A model generated the notes under the pieces. That model was not told where the DNA came from. It was given only the letters and a program-made list of their open reading frames with translations, and searched no databases. Source: Candidatus Nealsonbacteria bacterium DGGOD1a (GTDB lineage: Bacteria > Patescibacteriota > Minisyncoccia > Minisyncoccales > UBA5738). From it: a DNA stretch of 64,000 nucleotides. Position 1 is the stretch's first letter. Each line of letters starts with the position of its first letter. This document shows positions 1 to 64,000 of the stretch, piece after piece. The translations under genes were made by a program, and so were the position numbers. The stretch spans positions 905,128 to 969,127 of the forward strand of contig CP092821.1 in the NCBI GenBank assembly GCA_022530585.1, in the 5' to 3' direction.

Positions 1-699
1 TTTCGAGGAATCCGCCGCGAACGAACGCGTGCGCTGTTCAAAATTGCTTCCCGCGAACGGATTGTCATACCCCAAAATGGTTGACGCGTAATCGGCGCGC
101 GCTTCATTGAGCCAAACATCATCCGCCGCGCCGCGCAAACGATCCTTCTGGTTAAAAGTTATCAAATGGGTGAATTCGTGGGCCAGATATGATTTTGCCA
201 GCGGCGAATCGGCGAACCGGGTGTTAAAATAGATCATCTCGCGCTCGTTCGATAAAGGCGCCTGATATTTTGAATATCCGTCGCCGGTGTTGATATATCC
301 CCCGGCATCTTTCACCATGGGATGGAACAGCACCGTGATCTTGCCGTCGCGATTGACCGACGGATTGACATCGCTGCCGAAAACCGAAGTGAGTTTGGGA
401 TAAATATTTTTTGAAAATTCCGCGTCCAAGTTTTTGAAATTCGCGCTATATTCAAGCTTGCCGGCGGAATCCAATCCGTTCCACCATTGTTCGTCGACAT
501 AAAAATATATCTTGTCCCCCACCCAAACCAAATCCGACAATATCTTCGTCCGCGCCGCGGAATCATAGGTTTTATCGATATTGAAAGTGTTTCTGTCGCC
601 ATAACTGTCGGCCCGAACAAAAACCGGCGCCAGCGCAAACGCCAGACCCACAACCGCCGCGAACAATAGATTCTTTCCGCCTTGCGATATCAATTTCAT
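1..699 (-). CDS. Secreted HExxH zinc-metallopeptidase-like protein (3' end cut by window edge)
   Basis: Absent from the ORF track because it runs off the window. ATG at 699 (CAT 697-699), open in frame to base 1 (233 codons). My translation: MKLISQGGKNLLFAAVVGLAFALAPVFVRA... SYLAHEFTHLITFNQKD... WLNEARADY. It has a signal-like N-terminus and an HEFTH (HExxH) motif. Track ORF 312..653 is a different, Arg/Trp-rich frame. Confidence 0.6.
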   Translation of the reverse strand, partial: MKLISQGGKNLLFAAVVGLAFALAPVFVRADSYGDRNTFNIDKTYDSAARTKILSDLVWVGDKIYFYVDEQWWNGLDSAGKLEYSANFKNLDAEFSKNIYPKLTSVFGSDVNPSVNRDGKITVLFHPMVKDAGGYINTGDGYSKYQAPLSNEREMIYFNTRFADSPLAKSYLAHEFTHLITFNQKDRLRGAADDVWLNEARADYASTILGYDNPFAGSNFEQRTRSFAADSSK

Positions 700-890
700 T
701 TATACGCAAAATTTAATCAAAAAAACAATCGCCTCATAATCCAAGGCTATAATCAATTATATAATACAAAACCCCAAAAAACAAAAGAGCGGGCTCACCC
801 TCTCTCTTTGCAAAAAACTTGGTAAAAACATCATTCACTTTTTGTTTTCGGCATAAAAACCAACAACCCCAACCAAAACAAATTTATTTC

Positions 891-1406
891 CTACCGCACC
901 GGCTTGGGGTCGCTCACGCCATTGGGATCGCAACTGTAGACCACGATATCGCCGCCCGCGCTTGACCAAAGCCAATATCTCCCCGCCGGCAACTCAAATT
1001 CAGCATATTTTGTTTCGGAAAGACTGATTGTTTTTACCGTATTGGTAGTAATGTCTCTTTGCGAATCATATTCAGGCAAGGCGGAACTATCACCCATAAA
1101 AATAGCTGTAGAACCAGGCGATGATCCCGAAAACCCGCTATGAGGGAATCTCCTTGCGGTAATGTATAATCCCTCTCCATTGGTAGTAAATTCAGCAACT
1201 TGACCATTCATTTGATATGGCGAACCAAGCTCAACTTGGCTCTTTGGCTCGCAAGGCAAGGTCTCTAATCCTAGTGGTGCTAAAGGCGTAATTACTCCCT
1301 GTTTTAACTGATTAAACATCGCCAACAACACAATCATCGCGACAACCGTCACCACCGCAATTACTATCAGAATAATGCGCAAAACCACCTTTAATTTTTT
1401 GTTCAT
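891..1406 (-). CDS. Hypothetical membrane-anchored exported protein
   Basis: ATG start confirmed. N-terminal TM segment (VVLRIILIVIAVVTVVAMIVLLAM). Sits 5 nt downstream of the 1060-aa gene. No recognisable motif. Confidence 0.5.
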   Translation of the reverse strand: MNKKLKVVLRIILIVIAVVTVVAMIVLLAMFNQLKQGVITPLAPLGLETLPCEPKSQVELGSPYQMNGQVAEFTTNGEGLYITARRFPHSGFSGSSPGSTAIFMGDSSALPEYDSQRDITTNTVKTISLSETKYAEFELPAGRYWLWSSAGGDIVVYSCDPNGVSDPKPVR

Positions 1407-1411
1407 ATTTT

Positions 1412-4400
1412 TTATTTATAGAAACTTTCCAAGTTTTGCGGCCAAAAACTCAACGGCCAAGCGGAATTGTAAAATCTTTGATTGCCGATTTTTTTCATCG
1501 GCAATTTTTGCCTGCCGGCCAAGTCGGCGATCCTTGCCGGCAGGACAATCTCAATTTCCATCTCGCCGGTTTTATCAATTTCCAAGCCGAGATTTTCCAG
1601 CTCGCCTTGCAGATAGAACCAATTTTTGTTTTTGAGCGCGGCGGCGCAAATTTTGCTGTTGCCGCAGAACTTTTTCTCCGGCGACCAATAGACAATCGCG
1701 CGGCTGATTTTCAGATTTTGCGCGGCGGCCAATTTTTCATATTTCCAAAAGATATTGTTTTCTTTGAAACTTAAACTGGCAACGGCAGTTTTACCGCCGG
1801 AAAAAATCAATTTTAACTCTATGTTTTTCGCCAAATTGTCTTTTGAAAAATCTCGCGGCAATTCAAATTGCCCGGCAATGGCAAATTCTTGATTTTTATT
1901 TTTCGCTTTTTGCCATTTGATGAAAGCGGTTTTGACGGCAAGCGACCGCAAGGATTGGCGCGGCTTTTCAACTTCGGCGCTTGTTTGCAAAACTTCTCCC
2001 GTGGTTTGATTTTTTGCCATTGCTTGAAACAGCTCTTGGCCTTCAAAGACCGGCAATTCCACGAAGACCCCGCCGTCTTCGTCGGAAGTCAAATTGCCAA
2101 AATTCGCGCCGCCGTAGATAATGTTAATTTTTTCTCCTTCATCAATAGCGATATTGTCAAAATAAACGCCATAACTCTCTCCCGCGCGCGGCAATCCCGG
2201 ATAATTCACTCGAAATTGCTTGGCGATGCCCACCCCCGCGTCATTCTGGCTTTCCAAAATAATCGTGTGCACGCCGGGGTTCATTTCGGGTAAAAGAATT
2301 TCCGTATCAATAATTCCGTTTTCATCGACAATCGCTTCCCCGATTTTTTTCGGCTCGGAAAGAATCATTATCGGAACGATTGCGCCCGGAGCAAAACCGC
2401 CCAAGTAGAGACTTATCGTTTGCCCGGGCAAAATACCAATCGGGATATTGTTGATCAAAACTCCATTAACCGCGTCCATTACCGCTTGCCCCGCGGACGG
2501 CAAACAATCTTCCGCACCGGTTTTGTTGTGCGCGGCCAGAATATTGCAAGCGATAACATCATAACCTTTGGCATTGGGATGGAATAATCCTTTTGAGCGA
2601 TCATAGCGTATATTCAAATTTCCATTTGAATAATCAACCAAGTTGGCTAAAATTATTCTCATCTGATCCGTGTTGCTTAAGTAATTTAACAATGAGGTTG
2701 ATAAATTTTTTACTTGATTAAACGCTGTATTAACATCGCAATCCGCGCCACCGTCAAATACATTCAAGTGAACACCCAAGCATTGCTTCCAAGAATTATA
2801 CGCCGCCAACAAGTTATCAATCAGCGCGCGGGACTGCGCGTCGCCGTTGCCGTCAAGATTGAGCAGTCGCCTGATTTCGGCGTTAAGGTTGGCTTCTTTG
2901 ACGCCATTTGCCAACGCGGTTGCGGCATTGGCCGGACAAAGAGCGTTGCCGCCCAAAGAACTTTGCAAACTTGCCAGCTCCAGCCGCGGATTGCTTTGCG
3001 CAACCGCAAGCTTTGCTTGATTGATTTTTTCATTGATGGCATTCACTTTCCCGCGGGCATAGCCGATGTCTTCTTTGCGCAAACCCCCGCAATAGGAAAG
3101 CGATTTGGTGTTTCGGGGAAGAATGTCGGGATAATCCGCTTGAATCACGCGGGCCTTGGCAAAAGTTTGCAAAATTTTATTTTGCGCCCAAACTTCTTTG
3201 GCATAAAGCGCGTTGATCGCGGCATTGCTGTCAAATAAATTATCGTCAATATTCTTGCACGAAGCAAACATATCCACCAAAGTTTTGATCTCCGCCGGAG
3301 GATTGGGATATTCCTGTAACGCTTTGCGCAAGATATTGGGCAAAAGACAAGCTTGGATAATTTCTACGAATCCGGCACCGTTACCGCCCATGCCAACGGT
3401 AACCAAGTCCACATCAGCAGGAGTTAACCCGGCGTCATTCAGTTTGTTCAATGCTTGTTGAAGCTGTGAATCGGGCGCAATTTGATCGGCGGCCATATCG
3501 CCGATCACCGGCGGCTGGCTTCCATTTTCAATCTTTGCGCCGCTGCAGGTTAAATCGATCAAAACAATATCTTCGTCGTTCAATTCGGGATGGAATTTGT
3601 TTTTGTTGATTTTGGCATAGTTTTGCAGAGCGCGATGGCAAGAATTGTCGCCGGCAATCAATGTGTCGGTATAGGTGCCTTGCTCGTACCCGCGGGCAAG
3701 ATATTCTTCGGCGCCCTCAATGGAATTCCCCGCGCCTTCGCCGGATTGGTAGGAATCGCCCAAAGCGACATAGACGAATTTGTCTTTGCCGCCGGCAATC
3801 TCGTAATTTTCAAACGGTTGGACCAGCGGGAAACTGTCGGTGTAGCCGCCGATCGGGCAAGCGGCATTGCCAATGCCGTCGCCGTCCGGATCTTCCGTTT
3901 GGCATTGGGGCTGGTAATTGCCCGGTTTGCCGCGATAAATTTTGTTTTGATATTTATAGCCAAGCTCTTCTTGCGAATTCCAGTAATTGACATAGTCTTG
4001 GTAGGGATACAGCGTGCCGTAGAAATCATTCAGATAGATAATGTTGCCGGCGCTTTGAGTACTCACTCCAGCCGACGAGTTATATTCCGCCGGCAGATTG
4101 ATGTCATATCCGGTATTGTCGCGGAAGATATTGCGGGTGATTTCGGAATTGCCGGAACCATAGTTCACGATATATATTCCATCCAGATTGGATTCGATGA
4201 TGTTGTTGCTAATCTTGGCTTCCCAAGCGCCGTAATTCAAGCGGATGCCGGCGCTGTTGGTTGCGCCGCGGATGGTAAAGCCGTTGATTTCAGCCGGACC
4301 CGCCGCCGTGATCGCCGACACGGCGGGATCAACGGCTTCGATAACCGTGGCGCCCGGCGCGGCATTTTCAGCTTTTAAAATAATCCTGCCCCCGAAAGCC

Positions 4401-4594
4401 ACATTCTCGCGGTAAACTCCGGGCGCAACCAAAATCGTATCGCCATTACTCGCCGCGATGATCGCGGATTGGATGGTTTGGTATTCGCTATCCGGCGCAA
4501 CGGTGAATGTTGCGGCAAAAACCGAATCCGAAAACGAAAGAGACAAAACGCTAACTATAAAAACCAATACACGCTTTTTTAAATTAAGCATCAT
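1412..4594 (-). CDS. Large secreted protein: right-handed beta-helix (NosD/pectate-lyase-like) plus SGNH/GDSL hydrolase domain
   Basis: 1060 aa, ATG confirmed, signal/anchor VLVFIVSVLSLSF. Beta-helix-type repeats (IRGATNSAGIRLNY, NNIIESNLDGIYIVN, ITRNIFRDN). SGNH block I motif FVYVALGDSYQSGEGAG. Confidence 0.75.
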   Translation of the reverse strand: MMLNLKKRVLVFIVSVLSLSFSDSVFAATFTVAPDSEYQTIQSAIIAASNGDTILVAPGVYRENVAFGGRIILKAENAAPGATVIEAVDPAVSAITAAGPAEINGFTIRGATNSAGIRLNYGAWEAKISNNIIESNLDGIYIVNYGSGNSEITRNIFRDNTGYDINLPAEYNSSAGVSTQSAGNIIYLNDFYGTLYPYQDYVNYWNSQEELGYKYQNKIYRGKPGNYQPQCQTEDPDGDGIGNAACPIGGYTDSFPLVQPFENYEIAGGKDKFVYVALGDSYQSGEGAGNSIEGAEEYLARGYEQGTYTDTLIAGDNSCHRALQNYAKINKNKFHPELNDEDIVLIDLTCSGAKIENGSQPPVIGDMAADQIAPDSQLQQALNKLNDAGLTPADVDLVTVGMGGNGAGFVEIIQACLLPNILRKALQEYPNPPAEIKTLVDMFASCKNIDDNLFDSNAAINALYAKEVWAQNKILQTFAKARVIQADYPDILPRNTKSLSYCGGLRKEDIGYARGKVNAINEKINQAKLAVAQSNPRLELASLQSSLGGNALCPANAATALANGVKEANLNAEIRRLLNLDGNGDAQSRALIDNLLAAYNSWKQCLGVHLNVFDGGADCDVNTAFNQVKNLSTSLLNYLSNTDQMRIILANLVDYSNGNLNIRYDRSKGLFHPNAKGYDVIACNILAAHNKTGAEDCLPSAGQAVMDAVNGVLINNIPIGILPGQTISLYLGGFAPGAIVPIMILSEPKKIGEAIVDENGIIDTEILLPEMNPGVHTIILESQNDAGVGIAKQFRVNYPGLPRAGESYGVYFDNIAIDEGEKINIIYGGANFGNLTSDEDGGVFVELPVFEGQELFQAMAKNQTTGEVLQTSAEVEKPRQSLRSLAVKTAFIKWQKAKNKNQEFAIAGQFELPRDFSKDNLAKNIELKLIFSGGKTAVASLSFKENNIFWKYEKLAAAQNLKISRAIVYWSPEKKFCGNSKICAAALKNKNWFYLQGELENLGLEIDKTGEMEIEIVLPARIADLAGRQKLPMKKIGNQRFYNSAWPLSFWPQNLESFYK

Positions 4595-4694
4595 ATTAAA
4601 TGATTATAATTATGATTTTATTGATGCGCATATTACAAATTACCAACAAAATTATTTCATTTTATCAACCTCGACAAAAAATTCAAGTTTAAGT

Positions 4695-4742
4695 TTGCGC
4701 AAGGTCGCACCTTGCAAGCTTGCAAGGTGCGACCTTGCGCAA
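4695..4742. repeat. REPIN-like perfect palindrome (family 1, core CAAGGTCGCACCTTGCA), 48 bp
   Basis: TTGCGCAAGGTCGCACCTTGCAAG followed by its exact reverse complement. Lies 15 nt beyond the stop of the Y1 transposase gene. Confidence 0.9.
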
Positions 4743-4756
4743 CTATTCCCTTGGGA

Positions 4757-5494
4757 TTACCGCGGTAATGACCCCTTGTTCTTGATCCAGCTCTCGGTAA
4801 ATTCCTTAACCGTTCTCATTCCTTTTCCAATATCATCGGATTTGGCAAAAACTTTCAATAGAAAATCTCTTGCCGTAACCGATGGAAAATTTTTAATTCC
4901 GATACTGTCCAAATAACTCGACCATTTGTAATTATTTAAAAATTCAATCGCGGCCTTCAAGTCCTTAACTCCCTCCGTCTTCCAATCCGCGTCGACAAGT
5001 TCAACCGGATTTGAAAATACATATTCCGCCAAATGAATGAATTGATTGTTGTCGCCGGCATGGACCGCTTTGAACCTGCCTTGGAACAACGCACCCATCC
5101 CTTTTCTTTCGTATCTGTCATTAAAATAACCCGTATAACTGTTGCTTAACTTTTTCATAAAAAGAGACACTCCATCGTTGACAAGCGGCCGTAAAATCAA
5201 ATGATAATGATTCGGCATCAAAACAAACGCAATAATGTCAACCAGCAGTTCCCTTTTATGGTTTGACAAGGTCGCACCTTGCAAGCTTGCAAGGTGCGAC
5301 CTTGTCAAACTTTTTTTCCGGCGATCTTGAATCCTTTGGGCCATTCTCACAAAATTGCGGTCATTGCATTCATAAAGAGAAAAAATAAAACGGTAATAAT
5401 CGGAGTCATCCATAAAAACAATTCTTTTCTCTACGCCGCGGTTAAAGGTATGGTAAACTTCGCCGACAATAAATTCCCGTTTTGAATTTGGCAT
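4757..5494 (-). CDS. REP-associated tyrosine transposase (RAYT) / IS200-like Y1 HUH transposase
   Basis: 245 aa, ATG confirmed. N-terminal GEVYHTFNRGVEKRIVF, HUH motif MPNHYHLILRP, Tyr motif AEYVFSNPVE. No tnpB partner. Bracketed by family-1 palindromes. Confidence 0.8.
   Translation of the reverse strand: MPNSKREFIVGEVYHTFNRGVEKRIVFMDDSDYYRFIFSLYECNDRNFVRMAQRIQDRRKKSLTRSHLASLQGATLSNHKRELLVDIIAFVLMPNHYHLILRPLVNDGVSLFMKKLSNSYTGYFNDRYERKGMGALFQGRFKAVHAGDNNQFIHLAEYVFSNPVELVDADWKTEGVKDLKAAIEFLNNYKWSSYLDSIGIKNFPSVTARDFLLKVFAKSDDIGKGMRTVKEFTESWIKNKGSLPR
5261..5310. repeat. Family-1 perfect palindrome (50 bp) located inside the RAYT coding sequence, in frame
   Basis: GTTTGACAAGGTCGCACCTTGCAAG plus its exact reverse complement. 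It encodes ...SLTRSHLASLQGATLSNHK... just upstream of the HUH motif. Confidence 0.9.
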
Positions 5495-5528
5495 AAATTT
5501 ATAATAACTAAATTATATCTAAGCCGAA

Positions 5529-5584
5529 AAAGTTGCGCAAGGTCGCACCTTGCAAGCTTGCAAGGTGCGACCTTGCGCAACTTT
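5529..5584. repeat. Family-1 perfect palindrome, 56 bp
   Basis: AAAGTTGCGCAAGGTCGCACCTTGCAAG plus its exact reverse complement, 35 nt upstream of the RAYT start codon. Confidence 0.9.
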
Positions 5585-5725
5585 GTTTTGCTGGACGGCG
5601 TTGACAATATGGATTAGGGAAAACAAAAAGCCTCTTCGATTAGGAAGAGGCTTTTTGCTACGCCCGCCGCCGCGCAAGGCTTTGGCAAGGCACGCCCGTC
5701 CACAAGAAAGGCGATTTGGAAACTG

Positions 5726-7909
5726 CTATTGAAGGTACACCGCCGGGCTGATCCAAGTGGATTCTCCGTTCATGTAAGACGAGGAAGCACTAACAGGAGC
5801 AGCTGAAGTGTGGCCCCACGCAATACCCTTAATCCTTATGTCGTATGTACCCGGACCGCCACGAGTAACAGATGAGTTGGTGGTATTGGCAGTCACCGCA
5901 AAGTTTGCCGACGTTCCCGCCGCAATCTTATAGGTTGTGCCCACGGCAACAGTGCCGGACGGTTGGACAAAATTAACATCAGTCAGACGATAATGAGTAC
6001 CACTCATAACAGTCTCAACGATGAAAGGATCAGTGGTGCTGGCAGTAATATACACATCACCCGTTACGGCCGCAACCTGGATATTGAAGGTCGCAGTCAG
6101 AGTTGAGCTGGCACCCGAGTACGAACCCTGCGTGTTGTCTGTGGTGATGCTGGCCAAAGTAAACACCGGGCCCTCGCCATAGACATACGCCGCATTGCTC
6201 GTCGCGGTACCAGTGCCGGTAAAGGCGGCACCGTTCGTTTTGGAACCAGAGATACTGGTACCGGTCACGGTAACAATATATGTGTATCCATCTTCAGTCG
6301 CGGTCGGAGATGTAACCGTCAACTGATCGTCAACTTTGATCGACAAAGTTTTGGTGGTATCTTTGGGAACCGTGTAGTTCAAATCAGAGAAAGTGGCGTT
6401 TCCACTCGTGGAACCAGGAGTTGCCGTTCCAATAACGGTACCGCTGTCATCAACCAAGTAAACCGTATCAGGAATCTGATTTGTTCCGGTTGTGCTCGCG
6501 AACATGATGTCGGTAACCGTTTCAATCAACATATCATCCTTGGTCGCTTTCACATCGAATGACATCAATTGCGCGCCAACGATATCTCCGTTGGAATCAG
6601 CAACGACATTGCGTTTTTTCGGCGAATTGGCGTTCAAGCTCACGGTCAGCGTGGCGCTTCCGGTTTGCGAAGCATTGACGCTGAAAGTCCGGTAATTGCC
6701 TGTCGTCCAAGCCGCCGCGTTGGCTAAACCGCCGTATTGATTCAAACCGGCCTGGTCAACCGCGCGCACGCTCGTCGCCGAAGGAGTGCCGATAATAATG
6801 TTCTGCTTGCTTCCCGCGGTCGTTACAAACAAACCGCTCGAAATGCCAGGCAAAACATCAACTTTGACGGTCAACACTTTGCTGGTATTCACCGGCACAA
6901 CCACTTTGCTGGTAAATCCGGCAAGAGTGATCTGATAGTCGCTGGCCGACACTTTGGAAACCGTGGTGGAATTCAAAGCGCTGGTCGCAATTTCGGTGTC
7001 CCCATCATACAAATACACATTGGTAAAGTATGAATAAGGTTGAGAATTGAATCTCAAGGTAACGCGCTGGACATCAACATCCGAACCGGTAGCCTTGACT
7101 TTCAAACCCATCACCGCGACTTTGCTGTCGCCTTCATACGCCTTCACGCCATCGGCCGGGCTCGGATTGAGCGAAACCGTGATCGCGCCTTCCGTGCCGG
7201 TCTGGGTCACGCCAGAACCAGTGCTTGATCCTGTCGCGCAAGATTCGCCGGTCGTGGGGCTATAACCGGTGGTCGAAGTGCAACCAGCCGGCAAATTGCT
7301 GACGGTCGCGCAAGATTCGCCGGTGGTCACGCTGTAACCGGTGGTCGAAGTGCAACCAGCCGGCAAGCCACCGGTTGTTCCGGTTGTTCCGGTTGTTCCT
7401 CCGGTTGTTCCGACGGTACCCGCCAACATCGCGTTCAATTTCGCGCGAGTCGACGCACCGACGAATCCGGTTCCCGCGGTCAAACCGACCGGGGTCAAAA
7501 CTTCCGCGGCATATTTGTTCTGGAACGCAACCACCGCGGTTTTGGTCAAACCGCCAAAATAAGTGGTTTCAAATCCCGCCGAACCAACACCTGTCGCCGC
7601 GACTCTGGTGTTAGTATCGGAATTCAACAAGGCTTGCAAACATTTGACATCGTTCCCGGTGGAACCAAGAGTCAAATTATTCGAAAAAGTGATACCCGTG
7701 CAAGCGGCGACATTCGTGTTCACTACGCCGCTGGCAGTCGTTCCTGACGAGGTGCCGCCCAATTGGCCCATCAAACCCGACAATTGGGATTGAAGAGCGG
7801 CAATCTGGGCCGCCAATTCTTCCGCGGTGGCCGCCTGCGCGTTGGACGCGACAGTCGTTCCCGCGATCGCCAAGGCAATCATGCCCGCGATTAATTTCTT
7901 GCTATTCAT
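5726..7909 (-). CDS. Cell-surface protein with peptidoglycan-binding-like domain and Cys-containing tandem repeats
   Basis: 727 aa, ATG confirmed, N-terminal anchor/signal, coiled AEELAAQIAALQSQL. PG_binding_1-like segment (GNDVKCLQALLN...TKTAVVAFQNKY). Two LPAGCTSTTGYSxTTGESCAT repeats. The rest is Thr/Ser/Gly-rich. Confidence 0.7.
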   Translation of the reverse strand: MNSKKLIAGMIALAIAGTTVASNAQAATAEELAAQIAALQSQLSGLMGQLGGTSSGTTASGVVNTNVAACTGITFSNNLTLGSTGNDVKCLQALLNSDTNTRVAATGVGSAGFETTYFGGLTKTAVVAFQNKYAAEVLTPVGLTAGTGFVGASTRAKLNAMLAGTVGTTGGTTGTTGTTGGLPAGCTSTTGYSVTTGESCATVSNLPAGCTSTTGYSPTTGESCATGSSTGSGVTQTGTEGAITVSLNPSPADGVKAYEGDSKVAVMGLKVKATGSDVDVQRVTLRFNSQPYSYFTNVYLYDGDTEIATSALNSTTVSKVSASDYQITLAGFTSKVVVPVNTSKVLTVKVDVLPGISSGLFVTTAGSKQNIIIGTPSATSVRAVDQAGLNQYGGLANAAAWTTGNYRTFSVNASQTGSATLTVSLNANSPKKRNVVADSNGDIVGAQLMSFDVKATKDDMLIETVTDIMFASTTGTNQIPDTVYLVDDSGTVIGTATPGSTSGNATFSDLNYTVPKDTTKTLSIKVDDQLTVTSPTATEDGYTYIVTVTGTSISGSKTNGAAFTGTGTATSNAAYVYGEGPVFTLASITTDNTQGSYSGASSTLTATFNIQVAAVTGDVYITASTTDPFIVETVMSGTHYRLTDVNFVQPSGTVAVGTTYKIAAGTSANFAVTANTTNSSVTRGGPGTYDIRIKGIAWGHTSAAPVSASSSYMNGESTWISPAVYLQ
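7233..7409. repeat. Intragenic tandem repeats: 72-bp unit x ~1.9, followed by CCGGTTGTT 9-mer x3(+1)
   Basis: GTCGCGCAAGATTCGCCGGT... recurs with period 72 (7233 and 7305). CCGGTTGTT is repeated at 7371-7397 and again at 7401-7409, encoding a (GTT)n tract. Confidence 0.85.
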
Positions 7910-8050
7910 TGTTTATTTATTGTTTTTTACTAAGGTTTTTTAAACCTTTTTTAACTTCGGTCGCGTCAACCTTTGAATCCTCCCAGCCAAAGCTTTAAAG
8001 CTGTGAGCATCGCGACTGCTTAATCCTTTGTCCCTCCTTTCGTCGGGACG

Positions 8051-8096
8051 CGGGAGGGGTTTGAAAATCTTGATCAAGATTTTCAAACCCCTCCCG
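8051..8096. terminator. 46-bp perfect palindrome, possible non-canonical terminator
   Basis: CGGGAGGGGTTTGAAAATCTTGA|TCAAGATTTTCAAACCCCTCCCG, 15 nt after the stop at 8111. The T-run (GAAGCTTTTTTG) is on the plus-strand side only, so it is not a classical terminator for the minus-strand gene. Confidence 0.4.
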
Positions 8097-8110
8097 AAGC
8101 TTTTTTGTTA

Positions 8111-8872
8111 TTACTTATTCAACGAACTGTTAAGATAGTAGTCAATTGCCTGGCCGTAATTGCTTTCGTCATAAAGTTTCTTAACTTGCGCCAGATCATT
8201 GGCCTGTTCTTCGGACAACACCGTGCCTTTCCTGAAATAATCAATCAGCGAGCCAACAATCTCCTGATCGGACGCGGCCTCGGAAACATCGCCGGTACTG
8301 GTGGAATTCTGTTCCAATCCCAGCACCCCGTAAACCTGTCTCTCTTTTTCGTCAATATCTTTCATCGCCAAACCGGCTTCTTTCACGATCGCGCCCGCGT
8401 TGGCCGGATTTTGCTTGACCATTGACGCCACTTCTTTCTTTGCCGCGGCCTTGGCGGTTTTGTATTCATAGAACGCCGCCGGCAAATTCTTTAATAAATT
8501 CTTTTGCGAGATCACATCAATCTCCTCAAGCCGTTTGGCCGCGAGCAACAAATTGGCCGCCGGATTTTTGTCCTGGCCGGTGGCAATCGCCATTCCCTTT
8601 TCGGTGGCCTTTTTTAACGCGTACAGCGGCTGGCCCGGCAACGCGCTTTGCGATGCCGCCACGGTTCCGCCCGCCAATCCCGCGATCAATAACCCGGCAA
8701 ACGCCGCGCGATATTGAAAAACGAAATTTGACGCCAATGAAAGAAGCGACTGTTTATGTCCTATCGCTTCCTGTCCTAGAATCCGCGCCTTGCTCAAAAC
8801 CGCCCAGTCCGCATCGGGTTTGATCTCCCTTAAAGTTCTTATTTGATTGATCAATTCTTTTTCGCCGTTCAT
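8111..8872 (-). CDS. Putative anti-sigma / DUF5667-like membrane protein
   Basis: Directly downstream of the ECF sigma gene. One TM segment (AAFAGLLIAGLAGGTVAA). Start moved to ATG 8872 (MNGEKELINQ...) because the first 31 track codons (MQSCKVRPCKT...) are encoded by palindrome 8932-8993. Confidence 0.5.
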   Translation of the reverse strand: MNGEKELINQIRTLREIKPDADWAVLSKARILGQEAIGHKQSLLSLASNFVFQYRAAFAGLLIAGLAGGTVAASQSALPGQPLYALKKATEKGMAIATGQDKNPAANLLLAAKRLEEIDVISQKNLLKNLPAAFYEYKTAKAAAKKEVASMVKQNPANAGAIVKEAGLAMKDIDEKERQVYGVLGLEQNSTSTGDVSEAASDQEIVGSLIDYFRKGTVLSEEQANDLAQVKKLYDESNYGQAIDYYLNSSLNK

Positions 8873-8931
8873 AGGTTTTTTGAGCCTGATAAAGTTATGA
8901 CGCAAAACCTTAAAAAATGTTACAGTGGGAC

Positions 8932-8993
8932 AAGTTTTACAAGGTCGCACCTTGCACGATTGCAATCGTGCAAGGTGCGACCTTGTAAAACTT
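8932..8993. repeat. Family-1 palindrome variant, 62 bp perfect
   Basis: AAGTTTTACAAGGTCGCACCTTGCACGATTG plus its exact reverse complement. Same AAGGTCGCACCTTGCA core, different centre. Lies between the sigma and anti-sigma genes. Confidence 0.9.
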
Positions 8994-8994
8994 C

Positions 8995-9498
8995 TTAAGA
9001 CAATTTAGTTCGCAGTTCTTTCATTGCCCGATGGAGCAAAACCCGGGTGGCTTCTTCAGAGCGATCCAGAAGGTGGGACACCTCCTTGATCGGCATATCT
9101 TCAAGGTAACGCCAGATGATGGCGTTTTGGTAATCTTCGTTCAAATCCACCATGGCTTTGCGCACGGTTTCCATATCCGAAGCCAGAACCGCTCGCTGTT
9201 CCAGATCAACCTTGGTATCAGCCAGCTGGCTCTCGACCAGCTCCGGCGAAACCGTTTGAATCTTGGCTTTGGCGCGGTAATGGTCGATCACCAAATTTTT
9301 GGCGATTTTGTACAGAAAAGCCCGCGGGTTTTTAATTTCATTCGGATTTGTTTTATAACTCTCCCATCCTTTGGCGAAAGTTTCCGAAGTCAAATCCTGC
9401 GCGATTTCCTTTGAATTCACGCGCAAAAAGACAAACCGGTAGATTTTTTCCACATGGTCGTCATATATCCGGCTGAATTTTCCCTGAATTTTATCCAT
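8995..9498 (-). CDS. RNA polymerase ECF-type sigma-70 factor
   Basis: Region 2 (IYRFVFLRV..AQDLTSETFAKGW) and region 4 (IIWRYLEDMPIKEVSHLLDRSEEATRVLLHRAMKEL) signatures. Track start 9507 is TTG; first ATG is 9498. Confidence 0.85.
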   Translation of the reverse strand: MDKIQGKFSRIYDDHVEKIYRFVFLRVNSKEIAQDLTSETFAKGWESYKTNPNEIKNPRAFLYKIAKNLVIDHYRAKAKIQTVSPELVESQLADTKVDLEQRAVLASDMETVRKAMVDLNEDYQNAIIWRYLEDMPIKEVSHLLDRSEEATRVLLHRAMKELRTKLS

Positions 9499-9631
9499 AA
9501 TTATCAAACAGCATAATTACCGCTTGTTTTATAAAGCGGCTTAATCAATCGTGTCCTATCAAATATATCACAATTCCCGACAAAAAACAAGCTAAAAGCT
9601 ATTGACAAATCGGCGACACACTGATCTAATT

Positions 9632-10480
9632 TTATGAAATGTTGATCTTTAATTTATAGGCCGTAGTGTTGCGTTCGCCTGTTCTTTCGATCAACCCCTG
9701 TTTTAACATTGAACGGAAATCGCGGCGGATGGTTCTCTTGCTGATGGCCGGGAAAATTTTGAGAATTTCCCAAACCTGCGCGCTGCCGTTTTCCTTCAAA
9801 AATTCGGCAATCCGATTCTGGCGCGCGATCTGGCCGCTGGTTAATCCGCCCCTGTCGTCTTCATCGTCATCGTCATCGCTCTCGTTTTCTTCCTCGGACG
9901 GACTTTTGATTCCCCTTGCCGCCTTTGAAACCGAAACGACTTCAACCGTTTCCCCTTTTGCCGTAACGCCGGTTTGCGGTTCGTTTGCGGGATTATCCGT
10001 TGCCGACAAAACCGATTCGGGTACAATCATCGGCGCCGCCGACTGCCGAAGCTCCACGCTCTTCGGCAAAGGACAAATTATTCGGGCGTCCATTCTTCCC
10101 GCGGCCACCGACTCGAAATCCGCGGCCGCGGCTTTTGATTCGCCGTTTTGCGATTTTTCTCCTCCCAAGACATTTCTCGCTTCTTGACGCGACATTTCAA
10201 TTTCATCCAAGGCCGGAACGATTCGCGCGTAATCGTTTTTCAGCTCGTTAATCTTTGCCGGCGAAACCCAATCCTGCGAAACCGCAATCTGGAAATAATC
10301 GTCCATCACCTCCAAAAGCCGCTTCAAATCATCCAAATAACCGTTATTTTCCATAACAAATTTGGCGATGATATCATCGGCGATCTCCCGCATCTTATAG
10401 CGCAGCGGCTCGCGCGCGGGAAAAAGAACGGTCAACCGGTAAACATCTTTGGCAAGTGTCGTAAGAGTATTTTTGTCCAT
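9632..10480 (-). CDS. Winged-helix (DeoR-type HTH) protein with acidic linker
   Basis: C-terminal IAEFLKENGSAQVWEILKIFPAISKRTIRRDFRSMLKQGLIERTGE and a D/E run (EEENESDDDDDEDD). Start moved to ATG 10480, which has GGGGGA 8 nt upstream. The upstream track codons lie in repeat 10515-10641. Confidence 0.6.
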   Translation of the reverse strand: MDKNTLTTLAKDVYRLTVLFPAREPLRYKMREIADDIIAKFVMENNGYLDDLKRLLEVMDDYFQIAVSQDWVSPAKINELKNDYARIVPALDEIEMSRQEARNVLGGEKSQNGESKAAAADFESVAAGRMDARIICPLPKSVELRQSAAPMIVPESVLSATDNPANEPQTGVTAKGETVEVVSVSKAARGIKSPSEEENESDDDDDEDDRGGLTSGQIARQNRIAEFLKENGSAQVWEILKIFPAISKRTIRRDFRSMLKQGLIERTGERNTTAYKLKINIS

Positions 10481-10514
10481 AGAAATATTCCCCCCGTACA
10501 TATTGTTATCTTGG

Positions 10515-10641
10515 ATTGCGAAACCATTAAATTCAAATACCGTTGAAGGTCTAACCCTTGCGATTACGCAAGGGACAGACCCCAAAAGCCAAGCGCGACG
10601 CAATGCTCAAAGCATTGCAGTAGCAATGCTTTGAGCATTGC
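10515..10641 (+). repeat. Family-2 nested-stem element (copy A), followed by a 42-bp palindrome
   Basis: ATTGCGAAACCATTAAATTCAAATAC..GGTCTAACCCTTGCG-ATTA-CGCAAGGGACAGACC (core 10548-10581)..CCCAAAAGCCAAGCG. Then GCAATGCTCAAAGCATTGC-AGTA-GCAATGCTTTGAGCATTGC (10600-10641). Confidence 0.85.
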
Positions 10642-10718
10642 AAAAATATCCAACCGCGCAAACCGAGTATATTATTACTTTTACACTGTTTTTAAAATTT
10701 GTCCAAAACGGAAATCAA

Positions 10719-11435
10719 TCAGTTTTCAACTCCGGGAGTTCCGCCCGGAACCGCGCTCGTTTTCCAGAATAAACTCGGCAGGCGCGCCATGGTTTTTTTG
10801 ACCGCGTTATCCCCCGCCGGCCATTTGGCTGCGGCAAGAACCGAATCGCGCAACCGGCAATCCGCGTCAAAAAGATACAGCGCTTCATTCGAGTTCCCCA
10901 GACCGCCGGAATAGATTTTATCCGCGGTAATTCCAACAACCGATTCGTCATCGGTTCTTTCCAATAAATACAAACCTCCGACCGGTAAAATTTCACCTTC
11001 GCCGAACGAAATTTTTATTTTCCGGTTTTTATTCTGCAATTGCCAGCCGGAAATATCCAAATCCCGGCCGGAAACATTTTTCAATTCCATCCATTCGTCG
11101 CTGTAACTTTGCGCGGTTCCCATCCACGCCACTTCATTGATGATAATCTCTTTTTCCGGCGCCGGTTTTCCGGAAACTTCGCACCATTGAATCACCGGCT
11201 TTGCCGCCTTAACGGTCTTGGTTTTATCCGATCCCGTTTCCAATGTACCGGTTGAATTCGCGATCCGCGGCTTAATTTCGACCCATTGGCCGCCCGCGCC
11301 GAAAACCCGGCTCATATCCGCTCCCAGCGCCGCAAAACCAATCCCCTGCCGCGCCCAAATCAAGCCGCCCGCCAATAATCCGGCGGCCAATAATCCGACA
11401 ATAACAATATATTTCTTCTCAACATAAAAAATCAT
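10719..11435 (-). CDS. Lamin-tail-domain (LTD) protein, membrane anchored
   Basis: ATG confirmed, N-terminal TM. LTD signature IIINEVAWMGTAQSYSDEWMELKNVSGRDLDISGWQLQN. Confidence 0.7.
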   Translation of the reverse strand: MIFYVEKKYIVIVGLLAAGLLAGGLIWARQGIGFAALGADMSRVFGAGGQWVEIKPRIANSTGTLETGSDKTKTVKAAKPVIQWCEVSGKPAPEKEIIINEVAWMGTAQSYSDEWMELKNVSGRDLDISGWQLQNKNRKIKISFGEGEILPVGGLYLLERTDDESVVGITADKIYSGGLGNSNEALYLFDADCRLRDSVLAAAKWPAGDNAVKKTMARLPSLFWKTSAVPGGTPGVEN

Positions 11436-11508
11436 TATTCCATTATACCAACCTCATTGATTTTAACAAAAAAACCGCAACCGCGGCCTTTTTCTCCAAC
11501 CACAAAAA

Positions 11509-11620
11509 GAATCATCGCGCCCGCCGTTTTTCGGAACCCTGCGAGCGCGACGGCGCGAACACGAGGAATCCCGCCGCGGCGGGATATCCATGTTCCGAAA
11601 AACGGCGGGCGCGATGATTC
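11509..11620. other. 112-nt structured element: 29-bp perfect outer stem enclosing two GC hairpins
   Basis: GAATCATCGCGCCCGCCGTTTTTCGGAAC (11509-11537) pairs perfectly with 11592-11620. The interior holds CGCGACGGCGCG and the palindrome CCCGCCGCGGCGGG. Confidence 0.8.
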
Positions 11621-11627
11621 GCCGCCT

Positions 11628-12341
11628 CTATAACCCGCTCAATTCCCTGATCTTGGAAATCGGGATCACCGACACCTTGCCGGATTTATCGATATCGCAA
11701 ATGCCCATAATGTTGCCTTCGATATCAAACGCGGGCGCGCCCAGCGCCTCGGCTTTTTCATAGATATTGGTGTTTATCGCGTCGGGCGTAAAATCGCGGA
11801 CCAATCCTTCATTGACAAAATTATCTCCCGATGCCAACATCCCGGCCAAAAAGACCCTTTCTCCCGGGTCGAGATCGTCCACCCGGTAGAACCCGGCCGT
11901 GGACCAATTGGCATTTTCCAATTTCAAAATCACCAAGTTGAGCGCCTTGTCCCTTTTTAACACCTCGAATGACGCGGTTTTTCCGGCCGCGGTTATTTTC
12001 GCGGTCGCGCCCGCGGGAAACAAATCGTTGGGCAAAACCGCCAAACCGTCCGAGGTCAAAATCACGCCGGAACCATAGCTTGCCGCGCCCTTGGCGCCGG
12101 TGACTTTAACGCCGATCACCGCCCCGAAAACCTTGGCCGCCGCGTCTTTGAGCGCTTTGTTTTCCTGAATGGTCGTGATTTTGTTTTCGGTAACGCGCAC
12201 CGGCGGCAAGTTCTCCCCGTTATCCCGGTTGAAAGGCAACAGTCCCGCGCAATACGAAAACGCCAGCAAACCGCCCAGCGCCCCGCTCATCACCACCGCC
12301 GCCACCGCGGCCACTATCGTCGTCAATCGTTTGATTATCAT
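11628..12341 (-). CDS. Membrane-anchored trypsin-fold (HtrA-like) protein, apparently catalytically degenerate
   Basis: ATG confirmed, N-terminal TM. SYGSGVILTSDGLAVLPNDL resembles the GSGFI..DG.I.TN.HV block of HtrA, but the His is absent. No GNSGGP serine motif (EALGAPAFDIEGNIMGI instead). Confidence 0.5.
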   Translation of the reverse strand: MIIKRLTTIVAAVAAVVMSGALGGLLAFSYCAGLLPFNRDNGENLPPVRVTENKITTIQENKALKDAAAKVFGAVIGVKVTGAKGAASYGSGVILTSDGLAVLPNDLFPAGATAKITAAGKTASFEVLKRDKALNLVILKLENANWSTAGFYRVDDLDPGERVFLAGMLASGDNFVNEGLVRDFTPDAINTNIYEKAEALGAPAFDIEGNIMGICDIDKSGKVSVIPISKIRELSGL

Positions 12342-12374
12342 AATATTTTTTCCTTTTTTACCTCAAAAAACAGA

Positions 12375-12558
12375 ATCGCGCAATCGTTGTTTGTCGCAGC
12401 ATATGCGCGATGTCTCCCCATTTTGCGAATTTACGCAATAAAGAACGCGCATCGGAAAAAATCAGACTTGGGCGTGCCAAAAAGAGAAACCTCGCAGATT
12501 CGCAAATATGGGAGGACATCGCGCATGAGCCCGCTGCAACAAACAACGATTGCGCGAT
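12375..12558. repeat. 184-bp imperfect inverted repeat (arms ~56-61 bp)
   Basis: Left arm ATCGCGCAATCGTTGTTTGTCGCAGC..ATGCGCGATGTCTCCCCATTTTGCGAAT. Reverse complement of right arm ATCGCGCAATCGTTGTTTGTTGCAGCGGGCTCATGCGCGATGTCCTCCCATATTTGCGAAT. Confidence 0.85.
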
Positions 12559-12566
12559 CCGTACCG

Positions 12567-15275
12567 CTACGCCTCCACTTTCGCCGCCTTGCGCGTTTTG
12601 ATGTTCCTGACCGGCGAGTTTACGACAATCTCGTTGTTTTGGGCGTCCACCAAAACATTATCGCCGTCTTTAACCGTTCCGGAAACGATTTTCAACGCCA
12701 GCGCGTCCAAAACCAGCTTCTGAATCACGCGGCGCAACGGCCGGGCGCCCAAATTGGAATCAAACCCGCGCTGGGCCAGCATTTCTTTGGCCGCGGCGGT
12801 TATTGTCATACGGATGTTCTTTGAATGCAAGCGCTTGTCGACTTTTTGCAATTCCAAATCAACGATTTTGGTTATTTCCTCTTTGCCAAGATAATTGAAA
12901 ATCACGATCTCATCGACCCGATTTAAAAATTCCGGGCGGAAAGCCTCCTTTAAAACCGCCATCACCTTATCGTGAGTTTTTTCCTTGGTGATGTCTTCGG
13001 CGGATTGCATCGAAAATCCCAGCGACGCTTCCCGGGCGATGATATCCGACCCGATATTGGAGGTCATAATCAGAATCGCGTTTTTGAATGACGCCGTGCG
13101 GCCCTTGGCATCGGTCAAGCGGCCGTCTTCCAATATCTGCAACAAGATATTGAACACTTCCGGATGAGCTTTTTCGATTTCATCCAAAAGAACCACCGAA
13201 TAAGGCCGGCGCCGGATCTTTTCGGTCAACTGTCCGCCTTCTTCGTAACCGACATAGCCCGGCGGCGAACCGACAATCCGGGAAACCGTGTGCTTTTCCA
13301 TGTACTCGGACATATCCATCCGAATCAAAGCATTCTCGTCGTTGAACAGAAATTCGGCCAAAGCCTTGGCGGTTTCGGTCTTGCCCACGCCCGTCGGCCC
13401 CAAAAACATAAACGAACCCAACGGCCGGTTTTCTTCCGAAATTCCGGCGCGCGCCCGGCGAATGGCATTGGAAATCGCCGTAATCGCGGCCTCCTGGCCG
13501 ATCACCCGGCGTTTTAAAATATCCTCCAAATTTTGCAATTTGCGCGCTTCTTCCTCCATCAAGCGCATCACCGGAATCCCGGTCCAGCGGGAAACCACCT
13601 TGGCCACATCTTCCTCGGTCACCTTTTCTTTGAGAATCGGCCGATCTTTCTGAAACCGCGCCAATTTTTTTTCGGCGCCTTTCAATTCCTTTATCAACTG
13701 GGGAATCTGGCCGTATTTCAACTCCGCCACGCGCTGCAAATTGGCGTGAGACTCCTCCCGCTCGATTTCAAACCGATAATCTTCCAATTGTTTTTTCAAA
13801 ACTTTGATTTTGCTGATGGTTTCCTTTTCCGAATGCCACTTGGCTTCCAATGATTTTGACTTCTCGTCAAGATCGGCCAATTCGCGGTTAATCGCTTTCA
13901 ATCGCCGAAAAGTATTTTCATCGCGATCGTTTTTAATCGCTTCGTATTCCACCCGCAAATGCTGGAGTTCTTTGCGCATTTTTTCCACTTCCGTGGGTTC
14001 GGATTCAATATCCAAACGCAGAGAGCTCATCGCTTCGTCCATCAGATCGACCGCCTTGTCCGGCAAAAACCGGTCGGAAATGTAACGCGCGGCCAAATCG
14101 ACGCACGCTTCCAGGCCTTTTTCGTCGATCTTCACGCCGTGGTGCAATTCGTATTTTTCCTTCAAGCCAAGCAGAATCAATTTGGCATCCTCGACCGACG
14201 GCTCGGCCACGAACACCGGCTGGAACCGGCGTTCCAAAGCCGGATCTTTTTCGATATATTTTTGAAATTCTTTCAAAGTCGTGGCGCCAATGGCTTTCAA
14301 TTCCCCGCGCGCCAGCGCCGGCTTCAACAAATTCGACGCGTCAATCGTGCCATCGGCCGCGCCCGCGCCCACCAGCGTGTGCAATTCATCAATAAAGAAA
14401 ATATAGCGGCCCGCGGCGCGATCCATTTCGCGCAACAGCGCCTTGACGCGGTCTTCAAACTCCCCGCGGTATTTCGTGCCCGCAATCAACGCGCCCAAAT
14501 CAAGCGAAATGATTTCTTTGTCGCGCAGGCTTTCGGGCGCCGCGCCCGAAACGATGCGCTGGGCCAAACCCTCGATAATGGCCGTTTTGCCAACGCCCGC
14601 TTCGCCGATGAGCACCGGATTGTTTTTGGTGCGGCGGCTCAACACTTGCATCAAGCGCCGAATCTCGTTTTCGCGGCCGATCACCGGGTCCAGCTTGCCC
14701 TGCCGCGCCAATGTGGTTAAATTGCGCGTGTATTTTTCAATAACCTGATATTTCGATTCCGGTTCCGGATCGGTAATGCGCTGGCCGCCGCGAACCTTCA
14801 TCAATTCTTTAAGAACAGCCTCATAATCCAATTCGCCGGTTTCCGGCGTCGCGAAACCCCCGTCGGAATGAATGAATTCGGCTTTGTCCAGAATTTCCTT
14901 GGCCTTGGTTTGCGTGCTCAAAAGCGCCAGAAAAAGATGCTCCACCGAAATGAATTCATCGCCCATTTTGTTGGCCTCCTCGCGGGCTTTGTCCAAAACT
15001 TTGGCCATATCCTGCGTCAGATAAAACTGGCCGAACGCCTGCGGGCTGGCGATTACGGGCAATTTGACCAAACCCGAAACCGCCCGGCGCTTCATATTCT
15101 CGGCGTCGACCGCCAAACGCTCCAATAAATTGAGAATCAAACTTTTGTCCTGCGACAACAGAGACACCAGCAAATGCAAAGCATCGATCTGCTGCTGGTT
15201 TTTTTCGCGCGCCAAATCCTGCGCGTATAGGATCGCCTCTTGAGCCTTGTGGGTAAAATTAGCCGCTGAATTCAT
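12567..15275 (-). CDS. clpB: ATP-dependent chaperone ClpB
   Basis: Two AAA+ modules ([24 protein letters not shown]), a long coiled-coil middle domain and a Clp_N start ([17 protein letters not shown]). Track start 15296 is TTG; ATG at 15275. Confidence 0.95.
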
Positions 15276-15289
15276 ACCTTTAAAAACAA

Positions 15290-15352
15290 TTTTCAATTTT
15301 CAATTTCCAATTTTCATTGAATTTTCAATGAAACAATTTCCAATTTTCAAAC
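15290..15352. repeat. Family-6 AT-rich repeat (TTTTCAATTTTCAA / CCAATTTTCA type), copy 1
   Basis: TTTTCAATTTTCAATTTCCAATTTTCATTGAATTTTCAATGAAACAATTTCCAATTTTCAAAC, between the clpB start and the htrA stop. Confidence 0.8.
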
Positions 15353-15420
15353 AGATAAAAATTTGTTCAAAAATCAGATATTGGAAATTTAACAGAAATT
15401 TAAAATTAGAAATTCTTGGC

Positions 15421-16752
15421 TCACTGGTTTTCGCTCCGGTCGCCCAATACAACATCCGTGTTTATCTGGTCGGCGCCCCGTTGAACCTTCAAAGTCACTT
15501 TATCACCCGGATTATATTTTGCAATGATTTGAGCGAGCGGATTGGTCTGGGCGATCTTCTCGTTGTTTATTTCAAGAATTATATCCTGGTCTTTCAACCC
15601 GGCTTTCTGCGCGGGCGATCCGGCGACCACCGAAGCGATTTTGCTTTTGCCATCGGAATCGCCGGTCGTAATCCAGGCGCCGTAATCCACCGGCAGCTTA
15701 TTCTCTTCTTGAATCCGGCTATCGACGGCTGTGTAGTAAATCCCAAGATACGGATATGTGATCTTGCCCGTATTTTTCACCTGGTCGATATCGCGCTTGG
15801 CCACATTCACGGGAAGAACAAATCCGATGTTCTGGGCGCCGCTGGCCGTGGCCGTGTTAACGCCGATAACTTCACCTTTCAAATTCAATAACGGGCCGCC
15901 GGAATTGCCTTCGTTGATCGCCGCGTCGGTCTGAATCAAGTTATCCAAAGTTTCGCTGGTTCCGCCGCCGCCCGCGGTAATGGATCGTTGCAACCCCGAA
16001 ATCACTCCCACCGAAACCGTGTTGTTGAATTCTCCCAGCGCGTTGCCGATGGCGATCACGCTTTGTCCGATCTGCAAATTAGACGAATCGCCCAATTTTA
16101 CCGCGGGAAATTTTTGGCCTTCGGCACCGGTTATTTTAACCACCGCCACATCCTGGGTCGGATCAAGCGCCAAAACCTTGGCCGGATATTTTTTGCCGTC
16201 GGTGGTAATCGCGGTGTATTCGGCGCTCGAATCGTTCACCACATGTTTATTGGTTATGGCCATCCCGTCTTCGCTCACGATAAATCCCGAGCCCGCGCCC
16301 ACCTCCCGGCTTTGAGTGCCTTTCTGGCGCATCTGCGGCACTTGGAAATTGCCCCAAAATCCGAACGGATCAAAATCGTTTGACGGCGCCGAATAATATT
16401 GTTCGTAAACCGGCACATCCTTGGTAATTATGATCGATACCACCGCCGGCGAATAATCTTTAACCACTTTAATCACCGCGTCCTCCTGGGTCGTCTGCGG
16501 CTCGTATATAATCTTATTCCCGCCATCGGACGGCAAAGCGGTTCTTTGTTCCGATTCCGGCAATGAAAATCTTTTTATCAAATCTTCTATTTGGCCGTGA
16601 TAAAACGCGCCCAAGCCAAAACCGACAGCCAGCGCGAGGATCACGATAATCGCGATGATTAAGCTTCTTTTCTTTCCCTCCGGCTTGTTTTCAACCGCCT
16701 GCGTCGGCTCCATTGTTTTATTCTCGGTTGAATTAAGATCATACATTGACAT
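15421..16752 (-). CDS. htrA: HtrA/DegP-family serine protease with PDZ domain
   Basis: GSGFIVSEDGMAITNKHVV (His), GNSGGPLLNLKGEVIGVN (Ser), C-terminal PDZ (VVAGSPAQKAGLKDQDIILEINN), N-terminal TM. Track start 16770 is TTG; ATGs at 16752 and 16746. Confidence 0.9.
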   Translation of the reverse strand: MSMYDLNSTENKTMEPTQAVENKPEGKKRSLIIAIIVILALAVGFGLGAFYHGQIEDLIKRFSLPESEQRTALPSDGGNKIIYEPQTTQEDAVIKVVKDYSPAVVSIIITKDVPVYEQYYSAPSNDFDPFGFWGNFQVPQMRQKGTQSREVGAGSGFIVSEDGMAITNKHVVNDSSAEYTAITTDGKKYPAKVLALDPTQDVAVVKITGAEGQKFPAVKLGDSSNLQIGQSVIAIGNALGEFNNTVSVGVISGLQRSITAGGGGTSETLDNLIQTDAAINEGNSGGPLLNLKGEVIGVNTATASGAQNIGFVLPVNVAKRDIDQVKNTGKITYPYLGIYYTAVDSRIQEENKLPVDYGAWITTGDSDGKSKIASVVAGSPAQKAGLKDQDIILEINNEKIAQTNPLAQIIAKYNPGDKVTLKVQRGADQINTDVVLGDRSENQ

Positions 16753-16762
16753 AATCTTAATA

Positions 16763-16835
16763 ATTTTCAATTTTCAAACTCCAATTTTTGCGCCTCGGGC
16801 GCAAAAATTCATTGAAAATTGATAATTGAAAATTG
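16763..16835. repeat. Family-6 repeat, copy 2, with central GCGCC-TCG-GGCGC hairpin
   Basis: TTTTCAATTTTCAAACTCCAATTTTTGCGCCTCGGGCGCAAAAATTCATTGAAAATTGATAATTGAAAATT. The GC hairpin is 16790-16802, flanked by A/T runs on both sides (bidirectional-terminator-like). Confidence 0.8.
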
Positions 16836-16850
16836 TTTTGTTACATAGCT

Positions 16851-17864
16851 CTATTCCCAAAGTTTCTTCGCTTCTTCCCAAAATTGCGGTTGATCGCGCT
16901 TTTCCTTCATCCAATACCACCACTCCGACCCCCATAAATAGAATGTGTCAAAGCCGGTGTTTTTGGCGAATTCGATATTGTTTTTGAATTGTTTGATGTC
17001 CATGGTCTTGGCATCGCTGTCGCCGCCATCGTAAAGCTGATTGGCCGCCCACGGTTCGGCCTGCAATTCGCCGCAAATAACTCGCTTTTTAAAAACCAAA
17101 CCGATAATTTTGGATTTCACCCAATAAAACGCCGGCGGGATCGGATAGGTAATATAGGTTTTTATTTCATGAAAATACACCCGGCGGTACATGGTTACCG
17201 CAACGGTATCACCGATCATGGCGGCGTTGAACCACCACGAACCCTCCCCGCTATCCGATATTACAACACGACGCTTTTGCTCGTCAAGAGACCGCGCCAG
17301 CGCCGCTTCTTTTTTTAAAAAATCTTTGTCGATCCACGGACAATCGCCGAATTGAAACAGCGGTTCGTTTTCAACCTGCCAAGAATCCACCGCGGAATTA
17401 CCGCGATAATGCAACACCAGCGCTTCCAGCATCGCCAATATCTTTTCCTGTTGCCGTTCCTTGCCGATGTTCTTGGCCCATTCGGGCACATGGCATTCGG
17501 GCCAGCGCGGCGTTTTCATGCCGATGGCCAGCATAACTTTGGCGTTATGGAGCTTTGCCTGTTCCATCTGCCAATCAAGATCGGAAAAATCATAAACGCC
17601 ATCCTGCGGCTCGATCAAATCCCAGTGCGCCGCGATCTTTAAATTCTTGACTTTCAAATCATCCAACAGCGCCAAATAGGCCTCTTCCCAGTCCAACCCC
17701 ATATCCTTGGCATGTTTTTGCGAAAACGCCGCCCCCCAAGTAATGTTTTTTGCCATAGCCGCTTTATACATATACAAAAACCCGATCGCCAAGGCTAATG
17801 AAATTATTACCAGCCATAAAACAATTTTCTTTCGCATTAGTATATTATACCAAATTTTTCCCAT
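16851..17864 (-). CDS. Clan GH-A TIM-barrel glycoside hydrolase-like protein (GH5/GH42-like), anchored
   Basis: WQVENEPL (NEP acid/base-type motif), ...AAHWDLIEPQDGVYDF..., N-terminal TM. Track start 17879 is TTG; first ATG 17864 (alternative 17837). Confidence 0.55.
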   Translation of the reverse strand: MGKIWYNILMRKKIVLWLVIISLALAIGFLYMYKAAMAKNITWGAAFSQKHAKDMGLDWEEAYLALLDDLKVKNLKIAAHWDLIEPQDGVYDFSDLDWQMEQAKLHNAKVMLAIGMKTPRWPECHVPEWAKNIGKERQQEKILAMLEALVLHYRGNSAVDSWQVENEPLFQFGDCPWIDKDFLKKEAALARSLDEQKRRVVISDSGEGSWWFNAAMIGDTVAVTMYRRVYFHEIKTYITYPIPPAFYWVKSKIIGLVFKKRVICGELQAEPWAANQLYDGGDSDAKTMDIKQFKNNIEFAKNTGFDTFYLWGSEWWYWMKEKRDQPQFWEEAKKLWE

Positions 17865-17969
17865 AAAAAAATTTGGCAATTAAAGAAAATGTCCATACAT
17901 CGGATGTCTGGACATTTTAAACCGCGCCGAATTTAGGCGCGGGTTTAGTCTTTTCCCAAAAGATAAACG

Positions 17970-18185
17970 CTAAACATTATTCCAATCGTCGTAACTGATT
18001 TCGGCTTGTTTAAGAATTTCTTTAAGTAACGGCACGCCGATAGCATCGCTTCCGTGCGGCGACGGAATACTGACTTTCAAAGTTCCTTTTTTCATAAAGC
18101 GATGCTTTCCTCCGCTTAGCGGGCCTTCAAATCCCAATTTCTTGAACTTTTTTATCAAAATTCGGCCAGAAACGGGATTAAGCAT
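17970..18185 (-). CDS. hicA: Type II toxin HicA
   Basis: 71 aa, ATG confirmed. KKFKKLGFEGPLSGGKHRFMKKG...IPSPHG...VPLLKEILKQAEISYDDW matches the HicA/YcfA pattern. Overlaps hicB by 8 nt. Confidence 0.85.
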   Translation of the reverse strand: MLNPVSGRILIKKFKKLGFEGPLSGGKHRFMKKGTLKVSIPSPHGSDAIGVPLLKEILKQAEISYDDWNNV

Positions 18186-18429
18186 ATTGTTTTGTCAGAA
18201 CTCGCTTTGTTTTAACTGACGGCGTTAATCCGGGGATTGAATCGCCATCGGTCAATTTCAACAATATCCATTCTTCCAGCACTTCTTGCAATCCCTGCCG
18301 GCAAATTTCCAATGTTTTTCCATCCGCCCAAACTCCTTTAAGGCCAGGAATTTCGCCAAAATAAGTTCCATCTTCCAAAATCTTATAGGAAGCTTTTTTA
18401 AATTGTGATTCTATGTATTGGGTAATCAT
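18178..18429 (-). CDS. hicB: Type II antitoxin HicB-like (UPF0150)
   Basis: ...YFGEIPGLKGVWADGKTLEICRQGLQEVLEEWILL... is the typical HicB N-domain. Track start 18441 is TTG; ATG at 18429. Confidence 0.8.
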   Translation of the reverse strand: MITQYIESQFKKASYKILEDGTYFGEIPGLKGVWADGKTLEICRQGLQEVLEEWILLKLTDGDSIPGLTPSVKTKRVLTKQYA

Positions 18430-18476
18430 ATTGTTTATCAAATTGTTTTTTGATTATACAATTGGCCGGCGAATAG

Positions 18477-19385
18477 TCAATTCAACGCGAAAATGGCCAG
18501 GCCGAGCATTATCAAGGCGATGGCGGCGGCTTTTTGGACAACGGCGCCGGAATCGACTTTTTCCTTGAGAACGCCGGGAAGAAAAATCGAGATTATCGTT
18601 GAAAGAACGAACAGTGAAATATATTGTATCCCGGCCATGGCGTTGATCACCGGCACGCTGGCTTGAGGAGCAAGCGACACCGCCAGACTTTGAAGCAAAA
18701 ACGCGGCGCCTCCCGCGATCTGCCCGATGAAAAACAGAAAATTGGGCCGGGCGGCTTTTTTGACGCTGTGGCGGCCAAACACGGTTTTGCGCACATCGCC
18801 GGACAAAAGGAAAGTCAGCGCCGCGGCCACGGATCCAAAAGCCACCAGCAAAAACCCGCCCAAAAAAGCCAACCGCAGATAAACCAATTTTGACAACACC
18901 ACCGATGACGCAAAAAGCAATGATGCCATGCCGATCCACAAAAAACCGCTCCTTTTGAAAGAAATTCCCTTGGCCATGATCAGCCAACTGCCGGCGATCA
19001 GCAAAAAAAATCCCGCCATTTCTTTCAACTCCAGCACCGCCTTCCCTCCCGAAACCAGCGCGGTCAAAAAAAATCCGAAAATCGGCACCAAACTGCCGAT
19101 GATCGGCACCACGCGCGACGCTTCAAACCGCCTTAGCGCGGAAAGATAAAAATAAGAACCGTATATCTGCGCCGCGCCCGCGGCAACGCCAATCAAAAAA
19201 AGCGCCGGCGCGGGACCGGCCCACGCCCCGAACGGCAAAAGCAAAAACGCGATCGCGCTCAAAATGCCGATATAGAACGCGTAAAGCTTGGGATTGGAGA
19301 TCGACCCGCCCAATAAAATTTTGTCGATCAGCGCCGTCGCCGCAAGCAATATGTAACTCCCGATGGCAATGTATAACCAGAGCAT
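18477..19385 (-). CDS. DMT/EamA-like multi-pass membrane transporter
   Basis: 302 aa, ATG confirmed, about 10 hydrophobic segments in two similar halves. The overlapping track ORF 18454..18987 (Arg-rich) is rejected. Confidence 0.6.
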   Translation of the reverse strand: MLWLYIAIGSYILLAATALIDKILLGGSISNPKLYAFYIGILSAIAFLLLPFGAWAGPAPALFLIGVAAGAAQIYGSYFYLSALRRFEASRVVPIIGSLVPIFGFFLTALVSGGKAVLELKEMAGFFLLIAGSWLIMAKGISFKRSGFLWIGMASLLFASSVVLSKLVYLRLAFLGGFLLVAFGSVAAALTFLLSGDVRKTVFGRHSVKKAARPNFLFFIGQIAGGAAFLLQSLAVSLAPQASVPVINAMAGIQYISLFVLSTIISIFLPGVLKEKVDSGAVVQKAAAIALIMLGLAIFALN

Positions 19386-19398
19386 GAGTTCACTTCGT

Positions 19399-19560
19399 AA
19401 TTTTCAATTTTCAAATTCCAATTTTCAATAAATGTTCCAATTATCCAATGAACAAACAAAAATACCGCGTATTCGTTTGAAAATTGATTCATTGTCCGCC
19501 GGAGGCGGATGCGCCTCGGGCGCAAAAATTCATTGTAAATTGAAAATTGATAATTGAAAA
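19399..19560. repeat. Family-6 repeat, copy 3 (expanded), with GCGCCTCGGGCGC hairpin
   Basis: TTTTCAATTTTCAAATTCCAATTTTCAATAAA ... CCGCCGGAGGCGG ATGCGCCTCGGGCGCAAAAATTCATTGTAAATTGAAAATTGATAATTGAAAATT. GC hairpin at 19511-19523. Confidence 0.8.
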
Positions 19561-20883
19561 TTAATTCAGTTTTCCTTTGTTGGCCACCAGCCTTTCAATA
19601 TGATAGGTTCCCAGCTTTTCGCCTTCGATAAATCCTTCCATCGCCGCCTCGGCCAGATAGCCTTGGAAAAGCCAGTCATCCAGCCACTGGCCGATACAGT
19701 TCATATCTCCCTGCTCGATGCCAAAACCGGAACGCAACAACCAGCTCTTGTTAAAATCCTCTTGCGAACCGATGGGCGGCGCGACGATGATCGGCACCCC
19801 CAAGGCCGAATAAAAAGAAAGTTCGCTGGGTTTGGTCCACAAAATATCGACTTTGCGCAATGTCTTGTTGAAACGGTTGAAATAATTTCCGATTTTTTCT
19901 TCAAATAAAATTTCCAGATTCGGATTCTTTTCCAGCCTCAAACCACGGGCCGCGTTTTGGAACAATTTTTTCAATTTTTTATTCGTTCCCGCCGAAAGAA
20001 CCAGTTTCATTTTTCCTTCCCTTATCCGCGGGGCCAGCTGGCGCGCGATTTCCAAACCGATCTCGCTTTGCGCGCCCGCGCCGCCGGCGGAAAACATAAT
20101 CGCCGGCAAACGGCCCGCGCTTCTGGGCAAATCTCCCAAAGTTTTTTTCGCCAAATCGCCGTATTTTGAAAGATAAATTCCGGCCGGATCAAGATTCGCC
20201 AGCCGGCGGCCGAGATCAGCCTTGGCAACATCCATTCCCCCGATAACATCCTTGCCCGAAAAGATATTGCCTTCAGGCAACGGATAACCGGTCAAAAATA
20301 TCCGGCGCTTGGGCACGCCGTAAAGTTTGAGCCGGGCCGCCACGCGGGCGTTCGGCGCGCAATAATTAATGCGGCTGGACATCGGATCCAGCGCGGCCCA
20401 CTGGCGGCTGACATCCGCATCGCAAACGACCAAATAAATATCTCCCGGATAATCGAATTCTTCGGCCATAAACGCCGCGATAAAAAATGTGGTTACCAGA
20501 GGCATGGGATTTTTGGCCAGTTTGGCGATAAAATGCCTTCCCCATCCTTTTTTTATCAAACCATAGGTACTTTTGGCCAAAATCGGCGGGCGCGATAAAT
20601 CCTTATTGGGATAAAATTCGATTATCTTCTGGAACAAACCGTCGTATAAAGAAAACGCCGGGCCGCCGACTAACGGAATGCGTTTAAAGCGCGAAATCGC
20701 TTCATAAAAACGCCGGCTGTCCTCCCAAATTTTTTTATCGCTTTTGGGGATTCCCTGATAATCATTGGCGTTAATAATCTGTCCCCTGTGCGCCAAACCC
20801 TTGAGCGGATGCGCGGTGCGCTGGTGCCCGTAACCCATATTCACGCAAACCACCCATGCTTTGTTTGAAATTTTATTTTCCAT
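19561..20883 (-). CDS. Putative GT-B glycosyltransferase (MGDG-synthase/UgtP-like N-domain)
   Basis: 440 aa, ATG confirmed. N-terminal VVCVNMGYGHQRTAHPL resembles the G-x-G-H motif of GT28-type lipid glycosyltransferases. The assignment is weak. Confidence 0.45.
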   Translation of the reverse strand: MENKISNKAWVVCVNMGYGHQRTAHPLKGLAHRGQIINANDYQGIPKSDKKIWEDSRRFYEAISRFKRIPLVGGPAFSLYDGLFQKIIEFYPNKDLSRPPILAKSTYGLIKKGWGRHFIAKLAKNPMPLVTTFFIAAFMAEEFDYPGDIYLVVCDADVSRQWAALDPMSSRINYCAPNARVAARLKLYGVPKRRIFLTGYPLPEGNIFSGKDVIGGMDVAKADLGRRLANLDPAGIYLSKYGDLAKKTLGDLPRSAGRLPAIMFSAGGAGAQSEIGLEIARQLAPRIREGKMKLVLSAGTNKKLKKLFQNAARGLRLEKNPNLEILFEEKIGNYFNRFNKTLRKVDILWTKPSELSFYSALGVPIIVAPPIGSQEDFNKSWLLRSGFGIEQGDMNCIGQWLDDWLFQGYLAEAAMEGFIEGEKLGTYHIERLVANKGKLN

Positions 20884-20896
20884 TTTCCGCGTTGTT

Positions 20897-20976
20897 TTGA
20901 ATCGCGAAATCGGGCGCGGTTAATCTTTTTCGCGGCGGCGCGGCAAAAGTTAACGGAGAACGGTTTCGCGATTCAA
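20897..20976. other. 80-nt stem-enclosed GC-rich element
   Basis: TTGAATCGCGAAA (20897-20909) pairs with TTTCGCGATTCAA (20964-20976), enclosing CGCGGCGGCGCGGC-rich sequence. Lies between the comEC stop and the glycosyltransferase start. Confidence 0.6.
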
Positions 20977-21055
20977 AGCCATTATTTAATCATATCAAAA
21001 AATCTTCGGCGCGCCAAAAAAGCGGAACCGCCCGATTAACAACGGGCGCGAAGAA

Positions 21056-22549
21056 TTATTTTAAAAAATCCTGTTTTTCGTTTTCTTTGGCGCGCCAAGC
21101 GACAACCGCCAAAAAAACATAGGAAACGGCCAGCCAAATAAAATCGATTTGAAAATTTATCGCCGCGTACGGCAAAGCGCTGAAAAATTCGGCGACACCC
21201 AACAAATACGACAGCGCCAACCATATCGGGAAAAACAACAACCACCCCAGCGCGGAATTGATCGCGGCCGCGATTGCCATGACAAACCCATAAACAGTAA
21301 TAAAGAAAACCATCGGCTCAACCAATAAATTGGTTATCGGAGCGTAGAACGGAACATAGCCGAAATTGTAAATCAAAAGCGGTAAAGTGAAAATTTCGGC
21401 CGCCAAAGTTGTCGCCAGCGGCTGGCGCGCCCATTTGGAAATAAAATCGACGCGCCGTTCTATCGGTTTGGCGAAATACGCCATTCCCAGCACCGCCAAA
21501 AACGATAATTGGAAGCCGATGTCAAAACGCAAGACCGGTGGATTTTGCATGACCATAAACGCGGCGGCAATAACGATAATCCGCAATGTATCGCCGGGCC
21601 GGCCAATGATTTGCGCGGCAATTATTAAGCTGCCCATGATCCCGGCTCGCACCGCCGAGGCCGGAAAACCGATCATCGCGATAAACAGCCAAACAAAAAC
21701 CAAAGTGGCCCGAAGCGCTTTCTGACGCCACCACCCCAACGCAATCAACAACGGCGCGATAATTCCAGCCATTATCGTAATATGGGTTCCGGAAACTGCG
21801 GCCAAGTGCCGCAATCCCGCGATATTCAACTTCTCTTTCAACTTGGCGCAATCAGGATCCGCCTCAAGCTCTTTTGTCGAGCAACCGGCCAAACCGCTTT
21901 GATCACCCAGCAGAATCGCGATTAAAAGCGAGTTATGCGGAGACGGCAATGCCTGGCCAATCCCCTCTTTCAGCTTGTGCTTAATCCAAAACAATCCCGA
22001 ATAAATCAAATTGCCGTTGCCTTCGGAAATCAATTCTATTTTCGGATAGCGCGCCATGGAATAGACTCCGTCCTTGGCTAAATAATTTCTATAATCAAAA
22101 TCGGAAAAATTTTGCGGTTCTTGGAGCGCGGCAATAAATTTGATCCGGTCGCCGTAGCGATATTCCGGGTAGCGGTTGGCGATCACCAAGATTTTTCCGT
22201 TAATACCGCCCGGCTTCAGAACGATCTGTTGGCTCGCCGGACTCAAAATCGGATCGCCGGCAATGATGCCTTCGATCTCCGTGGTTTTGCCGTTAAACTC
22301 TGTCAGTTGGTTATTCTGCGCGGATTGCCAAACGCTTTCAAACCGCCAAAAACCAAAAACGAAACCCGTGATCATTATTCCGACAACGGCGGTTTTATGG
22401 TTGTGAGCCGCCAGCCCGGCCAAAAACAAAACCGCGGCGATCGCCGCGGCCAACCAAAACAAAAAAGGAGAAACCTCAACCAGCGACGCCGTTCCCACCC
22501 CGGCCAGCATCGCCAAACACCCATAAAGAAAAATTTGGGCGACAACCAT
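21056..22549 (-). CDS. comEC: ComEC/Rec2-family DNA internalisation channel (no C-terminal metallo-beta-lactamase domain)
   Basis: 497 aa, ATG confirmed, polytopic. Competence-domain signature IAGLRHLAAVSGTHITIMAGI and an OB-like N-region (DUF4131-type). Confidence 0.85.
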   Translation of the reverse strand: MVVAQIFLYGCLAMLAGVGTASLVEVSPFLFWLAAAIAAVLFLAGLAAHNHKTAVVGIMITGFVFGFWRFESVWQSAQNNQLTEFNGKTTEIEGIIAGDPILSPASQQIVLKPGGINGKILVIANRYPEYRYGDRIKFIAALQEPQNFSDFDYRNYLAKDGVYSMARYPKIELISEGNGNLIYSGLFWIKHKLKEGIGQALPSPHNSLLIAILLGDQSGLAGCSTKELEADPDCAKLKEKLNIAGLRHLAAVSGTHITIMAGIIAPLLIALGWWRQKALRATLVFVWLFIAMIGFPASAVRAGIMGSLIIAAQIIGRPGDTLRIIVIAAAFMVMQNPPVLRFDIGFQLSFLAVLGMAYFAKPIERRVDFISKWARQPLATTLAAEIFTLPLLIYNFGYVPFYAPITNLLVEPMVFFITVYGFVMAIAAAINSALGWLLFFPIWLALSYLLGVAEFFSALPYAAINFQIDFIWLAVSYVFLAVVAWRAKENEKQDFLK

Positions 22550-22691
22550 ATGTAATCAATACAAACGAAGTTGGATTTTCGCGATTTATTTTGCGATAGT
22601 CTGCGCACGCGACGGCGGAGCAAAAGCAAATTTTCAGCAGAAAATTATGCGCTATCGCAAAATAAATCGCGAAAATCCAATTCCCCGCCCA

Positions 22692-23402
22692 TTATCGCAC
22701 CCGGCAATCCGGCACAAACGGCTTTATCAATTCCAGCGCCTCATTGAAAAATTCCGGCGGCAACGGCCGCAGACTCTCGAATTTCGGATCGATCGTGCGC
22801 TCAGGCCGGAAATTCTGCAAAAAATACTTGGGTTTCCGGCCGGAAACTTTTTGGCCGATCCATTCGGCCATTTGCGCCAGATCATCGGTCGTGTGAATGC
22901 CCGGCGCGCAAGTGGTGCGGAATTCAAAATCAATGTCCGAGTTTTTCAATATGAAAATGCTTTGCTCGATAACCTCCGGCGACATTGGCGCGCCAAAAAC
23001 CAGCGAATAGCGGTTTTTCGGCAATTTGATATCCATTGCCACATAGTCGATCAGCTTATTTTCGATTAATTCCTTCAACATTTTCGGATTCGATCCGTTG
23101 GTATCAAGTTTAACCTTAAAGCCCAAATCCTTTATCTTTTTAATCAAATCCGGCAAATCGGGATTCAAAGTCGGTTCGCCGCCGCACAACACCACGCCCT
23201 CCAGCAACCCCTTCTTGCCGTTTAAAAAAACGAACAATTCCTCCTGCGTAATTTCCGACTGCTTTGCGATCAATTCCGGTAGCACCAGTTCCCTGGAATA
23301 GCACCACGGACACCGGAAATTACATCCGGCCAAAAACACCGTGGCCGCCACCTTCCCTGGATAATCGATCAATGTTGTTTTCTGCAAAGCGCAAATTTTC
23401 AT
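22692..23402 (-). CDS. nrdG: Anaerobic ribonucleoside-triphosphate reductase activating protein (radical SAM)
   Basis: GCNFRCPWCYS (CxxxCxxC), ...VVLCGGEPTL..., DTNGSNP. The ATG at 23402 overlaps the TGA of the upstream gene (ATGA). Confidence 0.85.
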   Translation of the reverse strand: MKICALQKTTLIDYPGKVAATVFLAGCNFRCPWCYSRELVLPELIAKQSEITQEELFVFLNGKKGLLEGVVLCGGEPTLNPDLPDLIKKIKDLGFKVKLDTNGSNPKMLKELIENKLIDYVAMDIKLPKNRYSLVFGAPMSPEVIEQSIFILKNSDIDFEFRTTCAPGIHTTDDLAQMAEWIGQKVSGRKPKYFLQNFRPERTIDPKFESLRPLPPEFFNEALELIKPFVPDCRVR

Positions 23403-24103
23403 ATTTTTCCTTCGTTAGCCATTAACTTCAAATAAAAAATAACATCTTTCAACAAATTTGACCGAACCCAATCTTTTTGCTTATTGTTCAACAACTCGCC
23501 CAAACCATCCAAAATATTTTTATTATTAAATTTTTCCAACTTCGCAATGGATTTTTCCAGCAAATCGCCATAAGTCATTTTTGACTTTTTCTCCACAATT
23601 TCTTTATTTATCGGCCACATATTTTTTTTGAAAAACCAAACATCAAAAATATCACGATTGGTTCTCCCCAGGCGATCGTACATCGCGACCAATTTGCAAG
23701 CGAACATATCTTCCTGGATTGCCACTTTCATCGGAATCCCCATATATGATTTCACTTCGTAGCGGGAATCAAAACAGCGATGATTGATTTCAATTTTAAC
23801 ATTTTGCGCGCTTTTTTGCTTGTCGCGGTATGAAAGCAAAAAAAACAAATTAAATCTTTTAATTCTGGAATCTTTAACGACTCCGTATTTTTGTATTATT
23901 TCTTTTATGCGGCCAAAAACATATTCTTTTTCCCCAACATCAAGCAAATCGAAATCCAAATCCACGGAAAAACGATCCAGCCCGTAAAATAAATATGCCG
24001 CCGTACCGCCTTTGAAACCCAAAAACGGGCCGACTGTTTCATCGGAATAAATATCGCGCAAAACTTGGAGCAAAACATCTTTGTGCGCCGCGATATTAAG
24101 CAT
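23399..24103 (-). CDS. abiEii: AbiEii/AbiGii-family nucleotidyltransferase toxin (type IV TA)
   Basis: FLGFKGGTAAYLFYGLDRFSVDLDFDLL is the family hallmark. Start moved to ATG 24103, 1 nt after the abiEi stop (24105-24107). Confidence 0.85.
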   Translation of the reverse strand: MLNIAAHKDVLLQVLRDIYSDETVGPFLGFKGGTAAYLFYGLDRFSVDLDFDLLDVGEKEYVFGRIKEIIQKYGVVKDSRIKRFNLFFLLSYRDKQKSAQNVKIEINHRCFDSRYEVKSYMGIPMKVAIQEDMFACKLVAMYDRLGRTNRDIFDVWFFKKNMWPINKEIVEKKSKMTYGDLLEKSIAKLEKFNNKNILDGLGELLNNKQKDWVRSNLLKDVIFYLKLMANEGKI

Positions 24104-24104
24104 A

Positions 24105-24701
24105 TTATTGTTCGGATTTGAACCCTTTATAATATTGATCAACCTTTTTGTTCATTTTTTTGTTTTCGTAAATCGGCAAAATATCAAAAACTTTTTCCCA
24201 ATTCAACGGCCCCATATTGTCAAAATGATAATCCTTGCTCCGATAAATTACATCCAAAAATGCCCGCTCCGACGTCGCAATGGAATATTCCCCCTCCTGA
24301 TCAACGCCCGCGGGATTGGTCAAAACTCCTCTTTTAATCCTTGAAAAAACATACGCGGTATCGTCGCAAACAACTTCCCTCTTCGCATATGAAGCGACAA
24401 AAATCTGGGAATAATATTGAAAATTTATTCCCGCCTTGACCAACACTGTTTCAAAACTGATATACGAAGGCCTCAAAATATGGGTCGCCAATTCATATTT
24501 GTCGTAATTTTTATCCTTGGCGTAAATCCCGCGGCGCAAATGGATGAGCTTATTATTTTTAAGATACGAATGCAATCTCACCTGAATCGCCCCGATATTG
24601 GAGTCGCCCCAAAGCAAAACCACATCTTGCACGGAAAAAACGGTCTTCTTTGACCTTAACAAAATATCCAAAAAATCACCTTTCTGCGCTTTTTCTTGCA
24701 T
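24105..24701 (-). CDS. abiEi: AbiEi-family antitoxin / transcriptional regulator
   Basis: 198 aa, ATG confirmed. N-terminal wHTH-like VFSVQDVVLLWG...LHSYLKNNKLIHLRRGIYA. Immediately upstream of abiEii. Confidence 0.8.
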   Translation of the reverse strand: MQEKAQKGDFLDILLRSKKTVFSVQDVVLLWGDSNIGAIQVRLHSYLKNNKLIHLRRGIYAKDKNYDKYELATHILRPSYISFETVLVKAGINFQYYSQIFVASYAKREVVCDDTAYVFSRIKRGVLTNPAGVDQEGEYSIATSERAFLDVIYRSKDYHFDNMGPLNWEKVFDILPIYENKKMNKKVDQYYKGFKSEQ

Positions 24702-24791
24702 ATATTTGAACCCAAGATTAGCTTTAAGCTAATGTGCAGTTTAATTATAGCAAAACAAAAAAATCCCGCAATCCGCGGAATTATCAGTTTG

Positions 24792-24828
24792 TGAAACCGA
24801 AGTAAGAATTTTTCTTACTTCGGTTTCA
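24792..24828. terminator. Strong hairpin (17-bp perfect stem, 3-nt loop) after gene 24853-25284
   Basis: TGAAACCGAAGTAAGAA-TTT-TTCTTACTTCGGTTTCA, 25 nt beyond the stop at 24853. No clear U-run on the minus strand. Confidence 0.5.
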
Positions 24829-24852
24829 AATCATTGAGATTATACTTAAAAA

Positions 24853-25284
24853 CTATTTCTTGGGATTTAAAAATTCTTGACACGCCCGCACCGTTTCTTC
24901 CCCCTCATTGTAAATTATTTCCCGCACATTGGCGGCAATTTTTAATCTTTCTCCCAGCAAATCAACTTCTTTCCTTATCTCTTCCGCTTGGTCGATGATT
25001 TCATTATCGGGTTTATTCATTTTTACTAAACACAAATCAATATAAAGCTTGGACATTCCCAGATAAAGAGCCCCGGCATTATTGGAAAAACCTTCAATAT
25101 CCATATCCTCTATTTTTTCTGCGGCCTGCGCGATCGGCATTTTTCTTAATTCCTGCATTTGCCTCGCCATTTCTTCCATTTCAACAATTTCTCTGTTTAA
25201 ATCTTCCACCGCCTCCTTTGCTTCATCCAAAACCTCTGTTTCATCTTTTTCTTTCTCAATTTCATCTCCAATCTCTTTTGGCAT
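24853..25284 (-). CDS. Hypothetical acidic coiled-coil protein
   Basis: 143 aa, ATG confirmed. The N-terminal half is extremely acidic (EIGDEIEKEKDETEVLDEAKEAVEDLNREIVEMEEM). No recognisable motif. Confidence 0.5.
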   Translation of the reverse strand: MPKEIGDEIEKEKDETEVLDEAKEAVEDLNREIVEMEEMARQMQELRKMPIAQAAEKIEDMDIEGFSNNAGALYLGMSKLYIDLCLVKMNKPDNEIIDQAEEIRKEVDLLGERLKIAANVREIIYNEGEETVRACQEFLNPKK

Positions 25285-25415
25285 ATTTTTTGTTATTATT
25301 TTTCTTTATAATACCCCCCCCCCGATTGCCAAAAGTCAAATTAAAAATAAAAAATCCTACCCAATTATTAATTTCCTATTATGTATTTTCAGCGATAGCA
25401 AAATTTACATAATGG

Positions 25416-26552
25416 TTATTTGATTTCGTAAAAACCGGTCGGGTCGGTTTGGCCGGCATACATCCGCAGAGTGCAGGGCAGATAGCCGCTGTTTTTGTTT
25501 CTGCCGCATTTGTTGCAGGTTTCGATTGCGCACTGGTTGCGTCCGCATAGGTTGCAGTTTATCATTTTGAATTCGTGTGCGCATTGTTGTCTTGTTTGCT
25601 GGCGAACGGCTTGCGTTTCCTCTTTTTTCTTTTTGCTTTCCAAATAGCGGTCAACCACTTCTTCAATGGTAAAATCGGCGAGAGAAAAATCCGCGCCCGC
25701 ATCGGCAAATATCCGCTCCTGCTGGCGGATATACATTTCCGGATCCATCATATCGGTGAATCCCAAATCATAAAGCGCCACCATCGCTTTTTTTTGCAAC
25801 AGCGGCTTATCGCCAAAATAATTTTTCATCAGCACCAGCGAATAGAACCCCAGCGGCGCGTTGGCCGGCATTTCTCCCGCCGCCAACTTTTTTTGATAAT
25901 TTTCAAAATAAAGTTTCAATTGCCATTTGGGCAAATATATCTTGTTTCCCTTGCCGGAAACCAGCAATTTTATCAATCTTATCATTTGAAAAGCGGACGG
26001 AAAAGCGCGGCCGGTATTAAGCCAAAAATGCCCGGATTGCAAATTGGAAACGCCAAGGCCTTCAACCAATGCCCGATAGCATTGCGGCGTGTAATAAAAA
26101 TACCATTTTCTGTCTTTTGGCATCATCGCCACTTCATTTATCGTCATATCAATATTACCGACAATTCTGGCGATTGCCGCTTCCCTTGCCGGCGCCGCGA
26201 TAATATCAATATCTTCGGCTTCCAGAGGAATATTGTTCATCGCCAACTTGGCTTCAACACGATTAAATTTTTCCACAACCTCCCTTTTTAAATCCGCAGG
26301 CAATTCCTTATAAATAAAGACTAAATCGAAATCGTTGATTTTTCTTTCCGCATCCCATCGTTTTCGATCGCGGCATTTATTTTGTAAAATTAACGATGTC
26401 AGAATAACAAATTTGACCACTCCGCCTTTTATCGCCACATCTTCTTCGCCAACCATCGCTCGCAAATAATTCTTGACATTTTCCGGCAAAAGCTCAAAAA
26501 TCTTGCCGGTTAGCGGGGCTGAATAAATTTGCCGTTTTTGAATATTCTCCAT
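25416..26552 (-). CDS. Class-II nucleotidyltransferase-like protein (CCA/poly(A)-polymerase-type head) with C-terminal double CxxCGRN zinc ribbon
   Basis: 378 aa, ATG confirmed. IKGGVVKF...INDFDLVF (G-G...DxD), DIDIIA, and IDMTINEVAM (resembles the RRDFTINA motif). C-terminus is CNLCGRNQCAIETCNKCGRNKNSGYLPC. Recognised by eye only. Confidence 0.45.
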   Translation of the reverse strand: MENIQKRQIYSAPLTGKIFELLPENVKNYLRAMVGEEDVAIKGGVVKFVILTSLILQNKCRDRKRWDAERKINDFDLVFIYKELPADLKREVVEKFNRVEAKLAMNNIPLEAEDIDIIAAPAREAAIARIVGNIDMTINEVAMMPKDRKWYFYYTPQCYRALVEGLGVSNLQSGHFWLNTGRAFPSAFQMIRLIKLLVSGKGNKIYLPKWQLKLYFENYQKKLAAGEMPANAPLGFYSLVLMKNYFGDKPLLQKKAMVALYDLGFTDMMDPEMYIRQQERIFADAGADFSLADFTIEEVVDRYLESKKKKEETQAVRQQTRQQCAHEFKMINCNLCGRNQCAIETCNKCGRNKNSGYLPCTLRMYAGQTDPTGFYEIK

Positions 26553-26651
26553 ATTTTTTGATTATAGCAAAAATTTAAAATTTGAAGTTATTAAAAATTT
26601 TGGCTGGACATCTCAAACGAGAGCCAGCCCCTATTCATATTTTGGCACACC

Positions 26652-27326
26652 TTAGCGGCGCGCCGGTCCATTCCTAAGAAACAGCTTGCCGTTCCTTAGG
26701 AACATATGGCACCCGCCGATAGTATCTCGGCGAGTATGCCGGCGATCAAAGGTTATTGCCACCGAAGTTGCGTTTTCTTCGACTCCGCCACTTCGCTTCA
26801 TCGGATTGAGGTGCACGGTAACATTCCACCGCTGGCTGGCGGCAAACATTACCCCATCAAGTAAATCAAGAACATTTTTCTTGAGATTCTTGAATTCCAC
26901 TGCCTTCGGTTCTTCGTAATATTCCTTTGCCACGAAGCCGACCCATATTTTTCTTATCTCTATTTCCTTGCCGCCTCTTTTGATCTTGACCAGGTCGGTC
27001 TCGGCGCTGACCACATAAAGTTCTGCGTCCAGCAACGACTGGACGAACTTTGAGAGATCAACTTCCTCTGTCCACGGGAGCATCATCTCGCCGGGCATAG
27101 GAACCCATGCCGGTTGACTATCCCTAAGCCCCCTCTCCTGCATAATCCTTTGATATTCTCGCCTGTTAATAAGCCAAGCGGGAACCATCGTATCCCGCGG
27201 AAGATTTAATGTTAAATAAACCATCCGCGTATCCGCCTCAAGAGGGATAATGATGCTCTGTCTATTCGCAACTGGCTCAACCTTTGCCTTTCCGCGGGGA
27301 ACATCCCGCAATACTACTGCTGCCAT
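26652..27326 (-). CDS. Hypothetical protein
   Basis: Track start 27335 is TTG; ATG at 27326 has AAAGAGG about 10 nt upstream. No motif recognised. The C-terminus FLRNGKLFLRNG is encoded by a short inverted repeat (TCCTAAG...CTTAGGA). Confidence 0.45.
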   Translation of the reverse strand: MAAVVLRDVPRGKAKVEPVANRQSIIIPLEADTRMVYLTLNLPRDTMVPAWLINRREYQRIMQERGLRDSQPAWVPMPGEMMLPWTEEVDLSKFVQSLLDAELYVVSAETDLVKIKRGGKEIEIRKIWVGFVAKEYYEEPKAVEFKNLKKNVLDLLDGVMFAASQRWNVTVHLNPMKRSGGVEENATSVAITFDRRHTRRDTIGGCHMFLRNGKLFLRNGPARR

Positions 27327-27458
27327 TTCAATCAATCCTCTTTAAATTTTCAATGGTATTATTATACACGAAATATATAATTTGTCAAGGGTAGCGGAAA
27401 AACAAAACCCGGCGGGCGCCGGGATTGGGATAGACAAAAATACAAAATGCGGTTTGGC

Positions 27459-27520
27459 GAGGTTAGACCTCGGCGAGTATCCCTCGCTTCGCTCGGGACA
27501 AGCTACCGAGGACTAACCTC
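27459..27520. terminator. Hairpin element downstream of nrdD (15-bp stem, 1 mismatch)
   Basis: GAGGTTAGACCTCGG...CCGAGGACTAACCTC. The loop shares CTTGTCCCGAG..CGAGGG with the loop insertion of family-2 copy D. On the minus strand it is followed by ...CATTTTGTATTTTTG. Confidence 0.45.
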
Positions 27521-27544
27521 AAATACAAATACAAAATTCGAGGT

Positions 27545-29662
27545 TTAGGCAATCGATTCTTTTTTCACTTTATATTCTTTGCGGTCTTTGTATTCTTGCT
27601 GTTTGCCCAAATTGAACTGGCCCACCGGGCGGAGATAACCCACCACCCTGGTATAGACTTCGCAGGGCTGTTCAATCGTGCACTTGGGACAAGTGAAATG
27701 TTCGCCTTCGATATATCCGTGGGTCGGGCAAATCGAAAATGTCGGCGTCAGCGTAATATAGGGCAAACGAAATTTCGTGAAAATCTTTTTCACCAATGAT
27801 TTGACGCTCTGGATGTCGCTCAACCGTTCGCCCAAAAACAAATGCTGAACCGTACCGCCGTTATAGCGGCATTGGATGTCATCCTGCAACTTCAACGCTT
27901 CGAACACATCATCGGTAAAGTTTACCGGCAATTGGCTTGAATTGGTGTAATACGGGCTTTTCTTGGTGCCGGCCGCGGCAATGTCGGGATACTTGGCCTT
28001 GTCTTTCAAGCACAAGCGGTAAGCCGTTGATTCGCCCGGGGTGGCTTCCAGATTGTAAATGTTATTGGTTTCCTTTTGATATTCCACCATGCGCGCGCGC
28101 ATAAAATCCATCACTTCCAAGGCAAACGCCCGGCCTTTGTGCGACGCGATGTTTTCGCCCAAAAAGTTCACCAGCATTTCATTCATCCCGACCAAGCCGA
28201 TGGTTGAAAAATGGTTGCCGTAATAAGCTCCGCGCGACTTTTTGATATTGGAAAGATAGTGGCGCGAATAAGGATATAATCCTTTTTCAATGTAATTTTC
28301 AATCACCTTGCGCTTGAGTTCCAAGCTTTCCTTGGCCAGATCCATCAGATGTCCCAAGCGTTCAAAAAACTCTTTCTTGGTTTTGGAAAGATAGCCGATG
28401 CGCGGCATATTGATCGTCACCACGCCGATAGAACCCGTCAGCGCGCCCGAGCCGAACAATCCGCCACCGCCGCGATTGTGCAATTCGGTCAAATCAAGCC
28501 GCAACCGGCAGCACATACTGCGCACATCCTCGGGACTCATATCGGAATTGATATAGTTGGTAAAATAATTTATTCCGTATTTGGCCGTGGCTTCCCACAT
28601 CGGCTCCAGCGCGGGATTATCCCAATCAAAATTCTTGGTAATGCTCACGGTTGGAATCGGAAATGTAAAAACGCGCTGATTTTTATCGCCATCCAGCATC
28701 ACTTCGTAAAACGCGCGATTGAGCATATTCATCTCTTCCTGGAATTCGCCATAGGTTTTATCTTGCGGCACGCCGCCGATAATCACCGGCTGTTTGGCAA
28801 ACGACGGCGCCGGAGTCAGATCAAGAGTAATATTGGAAAACGGACACTGAAAACCCACGCGCGTCGGCGTGGCCATATTGAACAAAAATTCCTGCATCGC
28901 CTGCTTGACCTGCAAATAAGTTAAATTGTCATAACGGATAAAAGGCGCCACCAAAGTATCGAAATTGGAAAACGAAACCGCGCCGGCAACCTCGCCCGCC
29001 AAAGTATAAATGAAATTGACGATTTGCCCCAAGACCGTGCGCAAATGCTTGGGCGGGACGGATTCCAGTTTTCCCGGCGTACCGCCAAACCCGCGGCGCA
29101 AAAAGTCATACAAGTCCCACCCGGAACAATAAGGCGCCAAAGTGTCCAAATTGTGCAAATGGAAATCACCCGATTCGTTGGCTTCGCGGATTTCTTTGGG
29201 ATAAATTTTATTCAGCCAGTATTTCTTGACGGTGTAAGAAACCGCGTAATGGTTCAATCCCTGCAAAGAAAAAGCCATATTGGCGTTTTCCTGCACTTCC
29301 CAATCCATCTTTTCCAGATATTGGTCCACGCGCTCCATCGCTTCATCGCTGGCCACGGCCGCGTCGCGGATACGGCGGCGCTGTTCGCGGTAAAGAATGT
29401 AGGATTTGGCCGTGTCCACCAAGCCGTCCATAATCAAAACCTCCTCGATGATATCCTGTATTTGTTCAACCGAAGGAATGCCGTCGTTCTTGAACCGGCG
29501 GTTGAAAATTTTCAAAACTTCATCGGCAATCTTTTTGGCCTTGGCTTCGTCTCCTTGGCCGGTAGCCGTGACCGCTTTGAATATTGCGTTGATTATCCGG
29601 TCAAAATCAAAATCCACGATTCGCCCATCCCGCTTCTGCACTTTGGTGATTTTATTTTCCAT
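27545..29662 (-). CDS. nrdD: Anaerobic (class III) ribonucleoside-triphosphate reductase
   Basis: 705 aa, ATG confirmed. ATP-cone (VQKRDGRIVDFDFDRIINAI), C-terminal Zn site CPTHGYIEGEHFTCPKC, and glycyl-radical motif TRVVGYLRPV. Confidence 0.95.
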   Translation of the reverse strand: MENKITKVQKRDGRIVDFDFDRIINAIFKAVTATGQGDEAKAKKIADEVLKIFNRRFKNDGIPSVEQIQDIIEEVLIMDGLVDTAKSYILYREQRRRIRDAAVASDEAMERVDQYLEKMDWEVQENANMAFSLQGLNHYAVSYTVKKYWLNKIYPKEIREANESGDFHLHNLDTLAPYCSGWDLYDFLRRGFGGTPGKLESVPPKHLRTVLGQIVNFIYTLAGEVAGAVSFSNFDTLVAPFIRYDNLTYLQVKQAMQEFLFNMATPTRVGFQCPFSNITLDLTPAPSFAKQPVIIGGVPQDKTYGEFQEEMNMLNRAFYEVMLDGDKNQRVFTFPIPTVSITKNFDWDNPALEPMWEATAKYGINYFTNYINSDMSPEDVRSMCCRLRLDLTELHNRGGGGLFGSGALTGSIGVVTINMPRIGYLSKTKKEFFERLGHLMDLAKESLELKRKVIENYIEKGLYPYSRHYLSNIKKSRGAYYGNHFSTIGLVGMNEMLVNFLGENIASHKGRAFALEVMDFMRARMVEYQKETNNIYNLEATPGESTAYRLCLKDKAKYPDIAAAGTKKSPYYTNSSQLPVNFTDDVFEALKLQDDIQCRYNGGTVQHLFLGERLSDIQSVKSLVKKIFTKFRLPYITLTPTFSICPTHGYIEGEHFTCPKCTIEQPCEVYTRVVGYLRPVGQFNLGKQQEYKDRKEYKVKKESIA

Positions 29663-30119
29663 AATGAACCTTTTGTTAAATTAAAAACGACTTAAAATCC
29701 GATCTATGGTTTGCATAAATCGGCAAACGGAGTTTTTCTATAAGAATATTTTCTATTTTACCCCACCCAAAATTCCCGTCAACCGCCAGTATTGTACAAT
29801 GCAACCGCTCACCGGAGGCAAAAACACGCTGCCTCAGCAAGGGATTGCTATTTTGTAAAATTCCAATTTTTCTTTAGGATACCCGCCTTCGATAGCTTCG
29901 ATATACCTTAATCGCCGATGTCGCGCAAACAAAAAGTCCGTTAATGTTTGGCCTCAACGGGCTTCAACCGCCAAGCATCAACCAGCTACTCATTCAAGCA
30001 ACGCTTTGTTTGAATTTTTTGACCCGACAAACTCCGCCAAATTGATTTTCATAATTTCAAGATTGATAATATCTCCATTTTGATCGTAATTAATCACAAC
30101 ATTGTCTCTGCCGCATTTG

Positions 30120-32600
30120 TTATAATTCATATCCCACCGCACCTTTTGATGTGATAAGCATTACAAGCTTGAGGCCAGGGAATGTTCTTTTATCGACCTG
30201 TTTGCTGTTTTGAAGCACGACGATATTTGTTTTGTTAAGGAGTTTAACATAAGTCGCGTTTATCATGAAGGTTTTACTTGCGACTACGGTTTGGTTGGTA
30301 AGAACTGCCTGCGGATTGATCGGTATCCAGACATAAACGAAAGTCGATTGCGGAAGAGTCACAAGCGGCGCGGAGTCATACTGTATGCCGGTAAGCTGAG
30401 CGTATGCGAGCATTTTGTTGCTAAAAGACTTTTTTAACACAAGCTTGGTGGTGTGTCCCGCCTCATCTTTAATCATATACCCAGAAGCAGTCTTTGTCAC
30501 AGTGACGCTTCCAAGATTGTCTTTACCTGCCACGAACAAGTCTTTTAATGCGATGTCTGCCATAATTTTTGCTTCCGGGGCGGTAAGGTCAATGTACAAT
30601 TCCGCAGTCTTTGTTTCTTCAGTATTTCCCGCATTATCGGTCGAGCGATACTGCACGACATGTTTTCCCTCGCCTGCCAAGGTAAAAGGCATTGTGTATT
30701 TTTGCCATGTTGTATCATTGTCAAGTGAGTACTCTGTCTTTACAACGCCGGTTCCTTCCGCATCATCCTTTGCGGCAAAAACTATAGCAATGTCGGAGCG
30801 GAACCATATGGGGCCACCGGCACCGGAAGCAACGAGGGCAGTGGTGGGAGGTACAGTATCTGTATTCAGAGATTCGAGATGTACAATAAGCTGATTAAGC
30901 AGGTCAACATCTATTTGCGAAAAAAACCCGTCACCGTTAAGGTCCCCGCTACTAAATAGACCTTCATAATATGTATTGAGATCTTCCTGAAGTGCCGTAA
31001 TGTCAAGTCCATTTATCTGGCCATCGCCATTGACATCGCCTAGCCCACCTTTTGCAATTTCCACGCGATATTTTATCACCCGTTCTTCTCCGGCAGGGAT
31101 TGTCTCATCAAATTCTATTGTTGAGCTTGCGCCTCCCATGGCACCCATCACCCCCGCACCAAGGCCATAGAACCGTACCGAATACTCGCCGGGGAGCGGA
31201 TTGGTAAGAAGGAATTGTTCAATCTTTCCATTGCCGCTATAGAAAGAACCCGGGATATCATTCAGTTCTCCCGTAGCAGAAGTATAGCCCATTTGCCGAC
31301 CCAGCGGATCAGTGATAATAAAATCAACCGGATCAAACATGCCATGGAACCAATTCTTTATATTCGCAAATGTATTTTCTGTCTTGAGCGCATGCAGAAG
31401 CAATTCAGGAGAAAGCAAGGGAATCAAGTACTTCTTTCCGCCAAATGTAGCCTCCATTGACTCTAAATCATTCGGTATAAAACCTGCGCCATTTCGATAA
31501 CCAACAGTTTCCGCCGCCCATTCCACCAACCCGACGCAGGTAAACGAATTATCACGGCCTTTTTGTGCCTCGGGAGAAAGCGTGTCGGATATTCCTTCGG
31601 GAAAGCTAAAATCTATAAAGCGAAAAGTGTCCCCCGTGCGAGTTTTAATAGCCGCCTCCATTGCCTCTGCAAGTTCTTCCGAAATTGGTATGTCTTCGGT
31701 GGCAACAACAGCAGTCGGCTCTCCGACAAACGCATCGTGCAAAAATGTTCCCTTGGAGTGTTGCGCTTGTACACCGTTTATGGACTGTACGCCTGCCCTT
31801 TCAAATCCGTCGCTTGATTCATATGTCCCTGTAAGATACCCGGGATGCGATTCATACACCAGGTTATTTATCTGAAATGCAGAATGGTCATAACCGGGTA
31901 TTTGATCCTTTTGTAGGCCCCATGTGCCATCTTTCATATCATCATTTTTTTCGCGGAACAGTATTGATGGGCCAACCGACACAAATGAAACATTGTCTAT
32001 GGCGTATCCCGCTGGTTCATCAGCTACGGTTTCAATTCTCCACCGTGCGATATTTCCTCCGGTTATAACAAAGTGTTCAATGCCGAATTGAGAGTTAATG
32101 CGCTGTCCAAGCACTTCACCCTTAGAATCAAACCACCGGATGCGTACCGAACCTATGTTATCGAAATAACCAGCGTCGAGAGAGAAGGAATGGACTACAA
32201 TCGGCGTTACGCCGTCTTTTTTATCAACAAACCGGCCCTCTATCGCTCCCTGGAAAAGAGGAGAACCGGAAAGAACGGGGCTTGTCGGGTTTGAACCATC
32301 TTGGGTAATAAAAGGACTGGAACCACCAAAGATAATACCTTTGCCTTTGTATTCATCCGTGATAGCCGTCTCTACGGAAAATTCACTAAAAGTGATAATG
32401 TCGCTCACGATGGCATCCATTGCTTTAATTGAAATGCCTTGCCCTTTAGTACTCGGCGGCATATTTTGTTCTATTGCCTGCGCCGAACGCGCGGATGGAG
32501 AAGAACTTGGTATGGTAGCCCCGTATACCGATGGAACAAAACTTATTACAAACAACACGGGAACGACAAAAAATAACTTGGCCATATTTTTTCTATCCAT
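30120..32600 (-). CDS. Secreted multidomain protein: papain-like Cys-peptidase-like core, dockerin-type repeats, Ig/chitobiase-C-like domain
   Basis: Signal peptide (LFFVVPVLFVISFVPSVYG). NSFTCVGLVEWAAETVGY (Cys nucleophile-like). GDVNGDGQINGLDITALQEDL and GDLNGDGFFSQIDVDLLNQLI (dockerin/EF-hand-like pair). YSLDNDTTWQKY...VQYRSTDNAGNTE. Track start 32630 is TTG; ATG at 32600. Confidence 0.7.
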   Translation of the reverse strand: MDRKNMAKLFFVVPVLFVISFVPSVYGATIPSSSPSARSAQAIEQNMPPSTKGQGISIKAMDAIVSDIITFSEFSVETAITDEYKGKGIIFGGSSPFITQDGSNPTSPVLSGSPLFQGAIEGRFVDKKDGVTPIVVHSFSLDAGYFDNIGSVRIRWFDSKGEVLGQRINSQFGIEHFVITGGNIARWRIETVADEPAGYAIDNVSFVSVGPSILFREKNDDMKDGTWGLQKDQIPGYDHSAFQINNLVYESHPGYLTGTYESSDGFERAGVQSINGVQAQHSKGTFLHDAFVGEPTAVVATEDIPISEELAEAMEAAIKTRTGDTFRFIDFSFPEGISDTLSPEAQKGRDNSFTCVGLVEWAAETVGYRNGAGFIPNDLESMEATFGGKKYLIPLLSPELLLHALKTENTFANIKNWFHGMFDPVDFIITDPLGRQMGYTSATGELNDIPGSFYSGNGKIEQFLLTNPLPGEYSVRFYGLGAGVMGAMGGASSTIEFDETIPAGEERVIKYRVEIAKGGLGDVNGDGQINGLDITALQEDLNTYYEGLFSSGDLNGDGFFSQIDVDLLNQLIVHLESLNTDTVPPTTALVASGAGGPIWFRSDIAIVFAAKDDAEGTGVVKTEYSLDNDTTWQKYTMPFTLAGEGKHVVQYRSTDNAGNTEETKTAELYIDLTAPEAKIMADIALKDLFVAGKDNLGSVTVTKTASGYMIKDEAGHTTKLVLKKSFSNKMLAYAQLTGIQYDSAPLVTLPQSTFVYVWIPINPQAVLTNQTVVASKTFMINATYVKLLNKTNIVVLQNSKQVDKRTFPGLKLVMLITSKGAVGYEL

Positions 32601-32710
32601 TTTTTTTGTTTTTTTTATTTTTTTATTCAAATTAAGAAATCAATCGCAGGTAATCATTTTCCCGTTACTCAAGAGCGCGGCGGTACGAAGCGATGATATC
32701 GGTTAAAGTA

Positions 32711-33118
32711 TTATTTGTTATACGAGCATCGCTTTACATATTCTACATCTCCACTGCGGACAACGGTGAGTTCGCAAGAATAACTGGGCAATATCTTCCC
32801 TTGGGACTCGATATCCACAAACCACACGCCTTCTTCCTTCCGAAAAGTGGTTATCCGCCATCCCGGGTATTTAGCCTCTTCTTCCGCACGCACAAGCTCG
32901 GCGCGAACCTCTGCAAACCCTATGGCAAAACGACCCGCATCAACAGCGGTGTGTATAGGGAATGCTATTGGAACATACGATTCCATTCCTTTCAGAGAGG
33001 AAATGGTTTCAGTGTAAGAACGCGAAGAATCGCGCTTCGCCACATACCAATACCCAAACACCACTACAAACAAGAACAATATTCCCCCAACAACTGAAAG
33101 AACAAGTCTGTTATTCAT
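32711..33118 (-). CDS. Hypothetical membrane-anchored protein
   Basis: N-terminal TM (LVLSVVGGILFLFVVVFGYWY). Track start is TTG; ATG at 33118. Confidence 0.45.
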   Translation of the reverse strand: MNNRLVLSVVGGILFLFVVVFGYWYVAKRDSSRSYTETISSLKGMESYVPIAFPIHTAVDAGRFAIGFAEVRAELVRAEEEAKYPGWRITTFRKEEGVWFVDIESQGKILPSYSCELTVVRSGDVEYVKRCSYNK

Positions 33119-33326
33119 AGTAGTTAACAATTAAAGAAATACAGTTAAATGTCAAAGACAAATTGTTTGAATCCATCCAAAAAACTAACCGCATACCTGC
33201 TAGCGCCCTACCGGTTTTCGCTTCCGCACCGGAAACAATTTCGTGCTCATTCCTTGATTAAAAAATACTTCGCCCACAAAATGGCAAATCCGGATTTCGA
33301 GATTCGCGCTTCGGATTTATGATTTT

Positions 33327-34256
33327 TCAGAAGCCCGTGGCCACGACCGTGATCTTGATTTCGCCTTTGGGCAAAGTTTGGTCGTGAACCGCACCGAAAA
33401 TCACCCGCGCCTGCGGATTGATTTCCGAAGTTATGATTTTTGCCGATTCTTCAATTTCGGAAAGACTGATGTCGGCGCCGCCGGAAACATTGAATAACAC
33501 GCCCTTGGCGCCGCGCGCCGGAACATCAAACAGCGGCGATTCAATCGCCGCCCGGGCCGCCGCTTCGGCCCGCTTTTCGCCTTTGGCCCGACCGATGCCG
33601 AAAACCGCGCGGCCGGAATCTTTAAGAATCGATCTCACATCCGCAAAATCGACATTGATTATGCCCGGCGATAAAACCAAATCCGAAATGCTTTGCACCG
33701 CCTGGCGCAAAATTTCGTCGCAAATCCAAAACGCGTTGGTCAAAGTCGTGTTGGGATTAAGCGTTGCCAGCAATTTGTCGTTGGAAATCGAAATCAGCGA
33801 ATCAACCTTGCCCTTGATTGAATCAATGCTTTCCTGGGCGACGCGCTGGCGGTATGAACCTTCAAACGAAAACGGCCGGGTTACCACCGCCACGGTTAAC
33901 GCTCCCGAATTTTTGGCGATTTCGGCAACCACCGGCGCCGCGCCCGAACCCGTACCGCCGCCCAAGCCGCAAGCGACAAAAACCATTCCCGCGCCTTCAA
34001 TCGCTTTTTTTATTTCTTCGCGCTGTTCTTCGGCGGCTTTGCGGCCCATTTCCGGATTCATGCCGGTTCCCAATCCCTGCGTCAGTTTGCGGCCAATCTG
34101 GATTTTGGCGTCGGCTTTGACCTTTTTCAAATCTTGATAATCGGAATTCAGCGCGACCAATTCCACGCCGCGGATACGATCCTTTTCCATCCTTCCGATC
34201 GCGTTGCACCCCGATCCCCCCACCCCCAGCACTTTTATGTTGATTGGATTAAACAT
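33327..34256 (-). CDS. ftsZ: Cell division protein FtsZ (core only, no C-terminal linker or tail)
   Basis: GVGGSGCNAIGRM and the tubulin signature GLGGGTGSGAAPVVAE. The ORF ends at ...KITVVATGF*, the usual end of the globular core. Confidence 0.9.
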   Translation of the reverse strand: MFNPINIKVLGVGGSGCNAIGRMEKDRIRGVELVALNSDYQDLKKVKADAKIQIGRKLTQGLGTGMNPEMGRKAAEEQREEIKKAIEGAGMVFVACGLGGGTGSGAAPVVAEIAKNSGALTVAVVTRPFSFEGSYRQRVAQESIDSIKGKVDSLISISNDKLLATLNPNTTLTNAFWICDEILRQAVQSISDLVLSPGIINVDFADVRSILKDSGRAVFGIGRAKGEKRAEAAARAAIESPLFDVPARGAKGVLFNVSGGADISLSEIEESAKIITSEINPQARVIFGAVHDQTLPKGEIKITVVATGF

Positions 34257-34269
34257 ACCCTGCAGAAAT

Positions 34270-34386
34270 TTAAAGTTAAAAAATCAAAATAAAAAATGAC
34301 AATTTAAAATTAAAAGTTCAAAATGCGCGGACATTTTACATTTTGCATTGTCATTTTGATTTTTGATTTTTACATTTTAAATTTTC
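34270..34386. repeat. Family-5 AT-rich inverted-repeat cassette, copy 1
   Basis: AAAAATCAAAATAAAAAATGACAATTTAAAATT ... ATTTTACATTTTGCATTGTCATTTTGATTTTTGATTTTTACATTTTAAATTTT, between the ftsZ start and the ftsA stop. Confidence 0.85.
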
Positions 34387-34420
34387 GTTACCACCCTCCC
34401 GGAAAACCCCGCGACCGCTC

Positions 34421-35734
34421 CTACGGTATGAATATCTTGAAAAACTTTTTTATTTTGTCCCAGCCATTGCCGTTCATCGAGAAACGCGGCGAAACGCCTC
34501 CGCTCTCATCCTCCTGCTCTTTCCACCCCGCCGCGGCCAATCCGCAGGCCGCCGCCAACGCCGGATCCTGATCGATATTGTCAAACCCGCGCGGCACGCC
34601 CACGCTCACGGTCAATTGAAATGTTTTCCTTGCCAGTTCCTCGATACGCGGCAATTTCACTCCGCCGCCGGTGAGCACAATGCCCGCCGGCAATTTTTTA
34701 TCGCGGCTGATTTTTTTCAATTCCTTATTCGCCAATTCAAAAATCTCGGCCACTCTTTCCTGAATTATTTTTGAAATCAACCTTTGCGAAAAAATCGCGG
34801 CTCCGCCGTCCCGTCCCCGGCTTGACCCGCCCAAGTTTCGCGAAAACGACGGCTGTCCGGCATTGGAAGAGTGTTCCTTCGCCTCTTCCCCTCCTTGTTC
34901 CGCGCTCAGATAAATCTTTTTGTCGCCGCCCTTGAAAACGCAAATTCCTTTTTCTATTTTCAAACGCTCGGCGGTTTCAATATCAGTCTTGGCGCCGATG
35001 GCAATATCGTTGGTAATATTCGACGATCCGACCGGCAAAACGGCCATATGCAGAAGATCGCCTTCTTCATAAACCGCAAGACTTGATGTGCCGGCGCCGA
35101 TATCCAATATCGCCACGCCCAATTCTTTTTGCTGATCGGACAGCGCCGCGGCCGCGGCCGCGATCACCGACGGCGCGCGATTCAATATCTCCAAACCGCC
35201 TTTTAGAACCGTTTGATCGGAATTTCTCAAATAAGGAGTGAACCCCGCCACGATCAAAACCTCCGCTTCCAACCTCACTCCGCGCATACCGATCGCGTCC
35301 TTCACTCCGCTTTCGCCGTCGACCGCGAATTCGCGCGGATAAACATCGACGATTTCCTTGTTCGATGACAACGAAATCGTGCGCGCCGCCTGCAAAACCC
35401 GATCGACATCTTCGGCGGAGATATTGCCATCGGCCCGGGAAACCGATACCAACCCGTGGGAAGGCGTGCAAAATATATGGCTGCCGCCCACGCTGATATA
35501 CGCCCCGGGCAACTTGCGGCCCACCGCCAGCTCGGCGTCTTTGACAACTTCTTGCACGCATCGCGCCGCGGCTTCGACATCGACCACCACTCCGCGCCTC
35601 ACTCCCCGCGACGGACGCTGTCCCGCGTAGATAGTGTCCAACCCCTCTCCGGCCGCCTTTTTCTGGGCCACCACGATCTTTATAGAACTGGTACCGATAT
35701 CCAAACCGGTAATTAGTATTGGAAATTTTGCCAT
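34421..35734 (-). CDS. ftsA: Cell division protein FtsA
   Basis: Actin-like ATPase (LDIGTSSIKIVVAQ, ILDIGAGTSSLAVY, VLTGGGVKLPRIEELA). Start moved to ATG 35734 because the track N-terminus MIFTFYNFSF lies in cassette copy 2. Contains a Gly/Ser/Arg-rich insert. Confidence 0.9.
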   Translation of the reverse strand: MAKFPILITGLDIGTSSIKIVVAQKKAAGEGLDTIYAGQRPSRGVRRGVVVDVEAAARCVQEVVKDAELAVGRKLPGAYISVGGSHIFCTPSHGLVSVSRADGNISAEDVDRVLQAARTISLSSNKEIVDVYPREFAVDGESGVKDAIGMRGVRLEAEVLIVAGFTPYLRNSDQTVLKGGLEILNRAPSVIAAAAAALSDQQKELGVAILDIGAGTSSLAVYEEGDLLHMAVLPVGSSNITNDIAIGAKTDIETAERLKIEKGICVFKGGDKKIYLSAEQGGEEAKEHSSNAGQPSFSRNLGGSSRGRDGGAAIFSQRLISKIIQERVAEIFELANKELKKISRDKKLPAGIVLTGGGVKLPRIEELARKTFQLTVSVGVPRGFDNIDQDPALAAACGLAAAGWKEQEDESGGVSPRFSMNGNGWDKIKKFFKIFIP

Positions 35735-35739
35735 GAAAC

Positions 35740-35895
35740 TAAAATTGTAAAATGTAAAAATCAAAAATCAAAATGACAATGTAAAATCATAAAATGTTTT
35801 TATCGCGGCATTTTAACATTTTCCCCGCCAAAGGACGGGTGCGCCTATGGCGCAAATTGTCATTTTTCATTTTGATTTTTTAACTTTAAATTTAA
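35740..35895. repeat. Family-5 cassette, copy 2 (centre has a GCGCC-TAT-GGCGC hairpin); overlaps the ybeY 3' end
   Basis: AAAATGTAAAAATCAAAAATCAAAATGACAATGTAAAAT ... AATTGTCATTTTTCATTTTGATTTTTTAACTTTAAATTT. The right arm encodes the ybeY C-terminus ...FKFKVKKSK and its stop codon. Confidence 0.85.
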
Positions 35896-36352
35896 AAACA
35901 TCTTTGAATTGCGACAAATAAAATTGTTCCTTTCGTCTCATTTCAATCGCCGCCGCCTTATTTTTTTCGTGGTCATAGCCGAACAGGTGCAGCATTCCGT
36001 GAACCACAGCCCACGCCAATTCGTATTCCGCCGAAACTCCGGTTTCCCGGGCGTCGTCTTTTACCTGTTTGGCGCAGATGACCAATTCCCCCAATACCCG
36101 GGGGTGTCCGCAGTCTTGGTCCGCATCTTCTTCGACAAACGATAGGACATCGGTTACCTGGTCTCTTTTGCGGTATTTTTTGTTGATCTCGCGAATTTTT
36201 TTCGGACCCGCGATCACAATCGAAACTTCAACATTGCGGGCATCGGACACATCTTTTGCCTCCCCGCCGATAACGGCAACGGCGGTTTTTTTTACCAGCT
36301 TCTGATTTACCGCCGCTTTAACCAAGCTATTTATTTCAACATTAGTTTTCAT
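35867..36352 (-). CDS. ybeY: rRNA maturation endoribonuclease YbeY
   Basis: HGMLHLFGYDHE zinc-binding motif. Start moved to ATG 36352. Confidence 0.85.
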   Translation of the reverse strand: MKTNVEINSLVKAAVNQKLVKKTAVAVIGGEAKDVSDARNVEVSIVIAGPKKIREINKKYRKRDQVTDVLSFVEEDADQDCGHPRVLGELVICAKQVKDDARETGVSAEYELAWAVVHGMLHLFGYDHEKNKAAAIEMRRKEQFYLSQFKDVFKFKVKKSK

Positions 36353-36439
36353 TAAAAATCTCCCCGCGCTAATCAATTATTTTAACAAACAAAAAAGGCG
36401 AACGCAATCGCCCCGGCCATGCGTCCCCGGGCATGCGCC

Positions 36440-37072
36440 TTAATTCGTGAATTTCAAAGTGGAAATCACCGATTGATAAACCCGGTCCTCGTAATCGTCA
36501 ATGCCGCCGCACTCAGTCGATGATTCGTTGGCCAAAAACCCGAATTCGTAGAATTTTTCGCCGTTTTCAAGAAAAACCGCGCTGCCGCTAAATCCCATCC
36601 CTGCCGTTTCATAATCAATTTTCTTGGCCGGTTTGCCCGCCACGGAAATATCCGCCCGGCCGTCAACCGTCATTCCCATAAGTTGGCCATCGACAAAATC
36701 AGCCAGCGAGCCGCGGGCGGCGCTTTCCAAGAAATAGAATATTCCCAGCGAAAATCCGCCATCGGTCTTTTCCAATTTCGGGCATCCTTGATCGCCGGCC
36801 GCGAAAACCGGATATTGGAATTCAATCCCAAGCCGCGCGTCGCGCCAAGTTTCGTTTTTAAACCCATTCTCCAAAACCGGCGCGGCGGCTTCAGGGGTTG
36901 TCGCGGATTTTTCGCTCGGCGCCGTTGTTGTCGCGACCTGTTCGACCGCAACCTCTTTTTGCGGATGGCGATAAACATTGAAATAAAAATCCGCGGCGAA
37001 CCAAACGCCCGCCGCCAACCCCAAAACAATCAATATGAAATTGTAATTAACCCCCTTTTTCCTCCTCGCCAT
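36440..37072 (-). CDS. Hypothetical membrane-anchored exported protein
   Basis: ATG confirmed, N-terminal TM (FILIVLGLAAGVWFAADFYF). No motif recognised. Confidence 0.5.
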   Translation of the reverse strand: MARRKKGVNYNFILIVLGLAAGVWFAADFYFNVYRHPQKEVAVEQVATTTAPSEKSATTPEAAAPVLENGFKNETWRDARLGIEFQYPVFAAGDQGCPKLEKTDGGFSLGIFYFLESAARGSLADFVDGQLMGMTVDGRADISVAGKPAKKIDYETAGMGFSGSAVFLENGEKFYEFGFLANESSTECGGIDDYEDRVYQSVISTLKFTN

Positions 37073-37221
37073 AGATTTAAGTTAGTAATCCCATTGTACC
37101 ACCATCGCCCAAAAAGTAATACCCGATCGCGGCGATATTTCCATTCATAAGGAATTGGCAACCGCGCAAACAATCACAAAACTATGGCGCGCAAAGGGTT
37201 AGCATTTTGCTTGATTTTAAC

Positions 37222-37665
37222 TTATTGATTTATTTGCGGTACTTGAGTATCCGGTTGCGCCAAAGAAAACGACTCAACATTTTCAATGTAGCCGATCGGT
37301 ATGCAGCTGCACGGCTCGCTAAAACTCTGACCGAAAACATGACCTCTGATTTCCACTTTTTTGCCAACATATTGCTTCACTTCGTCGCATCTGTTTTTAA
37401 ATTCCGGAATATCGAGAAATTCGGCAAAATTAGATTCACCATCCCCTCCATCATAATCCAGTTGGAAATTACAAGCGCCATCCTCCATTAAATCACCGCT
37501 CACTGTCATATTTCCTTGATCGGTATAATGACTTTGATCGGTATCATAACTTTTAACATTATTTCTGTTTACGAAATAAAAATACGCACCAACAACAATC
37601 GCCGCCAGCGACAGCACGATTAAAACACCGACAAACATCGCAAACCCGTTTTGATTTGATTTCAT
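37222..37665 (-). CDS. Hypothetical membrane-anchored exported protein
   Basis: ATG confirmed, N-terminal TM (FAMFVGVLIVLSLAAIVVGAYFYF). Confidence 0.5.
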   Translation of the reverse strand: MKSNQNGFAMFVGVLIVLSLAAIVVGAYFYFVNRNNVKSYDTDQSHYTDQGNMTVSGDLMEDGACNFQLDYDGGDGESNFAEFLDIPEFKNRCDEVKQYVGKKVEIRGHVFGQSFSEPCSCIPIGYIENVESFSLAQPDTQVPQINQ

Positions 37666-37727
37666 AGTTTTTTGGATAATTGGGCAATTGGCAAAATTAA
37701 TCGCAATTTCGCCATATTTTACAAAAA

Positions 37728-38528
37728 TTACAAAGACAAGATTCGGTTTTTATCCGAGCATGCCGGATATTTGCCATCGGTTGTTGCGTCTTCGGCGCAA
37801 AATCCCAGAAGATCGGCATAAACTTGAGAATTTCGCAGATCGATTTCATAGCTGATCACGGCGCGATAACCCGTGCCGCAAGCGCGGCAACCGGTCGTAA
37901 TGTCAAAAGTAAAAACAAGCCCGCCGGTTTTATCCAATCCGATCCGTTCACCGTTGGAAAATGAAACTTCCCGGCCGGGCGGAAATTCTTCCGCCAAACG
38001 GCCGTTATCGGAAATTTTTGAAAAATCGGTCGCCATCAAGTACCAGATATTTTCACCAACATCATACAAAGCGAACTGATGATTGCTGTTGGCCGCCAGC
38101 GGATTCAAAACATCAAGGACGGCATAATATCCGTTTTGATAATCGCCATAGCCGATATAATTTGCCATCAACCCCCAATCCGATTCGCGCCAAAATTCAA
38201 TCGCGTCTTCGCCGGCGCCAAGTTTTTTTAACGCCGCAATCTGACAGTCGGCCACGCCGCCGGAACATCCCTGAATCTCGGCAAGCTGGCCGGCGTCCCA
38301 AGCAATATTGAAAATCGCGCCGGAACTGAAAACGCGCGAAAGCTTTTTCGGGACAATTGCCGCTTCCCGCCTTCCCGCCGCCAAATCATTTCTTTCGGGC
38401 GGCGGGGTTTCGGTTTCGGATTGGCTTTGTTCCGGCACGGTTTGCGTTTGATAAATCCAAATTCCGACGCCGGCCGATGCGGCCGCCAAAACAACCAATC
38501 CCGCCAACAATATTACATTTTGTTTCAT
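37728..38528 (-). CDS. Hypothetical secreted protein
   Basis: ATG confirmed, signal/anchor (VILLAGLVVLAAASAGVGIWIY). Confidence 0.5.
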   Translation of the reverse strand: MKQNVILLAGLVVLAAASAGVGIWIYQTQTVPEQSQSETETPPPERNDLAAGRREAAIVPKKLSRVFSSGAIFNIAWDAGQLAEIQGCSGGVADCQIAALKKLGAGEDAIEFWRESDWGLMANYIGYGDYQNGYYAVLDVLNPLAANSNHQFALYDVGENIWYLMATDFSKISDNGRLAEEFPPGREVSFSNGERIGLDKTGGLVFTFDITTGCRACGTGYRAVISYEIDLRNSQVYADLLGFCAEDATTDGKYPACSDKNRILSL

Positions 38529-38626
38529 GAATTGATTTTTATTCGTTTTAATTTTATTTTACCAGACATAAACAGCAAAAAACAGGACCAAGTCCTGTTT
38601 TAAAATCTTTCGCGGATTAAGAGCGG

Positions 38627-39292
38627 TTATCCGCCGCCGATGATTTTGATGGAATCGATGATCTTGCGCGTTTCATCATCAACCGAAAGGGCGTTGGCGC
38701 CGTAGCCGGCGAAAACATAAACAAAATAACCGGAATCGGTTTCAAAAGTATAGAACGGACCGGCGCAAGCGCCGGTTAACGCCAAAGTCGGCTGATCGCT
38801 GGCTACTTTGAAAACCTTTTTGGAATTGAAATCAAGCGTGCTTATCAGCGATGCGGTCGAAAAATCGCGCACCATCATAAAATCTTCGTACAATTGGGTA
38901 AACAATCCCTGGGATTCTCCGCCCCCGGGTTTTTTGCCCGCGATAATCCGGATATCGGCGCAATCATTATCGCATTTTTTATAGCTAAAACCGCATTTTT
39001 TATTGTTCAATTCCGCGCTCATCAACCCTTTGGCATAGCGGTCATAATCAACATCAAGCGACCAGTTCGCCGGATAATCCATTGAAAATCCATAAATATC
39101 TTCGGCGAAATTTTTCCATTCCCGATCATCCGCCCGCGCCTCATATAGATTTAAAAAATTAAAAAAACGAATTCCAACCAACGCGAAAACCGCCAGCGCC
39201 AGCGCAATCAAGACCATCCTGTGTTTTGACATCAAAGCCATAACTTCTTTTACGGCCGCGCCCATATTTTTATTTCCTTTCTCATCCGGCAT
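38627..39292 (-). CDS. Hypothetical membrane-anchored exported protein
   Basis: ATG confirmed, TM (MVLIALALAVFALVGIRFF). Confidence 0.5.
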   Translation of the reverse strand: MPDEKGNKNMGAAVKEVMALMSKHRMVLIALALAVFALVGIRFFNFLNLYEARADDREWKNFAEDIYGFSMDYPANWSLDVDYDRYAKGLMSAELNNKKCGFSYKKCDNDCADIRIIAGKKPGGGESQGLFTQLYEDFMMVRDFSTASLISTLDFNSKKVFKVASDQPTLALTGACAGPFYTFETDSGYFVYVFAGYGANALSVDDETRKIIDSIKIIGGG

Positions 39293-39419
39293 ATGAATTA
39301 TACTGGCCGATCAACAACCAAAGCGCGGACGCGGCCAAAATAACAAAAAACGCGACCATTAGCGCGATTCCCTTGCGGCAACCGCACGGCTTTCCGAATT
39401 TTGAAAATTGCTTTTCCAT
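39282..39419 (-). CDS. Possible 45-aa single-TM micro-protein (below the ORF-track cutoff)
   Basis: My translation: MEKQFSKFGKPCGCRKGIALMVAFFVILAASALWLLIGQYNSYAG*. Its TGA overlaps the start region of the downstream gene by 11 nt. Confidence 0.3.
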   Translation of the reverse strand: MEKQFSKFGKPCGCRKGIALMVAFFVILAASALWLLIGQYNSYAG

Positions 39420-39510
39420 AACGATGATTTTAACATAACATCAAATTTTATTGCAACAAAAAACAGGATTTCCCTGTTTTTTCCCGATTTTATTTTTTTA
39501 TAATCTTATT

Positions 39511-39626
39511 TTGAATTGCGAAACGCTTTGCATTTTGGGGTCTATCCCTTGCGCTTGTCCCGAGGCTTTTGCGAGGGGTAATCGCAAGGGTCAGACCCCT
39601 TTAGAGTATTTGAATTTAATGGTTTC
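39511..39626 (-). repeat. Family-2 nested-stem element (copy D, inverted orientation, extra insert in the loop)
   Basis: TTGAATTGCGAAACGCTTTGCATTTTGGGGTCTATCCCTTGCG[CTTGTCCCGAGGCTTTTGCGAGGGGTA]ATCGCAAGGGTCAGACCCCTTTAGAGTATTTGAATTTAATGGTTTC. Confidence 0.85.
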
Positions 39627-39649
39627 TTAATTCAAAAAATCTTATGTTT

Positions 39650-40126
39650 TTATGACAGCGCTTCCTTGACCAGCTTGCTTACCAGTCCGGTATCCGCCTT
39701 ACCCTTCATTTTGGGCATCAAAATTCCCATCACCTTGCCCATATCTTTGACAGCGGCCGCGCCGCTCTGCGCCACGGCTTCGGATACCAATTTTTTGATT
39801 TCGTCCTCGCTCAATTGTTCCGGTAAATAGCGCATCAAAATCGCAATCTCGGCCTTGGCGCCTTCGGCCAGATCGACGCGGCCGCCCCGGTCGAACAATG
39901 CCAGCGAATCTCTTAATTTTTTGATTTCCGCCGAAACCACATCGACAATCTCTTCGTCGCCAAGCGTTGCCTGGGCGATATCTTTGCCTTGCTTGTTGAA
40001 CAAGAATTCCTTATCTTTGGTTTTGTTCAAAATCGCGGCCTTGAGCATTTTCAGAACCGAAACAACCGCTTCATCTTTGGCTTTGAAAGCGGCTTTGAAA
40101 TCGTCGTCGATTTTATTCTTGAGCAT
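39650..40126 (-). CDS. GatB/YqeY-domain protein
   Basis: 158 aa, ATG confirmed. ...AFKAKDEAVVSVLKMLKAAILN...EIAILMRYLPEQLSEDEIKKLV... is typical YqeY. Confidence 0.85.
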   Translation of the reverse strand: MLKNKIDDDFKAAFKAKDEAVVSVLKMLKAAILNKTKDKEFLFNKQGKDIAQATLGDEEIVDVVSAEIKKLRDSLALFDRGGRVDLAEGAKAEIAILMRYLPEQLSEDEIKKLVSEAVAQSGAAAVKDMGKVMGILMPKMKGKADTGLVSKLVKEALS

Positions 40127-40142
40127 AGTATTTAAATCGCAA

Positions 40143-40166
40143 GGGCGAATTATTATTCGCCCCTAC
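40143..40166 (+). repeat. Family-4 GTAG-tailed REP-like hairpin
   Basis: GGGCGAATTATTATTCGCCCCTAC (stem GGGCGAA/TTCGCCC, then the CTAC tail). Confidence 0.85.
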
Positions 40167-40213
40167 CGTGATTTTAAATTCGTATTCCGGTTAAAAAAGT
40201 CGATGATGACCGT

Positions 40214-40429
40214 TTAAGATTTCTTCATCTTCTTGATCAGGTCGTATTTTTTCTTGGTTTCCACTTTGCGCAACGCGGATTTTTTCTGCATATTGTCGGA
40301 TTTCACGCGCTTGACAAATTGCCGCTTGCGCGTTTCCAATAAAATACCGCTCTGTTGCACCGCCTTTTGAAAACGCCTCATCATCGCCTGCACATTCTCC
40401 CGCTGTTTTCTTTTGATTTCTAAAGCCAT
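40214..40429 (-). CDS. rpsU: 30S ribosomal protein bS21
   Basis: 71 aa, basic. ...ENVQAMMRRFQKAVQQSGILLETRKRQFVKRVKSD... follows the S21 pattern. Confidence 0.9.
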   Translation of the reverse strand: MALEIKRKQRENVQAMMRRFQKAVQQSGILLETRKRQFVKRVKSDNMQKKSALRKVETKKKYDLIKKMKKS

Positions 40430-40472
40430 TGTATTTATTTTATGATTAAATGTTTAAATTATTCTATGATTT

Positions 40473-40847
40473 CTAGCCGACGGCAAACGGCAATTCTTGG
40501 CCGCCCACCAAATGGATGTGCAAATGACCAACGCTTTGGCCGGAGTCTTTGCCGCAATTGACAATCAAGCGGTAACCGCTTTTGTCCACCCCCTTGATCT
40601 TGGCAATTTCGGGAATCGCCAGCATCATTTCGGCCAGACATTCCCGATCATCCGCGCTTGCCTCTTGAATATTGGCAATATGTTTTTTGGGAATTATCAA
40701 AGTATGCACCGGGTACACCGGCTTGATATTCTCGAACGCCAGCGCGAAATCGTTTTCAAACACAATTTTGGCCGGTATTTCCCCTTTGATGATTTTGCAA
40801 AAGACACAATCCATAGTATTGCTTAAATTTGGCAGGATGTCAACCAT
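40473..40847 (-). CDS. HIT-family (histidine triad) nucleotide hydrolase
   Basis: CVFCKII...; histidine triad HLHIHLVGG. Confidence 0.9.
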   Translation of the reverse strand: MVDILPNLSNTMDCVFCKIIKGEIPAKIVFENDFALAFENIKPVYPVHTLIIPKKHIANIQEASADDRECLAEMMLAIPEIAKIKGVDKSGYRLIVNCGKDSGQSVGHLHIHLVGGQELPFAVG

Positions 40848-40849
40848 TT

Positions 40850-42127
40850 TTACTTCTTAAATCTCTTTTTGATCTCGCCCACCACCGTGCCCAGCTTCAG
40901 GCTTTCCTGCTTGCCGGTTTCCATATCGCGCAGAATAATCGACCCTTCAAGCGCTTCTTTCTGCCCCAAGAGCAAGGTGAATCTGGCGCCGTATTTATCG
41001 GCGATTTTCAATTGCGATTTGAGCGAATCGCGATCAAACGATTCTCCGGCCGAAATGCCGGCTTGGCGCAATTCCTCGAACAGCTTCAAACTTTTCTTCT
41101 TGCCCAAAACTCCCAATTGCGCCAAAAATACTTTGGCTTTTTTCTCCTCGCCCACTTTGATATCGGCGGCCTTCATCGCCAGAACGATCCGATCGACCCC
41201 CAAAGCGCCGCCCATGGCCGGCGTTTCCTTGCCTCCCAGAACTTTCACCAATCCGTCGTAACGGCCGCCGCCGCCCATGGCCATCTGCCCGCGGCTATCC
41301 TGCCCGCCTTGGTAAATTTCGAAAACCGTGCGCGTGTAATAATCCAAACCGCGCACCAAATAGGGATTGAGCCGGTAAGGCAAGCCGATTTCTTCCAAGT
41401 ATTCCAAAACTTCTTTAAAATGACTTTTGCATTCTTCGCAAAGATGATCCACGATCTGCGGCGCCTGCGCGCGGACGGCTTGGCATTTGTTCTCTTTGCA
41501 ATCCAGCACCCGCAAAGGATTTTCTTTGACCCGGCGCTTGCAATCCGCGCACAAAGCCGATTCGCGGCCGCGCAAATAACCGGCCAAAGTTTTGCGGTAA
41601 TACGGCCGGCACAACGCGTCGCCGATGCTGTTGATTTCAATGGCGATATTCCCCAGCCCGAGTTCCTTTAGAATATTATAATAAATTTGAATGATCTGCG
41701 CGTCGATGATCGCGCCCGTTTGGCCAAAGACTTCAAACCCCAACTGCCAAAACTGCCGGTAACGGCCCGCTTGCGGCTTTTCGCTGCGGAAAAACGGCCC
41801 GTAATACCAAAGCCTGACCGGCTGGGGCCAGTTGGCCATTCCGTTTTCCAAATAAGAACGAACGATTGACGGCGTCCCCTCGGGCCGCAGAGTCAAATTA
41901 TCTCCGCCCCGGGTCTTGAGCGAATACATTTGTTTTTGCACGATATCGGTCGTGGCGCCCGTGCTTTTCACAAAAAGATCGCTGTCTTCCAAAATCGGCG
42001 TTTCAATGCGGTTAAAATTATAAAACTCCGCGATCTCCTTGGCGGTTTCATAGACTTTTTCGTAATATTTCTGATCATCCGGAAGAATGTCGTGCATACC
42101 GGTAACCGATTGGAATTTTGGTTTCAT
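40850..42127 (-). CDS. hisS: Histidine--tRNA ligase
   Basis: Class II aaRS motifs (LRPEGT, YYGPFFRSEKPQAGRYRQFWQ, GGGGRYDGLV) and a C-terminal anticodon-binding domain. Confidence 0.95.
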   Translation of the reverse strand: MKPKFQSVTGMHDILPDDQKYYEKVYETAKEIAEFYNFNRIETPILEDSDLFVKSTGATTDIVQKQMYSLKTRGGDNLTLRPEGTPSIVRSYLENGMANWPQPVRLWYYGPFFRSEKPQAGRYRQFWQLGFEVFGQTGAIIDAQIIQIYYNILKELGLGNIAIEINSIGDALCRPYYRKTLAGYLRGRESALCADCKRRVKENPLRVLDCKENKCQAVRAQAPQIVDHLCEECKSHFKEVLEYLEEIGLPYRLNPYLVRGLDYYTRTVFEIYQGGQDSRGQMAMGGGGRYDGLVKVLGGKETPAMGGALGVDRIVLAMKAADIKVGEEKKAKVFLAQLGVLGKKKSLKLFEELRQAGISAGESFDRDSLKSQLKIADKYGARFTLLLGQKEALEGSIILRDMETGKQESLKLGTVVGEIKKRFKK

Positions 42128-42139
42128 CGAACAAAGTTA

Positions 42140-42258
42140 AAAGATAAAAATCAAAATGAAAAATGACAATGTAAAATTAAAAATTATCAAATTTTAAAAT
42201 TGTTTCATTTTAAATTTTGAACTGTCATTTTTCATTTTGATTTTTACATTTTTAATTT
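42140..42258. repeat. Family-5 cassette, copy 3
   Basis: AAAAATCAAAATGAAAAATGACAATGTAAAATT ... ACTGTCATTTTTCATTTTGATTTTTACATTTTTAATTTT, between the hisS start and the lepB stop. Confidence 0.85.
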
Positions 42259-42816
42259 TTAGTACTTCGGTGTTTCAAACAAGGATATCTGGTCCAGCGG
42301 CCACAAGCGCACTTCCACCCGACCGATGATATCTTTTTTGGGCAGCTCCCCCCAATCTTGAGAGTCGGAAGAGTACGGCCGGTTGTCCCCCAAAACAAAA
42401 TACTGGCCGTCGCCCAGCTTGTACGAACTCATATCCGGCGCTTTAAGATTCGACGGAATGTACGGTTCGCTCAATGTCATGGTTGTACCGTCAACCGCGG
42501 TAACAACAACATTGCCGCTTTTGATCTCCACGGTTTCGCCCGGAAGGCCGATCACCCGCTTGATAAAGCGTTTGGAGGTGTCTAAAGGATATTTGAAAAC
42601 CACCACCTCTCCCCGCTCCGGCGCCCGGAACCGATAGGACAGTTCGTCAACGATCAAATAATCCGCCTCGTGGAAATTCGGCTCCATCGATGATCCTTGG
42701 ATCACGAACGGCTGAAACAGAAAATAACGCACCGGAATCACGATGGCAAACGCCAAAACCACGATCTTGGCCACTTCCCAAACAAATCCGCCCGCGCTTT
42801 TGATTGCCGATGACAT
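42259..42816 (-). CDS. lepB: Signal peptidase I
   Basis: GSSMEPNF (Ser), ...RVIGLPGE..., GDNRPYSSDSQDWG. Start moved to ATG 42816. Confidence 0.85.
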   Translation of the reverse strand: MSSAIKSAGGFVWEVAKIVVLAFAIVIPVRYFLFQPFVIQGSSMEPNFHEADYLIVDELSYRFRAPERGEVVVFKYPLDTSKRFIKRVIGLPGETVEIKSGNVVVTAVDGTTMTLSEPYIPSNLKAPDMSSYKLGDGQYFVLGDNRPYSSDSQDWGELPKKDIIGRVEVRLWPLDQISLFETPKY

Positions 42817-42903
42817 AATGAAAATTTGATTAAAATATGCTTTTATCATAACAAAAGAAAACAACTTCCGCAAGTCGTCCGATTCTGCTATAATTACTCA
42901 ATT

Positions 42904-43500
42904 ATGGAGCAAAAAACTATCTTAATCGTCGGGTTGGGCAATCCCGGGCAGGATTATCGCCGCACCCGGCACAATATGGGTTTTATGGCCGCGGACGCGT
43001 TTGCCAAAAAACACAATTTTGGCGATTTTGCGATGGTCGAAGATAACGCGATGGTTTCGGCGGGCGAATTCGGCGGCAAGACCGTTATTCTAGCCAAGCC
43101 GCAAACATTTATGAATAAATCCGGGATCGCGGCCAAGCGGTTGGCCAAGCGCTATTCCCTGTTTAAAAACAAAAAGTTTGACAATCTCTGGGTTATCAAC
43201 GACGATTTGGACATCCCTCTTGGAAAAATAAAAATTTCCCAAAACCGCAACGCCGCCGGCCACAAAGGCGCGCAATCGATTATTGACCAAATGAAAACCA
43301 AAAATTTTGTCCGCTTCCGCGTCGGCATCGCGCCCCATACCGCGACCCTGAAAAAAATCCCCGGCGACAAATTGGTTCTAAAAAAAATCTCCCCCAAGGA
43401 GCAAATAGAATTCGACAAAGCTGTTGATTTGACCGTCTCGGCCATAGAAACCGCGCTGGCTGAAGGAATCGAAAAATCAATGACCGAATTCAACCAATAA
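42904..43500 (+). CDS. pth: Peptidyl-tRNA hydrolase
   Basis: LIVGLGNPGQDYRRTRHNMGF... Start moved to ATG 42904. Confidence 0.9.
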   Translation: MEQKTILIVGLGNPGQDYRRTRHNMGFMAADAFAKKHNFGDFAMVEDNAMVSAGEFGGKTVILAKPQTFMNKSGIAAKRLAKRYSLFKNKKFDNLWVINDDLDIPLGKIKISQNRNAAGHKGAQSIIDQMKTKNFVRFRVGIAPHTATLKKIPGDKLVLKKISPKEQIEFDKAVDLTVSAIETALAEGIEKSMTEFNQ

Positions 43501-43511
43501 TTTAGCATTTT

Positions 43512-43551
43512 CAAGGTCGCACCTTGCCATAATCGGCAAGGTGCGACCTTG
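43512..43551. repeat. Family-1 hairpin variant (17-bp perfect stem)
   Basis: CAAGGTCGCACCTTGCC-ATAATC-GGCAAGGTGCGACCTTG, 12 nt after the pth stop. Confidence 0.9.
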
Positions 43552-43707
43552 CACAAACTGCATTTTGGAAACAAAAAAAGACCAGCCCTTCCAAAAAATT
43601 AAAAATTTCTTGATAGTGTCAATGGTCTCTATTTTTTAACCTCCGACAACCCCTCCTTATTACTCATTTTTCATCTCCTCCTTATAAAATTTTTTGCAAG
43701 TTTAAAA

Positions 43708-44595
43708 ATGGTGTATAGTAAAAAAGTGATGGATTACAACATCAAACATATCACTGAAGCCGATATTGAATTCCCCAATTGCTTGCGCACCATCCCCTCA
43801 CGGCCCAAAGAATTATATTTGCGCGGTATTTTGGATCCGGTTAAACCGTGCGTGGCCGTGGTTGGTTCGCGTATCCCGTCCACCTATGGCAAGCAAGCCG
43901 TCCACGATATTGTGAGCGGATTGTCCCGCGCCGGCGTTTGCGTTATCTCCGGTATGGCGCCGGGTATTGATACCTTGGCTCATCAAACCGCCTTGGAATG
44001 CAACGGCTTGACCGTTGGCGTAATCGGCACCGGATTGGACGAAAAATCGTTTTTCCCCAAACAAAACCTTGACTTGGCGACAAAAGTGGTTAATACTGGC
44101 GGTTGTTTGGTCAGCGAATACCCGGCAAGCTTTAAAGCCACCAACTACTCTTTCCCCCAGCGCAACCGCATCATCGCCGGCCTGTCGCTGGCAGTTCTGG
44201 TCATCGAAGCCAAGGAAAAATCCGGTTCGCTCATCACCGCCGAATGGGGTCGCAAACAGCACAAACCGGTGTTCGCGGTTCCCGGATCGATCTACTCGAC
44301 AAACTCCAAGGGCTGTAATTGGCTGTTAAAGAAAGGCGGGCTGGCCTGCGACTCCGCCTTGGATATTCTAAACGCCTTGGGTATCGCGCCAATATCGCCG
44401 AAAATCGCGGCAACGGCGGGTACCCCCGAAGAGCAAAAAATTCTCGACGCGTTAAAAAACGGAGCGTTGGATATCAATCAAATAATTCTGGCCGCCAAAC
44501 TCCCCGCCCCAACCGTGATCGGCCTGATCCCGGTTATGGAAATCAACAATATCATCCGCGATTTGGGCAACGGGGAATACTGCCTGAACAATTAA
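43708..44595 (+). CDS. dprA: DNA-processing protein DprA (Smf)
   Basis: ATG confirmed. VAVVGSRIPSTYG..., ISGMAPGIDTLAHQ, ...FPQRNRIIAGLS..., C-terminal wHTH-like tail. Confidence 0.85.
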   Translation: MVYSKKVMDYNIKHITEADIEFPNCLRTIPSRPKELYLRGILDPVKPCVAVVGSRIPSTYGKQAVHDIVSGLSRAGVCVISGMAPGIDTLAHQTALECNGLTVGVIGTGLDEKSFFPKQNLDLATKVVNTGGCLVSEYPASFKATNYSFPQRNRIIAGLSLAVLVIEAKEKSGSLITAEWGRKQHKPVFAVPGSIYSTNSKGCNWLLKKGGLACDSALDILNALGIAPISPKIAATAGTPEEQKILDALKNGALDINQIILAAKLPAPTVIGLIPVMEINNIIRDLGNGEYCLNN

Positions 44596-44596
44596 T

Positions 44597-44710
44597 TTAA
44601 AATCGAAAAATCAAAATGGAAAATGACAGTGTAAAATTTAAAATTATTGGATTCAAATTTTTTACATTTTAAATTGTCATTTTGATTTTTGATATTTACA
44701 TTTTTAATTT
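44597..44710. repeat. Family-5 cassette, copy 4
   Basis: AAAATCGAAAAATCAAAATGGAAAATGACAGTGTAAAATTT ... AAATTGTCATTTTGATTTTTGATATTTACATTTTTAATTTTT. Ends 2 nt before the topA ATG. Confidence 0.85.
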
Positions 44711-44712
44711 TT

Positions 44713-46833
44713 ATGGATCTCATCATTGTCGAATCGCCCACAAAAGCCCGGACTTTGCAAAAATTTTTAGGTTCGAACTATAAAATTCTGTCATCGTACG
44801 GCCATGTGCGCGATCTGCCCAAGGGCTCTTTTGGCGTTGATCTTGAAAATAATTTCACGCCGAAATACACCCTCACCGCCAAAGGCAAAACCACGATTAA
44901 AGAACTCAAAGCCGAAGTTAAAAAAGCCGACAAGATATTTTTAAGCACTGATCCGGACCGCGAAGGCGAAGCCATCGCGTGGCATTTGATCGAAGCCCTG
45001 AAACTGGACAAACCGGCCACCAAAAAAATTGAAGGCCCGGCTTATCGGCGCATTGAATTCCACGAAATCACCAAACGCGCCATTGATGAAGCCCTGCGAA
45101 ACCCCCGGGAACTTGATTTTAACTTGGTCAACGCCCAGCAAGCGCGCCGCGTTTTGGATCGCATCGTCGGCTATCAACTTTCCCCTTTCCTTTGGAAAAA
45201 AATCGCCAAAGGCCTGTCGGCCGGCCGCGTCCAGTCCGTGGCCGTACGGCTCATTGCCGAGCGCGAACGCGAAATTGAAGCCTTCAAGCCCGAAGAATAC
45301 TGGGAAGTTTTAGCGACCCTCAAAAACACCAAAAAACAACCGCTCAAAGAATTTGCCGCCAAGCTGGTGAAAATCAACGAAAAAGTTTTGGACAAGCTGG
45401 AAATCACCGATGAAGCCAAAGCGATTGATATTCAAAATGGCCTTGAAAACGCGCGCTATTCCATCGTCGCGATTGATAAAAAAGAAACCCGCAAGAATCC
45501 AAACCCGCCGTTCACCACTTCCACTCTCCAGCAAGCCGCGTGGCAAAAATTCCACCTCACGGCCAAAGCCGCAATGATGACCGCCCAACAATTGTACGAA
45601 ATGGGATTGATCACCTACCACCGCACCGACTCGCTCAATTTGTCGGAGCAGTCGCTGGCGGCGGCAAAACAATTCATCATTCAAACTTACGGAGAACAAT
45701 ACCATCCCGGCGGGTACAACACCTACAAAACCAAAGCCAAGGGCGCCCAAGAAGCCCACGAAGCCATCCGGCCGGCCTACCCGGAGCAAACCCCGGAAAT
45801 GGCTCAAACCGACAAAAATCTCACCCGGCCGCAATATAAATTATACGAGCTGATCTGGCAAAGATTTATCGCCTGCCAAATGACACCCGCGATTTTTGAC
45901 GGCATGAGCGTTGATATTGACGCGATTGGAGTTTCAAACACGAATTATGGCTTCAAGGCCAACGGCCAAACCTTGAAATTCGACGGTTATTTGAAAGTCT
46001 ATCCCTCAAAATTCGAACCGGTTGACTTGCCGGCGATGGAAACCGCCGAAGATTTGGAATTTATCAAACTTGATCCGACCCAGCATTTCACCAAGCCGCC
46101 GGCGCGCTTCAATGAAGCCAGCCTGATCAAAGCTCTGGAAGAATTCGGCATCGGGCGGCCGTCAACCTACGCGCCGATCATCACTACGATTCAAACCCGC
46201 AACTATATTGAAAAAGACGATAAAAAATCTTTCAAACCCACGGAAATGGGTCTGATGGTCAATGACATTCTGGTGGCGCACTTTCCGCGGATCGTGGATA
46301 TCGGTTTTACCGCCAAAATGGAAGAAGAATTCGATGAAATCGCCCAAGGGTCGATGGATTGGGTAAAGATGATGCGCGATTTCTACGCGCCGTTCAAGGA
46401 AAACTTGGATGCCAAATATAAAGAAGTGGAAAGCAAAAAAACCCAAGTGGTCGCCACCGATAAAATTTGCCCCAAGTGCGGCGCGAATCTGGTGATTAAA
46501 ATGGGACGCTTCGGAAAATTCTACGCCTGCCCCAAATTTCCGGAATGCAAGCACACCGAAAATATGGAACCGGCCAAGCCCGCGTTTGATGTGGAAATCC
46601 CCTGCCCCAAATGCGGGACCGGCCACATCGTGGAAAAGAAAACGAAAAAACGAAAAATTTTCTACGGCTGTTCGGCCTACCCCGATTGCGACTTCGCCCT
46701 CTGGGACAAACCCACCGGCGCCAAGTGCGAAAAATGCGGCAGCATAATGATCGAAACCAAACGCAAGCAAGTGAAATGCTCCAACAAAGAATGTTCAGCA
46801 AATGCAAAATTGAAAAATCAAAATGAAAAATGA
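44713..46833 (+). CDS. topA: DNA topoisomerase I
   Basis: Toprim LIIVESPTKA, DPDREGEAIAWH, active-site region GLITYHRTDS, four C-terminal CxxC...CxxC zinc ribbons. Start moved to ATG 44713. Confidence 0.95.
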   Translation: MDLIIVESPTKARTLQKFLGSNYKILSSYGHVRDLPKGSFGVDLENNFTPKYTLTAKGKTTIKELKAEVKKADKIFLSTDPDREGEAIAWHLIEALKLDKPATKKIEGPAYRRIEFHEITKRAIDEALRNPRELDFNLVNAQQARRVLDRIVGYQLSPFLWKKIAKGLSAGRVQSVAVRLIAEREREIEAFKPEEYWEVLATLKNTKKQPLKEFAAKLVKINEKVLDKLEITDEAKAIDIQNGLENARYSIVAIDKKETRKNPNPPFTTSTLQQAAWQKFHLTAKAAMMTAQQLYEMGLITYHRTDSLNLSEQSLAAAKQFIIQTYGEQYHPGGYNTYKTKAKGAQEAHEAIRPAYPEQTPEMAQTDKNLTRPQYKLYELIWQRFIACQMTPAIFDGMSVDIDAIGVSNTNYGFKANGQTLKFDGYLKVYPSKFEPVDLPAMETAEDLEFIKLDPTQHFTKPPARFNEASLIKALEEFGIGRPSTYAPIITTIQTRNYIEKDDKKSFKPTEMGLMVNDILVAHFPRIVDIGFTAKMEEEFDEIAQGSMDWVKMMRDFYAPFKENLDAKYKEVESKKTQVVATDKICPKCGANLVIKMGRFGKFYACPKFPECKHTENMEPAKPAFDVEIPCPKCGTGHIVEKKTKKRKIFYGCSAYPDCDFALWDKPTGAKCEKCGSIMIETKRKQVKCSNKECSANAKLKNQNEK

Positions 46834-46920
46834 CAATTAAAAATGTAAAATTTATAATTCAATAATTTTAAATTTTACATTGTCATTTTGATTTTTGATT
46901 TTTACATTTTAAATTTTTAT
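46808..46920. repeat. Family-5 cassette, copy 5; overlaps the topA 3' end
   Basis: AAATTGAAAAATCAAAATGAAAAATGACAATTAAAAATGTAAAATTT ... ATTTTACATTGTCATTTTGATTTTTGATTTTTACATTTTAAATTTTT. The left arm encodes topA ...KLKNQNEK and its stop codon. Confidence 0.85.
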
Positions 46921-47020
46921 TTTTCTCTTGATTTTTCCCCAATTTCGCGCTACCCTACAATCATCAATTTGAAGATTGGCGGTGCATTATGTCATTGTTA
47001 TCTTTAGTTCCTAACTTTTT

Positions 47021-47104
47021 GCCGAAGTGGTGAAACTGGCATACACGCAGCACTCAAAATGCTGTGAGGGCAACCTCGTGTGGGTTCAACTCCCACCTTC
47101 GGCA
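47021..47104 (+). tRNA. tRNA-Leu (anticodon CAA), class II, no encoded CCA
   Basis: Manual fold: acceptor GCCGAAG/CTTCGGC with discriminator A; D-stem GTG/CAC; anticodon stem CAGCA/TGCTG with loop CTCAAAA; 13-nt variable arm (GAGG-GCAA-CCTC); T-arm GTGGG-TTCAACT-CCCAC. Confidence 0.85.
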
Positions 47105-47105
47105 C

Positions 47106-47135
47106 AAAAAATCCGCTCCATACAGGGCGGATTTT
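47106..47135. terminator. Bidirectional terminator-like hairpin between tRNA-Leu and the DUF134 gene
   Basis: AAAAAATCCGC-(loop)-GCGGATTTT, with A-run and T-run flanks. Confidence 0.55.
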
Positions 47136-47151
47136 CGTTAAAGATTAAGGA

Positions 47152-47427
47152 TTATTTTTCTATCTTAATCGCTTTGCCGTTAATCAGGGCGTCGGCGATT
47201 TTTTGGTGGGCGGATGCCAGAATGCGCGCGAAGGTGCTTTGCGAGGTGTTCATTTTTTGCGCGGCTTGAATTTGCTCCAATCCTTTCAAATTTTTCAAAC
47301 GCAACGCTTCCATTTCTTCCAGCGACATTTCAACCACTTCCAAACAGCGCACGGGTATCCCCTGCGGTTTAAAATAATTGACTTCCGGATTAAATTTTAT
47401 TCTGCGGCACAATCTGGGCCTGACCAT
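47152..47427 (-). CDS. DUF134/UPF0251-family putative DNA-binding protein
   Basis: 91 aa, ATG confirmed. RPRLCRRIKFNPEVNYFKPQGIP...LEEMEALRLKNLKGLEQIQAAQKMNTSQSTFARILASAHQKIADALINGKAI is the family pattern. Confidence 0.8.
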   Translation of the reverse strand: MVRPRLCRRIKFNPEVNYFKPQGIPVRCLEVVEMSLEEMEALRLKNLKGLEQIQAAQKMNTSQSTFARILASAHQKIADALINGKAIKIEK

Positions 47428-47443
47428 AATTTTATAAAATTTT

Positions 47444-47487
47444 TCAAAAGGGTCCGACCCTTTTTAAAAAGGGTCGGACCCTTTTGA
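47444..47487. repeat. Family-3 perfect palindrome (44 bp), core AAAAGGGTC(C/G)GACCCTTTT
   Basis: TCAAAAGGGTCCGACCCTTTTT plus its exact reverse complement, 17 nt upstream of the DUF134 start. Confidence 0.9.
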
Positions 47488-47553
47488 GATTAGCAACCGA
47501 TTTACGGCTTTAAGCGTTGTTTTTCCGTTCCAATTTCCGCATTGTTAAAAAAT

Positions 47554-48294
47554 TTATTCGCCGATCGATTTGACTAAATACATCATCAATATTCCGGCGA
47601 TAAACACCGAAAAAGAAATCATTGATTTTTTAAAATTCATTTCTTTGCGAATTTCGGGCATCAAATCCGACGCGGCGATATAAACAAATCCGCCGGCGGC
47701 AAACGGCAAAAGATACGGCAAAGCGCTTTGCAAATGCGAAAAGAAAAAATAGCCCGCGATACCGCCGATCACCACGGTCATCGCCACCGCGTAATTGATC
47801 AAAAGCGCGGTTTTCTTTTTAAATCCCGAATAGACCAGCACGCCGAAATCGCCGATTTCTTGCGGAATTTCGTGAATCGCCACCGCCAGCGTCGTGGATA
47901 TGCCCAGCGCGGGATTCACCATAAATGTGCTGGCAATCGTCAGTCCGTCAATAAAATTATGCACCGCGTCGCCCGCGAGATTCATATATCCGAAAGAATG
48001 TATTTCGCAGTCGGCTTTGTGGCAATGCCGCCAATGAATAATCTTTTCCAGCAAAAAGAAAAAAACGAACGACGCCAGAAACACGCCGAACAACAATTCC
48101 GATTCCAGCTCTTCGGCCGCTTCGGGCAAAAGATGCAAAAACGCGCCGCCCATCAAAGCTCCCGCCGACAGCGACACCAAAAACATTAAGATTTTTTCCA
48201 GAATTTCTTTTTTAAACATCAAAAACAACACTGCCGCCCAAACGCACAGAGTAATCGCAAAACTCGCCAAAATAATCATTAGTAAAATTGCCAT
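47554..48294 (-). CDS. ZIP-family divalent metal (zinc) transporter
   Basis: 246 aa, ATG confirmed, about 8 TM. HNFIDGLTIA and HEIPQEIGDF motifs. Confidence 0.85.
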   Translation of the reverse strand: MAILLMIILASFAITLCVWAAVLFLMFKKEILEKILMFLVSLSAGALMGGAFLHLLPEAAEELESELLFGVFLASFVFFFLLEKIIHWRHCHKADCEIHSFGYMNLAGDAVHNFIDGLTIASTFMVNPALGISTTLAVAIHEIPQEIGDFGVLVYSGFKKKTALLINYAVAMTVVIGGIAGYFFFSHLQSALPYLLPFAAGGFVYIAASDLMPEIRKEMNFKKSMISFSVFIAGILMMYLVKSIGE

Positions 48295-48399
48295 TGATGT
48301 TTTTTTATTCCGATTCCAGAATACCGCGAAAAATCTTTTTTTTCAAACGGCAAGGTGCCGCAAGATTCCGCCTTGCGACACCGCAACCGGCCATTTTGA

Positions 48400-48651
48400 T
48401 CATTTTTCTTTTTTCAGCGCGGCGATTTCCTCTTTTATCGCTTTCAATTCTTCTTCCAGCATCACCGCTTCTTCCTCCAGCGCCGCCGCCTCATTCTTGG
48501 GAGAAATAAATCTCCGGCGGCCAAATCCCATTCCCATTCCGCGGCCCCAGCCGCAACCGCCTCCCCAGCCCATTCCGCCGCCGCAAGGACCCATTCCCCT
48601 GCCGGTGCGCGGGCCTTGGCCCATCGGACCGGTTTGATCAAATCTCGGCAT
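48400..48651 (-). CDS. DUF5320-family protein
   Basis: MPRFDQTGPMGQGPRTGRGMGPCGGG... Gly/Met-rich N-terminus plus a C-terminal coiled coil (LEEELKAIKEEIAALKK). Confidence 0.7.
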   Translation of the reverse strand: MPRFDQTGPMGQGPRTGRGMGPCGGGMGWGGGCGWGRGMGMGFGRRRFISPKNEAAALEEEAVMLEEELKAIKEEIAALKKEK

Positions 48652-48839
48652 AATTTTTATTTGAAATCCTTATTAAGAATTCCAAATCGATTAAAATTTT
48701 TATTCTTTTTATACCCCGTCAGCTTGCCGCGGGGAACAAAAAGAATGAGGATTCCAAAGGAAACATCCTTTGGTTGATGGCGGGGTTAATACCCCGACAT
48801 CAATGTATTTTTTATCCCGACCTTTTAAGACGCCTTAAA

Positions 48840-48859
48840 TTATGAATATATATTCATAA
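48840..48859. promoter_or_regulatory. 20-bp perfect AT-rich palindrome, candidate operator upstream of the DUF5320-ZIP-DUF134 cluster
   Basis: TTATGAATAT|ATATTCATAA, about 190 nt upstream of the DUF5320 start and 30 nt from the IS left end. Confidence 0.4.
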
Positions 48860-48889
48860 CAATGTTTTGTCAAGCCAAAAGGGCGATTA

Positions 48890-50357
48890 TGTCATTTAAA
48901 AGTAGTAATGTCATACTTGCGTCCAAGTAGAAATGTCATACCTGGTATGATTGGTGGATAAAACATAACCCACCAATATGGAAAAAGAATTATTCAAGAT
49001 GACGCAAAAAGAGCTGGACAGGTATGAAGTAATAAGAAAATTGATCGCCAAAGAAATCACTCCGGGCGATGCGGCCAAGCAGCTGGGGCGGTCGGTAAGG
49101 CAGGTAAAGCGATTGCGCAACAAAGTGCGGGAGAAAGGCGCCAATGGGATCATTCACGGCTTGCGAGGCAAGCAAAGCAACAATAAGACCGATCTTAAAA
49201 TCTGGGAAAAATCCGGACAAATAATTTCAGAAAAGTATCCTGATTTCGGCCCGACCTTGGCGCATGAAAAACTGGTTGAGGTTGAAGGAATAAAAATTGG
49301 CAAGCAGACCACGCGCAATTTAATGATCGCAAAAAAGATTTGGATGCCCAAACCAAGAAAACAAAACCAGGAATTCCGCTGCCAAAGAGAACGCAAAGAA
49401 TCGCCGGGCGAGCTGGAACAATTCGACGGCTGTTACCACTTCTGGTTTGAGAAACGCGGCGATGAATCTTGTTTGTTGGCCTCCGTCGACGATGCCACCG
49501 GCCGGATCACCCGGGCGGAATTCACGGATAGCGAAAGCGTCATCAATGTGTTTCAATTCTGGAAAGGCTACCTCCAAGAATCAGGCAAACCGATAGCCAT
49601 CTACCTGGATAAATTCAGTACATATAAGATCAATCACAAAAATGCAAAAGACAACAGCGAAATGATCACCCAGTTTCAGAGAGCCGCCCGGGAACTGGAT
49701 ATAACCCTGATCACCGCCAACAGCCCGCAAGCCAAAGGCCGAATCGAACGGCTCTTTGACACTTTGCAGGACCGGCTGGTCAAGGAATTGCGATTGCGCG
49801 GCATCAGCGATATCGCCGCGGCCAGCAAATTCTTAAAAGAAGAATTCATTCCGGATTTCAATCAAAGATTTTCGGTGATTCCCAAAAAGAAAAACGATCT
49901 GCACCGGCAGCTGCCCGATTTTCAAAGTTCAAATCTTGACGCGATATTTTCCGTCCAATCGCAAAGGCGGGTACAGAATGATTTCACGATAAGGTTCAAA
50001 AACCAATGGATACAGATCGCCAAAGAGCAGATCGCCACCGTGCGCCGCAAGGATGAAATTTTGATGGAAGAGCGGCTCGACGGATCGCTGGCGATCCGTC
50101 TGCGGGATAAATATTTAAACTTCAAAATCCTGCCGGCCAAGCCGTTGAAAGCCAAAGAATTGATTGCCGCCATACCGGCAAAAAGAATCATCTCCAAGCC
50201 ACCGGCGGATCATCCTTGGCGCAAACAAATCGCCGCTGAAATCGCAAAAATCAATTGTTAAAATATTTTTCCGGAAATAACAATACTAATTCTACAAAAG
50301 TCAAGTATGACATTTCTACTTAAATTCCGGGTATGACATTTCTACTTGTATTTGACA
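48890..50357 (+). mobile_element. Intact insertion sequence (1468 bp), IS1202/ISNCY-like, with a 16-bp target-site duplication
   Basis: Ends TGTCATTTAAAAGTAGTAATGTCATAC (left) and GTATGACATTTCTACTTGTATTTGACA (right) form imperfect IRs. Each end carries two AAGTAG(A/T)AATGTCATAC motifs. Flanked by the direct repeat GCCAAAAGGGCGATTA (48874-48889 and 50358-50373). Confidence 0.85.
48978..50261 (+). CDS. DDE transposase (rve/integrase core) with N-terminal HTH
   Basis: 427 aa, ATG confirmed. N-terminal TQKELDRYEVIRKLIAKEITPGDAAKQLGRSVRQVKRLRNKVREKGANGIIHGLRGKQSN. DDE candidates VDDATG, YLDKFSTY, QAKGRIERLF. Confidence 0.85.
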   Translation: MEKELFKMTQKELDRYEVIRKLIAKEITPGDAAKQLGRSVRQVKRLRNKVREKGANGIIHGLRGKQSNNKTDLKIWEKSGQIISEKYPDFGPTLAHEKLVEVEGIKIGKQTTRNLMIAKKIWMPKPRKQNQEFRCQRERKESPGELEQFDGCYHFWFEKRGDESCLLASVDDATGRITRAEFTDSESVINVFQFWKGYLQESGKPIAIYLDKFSTYKINHKNAKDNSEMITQFQRAARELDITLITANSPQAKGRIERLFDTLQDRLVKELRLRGISDIAAASKFLKEEFIPDFNQRFSVIPKKKNDLHRQLPDFQSSNLDAIFSVQSQRRVQNDFTIRFKNQWIQIAKEQIATVRRKDEILMEERLDGSLAIRLRDKYLNFKILPAKPLKAKELIAAIPAKRIISKPPADHPWRKQIAAEIAKINC

Positions 50358-50364
50358 GCCAAAA

Positions 50365-50390
50365 GGGCGATTACATGGAATCGCCCCTAC
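50365..50390 (+). repeat. Family-4 GTAG-tailed hairpin (target of the IS insertion)
   Basis: GGGCGATTACATGGAATCGCCCCTAC. Its left arm is part of the IS target-site duplication. Confidence 0.85.
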
Positions 50391-50399
50391 AAATCCAAT

Positions 50400-51536
50400 T
50401 CATATTCCCAAATTCGGTTCGGATGTCAAATCATCAGGGCTGGCAACCGCCTCCCCCCTTTTAAAAGCAAAGTAGCCCGCGACTCCGGCCATGGCCGCGT
50501 TATCCATTGATAAATCCGCGCCGGGCGCGAGAAATTTCATATTCAGTTCATCAGCCGCTTTTTGCATTGCCTCGCGCAAAGCCGCATTGGCGCTCACGCC
50601 GCCGCCGATAATGATTGATTTGGCGGCAAATTCTTTGGCCGCCCGCGCCGTTTTTGAAACCAGCACATCAACGATCGCCTGTTGAATCTCAAAACTCATC
50701 ATTCGCGGATATTCCGGCGATTTTCGCGTTTCTTCGTTCTGCTTTTGATGCGCGTACAGCACCGCGGTTTTCAATCCCGAAAAACTGAAATTGTAATTTT
50801 TTTGGGCAATCATCGGCCGCGGCAATTTGACTTTGGTTTCCGAAGGAGCATCTAAAAGGGTCGGACCCTTTTTATTCAAAAAGGGTCCGACCCTTTTAGA
50901 ATATTTTTGGGCATATTTTGCAATCTCCGGGCCGCCGGGATAGCCCAAGCCCAAAATGCGCGCGGCTTTGTCAAAACACTCGCCCGCCGCGTCATCTTGG
51001 GTTTGTCCCAGCAATTTGTAATCGCCGATGCCGCTAGCCAAGAACAACAGCGTGTGTCCGCCCGAAACCACCAAACAAACCGCCGGCAAATAGTTTTTGG
51101 CAAATTTTTCTTCGCCGATTTTCAAAGTTATCAAATTCGCCAAAAAATGCGCCTCCAAATGATTGGCTCCCGCCAACGGCAAGTTGTATTTCTTCGCCAA
51201 ATCTTGCGCGAAATTTATTCCCGTCCATAGGCACGGATCCAAGCCCGGCCCTTGCGTTACGACGATAAATTTTAATTTTGATAAATCAAATTTTTTTGTC
51301 GCGTCTTCAAAAACGAAAGGCAGATTTTTCTGATGCTCGCGTTTTGCCAAAAACGGATACACTCCGCCGTATCCGGCGTGCAATTCGGTTTGCGAAGAAA
51401 CAACATTGGACAGCGCCTCAATCTTCTCCAATTTCCCCTTATCCTCCTTTGCCCGCAAAACGCTGATTGAAGTGTCGTCGCAAGAAGTCTCAATCGCCAA
51501 AAAATACAGTTCTCCGCCTTTTTTTGCAAATTGCAT
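50400..51536 (-). CDS. tsaD: tRNA N6-adenosine threonylcarbamoyltransferase TsaD, carrying a ~17-aa palindrome-encoded insertion
   Basis: ATG confirmed. IETSCDDTSISV, ANHLEAH, GLGYPGGPEI, NFSFSGLKT, IIGGGVSAN. See repeat 50851-50900. Confidence 0.9.
   Translation of the reverse strand: MQFAKKGGELYFLAIETSCDDTSISVLRAKEDKGKLEKIEALSNVVSSQTELHAGYGGVYPFLAKREHQKNLPFVFEDATKKFDLSKLKFIVVTQGPGLDPCLWTGINFAQDLAKKYNLPLAGANHLEAHFLANLITLKIGEEKFAKNYLPAVCLVVSGGHTLLFLASGIGDYKLLGQTQDDAAGECFDKAARILGLGYPGGPEIAKYAQKYSKRVGPFLNKKGPTLLDAPSETKVKLPRPMIAQKNYNFSFSGLKTAVLYAHQKQNEETRKSPEYPRMMSFEIQQAIVDVLVSKTARAAKEFAAKSIIIGGGVSANAALREAMQKAADELNMKFLAPGADLSMDNAAMAGVAGYFAFKRGEAVASPDDLTSEPNLGI
50851..50900. repeat. Family-3 palindrome (23-bp perfect arms, 4-nt centre) inside tsaD, in frame
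   Basis: TCTAAAAGGGTCGGACCCTTTTT-ATTC-AAAAAGGGTCCGACCCTTTTAGA. It encodes SKRVGPFLNKKGPTLL. Confidence 0.9.
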
Positions 51537-51549
51537 AATTGCTTTAAAT

Positions 51550-51643
51550 TACGAAACCATTGAATGCGAATGCTTTAAAGCGGTCTAACCCTTGCGATTA
51601 CGCAAGGGATAGACCCCAAATGCAAAGCGGTTCGCAATTCAAG
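51550..51643 (+). repeat. Family-2 nested-stem element (copy B)
   Basis: TACGAAACCATTGAATGCGAATGCTTTAAAGCGGTCTAACCCTTGCGATTACGCAAGGGATAGACCCCAAATGCAAAGCGGTTCGCAATTCAAG, immediately upstream of the tsaD start. Confidence 0.85.
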
Positions 51644-51665
51644 ATAATTGATAATTCATTGAAAA

Positions 51666-52613
51666 TTATTTTATATTTTCCAAAGCCAGCTTCACCGCCC
51701 CGATGACCGGATCGCCAACAACCACAAAATCAAACTTTTTGGGATAATAGCGTTCAATCTCATTCATCGCGGTATCAGCCACCCAGCGCGATTTATAAAC
51801 CCCGCCCGCCAGCACCAACGGCACTTGCTCAAAAAAACTAAGCTTGGCAGCGGCCACGCGCACCGACAGTGCGATTTCTCTTCCTGCAGCCAGCAAAATC
51901 GCTCGCGCCACTTTGTCGCCGCCGATTGCCGCTTCATCGCATAACACCGCCAATTTCGGCAAATCTGATTTGGAATCTTGATACACAAATTTCAGCAACT
52001 TATCAATGTTGTTAAATTTATATTTTTTAAACACAGAATCAACCAAACTTGTTTTTTCGCCCCGGCCATCTACCGACTCGGCAACCGCTTGCATAACCTG
52101 GCTACCAATCCATTCCGCCGCACCCTTGCTTACCCATCCTTGATTATTAACCAAAACCTCTTTACCATTATTCCAACCATGCGTCGCACTGCCAGTACCC
52201 GCAATCGCAACAATTCCATCTTTTCCGCTAGCGCCGGAACAAAACGCAATAAACTGGTCAGAGCCGATACTCACTTTGCCCTTAAAAATTTTCGCTATTT
52301 TTTTATTCTTTTTAAGTTCCTTGATAATCGCAACTTTTTCGTTTTTATATTCTTCTTCCATCGCCGGCAAACCGATAAAAACGGCAACAATCTTGGCGTT
52401 CTTTCTTCTTTTTATGAGATCATAAATTCCTTGGGCAACATTCTCCATCGCCAATTTTGCCCCCGCGTTGCGCACGCTTGACCCGCCCGCCGCCGACCGC
52501 GCGACAATTTTCCCGTCCAAATCCGCCAGCGCGCACGCGGTCTTCGTCCCTCCCCCGTCCACCCCGATGACAAATTCATTCTTTGTTTTTTTGCCAATTT
52601 TCCTGTTTATCAT
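51666..52613 (-). CDS. BadF/BadG/BcrA/BcrD-type ATPase (N-acetylglucosamine-kinase-like)
   Basis: ATG confirmed. VIGVDGGGTKTACALADLDGKIV...; AIAGTGSATHG; LAGGVYKS. Confidence 0.75.
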   Translation of the reverse strand: MINRKIGKKTKNEFVIGVDGGGTKTACALADLDGKIVARSAAGGSSVRNAGAKLAMENVAQGIYDLIKRRKNAKIVAVFIGLPAMEEEYKNEKVAIIKELKKNKKIAKIFKGKVSIGSDQFIAFCSGASGKDGIVAIAGTGSATHGWNNGKEVLVNNQGWVSKGAAEWIGSQVMQAVAESVDGRGEKTSLVDSVFKKYKFNNIDKLLKFVYQDSKSDLPKLAVLCDEAAIGGDKVARAILLAAGREIALSVRVAAAKLSFFEQVPLVLAGGVYKSRWVADTAMNEIERYYPKKFDFVVVGDPVIGAVKLALENIK

Positions 52614-52727
52614 TTATTATTTATCAATTGATAATTGAATTTACTATCATTCTACCACACCACACCTCCATATAAAAAAAGGAAGCCAATACGCAATTAT
52701 CGCAATTGGCCATGGAGCATTAAATAC

Positions 52728-52844
52728 TTAAATTTCAATTATTAAATGCAATTCCTTGCTTCCAATAATTTCGAAAGATATTTTTTGCTCATTTAAAATC
52801 TTTTCTAAACTTTCTAACTGCTCCGATGTCATTCTTATTGTCAT
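52728..52844 (-). CDS. Possible 38-aa small protein in an otherwise empty 330-bp gap
   Basis: My translation: MTIRMTSEQLESLEKILNEQKISFEIIGSKELHLIIEI*. GGAGAG lies 7 nt upstream of ATG 52844. Support is ORF plus RBS only. Confidence 0.3.
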   Translation of the reverse strand: MTIRMTSEQLESLEKILNEQKISFEIIGSKELHLIIEI

Positions 52845-52945
52845 TTTATTTCTCTCCATCGCAAAAACAAAACACAACACACGGATTATCTCCGTGGTCT
52901 ATATTTTGCTTGATATTTTTTACTTATCACGCCTTGCCGAAAAAG

Positions 52946-54241
52946 TCAAATTTTACCGTCGTCGTCCATATTGCGCGAAACAATGGAGCCGGCGTTGATT
53001 TGGCAATTTTTGCCGATAAAGCGGGCGGGCAAAATGGTCGCGCGCGCCCCGATTTTGGAATTTTCGCCGATGATCGTGCCCAGGGATTTTAGCCCCGTGT
53101 CAACTTTGGCCAATACTTTCACACCGTCTCTCTCCTTTTTCACCCGCGCGGATATCGGCTCCCGATCCAGCCGCACATTGGCGGTGATCGCACCCGCGCC
53201 AACCCTCACTCCCCGATCAAAAATCGAATCGCCGAAATATCCCGAATGAACATGGACATCGGGCTGAAAAATCACGCGCCCCGCTTCGCAAAGCGCGCCC
53301 ACCATCGCGCCATTTTCCAAATCGCAATAATCGCGCACGATTGAATTGTTGCCGACAATGGAATTTTCGCCGATGTAACACGGCCCTTTTATCACCGCGC
53401 CTTCGTAAATTTTTACATTTTCACCGATAAAAACATTGCCTTCAATTGTCGCGTTTTTAGCGACCCAAGCGGATCTGGCAACCGTTTTTTTGGTCAGAAA
53501 ATTATCAAAAAGATATTTCCGAACCTTAAACAAATGCCACGGGTATTTAAGCGATATGCCCTCATAATCTCTATCCAATTCCACGATACGGGAATCGTTT
53601 TCCTTGGCATAGGCCAAAACCGCGGCTTCAAACTCTTTATTAAAATGAACCGTGCCGATAACTTTTTCCAAATAATCAAAATACCGATTGTCCAGCAAAT
53701 AAATACCGTTAATCTTGATGTTCGACGGCTCTTTGCCCTGTTCCGGCTTTTCAATCACTTCCAACAGCTTGTCTCCCTCCAAGCGGGCAACGCCGTAAAG
53801 CCACGGATCTTTGGTTTCCTGCCCGACCAGCACGGTTCTGGCGCCGGTCCGGCGGCTTTTCTCCAACATCTTTTCGGCCGCGCCTTGGCAATCAACGCTG
53901 TGCGCGAATACCACGAAAAATTGCCCTTTGATACGGCTTTTCGCCGCGATCATCGCCCCGCTCATTCCGTTCGCTTCCGGCTGGATCGCGTAGCTGATAT
54001 TTTTAATTTCGGGAAAATTTTTCAGTTCTTCTTCGATATCGCGTTTCAATCCTTGCACGATAACAATATCTTCAACGCCGATTTTCCGCAAACCGTCAAT
54101 CGTATACCAAATCAGCGGCTTGCCCATAATCCGCAACAAGCTTTTGTGCCTTGGATTCAGCGGCCAAAATCGCAACGACTCCCCCCCGGCCAAAATCACC
54201 GCCTGCAACGATTGATTGTTTTCTTTATTATTGTCTGCCAT
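52946..54241 (-). CDS. GlmU-like bifunctional sugar-1-phosphate nucleotidylyltransferase with left-handed beta-helix acyltransferase domain
   Basis: ATG confirmed. AVILAGGESLRFWPLN..KSLLRIMGKPLI (NTP-transferase fold). The C-terminal half consists of hexapeptide repeats. Confidence 0.75.
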   Translation of the reverse strand: MADNNKENNQSLQAVILAGGESLRFWPLNPRHKSLLRIMGKPLIWYTIDGLRKIGVEDIVIVQGLKRDIEEELKNFPEIKNISYAIQPEANGMSGAMIAAKSRIKGQFFVVFAHSVDCQGAAEKMLEKSRRTGARTVLVGQETKDPWLYGVARLEGDKLLEVIEKPEQGKEPSNIKINGIYLLDNRYFDYLEKVIGTVHFNKEFEAAVLAYAKENDSRIVELDRDYEGISLKYPWHLFKVRKYLFDNFLTKKTVARSAWVAKNATIEGNVFIGENVKIYEGAVIKGPCYIGENSIVGNNSIVRDYCDLENGAMVGALCEAGRVIFQPDVHVHSGYFGDSIFDRGVRVGAGAITANVRLDREPISARVKKERDGVKVLAKVDTGLKSLGTIIGENSKIGARATILPARFIGKNCQINAGSIVSRNMDDDGKI

Positions 54242-54267
54242 TTATTATTTATAATTTTCTTGAATTA

Positions 54268-54360
54268 AGAAATCATTAAATACGAATGCTATTACAGGGG
54301 TCTAACCCTTGCGATTACACAAGGGATAGACCCCAAATGCAAAGCGTTTCGCAACTCAAA
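54268..54360 (+). repeat. Family-2 nested-stem element (copy C)
   Basis: AGAAATCATTAAATACGAATGCTATTACAGGGGTCTAACCCTTGCGATTACACAAGGGATAGACCCCAAATGCAAAGCGTTTCGCAACTCAAA, upstream of the GlmU-like start. Confidence 0.85.
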
Positions 54361-54478
54361 GTAATTTATAGCTCGTGAGTTTGAAAATTTCCCGGATAAT
54401 TTTTAAAATGTTGAAATCAAATGTTGAAATCAAATATCAACAGCTTAAAAACTTTGTTGATATTTGATTTCAACAGCG

Positions 54479-55483
54479 TTACAGTTTTAATAATTTAAAA
54501 ATATTGGCAATAACTTTTTTTGAATCATAGGCAAACTTATTTTTTTTGTAAATATCCCGACCGATAAATTTATTTTTTGGCAAATCATCGTCAATTGACA
54601 GCAATTCGCCAATCTCGGGATTTTCTTTGCGATACGAGTTCAAAATATCATCATCAATAATTCCATTATGATACAAAACGAAATCCAATTCGCTACCCAT
54701 ATATTTTTCCACTTCGGCAGCGAATTTCGCAATCGTGAACCCATGCGTTTCCCCGATACGCGCCACCGTGTTGCTCACCAAAATCTTTTTACCTTTGGAT
54801 TTTTTAAAAATCGCCGGTGCATCTTTTGGCAAAAAACACGGCGCAATACTGGAATAAAGATCGCCCGGACCAAGTATGATCAAATCGGCTTCCAGTATCG
54901 CTTTTTTTGATTCGGGAAACATTTTTGATTCCGGTTTTTGAAAAATTTTCCCGATTTTCAAATTTGCGTCATGATTTTCCGACAACTCAATCTCCCGCTC
55001 GCCCTCAAGAATATCGCCGTTTTCCATTTCGGCAAAAATATGGGTCTTATCAATAATCATCGGCAACGCGCGGTTATCTCCAAGTTCCATAAATTCCGAA
55101 ACGATTGCCATCGCTTTGCGATGACTTTTTAAATTCAATTCCAAACAAGCGATAAACGCATTGGACAAAACATGTCCCGTATGCCCGACGCCAAATGACT
55201 CATTGCCAAAACGAAACGACCAAAGCTGTTTTTTCCACTTAGGCGCATTGGACAACGCTAAAACATGGCGACGAATATCTCCGGGCGGCAAAACCCCGAA
55301 TCGTTCCCTGAACTGGCCGGCCGCTCCGCCGCTATCCACCATTGAAGTAATCCCCGTCAATTGTACCGGATATTTTTTCAGCGGTTCCAAAATCACTTTA
55401 GGCATTAAATTACCGCCGCCAATGCAAACAATTTTTAATTTTTTATCAATCGCCGCTTTTTTTTGTTTTTTTTGCGCCATCAT
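54479..55483 (-). CDS. YvcK/CofD-family (UPF0052) protein
   Basis: IVCIGGGNLMPKVI..., TSMVDSGGAAGQFRERFGVLPPGDIRRHVLALS. Track start 55489 is TTG; ATG at 55483. Confidence 0.8.
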   Translation of the reverse strand: MMAQKKQKKAAIDKKLKIVCIGGGNLMPKVILEPLKKYPVQLTGITSMVDSGGAAGQFRERFGVLPPGDIRRHVLALSNAPKWKKQLWSFRFGNESFGVGHTGHVLSNAFIACLELNLKSHRKAMAIVSEFMELGDNRALPMIIDKTHIFAEMENGDILEGEREIELSENHDANLKIGKIFQKPESKMFPESKKAILEADLIILGPGDLYSSIAPCFLPKDAPAIFKKSKGKKILVSNTVARIGETHGFTIAKFAAEVEKYMGSELDFVLYHNGIIDDDILNSYRKENPEIGELLSIDDDLPKNKFIGRDIYKKNKFAYDSKKVIANIFKLLKL

Positions 55484-55546
55484 AGACAAAATCTAATTTA
55501 TTCCTTAGAATGTATGATAATCCAAAAATACCTAAAATTCAATCTC

Positions 55547-56812
55547 ATGAGCCAAAAATTTTTAGTCAAAGGCGGCAATCCGCTCAAAGGCCAGGTAACA
55601 ATTTCCGGCTATAAAAACAGCGCCGGGCCGGTTTTGGCGGCAACGCTTTTGTCCGAAGAACCCTCCATCATTTCCAACTTGCCGCTGGTCACCGATGTGC
55701 TCAACCAGATTGAAATAATGAACCAGATCGGTTGCGAAATTGAATGGATCGACGACCACACCGCGAGGATCAACGCCAAGAATCTGGATCCGCAAAAAAT
55801 TCCGTTCGGAGTATTTCAAAAAATGCGGGTTTCCGTACTGCTCATCGGCCCGCTTTTGGCGCGCTTCCGGTCGTTCCGCGTTCCCCATCCGGGCGGCGAC
55901 AAAATCGGGTTGCGGTCGATTTCCACGCATCTGGACGCGTTTGAACAATTCGGCATCAAAGTCTGGCGGGAAAACGATTCCTATTGCTTTGAAGCTCCCA
56001 AAGAGCTGAAACCCGCGCACATTGTTTTAAAAGAATTTTCCGTCACCGCCACGGAAAACGCGATGATGCTGGCCGCCGGCATTGAAGGCACATCAACCAT
56101 CCAGATCGCCGCGGCCGAACCGCAAGTGCAAGACTTGATAATGATGCTGGAAAATATGGGCGCCAAAATCCGCTGGAGCCACCCTCATACTTTGGAAATC
56201 CAAGGTTCGTCGAAATTAACCGGCGCCAGCCACGCGATTTGCCCGGATCCGCTGGAAACCGGCACCTTTATGATCGCGATGGCGGTCACCGGCGGCCAAG
56301 GAAAAATAACCAACACCAACCCCAAAGCCCTTACCTTCTTTTTGGAAAAAATGAAAGAGATCGGAGTGAATTTCACCGCCGCCGACAATTCAATCACCGT
56401 CAATCCGTCAAGCAATTTCAAAGCCGCGCGCGTGCAGGTGATGATCTATCCGGGATTTCCCACCGACCTGCAACCGCAAATATCGGTCCTGCTCACGCAA
56501 GCGACCGGCAAAGCCGTTATCAACGAACCGCTCTATGAAAACCGCCTGCGCCATTTTGAAGAACTGCGCAAAATGGGCGCGGACATTGAAATCACCGATC
56601 CGCACCGCGCGCTCGTCTTCGGCAAAACCAATCTTTTGGGTACCACCGTCGACGCTTCCGATATCCGCTCCGGCACCGCGCTCACCCTGGCCGCGCTGAT
56701 CGCCCAAGGCCAAACCGTTGTGGAAAATATCGCCAACCTTGAACGCGGTTCGGAAAAATTCGATGAAAAACTGCGCTCCCTGGGCGCGGACATTGAAAAG
56801 ATAGGAGAATAA
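55547..56812 (+). CDS. murA: UDP-N-acetylglucosamine 1-carboxyvinyltransferase
   Basis: FLVKGGNPLKGQVTISGYKNSAGPVLAATLL..., ...DIRSGTALTLAALIAQG... Start moved to ATG 55547. Confidence 0.95.
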   Translation: MSQKFLVKGGNPLKGQVTISGYKNSAGPVLAATLLSEEPSIISNLPLVTDVLNQIEIMNQIGCEIEWIDDHTARINAKNLDPQKIPFGVFQKMRVSVLLIGPLLARFRSFRVPHPGGDKIGLRSISTHLDAFEQFGIKVWRENDSYCFEAPKELKPAHIVLKEFSVTATENAMMLAAGIEGTSTIQIAAAEPQVQDLIMMLENMGAKIRWSHPHTLEIQGSSKLTGASHAICPDPLETGTFMIAMAVTGGQGKITNTNPKALTFFLEKMKEIGVNFTAADNSITVNPSSNFKAARVQVMIYPGFPTDLQPQISVLLTQATGKAVINEPLYENRLRHFEELRKMGADIEITDPHRALVFGKTNLLGTTVDASDIRSGTALTLAALIAQGQTVVENIANLERGSEKFDEKLRSLGADIEKIGE

Positions 56813-56834
56813 AAACATTCAATCATTTAATCAT

Positions 56835-56861
56835 AAAAAATCCGGCTCATGCCGGATTTTT
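56835..56861 (+). terminator. Rho-independent terminator after murA
   Basis: AAAAAATCCGGC-TCAT-GCCGGATTTTT, 23 nt after the murA stop. Confidence 0.75.
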
Positions 56862-56875
56862 GCATCTTGCATTCC

Positions 56876-56901
56876 GTAGGGGCGAAACCATGTTTTCGCC
56901 C
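56876..56901 (-). repeat. Family-4 GTAG-tailed hairpin
   Basis: GTAGGGGCGAAACCATGTTTTCGCCC, identical to the copy at 58075-58100. Confidence 0.85.
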
Positions 56902-56922
56902 GCATTCAAAATTCCAATGCCT

Positions 56923-57549
56923 TTATTCCCCCGCCATTTTCTTCGCTAATTCAAAAGTTTTAATATTCAATTCCAAATGTCGGGGCGCCACCGACGATTT
57001 GATCGCGGCCAACATCGCGTCCGGCGCCAGCGGAATCAAATTTTTGAACGCCGCCAAACACAACAAATAAACTCCCGATACCGCGGCGCTTCCCAGTTCC
57101 TTTTGGCAAATAGCGTTGGCATCGACCACTTCGATTTTTTTGGTGAACTTTTTCAAATTACCAATGATTTCATCTTCGGCCAACAACGGCTTTCCCGGAA
57201 TCATCACTTCGGTTTTATTGATCAAATACTGCGTCTGCGGTCCGGCAAAATAGGCGGCTTTCAAACATTCCTGCATCTCCAATCCCACGATCAAATCCGC
57301 CTTCTTGGCTTCCACCAAAGGCGACCAAACTTTTTTGCCGAATTTGATGTGCACCTCCACCGACCCGCCCCGCTGTGACAATCCGTGTAATTCGCTGGTT
57401 TTGGCATCCAGCCCGCTTTCAACCGCCGCCTCGGCCAAAATTTCCAAAAGCGTAATTAGCCCCTGCCCGCCCGTGCCCACGATCACGCAATTGAATGTTT
57501 TCGATTCGGTTTCTTTTTTAATCGGTTTAATATTTTTTTTAGTCGCCAT
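56923..57549 (-). CDS. iorB: Indolepyruvate/2-oxoacid:ferredoxin oxidoreductase subunit beta (gamma-type domain)
   Basis: ATG confirmed. FNCVIVGTGGQGLITLLEILAEAAVESGLDAKTSELHGLSQRGGSV. Confidence 0.8.
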   Translation of the reverse strand: MATKKNIKPIKKETESKTFNCVIVGTGGQGLITLLEILAEAAVESGLDAKTSELHGLSQRGGSVEVHIKFGKKVWSPLVEAKKADLIVGLEMQECLKAAYFAGPQTQYLINKTEVMIPGKPLLAEDEIIGNLKKFTKKIEVVDANAICQKELGSAAVSGVYLLCLAAFKNLIPLAPDAMLAAIKSSVAPRHLELNIKTFELAKKMAGE

Positions 57550-57650
57550 AGTATTAATTTATAAAGGTAAGCTTTATGTCCGCTCACATCAATAACCTTA
57601 TTCTATTAAAATTTAAATCGTTTTACAAATTAAAAAAGAGCATTGAAAAA

Positions 57651-57902
57651 TCAATGCAAATGGTCTTCTTTAATTGGATATTCTATTAATTCAATACCCC
57701 TTGGCTCAACTCCAGTCATCAATTCTCGCGGCAAGTCATATCTCTTTAACACACCGCTTTTCCCTTCCCCCCTTAATATAGGGGTAATTTTAAGCTGGCA
57801 GCTTGGGCATTTTTTTAGTATTTCGCCGTTCTTTTTTATCTTGTATCCGCAATGGGGACAACTCAACACCATTCTGTTTCTATCTTTATCTTCCATTCTC
57901 AT
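57651..57902 (-). CDS. Small zinc-ribbon protein inserted between iorA and iorB
   Basis: SCPHCGYKIKKNGEILKKCPSCQ (CxxC-x13-CxxC). Track start is GTG; ATGs at 57902 and 57896. The region is AT-rich and differs from its flanks. Confidence 0.4.
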   Translation of the reverse strand: MRMEDKDRNRMVLSCPHCGYKIKKNGEILKKCPSCQLKITPILRGEGKSGVLKRYDLPRELMTGVEPRGIELIEYPIKEDHLH

Positions 57903-58074
57903 CCAATCCCTCACAAGCCGTTTTAAATTCGACCTCTCACATTTTCATCTCTCTCACGCCGAATTATAAACGAGCTATGATTTTTGAATACCACTTTTTT
58001 AAAAAATGTAAAGGAGGCAGGGATGTATGTATTTAAATACATATTTAAATATGTACGCGCATTGCATTCGTATT

Positions 58075-58219
58075 GTAGGGGCGAAACCATGTTTTCGCCC
58101 GAATTTTTAATCCCGAATCCCAAATTTCGGGAAAAACCAAAACGGGCGATTACACGGAATCGCCCCTACGGATACGAATACCAAATTCAAAATACGGGCG
58201 AATAATCATTCGCCCCTAC
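58075..58219. repeat. Cluster of three family-4 GTAG-tailed hairpins
   Basis: 58075-58100 GTAGGGGCGAAACCATGTTTTCGCCC; 58144-58169 GGGCGATTACACGGAATCGCCCCTAC; 58196-58219 GGGCGAATAATCATTCGCCCCTAC. The last one provides the iorA stop codon (CTA at 58216-58218). Confidence 0.85.
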
Positions 58220-59880
58220 TTTGGCGCCACGAATTTGCACGGGCGGCGGGCGATAATTACCGAAACTTCGGGTTTTTCCGTGAATTCTTTCACGGTCGCG
58301 ATGAATTCTTCGGATTGGCCTTGATCGATGATTTTCATATTTTCCGGTTTGACCCCGCAAGCCAGCACCATATTTTCGATCGGGATCGGACGGGGGGCAT
58401 CCGCCGAATCCAGATGCGGCTGATGGCCGGTCATCGCGGTGATATCGTTGTTCATAATGATAATCAAGGGATTTGAGCCATTGTAGACCGCGTTTAGCAG
58501 TCCTTCAATGCCGGAATGGAAAAATGTGGCGTCACCGATGAACGCGATCACTTTTTGATCCGTGGATTTTTTTATCCCGTGGGCGATGCCGATCCCCGAC
58601 CCCATGCAAAACATATAGTCATAGAGCTCATGCGGCGGCAACGCGCCGATCATATAACAGCCGATATCGCCGCCGAAAATAACCTTGCTTTCGTCCACCG
58701 CCTTTTTCACCGCCGCGAACACCAGCCAATACGGGCATCCGGGGCACAACTGCGGCGGCCGCGCCGGCAACTCAAATTTCGGCGCGAATTTGGACATCGC
58801 GTATTTTTTGCCCGTGAATTTGGCGATCATATTCGCCGCGATCTCCGGCTTCATTTCGCCGATCTGCGTGCGCAAATCAACGCCGTGGATTTGCAATTTG
58901 CAATTTGTATCCTTGGCCAGCATCTGCACCCGGCGCTCCAGATACGGCTCCATCTCTTCGACCACCAAAACTTTCTTCAATCCTTTGATGAAATCCTTGA
59001 TTTTCTTTTCCGGCAAAGGGTGAAATGTCCCCAGTTTCAAAACCGGCAAACTGACGCCCAGCTCTTGCATCGCCTCTTGCATATGCAAATAGGCCACGCT
59101 TGAAGTGATTATCCCCAATGGCTGTTTCTTGCCCTTAACAATCCCTTCAACGCGGTTGAGCTTGCTCTTCTCGAAATATTGCTCCAATTTTTCTTCCCGT
59201 TCCAGCATCTCTTTTTTCATTTCGTGCAGGCGCGGCATCATGGTCACATATTTGCGCTTGTTCTTCGCGAATTCGCCCTTCAAATTGATTTTTCGATTCG
59301 GATCAAGTTCGCCCAGTTCAACCAGCGCCCGCTGATGCGCCACGCGCGTGGTAATGCGAATGATCACCGCGGTGCCGAATTTTTCCGAAATATCAAACGC
59401 TTCCATCGTAAAATCCTTGCATTCCTGCGCGTCGGCCGGTTCGAGCATCGGCAAATGGCTCAACACCGAAAACGGCCGCGTGTTTTCTTCGCTTTGCGCC
59501 GAACTATGGCAACTCGGATCGTCGGCCAAAAAGATCACCATCGGCGCCCGCGTGCCGGTATAAGCCAAGGGCAAAAGCGGCTCCAAGGCGACATTCAAAC
59601 CGAAATTTTTCATCGCCACCAACGATTTGAGGCCGGAAAAATTCGCGCCGATCGCCGCTTCCATCGCGGTTTTTTCGTTGCTCGAAAATTCAAACAAAAA
59701 TTTGGGATCGTCCTTTAATTCTTTTTGCAGCGCGAAAAAATTATTGCCGATCTCCGACGCCGGCGTCCCGGGATAAGTGGAAACAAACTGCACCCCGCTT
59801 TCCAGCGCGCCGCGGATGATCGCCTCATTCCCCAGCAACATCGCCTTTTTGCCTTTTTGGTTTTCCAATAATTTGTTCAT
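58216..59880 (-). CDS. iorA: Indolepyruvate:ferredoxin oxidoreductase subunit alpha (TPP-binding), apparently lacking the C-terminal ferredoxin-like domain
   Basis: AMLLGNEAIIRGALESGVQFVSTYPGTPASEI, CPGCPYW, GDATFFHSGI. Start moved to ATG 59880. Ends ...IIARRPCKFVAPK* with no CxxCxxCxxxCP motifs. Confidence 0.85.
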   Translation of the reverse strand: MNKLLENQKGKKAMLLGNEAIIRGALESGVQFVSTYPGTPASEIGNNFFALQKELKDDPKFLFEFSSNEKTAMEAAIGANFSGLKSLVAMKNFGLNVALEPLLPLAYTGTRAPMVIFLADDPSCHSSAQSEENTRPFSVLSHLPMLEPADAQECKDFTMEAFDISEKFGTAVIIRITTRVAHQRALVELGELDPNRKINLKGEFAKNKRKYVTMMPRLHEMKKEMLEREEKLEQYFEKSKLNRVEGIVKGKKQPLGIITSSVAYLHMQEAMQELGVSLPVLKLGTFHPLPEKKIKDFIKGLKKVLVVEEMEPYLERRVQMLAKDTNCKLQIHGVDLRTQIGEMKPEIAANMIAKFTGKKYAMSKFAPKFELPARPPQLCPGCPYWLVFAAVKKAVDESKVIFGGDIGCYMIGALPPHELYDYMFCMGSGIGIAHGIKKSTDQKVIAFIGDATFFHSGIEGLLNAVYNGSNPLIIIMNNDITAMTGHQPHLDSADAPRPIPIENMVLACGVKPENMKIIDQGQSEEFIATVKEFTEKPEVSVIIARRPCKFVAPK

Positions 59881-59890
59881 ATAATTTTTG

Positions 59891-61198
59891 TTAACTTGCA
59901 ATTTCCGGCAAATTGAAAAAATTCTTGATTTCAACAACGCCGTTTTCCGTATTTATTTTATCCTCGCCTTGCAAAGTAATCAACTCCGATTCTTTCAATT
60001 TGAATTTTTTCATGGATTCATCCAGTCCTTCAATTTCCCGAATTTTATTTTCCTCGTTCAAATCCCAACAAACATTGATCAATCTTTTGACCGCGCGCCC
60101 TTCCCGCACCACAAAATCGGTCTCCCGCTTATTTTGCCAATAAAAAATTTCATTGCCGCCTCTCTTCAAAGCCAAAAACACCGCGTTTTCAAAAACCCGG
60201 CCGATATTCTCGGAAAACTTAAAAGACACCGCGTTATAAATTCCAGTGTCGATACTGTAAAATTTTTTCGGTCTTTTTTGCTGTTGCGACAAGGAATAAG
60301 AAAAATAACTCACCGGCAGCATCAAAAAAACTTCTTCCAAATACGACAAAAATTTGTTGGCGGTGGGTTGCGGAATACCTTGCTTTTTCTCGGCCAAATA
60401 GCCCGACAACGGCAAGCCGTTTTGCGTCATTGCCAAAAGACAAAATTCTTTCAAGCGGCCGGCATCGCGGACTTTATAGCGGCCGGCGATATCTTTTTCG
60501 ATAATGGCCGAATAATATTCTTTCAATAATTGTTTTTTTGTTTCGGCGTCGCCGCTAAGCGTTATTTGCGGAAAACCGCCGAATTCCAGATATTTTTGAA
60601 AAGCGTGGCGCAATTCCGCTGAATTTATGTTTATGCCGGCAACATCCGTTAATTTATCCTGGCCCTTGAACAATAAATACTCCCGAAAACTCAACGGATA
60701 AATTACATTGGAATAAATCCGGCCGGTGAGAGTATACCCGTATTCTTTTGACAAAAGGTGCGATGAAGAATCGGTGATATAAAACTTCACCTCGTCACCG
60801 CGGTCATAAACGCCGCGCACGAATTTTTCCCATTGCGGCACCATATGCACTTCGTCCAAAGCCACATAAATTTTACCTTGAGGCGAAAATTTTTCCCGGT
60901 AGGCCTGATAAATTTGCAGCAAAAACTTCAAATCAAGGTCGGACGCGAACGCCGGCTCTTCAAAATTGATGTACAAAATGTTTTGAACCGATGCGCCGTT
61001 TTCTATGATCTCCTTCAAGGTTTGCAAAAGCGCGGTTGATTTTCCCGACCGCCGCACCCCCGTGATCACGGATACTTCCTTTTGATCTCTTTGATTGAAC
61101 AGCTTTTGAACATATTTGGGCCGCGCCAAACCGGTTTTGACCTCTTTTTGCCAAAAATTCCACTGGCTCAATATGCCGATTATTTCCTGGTTATTCAT
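59891..61198 (-). CDS. AAA_14/DUF4143-family ATPase
   Basis: ATG confirmed. Walker A ITGVRRSGKST, Walker B IYVALDEV, DUF4143-like C-terminal half. Confidence 0.8.
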   Translation of the reverse strand: MNNQEIIGILSQWNFWQKEVKTGLARPKYVQKLFNQRDQKEVSVITGVRRSGKSTALLQTLKEIIENGASVQNILYINFEEPAFASDLDLKFLLQIYQAYREKFSPQGKIYVALDEVHMVPQWEKFVRGVYDRGDEVKFYITDSSSHLLSKEYGYTLTGRIYSNVIYPLSFREYLLFKGQDKLTDVAGININSAELRHAFQKYLEFGGFPQITLSGDAETKKQLLKEYYSAIIEKDIAGRYKVRDAGRLKEFCLLAMTQNGLPLSGYLAEKKQGIPQPTANKFLSYLEEVFLMLPVSYFSYSLSQQQKRPKKFYSIDTGIYNAVSFKFSENIGRVFENAVFLALKRGGNEIFYWQNKRETDFVVREGRAVKRLINVCWDLNEENKIREIEGLDESMKKFKLKESELITLQGEDKINTENGVVEIKNFFNLPEIAS

Positions 61199-61206
61199 AA
61201 ATATAA

Positions 61207-61256
61207 AAGTATACTTTAGTATTCCATATCTAAATACTAAAGTATACTTTAGTATT
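61207..61256. promoter_or_regulatory. Direct and inverted 17-bp repeats upstream of the AAA ATPase gene
   Basis: AAGTATACTTTAGTATT at 61207-61223 and 61240-61256. AATACTAAAGTATAC (61233-61247) is the reverse complement of 61209-61223. Confidence 0.4.
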
Positions 61257-61471
61257 TGTCAAATCCCAACCCGGTAACTGCTCGCCGGGGTAATTGATGT
61301 ATCGTGGTTTTTGACCGCGAATTTCACAACAATTCGCCTTGCCGAATAAGCTAACATTGCCAAAAAACCTAAACCGCCTACAATTTGGTTCCAGATAGCT
61401 CACCGGCAGTACGCTAAAATAAAAAATCTGTTATCCAATTTTTAGTTTTATTCAGTTCTAATTATTTTAAC

Positions 61472-62686
61472 TTATTTTGCCGCACCGTTACCCCGATAGC
61501 ATCTTGCTTTCAAAGAAATGTCTGTGATTTTGTCGCAGATGGAAATATCTTGTTTCGCAATACCAACCCCCGAATAGCACTTTTCTTTGTTGCTTTGGTC
61601 GGCGATTTCACCACATATTTCCAAGTTTTGTTCGACAGCCGCAATCCTCATAAAACATTCGTCTTTCTGGTATTTTGAGTTGCCATCATATACCATGATC
61701 ATGTCGCATATCGCTGTATCTTTTCTGGCGACACCGATTTCTTTATAACACCAAACTTTTTCGGGTTCATATTTGATTTGATCGCAAATTGAAAGATCGT
61801 TTTTGGCAACGCCAACGCCCTCATAACAAAAATCTTTTTCCTTATTGTAATTAACCTCTATCATGTCGCAGATCGACAAATCTTGTTTGGCGATACCGAT
61901 CTTTTCATAACAATAGTCTCTATCGTGTGACCGATTTGTCGCTTTTTTACAAATTGTCAAATCTTGTTTGGCGATACTAAGTTCTCGGTAACAAAGGTTC
62001 TTATTGTCTTGGTTCATGATCAACGGGCAAAGGCTTATTGAAAAGACCGCATTTAAAAAACCAAGTTGCACGAATGTGAACATTATTGCTCCAAACGCAA
62101 TAACACCCGTCAGCAAGGAAAATGGAATAACTGATTTTATTAATTTTGGCAGCGTTTTTTCATTCAATGTAACAATCTGAGCAGACTCATTTTTGAATAT
62201 TTTGCTTAAAAAAATAATGAGACCTGCAATATATGTGAATATCGAAATAATACTAATAACGAAAAGGAGCAATTCAATTGGGCCGCCGATTTGCGTATTC
62301 AGCAGGCGAGAAATTAAAAAGTTGGGATTATATTTGCAATACGAATCGCCACAATCATTATAGGTATTAAAAAAGACGAATAAAACTTGCGGTATCAAAA
62401 CTAAAACTGTAAAAAATACCGGATAAAAAATCACTGATTTTTTTTGGTTCCAATTGAAAATTATCTTTAACGGCACCACAATACCCATGAGAAGGTAAAA
62501 CAAAAAAGAAAGCGGAATTGTGATCAATCCGCTCCAACCATTAAAAGTTAATAAAGAAAACTGAAAACTCGCGTAGCAGTATATTATCCATAGCAACAAA
62601 AAAAGGATTGCATTGATCTTAAGCGACGGCTTTAACAACGGTTCGAAGATACTATTAAATTTATTTTTTTCCATGCTGTTCAGCAT
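61472..62686 (-). CDS. Polytopic membrane protein with 6-7 C-terminal Cys-pair tandem repeats
   Basis: ATG confirmed. About 6 TM segments, then repeats of CYxxxG(I/V)AKxD(L/I)SICDxI every 26-31 aa (CYEKIGIAKQDLSICDMI, CYEGVGVAKNDLSICDQI, CYKEIGVARKDTAICDMI, CYSGVGIAKQDISICDKI...). Confidence 0.6.
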   Translation of the reverse strand: MLNSMEKNKFNSIFEPLLKPSLKINAILFLLLWIIYCYASFQFSLLTFNGWSGLITIPLSFLFYLLMGIVVPLKIIFNWNQKKSVIFYPVFFTVLVLIPQVLFVFFNTYNDCGDSYCKYNPNFLISRLLNTQIGGPIELLLFVISIISIFTYIAGLIIFLSKIFKNESAQIVTLNEKTLPKLIKSVIPFSLLTGVIAFGAIMFTFVQLGFLNAVFSISLCPLIMNQDNKNLCYRELSIAKQDLTICKKATNRSHDRDYCYEKIGIAKQDLSICDMIEVNYNKEKDFCYEGVGVAKNDLSICDQIKYEPEKVWCYKEIGVARKDTAICDMIMVYDGNSKYQKDECFMRIAAVEQNLEICGEIADQSNKEKCYSGVGIAKQDISICDKITDISLKARCYRGNGAAK

Positions 62687-62812
62687 TTATTTTATTGCGA
62701 AACCTTGCAAATTTATTACTTCGGTGAGAATTTGCATAGCCTTCCCCCGTAAACTAAAATGGCATTTCAATTTTAGCATTTTGAATTGCCATTTTCCAAT
62801 TCTTTTTATGGA

Positions 62813-63040
62813 TTAAAGATATTTTACGAATTCGTCAACTGTCAAATCAAGCTGCCTGACAATTGCACGCAAAGTGCCTTTGGCCAAATCTTTATTATGC
62901 AATGGAACCACCGGCTGGTGTATAACATCGCCATCGCGCACCATAATCAAATGGCTGCCTTTTTAATGATGTTTTTTGAACCCCAATTTTTCCAAGGCCG
63001 CCACAACCTCTTTTGGTTTTAAAACCGGAAGTTGCGTCAT
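62813..63040 (-). pseudogene. hicA: hicA toxin pseudogene (single in-frame TAA)
   Basis: My translation: MTQLPVLKPKEVVAALEKLGFKKHH*KGSHLIMVRDGDVIHQPVVPLHNKDLAKGTLRAIVRQLDLTVDEFVKYL*. The stop is at 62963-62965, where HicA normally has Q/R before GSH. Starts 4 nt after the hicB stop. Confidence 0.75.
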
Positions 63041-63044
63041 AAAT

Positions 63045-63317
63045 TTATGCCGGACAATAATTAATTTCCACGCTCACCTTGCTTTTTAAAAAATTAGGGT
63101 CAACATCTTCCGGAAAAGCGATTTTTCTATCAGCCAAGGTTTCCAAATACAATTCGATTGCTTCGCGTACATTTTTTTTCGCCTCGGCCAAATTCTTGCC
63201 CTGAGTGACGCAACCCGGCAAAGCTGGAACCTCAACCACAAAATAACCGGATTTTTCATCGGGAGTAAATAAAACAGTATATTCAAATATTTTTTTCTTT
63301 TTCAATAAGTTTGGCAT
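63045..63317 (-). CDS. hicB: HicB-family antitoxin (UPF0150)
   Basis: 90 aa, ATG confirmed. YTVLFTPDEKSGYFVVEVPALPGCVTQGKNLAEAKKNVREAIELYLE. Confidence 0.8.
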   Translation of the reverse strand: MPNLLKKKKIFEYTVLFTPDEKSGYFVVEVPALPGCVTQGKNLAEAKKNVREAIELYLETLADRKIAFPEDVDPNFLKSKVSVEINYCPA

Positions 63318-63399
63318 ATTTTTATGGTACTTTCAATCTCCGATTTGTCAACCAATTTTAGCTACTCCACCGTCACCGATTTCGCCAAATTGCGCTTTA

Positions 63400-64000
63400 T
63401 TAAATCGTCAAAGGAACCAAAAACTTTTGTTTTCCAATATTGACATTCTTTTGATTCCTCTCTTTTTGAAAATTAAGCGCCACCGCTTCCGCCAACGCCT
63501 TTGATAAAACCGTCGGCACCGCATTGCCTATCTGCAAATTTCTGTCGCTTCTTGAACCGTAAAATTGATAAGAATCGGGAAAACACTGAAGTCGCGCGCC
63601 TTCGCGCGTGGTAAGGGGTCGCGACGCTTTTGGATGGATGCAACGAGAAGATGACGGCGTGCTTAAATTACGGGTTATCGTTGTCGCCGGACGATTCCAC
63701 CAAAGACGGCAATAAGTATTTTTATACCCGGAAGCCGGTCTCAAATTCGCGGGCAAATCGCGAGGCGTTCCCCCATCGGGCAATAATTCCATTAACTTAA
63801 CCAATTTTGGATTATTCATCGGAGCGTTATGATCCATTAACCTTTCGGGCGCGTTCATCCTTGCCGTTTTTTGAAAATCGTTTTGCGGTTGTGTCGCATA
63901 TCCAAAACTTTCTTCTCCGGACTTTATAAAAGGCAAATCGCCAATTGCCTCTCCAAGCGTTAAATATGGTTTTAAATTATTTCCAAACAAATTTTTACTG
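63400..64000 (-). CDS. dcm: DNA (cytosine-5)-methyltransferase, C-terminal part (5' end beyond the window)
   Basis: The frame stays open upstream of the track M (codons at 63991-63999 are N, K, S). Motifs LTTREGARLQCFPDSYQF (IX) and QIGNAVP (X). Confidence 0.85.
   Translation of the reverse strand, partial: SKNLFGNNLKPYLTLGEAIGDLPFIKSGEESFGYATQPQNDFQKTARMNAPERLMDHNAPMNNPKLVKLMELLPDGGTPRDLPANLRPASGYKNTYCRLWWNRPATTITRNLSTPSSSRCIHPKASRPLTTREGARLQCFPDSYQFYGSRSDRNLQIGNAVPTVLSKALAEAVALNFQKERNQKNVNIGKQKFLVPLTI

Follow-up and report, generated by a model that had tools for sequence, protein, structure and literature searches.

Genes and features at the insertion locus

The window (the whole 64-kb stretch of the Candidatus Nealsonbacteria DGGOD1a genome that was analyzed, to which all coordinates refer) holds a complete insertion sequence (IS) of the IS1202 family, long-duplication type, at 48890-50357 on the plus strand, bounded by inverted repeats and a target-site duplication and present in identical form at two more sites in the genome. 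To its left, on the minus strand, lies a host promoter whose −35 hexamer TTGACA (48868-48873) abuts the duplication directly and is followed, after a 17-nt spacer, by the −10 hexamer TATATT (48845-48850), in a register at which TATAAT peaks family-wide. An independent promoter scan of 48300-50700 returned TTGACA-17-TATATT as its best match (11/12 positions, 48873 to 48845, minus strand), touching the duplication. This promoter is separated from the first gene of a leftward operon by a structured 187-nt leader (48652-48838, minus strand; MFE −66.6 kcal/mol, z = −6.97), and an Rfam search of this promoter-proximal stretch gave no match. The operon begins with a called gene for an 83-aa glycine-rich protein (48400-48651, minus strand) and continues with a ZIP transporter gene (47554-48294).

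From the right, tsaD (50400-51536, minus strand; Pfam TsaD) converges on the IS. Next to it stands a REP-like hairpin, GGGCGATT-ACATGG-AATCGCCC plus CTAC (50365-50390, plus strand), with the distal staggered cut in its loop. Viewed on the minus strand, the same positions form a hairpin and then TTTT, starting 10 nt past the tsaD stop codon (14 nt to the stem), and they are probably the tsaD terminator. The window has six hairpins of the form GGGCGA...TCGCCC (0.12 expected), all with GTAG or CTAC on one side, and the target hairpin has the makeup of a REP element, in which GTAG stands beside a short palindrome rich in G+C and the unit recurs in intergenic DNA; these GTAG-type hairpins may simply be a family of terminators. 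The geometry described in the first-pass annotation, with one cut in the loop and the left arm duplicated, was correct, and the hairpin at 50365-50390 is real; the duplication leaves a complete copy of it on the tsaD side.

Structure and family placement of the element

The IS is 1,468 bp long, and its 27-nt terminal inverted repeats begin with TGTCA and are 85% complementary (48890-48916 and 50331-50357; 23 of 28 positions match). The left repeat (IRL, TGTCATTTAAAAGTAGTAATGTCATAC, 48890-48916, plus strand) has a TGT tip and a TGTCA core at position 20 that are conserved across relatives, while the right repeat (IRR, TGTCAAATACAAGTAGAAATGTCATAC in the minus-strand reading, 50331-50357) has TTGACA as its outward-facing tip. 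The 17-mer AAGTAGWAATGTCATAC is found exactly four times in the window (0.01 expected), two copies per IS end, at 48900-48916 and 48925-48941 on the plus strand and at 50305-50321 and 50331-50347 on the minus strand. Relatives with as little as 48% protein identity still have the conserved motif, and its copies are the presumed binding sites of the transposase. The extent of the element, its TGTCA ends and the two motif copies at each end were all as first annotated. A further idea, that the IRR tip TTGACA, a 15- to 16-bp spacer and the IRL tip would make up a promoter in a circular intermediate, was dropped; IRL tips (e.g., TGTCCC) hold no plausible −10.

The transposase gene (48978-50261, plus strand) is an intact open reading frame of 427 aa with an N-terminal HTH (Pfam HTH_23, residues 10-57) and the catalytic residues D150, D171-D172, D211 and E257, together with Q264, which stands at E+7; all of these are invariant in the transposase alignment. 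The protein scores 387 bits against NCBIfam NF033594 “ISNCY family transposase” (ISNCY_2; cutoff 250) and is already labeled “ISNCY family transposase” by NCBI, which bears out its initial description as an intact 427-aa HTH plus DDE transposase. An extra DD pair and Q at E+7 are the signature of the IS1202 family (bioRxiv 10.1101/2022.12.17.520857), and both are present here in a single HTH-DDE transposase, along with the size of the family (∼1.3 to 1.7 kb) and its imperfect inverted repeats of ∼23 to 29 bp starting with TGT. The likeness extends to the ISTde1 subgroup (ISTde1, ISCARN53/62/63, ISHahy13, ISVisp7 and others), which shares with the element one HTH-DDE transposase with the extra DD pair and Q at E+7, inverted repeats of ∼23 to 29 bp starting with TGT, a conserved block near position 20, a length of 1.3 to 1.7 kb and duplications of 15 to 17 bp (PMC10132070 Table 7; bioRxiv 10.1101/2022.12.17.520857). 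The duplications of the IS at its three copies (16, 15 and 15 bp) fall within the published 15 to 17 bp of the ISTde1 subgroup (bioRxiv 10.1101/2022.12.17.520857), and nine long-duplication members are tabulated with 16 to 17 bp (PMC10132070); the initial statement that long duplications are typical of part of the IS1202/ISNCY group agrees with these values.

The element differs from the ISTde1 subgroup in other respects. An insertion of 5 to 10 aa between the second D and E is recorded for 43 members of the subgroup (bioRxiv 10.1101/2022.12.17.520857) and is absent from the DGGOD1a transposase, which in this interval differs by only 1 aa in length from two short-duplication relatives. On alignment, this seems to weaken membership in the subgroup without precluding it, because the insertion is not universal there. 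The nearest relatives in the plasmid collection (tblastn) share only 37 to 42% identity and, unlike the ISTde1 subgroup, are short-duplication elements: the two with readable ends and a duplication, in Aliivibrio and Vibrio plasmids, have duplications of ∼5 to 6 bp, and the plasmid relatives in Enterobacter, Acidithiobacillus, Rhizobium and Paracoccus either showed no duplication or had ends that could not be convincingly delimited. The hosts also differ, being CPR/Patescibacteria, which are absent from the published host list. By its sequence the element appears to fit the IS1202 family as a long-duplication (ISTde1-like) type; taken alone, it is unremarkable, a new addition to an IS family already catalogued.

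Copies, duplications, and recency of insertion

The two copies of the target-site duplication GCCAAAAGGGCGATTA (48874-48889 and 50358-50373) are each bounded by an IS terminus and form a perfect direct repeat of 16 bp, or of 17 nt when the A at 48873/50357 is included; the symmetry of the inverted repeats (TGTCA...TGACA) appears to favor 16 bp. The DGGOD1a genome holds at least three copies of the IS at three sites with 0 mismatches over 1,468 bp, a number to be read as a lower bound since the genome scan by protein used one genome per species and returned four loci, DGGOD1a not among them. All three copies have perfect duplications (15, 15 and 16 bp) that differ in sequence between sites, so the duplication at the window locus, confirmed here as first annotated, is not a chance repeat: the other copies carry different duplications of like length (15 and 15 bp, near the 16 bp of the window). 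The three mismatch-free copies and their perfect duplications likewise uphold the view of a recent, possibly active insertion. Among 12 reconstructed sites of the IS and its relatives, the duplication is 15 bp in ten and 16 bp in two.

The chance that the 16-mer belongs to an older local duplication that had nothing to do with insertion is virtually negligible. It does hold one arm of a repeated hairpin family, with similar sequences elsewhere, but the boundaries of the repeat coincide exactly with the IS termini, the other two IS copies have unrelated 15-bp duplications, and the paralogous hairpin at 58144 has the corresponding sequence once. This uninterrupted, near-identical hairpin copy (58144-58169) shows what the unoccupied state looks like; the empty-site junction TCAAGCCAAAAGGGCGATTACATGGAATCG had 0 matches in JGI metagenome contigs, and the pre-insertion state given here for the window locus is a reconstruction.

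Probable insertion at a fixed register upstream of promoters

Going outward from one end of the IS, the order of features at its insertion sites is the duplication, a TTGACA-like hexamer, 17 nt and a TATAAT-like hexamer. A sigma-70-type promoter pointing away from the IS was found at all three DGGOD1a sites and at 12/12 reconstructed sites, and at each of these 12 genuine sites a 15- or 16-bp duplication abuts the −35-like hexamer. The other two DGGOD1a sites, A and B, have TTGACA-N18-TATCTT and TTGTTT-N17-TATATT at the register of the window site. In 84 unique flanks of relatives, collected by a scan for IS ends that was blind to flanking sequence, perfect TTGACA had 13 occurrences at offset 15 and 4 at offset 16, with 0 to 2 at any other offset. 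TATAAT peaked in these flanks at offset 38 (= 15 + 6 + 17), and the extended −10 position was enriched in G. Of the 84 flanks, 36 reached a combined hexamer score of ≥8, compared to 1.4% of random positions (P ∼ 1 × 10−43). With more loci, 58/119 independent flanks, about one per element, scored as promoters, under a score of which the version giving the 1.4% random-position rate is slightly narrower. Of 42 promoter flanks, none of which were near-duplicates, 35 had the first base of the −35 hexamer at offset 15 and 7 at offset 16, with neighboring offsets at background. Loci fetched by protein identity rather than by DNA motif replicated this pattern.

The −35 hexamer is weak at several sites (TTGTTT, TTTCTA, TGGATA, TAGAAA, GTGGCA), yet these keep the exact register and a good −10, and a recognizable −10 is also present at 38/38 sites with a strong −35. 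In every case checked, the called gene on the promoter side is transcribed away from the IS; a corresponding test with mechanically defined open reading frames (35/37 versus 39/50 outward) was weakly informative. From this evidence, which is wholly comparative, the IS and its CPR relatives appear to insert at a fixed 15 to 16 bases upstream of gene promoters. The rule was not found in any paper of a literature covered in part; what would be new here is insertion at single-nucleotide register directly upstream of sigma-70-type −35 boxes, at dozens of independent CPR sites.

The end of the IS that adjoins the promoter seems to be fixed within a lineage, namely, IRL for the DGGOD1a IS and its 77% relative and IRR for several others. 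For the DGGOD1a IS and its closest relative, reading of the flanks placed the promoter on the IRL side in 8/8 distinct left flanks (with a strict score cutoff, IRL 4/11 versus IRR 0/9 flanks). In one other type of relative, promoter scores were reached by 0/9 IRL flanks and 14/25 IRR flanks. End architecture was rejected as the cause of this polarity, given that TGTC cores stand at positions 1, 20 and 44 to 46 in both IRL- and IRR-type lineages.

Target choice and recognition

At the window locus, the IS interrupts the loop of a REP-like hairpin, and the first-pass annotation took this as a hint of hairpin or REP targeting. Such behavior would resemble that of IS1397/ISKpn1 (IS3 family) and IS110/IS1111 elements, REP-targeting elements that are known to insert in REP loops at essentially every copy. 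If the transposase recognized stem-loops or REP elements and cut in the loop, it would account for the promoter-distal cut, which at each of the three DGGOD1a sites touches or lies within an inverted repeat (stems of 8 bp in the REP, 17 bp and 5 bp), and the REP-like family is a real one in the window. The comparison with other copies that had been proposed as a check nevertheless goes against this reading. The other two DGGOD1a copies lie outside GTAG-type REP hairpins, so that a REP hairpin marks 1/3 DGGOD1a copies and 1/12 reconstructed sites overall. There is no stem of ≥5 bp at the cut in 5/12 sites (5/9 in relatives), the stems at three further sites in relatives are weak (6 to 7 bp, A/T-only in two cases), that at one more site is 7 bp long and contains G+C, and the position of the cut within the hairpin varies between loop and left arm. 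The promoter register, by comparison, accounts for every site, the three DGGOD1a sites included. Hairpin targeting is largely refuted by the 12-site comparison, and we consider it quite improbable. A very slim chance attaches to the alternative that insertion is random and that copies survive only at harmless intergenic spots just upstream of promoters. CPR genomes are streamlined and gene dense, which implies strong purifying selection against insertions inside genes, and a copy upstream of a promoter should be tolerated. However, a register fixed to the nucleotide (offset 15 in 35 and offset 16 in 7 of 42 flanks) is beyond what selection can give, polarity is fixed within lineages, and equally harmless positions farther upstream or downstream of terminators go unused; the offset profile refutes selection as the sole explanation.

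We therefore conclude that the element is very probably an intact, recently active IS of the IS1202-family long-duplication type that cuts at the upstream −35 edge of an outward sigma-70-type promoter and is not hairpin targeted. In the mechanism we propose, the HTH-DDE transposase would bind the repeated 17-mers at both ends, and the element would be joined to its target through cuts staggered by 15 to 16 bp, as the duplications show. Of the two cuts, one would coincide exactly with the upstream boundary of the −35 hexamer in an outward-facing promoter, and the other would lie 15 to 16 bp farther upstream, in whatever sequence is found there. At the window locus, the REP hairpin that resembles a tsaD terminator is located 16 bp upstream of the −35 box, and the second cut would for this reason have entered its loop. 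Owing to the length of the duplication, neither neighbor would be damaged: the 16 bp that natively precede the promoter would stay in place, and tsaD would keep a complete hairpin.

How the promoter is recognized can be stated with less confidence. We slightly favor, at a little below even chances, a model in which a transposase subunit reads the −35 box directly, since the 5-mer TGACA at the core of the −35 recurs, in the same orientation, as the core of the IS tip and of each of the two 17-mers inside the adjacent end. Nearly as likely, though still a tentative proposal, is recruitment of the transposase by RNA polymerase holoenzyme bound at the promoter, through sigma region 4 or the C-terminal domains of alpha, with integration at the upstream edge of the complex. 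This rival concerns the recognition step only and accepts the promoter-register rule. The joint enrichment of −35, −10, 17-nt spacer and extended −10 G suggests that whole promoters rather than lone hexamers are the targets, which speaks for recruitment, as do the sites that hold exact register with a weak −35 and a good −10, and the 38 strong −35 flanks, among which no insertion lies beside a TTGACA without a −10; the last two observations count against direct reading. The fixed, lineage-specific polarity, with no correlate in end architecture, is a further difficulty for the proposed mechanism. In a sister subgroup, moreover, the distance between the element and a protein-binding site is exactly one duplication length, and the orientation is fixed (PMC10132070; bioRxiv 10.1101/2022.12.17.520857). 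On the other hand, selection against insertions inside genes of compact genomes could alone remove TTGACA sites outside promoters, and recruitment leaves unexplained the TGACA core common to the −35 box and the presumed binding sites of the transposase. The full proposal that a CPR/Patescibacteria clade of the IS1202 family lands one duplication length (15 to 16 bp) upstream of the −35 through contact with RNA polymerase or sigma, with lineage-fixed polarity, is a speculative one that we hold to be rather unlikely in this complete form.

Implications and comparison with known systems

Should the promoter-register rule hold, the long duplications would regenerate both the upstream DNA of the promoter and whatever lies 15 bp farther up, making insertion harmless in gene-dense genomes. 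It would also supply base-accurate promoter annotations for uncultured CPR bacteria at no cost, and a compact single-protein system for promoter-proximal DNA integration. The yeast retrotransposons Ty3, Ty1 and Tf1 contact transcription factors and are thereby directed to fixed positions upstream of transcription units. The outcome is alike, integration just upstream of promoters or start sites with coding sequence spared, whereas the enzymes and hosts are unrelated and the host-protein landmark is, in our case, a proposal; contact with RNA polymerase or sigma, if true, would be a bacterial counterpart of such targeting.

Within the IS1202 family, the two papers that defined it looked for targets of the long-duplication members and report no specificity (PMC10132070 sections 19-20; bioRxiv 10.1101/2022.12.17.520857); the putative target here, by comparison with the ISTde1 subgroup, is a fixed register upstream of −35 boxes. 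Closest in behavior is the ISAba32/ISAjo2 subgroup, of the same family, which inserts at dif/pdif Xer sites one duplication length from its landmark and in one orientation. Its IRL adjoins the XerC arm, and recognition via the bound protein has been proposed by the authors (PMC10132070; bioRxiv 10.1101/2022.12.17.520857). In that subgroup the duplication is 5 to 6 bp and the landmark an Xer site, whereas here they are 15 to 16 bp and a promoter, and polarity differs between lineages; the flanks of our element carry promoter hexamers in place of the dif-like sites, at which members of that subgroup insert 5 bp from the XerC arm. If the rule holds, the fixed distance from a landmark seen in the dif-targeting subgroup gains a second landmark, and a family-wide habit of integrating beside proteins already bound to DNA, XerC on dif sites and sigma/RNA polymerase on promoters, would, if true, join the two.

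A further lead is ISCARN112, a metagenomic ISfinder entry of 1,468 bp with inverted repeats matching at 23/29, a 428-aa transposase and no duplication detected (PMC10132070 Table 7). It equals our element in length and resembles it in transposase size (427 versus 428 aa) and inverted-repeat match (23/28 here), and the 39.5% identity between the ISCARN112 and ISAjo2 transposases (PMC10132070 Table 7) is similar to that between the DGGOD1a protein and the short-duplication plasmid relatives (37 to 42%). The comparison is by tabulated description, and if the two are related, the “no duplication” record of ISCARN112 may be an assembly artifact. Many single metagenome contigs with relatives of our element likewise have no duplication at the IS, which we attribute to chimeric assembly through a multicopy IS because matching flanks were found on other contigs; IS-IS recombination would look alike. 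Records of metagenomic IS without a duplication can accordingly be artifacts of assembly.

The window element and its family

The 1,468-bp insertion sequence at 48890-50357 ends in imperfect terminal inverted repeats of 27 nt (read inward, TGTCATTTAAAAGTAGTAATGTCATAC left and TGTCAAATACAAGTAGAAATGTCATAC right), and each end carries two inward-pointing copies of the 17-mer AAGTAGWAATGTCATAC (four copies vs 0.01 expected in the 64-kb window). Its sole long ORF (48978-50261, plus strand) encodes a transposase of 427 aa with an N-terminal HTH, scoring 387 bits against the NCBIfam profile NF033594 (“ISNCY family transposase”; cutoff 250). The element is bounded by the duplication GCCAAAAGGGCGATTA (48874-48889 and 50358-50373), a direct repeat that is perfect across 17 nt when the A common to flank and IS terminus is included. 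The first-pass annotation had described the element, its inverted repeats, the 17-mers, the transposase and the duplication, with coordinates that match the sequence, and its reading of the protein as an HTH plus DDE transposase agrees with the HTH, the profile score and the invariance of D150, D211 and E257.

Members of the IS1202 family are ~1.3-1.7 kb long with TGT-initiated repeats of ~23-29 bp; their HTH-DDE transposases have a further DD pair and, seven residues past the catalytic E, a Q, and their three groups differ in duplication length (5-6 bp in ISAba32/ISAjo2, 15-17 bp in ISTde1, 27-28 bp in IS1202) (PMC10132070; bioRxiv 10.1101/2022.12.17.520857). Because D150, D171-D172, D211, E257 and Q264 were all invariant in the transposase alignment, we assign the window IS to this family on its protein signature, in line with the first-pass link of such long duplications to part of the IS1202/ISNCY group. 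The ISTde1 group, for which 15-17 bp is published, shares its duplication length, but the window transposase lacks the insertion of 5-10 aa that many ISTde1-group proteins have between the second D and E, and the nearest relatives in the plasmid collection (37-42% identity) were short-duplication elements. ISCARN112 (1,468 bp, 428 aa, duplication not detected; PMC10132070) is strikingly close in size, a lead from its listed size. The window IS joins this established family as a new member with a variant target behavior.

Copies in DGGOD1a

DGGOD1a, a CPR epibiont with a 1.16-Mb genome, comes from a culture that degrades benzene under methanogenic conditions; its genome paper counted 39 transposases without analyzing the window IS (bioRxiv 10.1101/2022.04.20.488981). 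Contig look-ups placed the element at three distinct positions in this genome, in copies identical across 1,468 bp, each with its own duplication: GGTTTGGCGCACGAA at site A (15 bp), TTATAACCGTGAAAA at site B (15 bp) and the 16-mer at site C, in the window. Identical copies at three sites with different duplications indicate that the 16-mer is a genuine target-site duplication, not an older local repeat, and that the element moved recently, as had been proposed. An earlier assembly from this culture (JGI 2020627003, BDM_C529; L006) has the IS between the left flank of site B and the right flank of site A, reflecting either an assembly chimera or recombination/inversion between two IS copies.

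Probable insertion in register with promoters

All three DGGOD1a left flanks end in ...CAA directly before the duplication (TGTCAA, ACAA and TGTCAA). Read outward from the left inverted repeat (IRL), the duplication is followed by TTGACA, ~17 nt and a TATATT-like hexamer, a motif that we read as a sigma-70-type promoter directed away from the IS. In the window, TTGACA-17-TATATT (11/12; minus strand, 48873->48845) was the top match of an independent consensus scan of 48300-50700.

To survey relatives, metagenome contigs were scanned for the 17-mer, so that flanking sequence played no part in the search, and ends matching TGT-N14-AATGTCA that adjoined transposase relatives (48-79% identity) were kept. 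Among 84 unique flanks, perfect TTGACA occurred 13 times at offset 15 (distance outward from the IS end), 4 times at offset 16 and 0-2 times at any other; TATAAT peaked at offset 38 (15+6+17), and the base immediately before it, where the G of an extended -10 would lie, was enriched for G. In all, 36/84 flanks scored >=8 on the two hexamers combined; random positions of the same loci did so in 1.4% of cases (p ~1e-43) and other offsets within these flanks in 2.6%. The 42 promoter flanks showed no mutual relatedness beyond the motifs, and after further loci were added the tally was 58/119 flanks, roughly one per element. Loci fetched through exact protein identity instead of the DNA motif repeated the pattern (P0006, 77% identity; P0092 and P0082, 57-58%; P0019, 64%).

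On many single metagenome contigs of relatives the duplication was absent; cross-contig matching of left and right flanks recovered it (L143/L147, L145/L144, L150/L143 and three further pairs). P0092/P0082-type elements (L143-L152, L156-L165) had matching 15-bp flanks on separate contigs and none duplicated within one contig. Because matching flanks sit on different contigs, contigs through a multicopy IS are often chimeric, which may account for metagenomic IS, ISCARN112 among them, being listed as “no duplication detected”. Reconstruction yielded twelve genuine sites, with duplications of 15 bp in ten and 16 bp in two, and in 12/12 a -35-like hexamer directly followed the duplication on one side. 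An initial T in the hexamer and a T...A tip on the IS leave one base ambiguous at every site, so 15-16 bp here agrees with the published 15-17 bp.

The promoter was always directed away from the IS, and the end facing it was constant within a lineage and differed between lineages. It lay on the IRL side in the window IS and its 77% relative (8/8 distinct sites), as in L109, L111 and L129, and on the right (IRR) side in the TGTCCC/TGTAAAGG type (IRL 0/9, IRR 14/25, strict threshold), the P0092, P0082 and P0019 types and L012. End architecture offered no correlate, TGTC cores lying at 1, 20 and 44-46 in both classes. We consider it likely that these IS1202-family elements integrate promoter-proximally in exact register. 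Searches on ISTde1, the IS1202 family with promoters and promoter-targeting IS returned nothing relevant; targeting in the family was reported for the 5-bp subgroup only (Siguier preprint, bioRxiv 10.1101/2022.12.17.520857), and within the literature searched the rule is undescribed.

Two loci showed other arrangements. In L026 (2565-2582), exactly 16 nt separate one element's IRR from the IRL that follows, which belongs to another, related IS: an adjacent insertion whose distance from the TTGACA tip of the other element equals one duplication length. L110, a 1,571-bp relative, lacks a duplication and is flanked on both sides by promoter-like sequence in the correct register, as recombination between IRL-side and IRR-side insertions would give.

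The hairpin at the window site

The right duplication copy runs into the hairpin GGGCGATT-ACATGG-AATCGCCC-CTAC (50365-50390), with one of the cuts inside its loop and its left arm duplicated, as first described. The proposal that REPs or hairpins are the target did not hold: all three DGGOD1a sites have an inverted repeat at the promoter-distal cut (stems of 5, 17 and 8 bp), but five of nine relatives' sites have none, three have weak 6-7-bp stems (two A/T-only) and one a 7-bp G+C-containing stem, and the window site is the sole GTAG-type REP among 12. The hairpin is collateral, lying 16 bp upstream of a -35 box. On the minus strand, it starts 14 nt past the tsaD stop codon and TTTT comes after it, so the hairpin is probably the tsaD terminator. 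GGGCGA...TCGCCC palindromes occur six times in the window vs 0.12 expected (40143-40162, 50365-50386, 56880-56901, 58079-58100, 58144-58165 and 58196-58215), each with GTAG/CTAC on one side and a short T run following in one orientation; an uninterrupted near-identical copy lies at 58144-58169. Instead of classical REPs, the six may form a family of terminators.

Mechanism

As read from the insertion sites, cuts are staggered by 15-16 bp, one falling immediately upstream of the -35 hexamer, with promoter orientation fixed. Both neighbors stay intact, since the duplication restores the DNA upstream of the promoter and, in the window, the complete tsaD hairpin. The transposase would bind the 17-mers, and transposition is probably copy-out-paste-in, as reported ISKpn21 circles suggest for the family (bioRxiv 10.1101/2022.12.17.520857).

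Pure selection without target choice cannot explain a register held to the single nucleotide in the TTGACA offset profile. Between two forms of target choice the evidence is about evenly balanced. The transposase may read the -35 box directly: the box and the IS ends share a TGACA core, and TGTCA recurs at each end, in the tip and in both internal 17-mers, oriented like the adjacent -35 box, which sits 21-22 bp outside the tip. Equally, promoter-bound RNA polymerase or sigma factor may recruit the transposase, since targets are complete promoters rather than lone hexamers and the register is kept at sites with a weak -35 but good -10. A sister subgroup also favors recruitment: its landmark is the XerC-binding arm of dif sites, whereas that of the window clade is a promoter, both one duplication length away.

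Neighborhood of the insertions

Downstream of the targeted promoter lies a structured 187-nt leader (48652-48838, minus strand), then a leftward operon (83-aa gene, ZIP transporter, DUF134). The leader (MFE -66.6 kcal/mol, z = -6.97 vs shuffles; four hairpins) had no match in an Rfam search, holds the direct repeat TGACGGGGTATAAA / TGTCGGGGTATTAA, and could act as a cis-regulatory RNA not yet described or as a binding region for a regulator. Across the IRL/duplication junction, upstream of the native promoter, is a promoter-like ATGACA-17-CATAAT (10/12, with TG; 48886-48914, minus strand); the IS may contribute an outward hybrid promoter here. Some 1.8 kb to the left of the IS is a tRNA gene (47021-47104, plus strand; 55.9 bits against Rfam RF00005). 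At site B (L002, ~2862-2874), the -10 hexamer ends ~7 nt ahead of the annotated start codon of a Fic-domain gene, a spacing that points to a transcript without a leader or to a wrongly called start.

Follow-up and report, generated by a model that had tools for sequence, protein, structure and literature searches.

How can a long, perfect palindrome lie inside an essential gene and leave it readable? The question is raised by positions 50851-50900 of the 64-kb stretch of Patescibacteria DNA analysed here (the window), where an earlier note, made from the letters alone, had placed within tsaD a palindrome with perfect 23-bp arms around an ATTC spacer.

A perfect double hairpin is translated within an intact tsaD gene

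The palindrome is as described: it reads TCTAAAAGGGTCGGACCCTTTTT-ATTC-AAAAAGGGTCCGACCCTTTTAGA, with 23-nt arms that are 100% complementary and a 4-nt spacer, and it begins in codon phase 0 (palindromic elements are given without a strand throughout). We use the names K, V, R, S and T for types of hairpin cassette, this one being K. Since each arm is a hairpin in its own right, we describe the K element as a REPIN-like doublet; unit 1 (AAAAGGGTC-G-GACCCTTTT, 50854-50872) and unit 2 (AAAAGGGTC-C-GACCCTTTT, 50879-50897), which is unit 1 inverted, are each 19 nt long with a perfect 9-bp stem. Just one of three frames of the palindrome is open, on either strand. In the tsaD frame it is read as residues 213-229, SKRVGPFLNKKGPTLL (YSKRVGPFLNKKGPTLLDA with the surrounding residues).

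The host gene (50400-51536, minus strand) is an intact 378-aa ORF. Its product scored 326.3 bits against the TIGR03723 TsaD model (cut-off 296.1) and matched TsaD chains in the PDB at an E-value of about 1e-64. Both the GLGYPGGP and the PRPM motifs are present, and the metal-binding and catalytic residues of the His-x3-His motif and the Asp (H126, H130 and D345) fall in invariant columns of a 27-sequence alignment. An AlphaFold model had a mean pLDDT of 86, and Foldseek compared it with TsaD structures at target-normalised TM-scores of 0.87-0.89. The fold was confident except at residues 216-233 (pLDDT below 50), between the helix at 201-215 and the PRPM strand. The structure prediction proposed earlier as a check thus places the K insert in a low-confidence stretch, probably a disordered surface loop at a position compatible with the fold. 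TsaD is probably still functional, to judge by its intact ORF, its invariant catalytic positions and its confident predicted fold. The earlier note had also allowed for a second tsaD elsewhere; none occurs in the 64-kb window.

The stretch from GLGYPGGP to PRPM, previously given as 33 aa, measures 35 aa, against 16 aa in TsaD of Thermotoga maritima. In the closest palindrome-free relatives, L001 and L003 (relatives are given by L numbers), it is 22 aa. Relatives without the palindrome are indeed shorter, as had been proposed, but the net gain is 13 aa or ~39 nt and not the ~51 nt suggested. Among the relatives no empty tsaD allele was found on a close backbone, and for this reason the exact insertion boundaries of the K element cannot be fixed.

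We considered a chimeric or hairpin-induced misassembly, an error to which palindromes can in principle give rise. We found nothing in its favour: the same 50-nt cassette recurs with its gene context in independent assemblies (JGI, ENA and other) of L088, L089, L092 and L093, and the tsaD ORF stays open. We regard the chance of such an artefact as negligible.

Related doublets are dispersed in the window and surround a RAYT-like gene

A second K-type doublet lies 3.4 kb from the tsaD copy, at 47444-47487, in the intergenic DNA downstream of a ZIP transporter gene. It is 44 nt long, likewise inverted and near-identical to the tsaD copy, with identical hairpin units and equal TC...GA ends, which bears out the family relationship that the earlier note had assigned. 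These two are the full K copies in the window. The core GGGTCSGACCC, for which a scan had been recommended, occurs in the window four times exactly and once with one mismatch, against 0.57 expected, and five or more occurrences were seen in 0 of 100 shuffles. The K palindrome belongs to a repeat family with dispersed copies, and in tsaD it is read through in frame.

The intergenic copy falls within a 121-nt stretch missing in L088 and L089, and the adjoining region differs in gene content among relatives; because of this indel beside variable gene content, neither the edges of the copy nor a target-site duplication can be read. None of the K-type copies yielded a clean empty site or a duplicated target site. 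Compared with a MITE, the whole K element is an inverted repeat, and a clean empty site was not found in the relatives compared. Neither the K unit nor its immediate flanks contain a GTAG/CGTC tag. When the K peptide was searched against 5.8 billion proteins as a 44-aa artificial concatenate, an insensitive query, just eight word-sharing candidates were returned and none at E <=10, so this search gave no sign of the K family in other proteins.

Another family of doublets, A (units CAAGGTCGCACCTTG), is represented five times in the window and accompanies a gene for a RAYT-like Y1 (HUH) transposase (4757-5494, minus strand; Pfam Y1_Tnp, 36 bits). The protein is divergent: it scored 45.6 bits against NCBIfam REP_Tyr_transpos, under the cut-off of 80. 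YHxxxRG and HYH motifs are seen in its translation. Family-A doublets flank the gene on its 3' side (4695-4742) and on its 5' side (5529-5584), and a third, with perfect 25-nt arms, lies in frame inside it (5261-5310), encoding SLTRSHLASLQGATLSN in the part of the protein that separates the N-terminal strand with YHxxxRG from the HUH motif, here HYH. This is the second in-frame case that the earlier note had reported, and it holds. Further doublets occur at 8932-8993 (perfect 31-nt arms) and, imperfect, at 43499-43564. K and A units have the apex GGTCG-N-ACC in common, and no GTAG/CGTC tag is visible on A units. In the 64-kb window the RAYT-like gene is flanked by family A, and the K family was not seen beside a RAYT.

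The tsaD loop is a hotspot for hairpin cassettes in relatives

We compared 57 TsaD relatives of at least 62% identity. The loop segment is long in 40 of them, which between them hold at least five types of hairpin cassette (K, V, R, S and T), and short, presumably empty, in the other 17. All the cassettes examined (L002, L005, L006, L085, L090, L091, L094, L095, L096, L097 and L098) consist of hairpin-rich DNA. An equally long, homologous segment free of palindromes, the finding that would have spoken against an insertion, was not encountered; relatives with long segments carry other DNA palindromes. Across 69 distinct tsaD genes, 12 had a perfect hairpin of at least 8 bp in the loop segment (4.1 kb in total), against 35 such hairpins in the remaining 73 kb (binomial test, P-value about 5e-6). 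The tsaD loop is a hotspot for hairpin cassettes in close relatives. Such a hotspot, with turnover of cassettes, had not figured in the earlier note.

The left edges of different cassette families lie within a few nucleotides of one point, with K and V2 in the same frame, while the right-hand boundaries vary widely. This common left edge is tighter than a purely permissive loop requires. Hairpin 1 of K in the window and hairpin 1 of V2 in L085 coincide in nucleotide position and frame, although five of nine stem pairs are changed on both sides; outside the segment these tsaD genes share 94.8% DNA identity. Long perfect hairpins are also found at the loop in distant Patescibacteria TsaD (46-54% identity; L009, L014, L018, L028, L030 and L047), in some cases without a gain in length, and L014 and L030 have a related hairpin copy elsewhere within their own locus.

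The behaviour extends to other positions and genes. Inserts were found at other sites of TsaD as well, an in-frame T-type doublet of 48 nt lies in the topoisomerase I gene of L095, and an in-frame perfect palindrome of 30 nt in the CofD gene of L096. The T-type unit is present in both topoisomerase I and tsaD of L095, and related families are dispersed in the intergenic DNA of L005, L095 and L014. Elements of this kind are dispersed in this Patescibacteria lineage.

These copies bear on whether a mobile element is needed at all, since palindromes in a loop free of constraint might also arise in situ and be kept perfect by template-switch (quasipalindrome) mutation. The perfect arms and the apparently 'compensatory' double changes between orthologous hairpins are what such a process would leave. 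L094 agrees with it too, in that its palindrome reaches further outward, with different outer bases. An origin in situ is nevertheless very improbable in view of the near-identical intergenic K copy with the same ends, the T-type unit in two genes of L095, and the related families that lie dispersed between genes and flank a RAYT-like gene.

Cassettes are stacked and probably exchanged between lineages

Several cassettes are composites. That of L095 tsaD joins half a T unit to two R units, that of L090 a V doublet to a remnant of R, and that of L098 comprises three to four modules. Outside the segment, tsaD of L090 and tsaD of L091 share 98.4% DNA identity, yet their cassettes differ, and extra substitutions lie immediately to the right of the cassette. 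L094 has the K-type the other way round, with longer arms. On the backbone tree the cassette types are interleaved. The K arms, for their part, are identical in L088, L089, L092 and L093, with zero substitutions on backbones that are 84-94% identical and with a spacer that varies; a tract of 98-100% identity surrounds the K cassette in an otherwise 73-90% mosaic.

Nested cassettes that retain remnants of their predecessors would be expected if the tsaD spot, or hairpins already resident there, were recognised by the elements or by their mobilising enzyme, so that the loop served as a homing-like landing pad on which newcomers replace older cassettes or nest into them. The coincidence of hairpin 1 between K and V2 points the same way, as do the hairpins in distant TsaD, including those without length gain, and the related copies within the loci of L014 and L030. 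REPs are, moreover, known targets of IS elements, which insert into them according to excerpts of PMC3733652. Against targeted integration, 17 of the 57 close relatives are short and presumably empty, the right-hand boundaries vary widely, and no common target motif could be defined for the loop insertions. Other TsaD sites and other genes hold inserts too, as a filter of tolerance predicts, and recombination accounts for cassettes common to different backbones. We consider targeting unlikely. Its broader form, in which the loop after TsaD helix 201-215 is a preferred landing pad for REP-like hairpins throughout Patescibacteria, with integration directed at the site or at resident hairpins and cassettes replaced in situ, seems to us quite unlikely; were it true, the smallest known class of mobile DNA would have in tsaD a 'safe harbour' of the homing type, and a hypervariable peptide would arise on an enzyme that is both essential and universally conserved.

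Zero substitutions in the K arms on a backbone of 84% identity could reflect selection on the palindrome itself. The hairpin might then act in cis on tsaD, as an attenuator, in the processing or stability of the RNA, or as a shield against antisense transcription; alternatively, the extra peptide might benefit TsaD. The predicted RNA fold of the region is very stable (-40.5 kcal/mol, z = -9.8), and hairpins recur at this loop across the phylum. On the plus strand, antisense to tsaD, the K copy was flagged as intrinsic-terminator-like (50852-50899; G+C stem and T-run), and the intergenic copy has the same predicted terminator-like structure on the minus strand (47487-47444), behind the ZIP transporter gene. 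In the sense direction of tsaD, however, no U-tract follows the hairpin, and the terminator-like pattern is absent. Between cassette families the sequence, the length and the encoded peptide all differ completely; T-runs are missing from the V and R types, and many relatives have no hairpin at the site. The peptide is predicted to be disordered. Rfam gave no match at the gathering score, the matches being generic hairpin ones to miRNA precursors far under their cut-offs. A recent recombination tract explains the conservation equally well, and a function of the structure or its peptide appears improbable.

Two further ideas were set aside. Mimicry of a tRNA anticodon, by which TsaD would bind its own mRNA and regulate itself, was rejected on inspection, given the size of the loops (1-4 nt) and a spacer that varies (GAAT, GGAT, ATCC). 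A role as restriction site or uptake signal seems unlikely, as the families have no consistent site in common and ~1 element per 30 kb is far under the density of known uptake sequences.

Probable selfish elements in a permissive loop

We favour, with a probability of roughly 0.7, the explanation that selfish REP-like elements are tolerated in a permissive loop of TsaD and shuffled by recombination. The 50-nt palindrome would represent one copy of a REP/REPIN-like element, small and non-autonomous, whose double hairpin consists of two inverted 19-nt units, and a RAYT-type enzyme may mobilise K- and A-like elements. One copy would have landed in the loop after helix 201-215 in a stop-free frame and simply be translated, its ~16 additional residues bulging out of a disordered loop at the surface, with the essential enzyme presumably still working. 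Because the loop tolerates almost anything, it would accumulate hairpin elements: different families would settle there in close relatives, sometimes stacking into composite cassettes, and related lineages would exchange whole cassettes by short-tract homologous recombination, which would produce the patchy distribution at odds with the gene tree. Tolerated in-frame copies, accumulation in the loop and exchange together argue for selfish DNA filtered by selection rather than for something that works to the benefit of TsaD. Some points fit this reading less well: the full K copies in the 64-kb window number just two, the RAYT-like gene goes with family A and not with K, no clean empty site was found for K, and the unsubstituted K arms and the common left edge of the cassettes are not what a purely permissive loop would call for.

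That palindromic selfish DNA can colonise essential genes in frame was at first taken for an oddity of Rickettsia. It would then operate also in the reduced genomes of the CPR, where it comes with REP/REPIN-like doublets and a RAYT-like gene. The tsaD loop, with at least five unrelated cassettes, composites, presumably empty alleles on closely related backbones and a swap between alleles that are 98.4% identical, amounts to a natural experiment, usable for studying the insertion of elements, their rate of turnover, their spread by recombination and the tolerance of a conserved enzyme for random peptides. For annotation it is a warning that, where CPR proteins vary in length or contain an unusual low-complexity peptide, a translated repeat can be the cause.

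Comparison with known systems

As to terminator-like mobile repeats, exemplified by SPRITE of Streptococcus pneumoniae in excerpts of PMC10969869, the K element resembles them in its A-tract, G+C stem and T-tract, with the look of a bidirectional terminator, and in an intergenic copy just behind a gene. Unlike such repeats as described there, the tsaD copy lies in a coding region with no U-tract in the sense direction, and other cassette families have no T-runs.

The likeness to RPEs proposed in the earlier note stands for the behaviour and less so for the element. Excerpts of PMC10969869, which summarise Ogata et al. 2000, describe RPEs as Rickettsia-specific families of ~100-150 bp that encode conserved peptides of 30-50 aa; they are inserted without loss of frame into genes that are unrelated and in many cases essential, at fold-compatible positions, and they also lie between genes. 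On that description the K palindrome is similar in being in frame, in preserving the ORF, in its predicted fold-compatible loop and in having an intergenic copy, and in-frame colonisation recurs in the RAYT-like gene as well as, among relatives, in the genes for topoisomerase I and CofD. It is set apart from RPE-1 to RPE-10 of Rickettsia by size and host: K is a 50-nt doublet of 19-nt hairpins in another phylum.

Between RPEs, with their 100-150 bp, and REP/REPIN doublets, it is the doublets that the K element resembles more. At 19 nt with a 9-bp stem we count its unit as a REP unit, a hairpin-forming palindrome of 20-40 nt, and both 50851-50900 and 47444-47487 have the inverted-doublet form of a REPIN. 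As in REPIN-RAYT systems (PMC5581495, PMC8049555), there are two inverted hairpins, and the gene for the RAYT-like Y1 transposase, which has HUH and Tyr motifs, is single-copy and lies between doublets (of family A). REPINs have been described as extragenic (Bertels and Rainey; PMC5581495, PMC8049555), whereas copies here are translated, one of them within the RAYT-like gene itself, and the RAYT-like protein is divergent.

Intragenic REP dimers offer a close parallel. Excerpts of Di Nocera et al. 2013 (PMC3733652) describe GTAG- and CGTC-tagged REPs as palindromic units of 20-40 nt, often in inverted dimers, that are mostly intergenic but at times lie wholly within ORFs, in frame, adding ~20-30 aa; the hosts are nucleic-acid enzymes, including tRNA-modifying and tRNA-charging ones, and the linked RAYT genes are flanked by repeats. 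The K element is, by the same account, alike as a short inverted hairpin doublet read in frame in a tRNA-modification gene. It differs from the REPs of those excerpts in that K and A units have no visible tag, that K was not seen beside a RAYT, and that the host is a Patescibacteria (CPR) genome. In the excerpts we found no counterpart of a single loop with at least five cassette families and swapping of alleles, and our literature search on such repeats or such behaviour in CPR/Patescibacteria yielded nothing to the point. RPEs and REP dimers read in frame were known before; the new points here are the phylum and a notable hotspot.

A translated hairpin doublet within tsaD

The palindrome at 50851-50900, TCTAAAAGGGTCGGACCCTTTTT-ATTC-AAAAAGGGTCCGACCCTTTTAGA, has perfectly complementary arms of 23 nt each, separated by 4 nt. 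Both arms form hairpins of their own (AAAAGGGTC-G/C-GACCCTTTT, 9-bp stem); thus, the element, referred to here as K, consists of two inverted copies of one 19-nt unit. Its host ORF (50400..51536, minus strand, 378 aa) matches the TsaD model TIGR03723 at 326 bits (cut-off 296) and TsaD chains of known structure with E about 1e-64, its metal-binding residues H126, H130 and D345 falling in invariant alignment columns; no second tsaD was found within the window. K starts in codon phase 0 and codes for residues 213-229 (SKRVGPFLNKKGPTLL) plus 2 nt, and the tsaD frame is its single open frame on either strand, the other two containing stops. The in-frame palindrome within tsaD described in the earlier note, with its 23-nt perfect arms, is real, and its interpretation as an in-frame palindromic repeat is supported.

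K belongs to a repeat family. The 64 kb contain four exact copies of the core GGGTCSGACCC and a fifth with one mismatch (0.57 expected by chance), and five or more cores were reached in none of 100 shuffles. The other full K doublet of the window is intergenic (47444-47487), at a distance of 340 nt from a plus-strand tRNA gene (47021-47104; Rfam 55.9 bits). As RNA, the region of the K palindrome folds at -40.5 kcal/mol (z = -9.8), and no Rfam family matches the element. Formation of such palindromes in situ through template switching is contradicted by the near-identical intergenic copy and by a unit of another cassette type, T, that is common to two genes of one relative (L095). An artefact is excluded, as the same cassette is present in four independent assemblies.

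Directly downstream of the tsaD stop lies an ISNCY-family insertion sequence (48877-50396; transposase at 48978..50261, NF033594, 387 bits). It is missing at the syntenic loci L088, L085 and L093 of relatives and is therefore a recent insertion.

The stretch between the GLGYPGGP and PRPM motifs, where K resides, is 35 aa long in the window TsaD (33 aa had been counted previously), 16 aa in Thermotoga maritima and 22 aa in the nearest palindrome-free relatives, L001 and L003. An AlphaFold2 model built with 27 homologues (mean pLDDT 86, pTM 0.84) can be superposed on structures of TsaD/YgjD (target-normalised TM-scores 0.87-0.89). Its sole internal low-confidence stretch (pLDDT < 50) comprises residues 216-233, after helix 201-215 and before the PRPM strand. 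Judging by this low confidence, the insert is predicted to be disordered and to bulge out from a loop.

The TsaD loop is a hotspot of hairpin cassettes

The nearest genome records are metagenome-assembled genomes of Patescibacteria (CPR). In an alignment of 70 TsaD homologues, no other part of the protein varies nearly as much in length as the GLGYPGGP-PRPM segment. This segment is short (19-24 aa) in 17 of the 57 closest sequences (62% identity or more) and long in 40; the long segments fall into at least five recognisable types, with eight remaining unclassified. All cassettes with recovered DNA are hairpin-rich. Type K is found at L088, L089, L092 and L093, with variants at L094 and L097; type V (AGTGGAAGTCAAACCTCCACT, a 25-nt spacer and an inverted copy) at L090 and, degenerate, at L005; V2 (TTGTTGAGGTCAAACCTCAACAA) at L085; R (two copies of ACAGGGGTTCAACCCCTGT) at L002, L006, L091 and L095; S (GGCAAAAAATT...AATTTTTTGCC) at L096 and L098; and T (GCGGGTTAGACCCACGC) at L095.

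Perfect hairpins of at least 8 bp occur in the segment of 12 out of 69 distinct tsaD genes (4.1 kb in total), against 35 in the remaining 73 kb (binomial test, P about 5e-6; about 1e-4 with families counted once). Long perfect hairpins were also observed in the segment of distant Patescibacteria (L009, L014, L018, L028, L030 and L047), some without length gain; none were found there in the non-CPR tsaD genes examined. A rival explanation holds that the K hairpin is a selected cis-acting structure, as its perfect arms and a terminator-like shape on the antisense strand might suggest. However, the cassette families have no sequence, T-run or peptide in common, and many relatives are devoid of any hairpin at the site.

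Cassette swaps and probable exchange between lineages

Outside the segment, tsaD of L090 and L091 is 98.4% identical in DNA and 98.2% in protein; despite these near-identical backbones, the former carries a V and the latter an R cassette, with the right-hand end GAACCCCTG alone in common and additional substitutions immediately to the right of the cassette. Cassettes that are identical occur on backbones with just 86-90% protein identity, and cassette types interleave on the backbone neighbour-joining tree. None of the 46 arm positions of K is substituted on backbones whose DNA identity is 94%, 89% and 84%, and only the 4-nt spacer varies (GAAT, GGAT, ATCC). Along the alignment of the window with L092, identity is mosaic: a tract of 98-100% surrounds the cassette and lies next to stretches of 73-78%. 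At L085, whose tsaD has 94.8% DNA identity to that of the window outside the segment, the V2 hairpin coincides exactly with K hairpin 1 in nucleotide position and frame, with 5 of 9 stem pairs changed on both sides. L094, with a 75%-identical backbone, has a K-type cassette in reversed orientation with 27-nt arms. Composite cassettes consist of half a T unit and two R units (L095), a V doublet with an R remnant (L090), or three to four modules that bring the distance between the motifs to 53 aa (L098). Taken together, these patterns suggest that cassettes have inserted repeatedly into the loop, or have replaced one another there, and that short-tract recombination has carried whole cassettes across lineages.

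Integration directed to this site, or to hairpins already present, could also account for the shared position and frame of cassettes and for their nesting. The many short alleles, the variable right edges and the inserts that occur elsewhere make this alternative less likely. The best-supported reading is that K is a selfish REP/REPIN-like element. Such an element would be read through in its one open frame and tolerated in the disordered loop, presumably as a neutral insert, the hotspot arising mainly through tolerance and recombination.

Cassette replacement is not confined to tsaD: at the orthologous CofD / NTP-transferase intergenic spot (window 54422-54475, L088 7277-7323, L085 944-990), the double hairpins differ, the window having two copies of TGTTGAAATCAAATATCAACA where L088 and L085 have two of CATAGGTTTCACCTATG. 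In both L090 (12975-13079) and L091 (~5735-5750), tsaD is followed by two membrane-protein genes and then by a duplicated tsaD 3′-end fragment (LLLFAAGAAGYFAFRRGEVVKPDDLKSQPNLSL*), truncated in the case of L091, and a hairpin. The arrangement resembles an island that inserted into the tsaD 3′ end and brought a replacement end.

Inserts at other sites and in other genes

Topoisomerase I of L095 contains an in-frame 48-nt T-type doublet (TTGCGCGGGTTAGACCCACGCAAGCTTGCATGGGTCTAACCCGCGCAA), that of L005 and L006 a 10-aa insert, and CofD of L096 an in-frame 30-nt perfect palindrome. Most orthologous genes compared at syntenic loci of relatives are free of in-frame palindromic inserts. L005, L095 and L014 have scattered intergenic copies of related hairpin families. 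In L030, a FolD-like gene has a hairpin (12552-12575) related to that of its tsaD (CAGAGATCGGGTCTCTG), with no obvious length change.

Within TsaD itself, inserts are also found occasionally near residues 32-34, 80 and 332. Inserts recur near 332 in L005, L094 and L097, where the DNA forms imperfect palindromes around CCTTCGC...GCTACGGCG, and near 32-34 in homologues P0031, P0045, P0054 and P0056; their peptides (NVNPPSYKATAGA, DPSSLKLRRGA, GKPFDKAQGEP) are typical of translated repeats.

A RAYT-like gene and other repeats of the window

The RAYT-like gene (4757..5494) matches Pfam Y1_Tnp at 36 bits and the NCBIfam REP-associated tyrosine transposase at 45.6 bits, under the cut-off of 80; its translation contains YHxxxRG, an HUH motif (HYH) and FQGRF. 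It is flanked by hairpin doublets of a family, A, related to K (units CAAGGTCGCACCTTG; 4695-4742 and 5529-5584). A third doublet (5261-5310) lies in frame within the gene, where it separates the N-terminal strand from the HUH motif; this bears out the second in-frame example proposed earlier. Additional copies are at 8932-8993 and 43499-43564. K and A units have the apex GGTCG-N-ACC in common, and by inspection most hairpin families of the window and its relatives have a stem ending in GT, a 3-nt loop and then AC. This layout hints at a possible common recognition mode. We infer that a RAYT-type enzyme may mobilize the elements.

An intergenic repeat of ~100-115 nt is present at 10511-10604, 39520-39640, 51537-51656 and 54251-54366, as well as in L088 (11634-11754) and L085 (3585-3699), with one of the copies immediately preceding the start of tsaD. 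The repeat includes GCTTTGCATTTGGGGTCTATCCCTTG...CAAGGGTyAGACCCC, which forms a hairpin whose core is K/T-like, and then TTCTTAATTCAAnAAAA. Rfam gave no match at gathering score; the repeat may carry a promoter or leader, or be an unknown RNA. AT-rich imperfect palindromes at gene ends (34266-34384, 42133-42258, 44594-44709 and 46800-46936; ~110-130 nt, arms ~80% complementary) are a separate class from the G+C hairpin doublets. Further palindromes at 10600-10641 and 8051-8096 are a double hairpin between genes (GCAATGCTCAAAGCATTGC / GCAATGCTTTGAGCATTGC) and a 46-nt perfect palindrome (CGGGAGGGGTTTGAAAATCTTGA/TCAAGATTTTCAAACCCCTCCCG).

Comparison with known systems

Our literature search on in-frame palindromic repeats in CPR/Patescibacteria returned nothing relevant. 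Rickettsia RPEs are established in-frame palindromic repeats (PMC10969869), and so are GTAG/CGTC REP dimers in several phyla (PMC3733652). In the latter case, over half of the intragenic copies are dimers coding for 20-30 aa, and tRNA synthetases and pseudouridine synthases are among the hosts. K behaves like both, but differs from RPEs in size, host and family, and from GTAG/CGTC REPs in having no such tag. The behaviour is thus already known elsewhere and the phylum is new; what is added is a hypervariable and probably recombining cassette site in the essential tsaD, and a case of a RAYT-like gene that carries its own repeat in its coding sequence.
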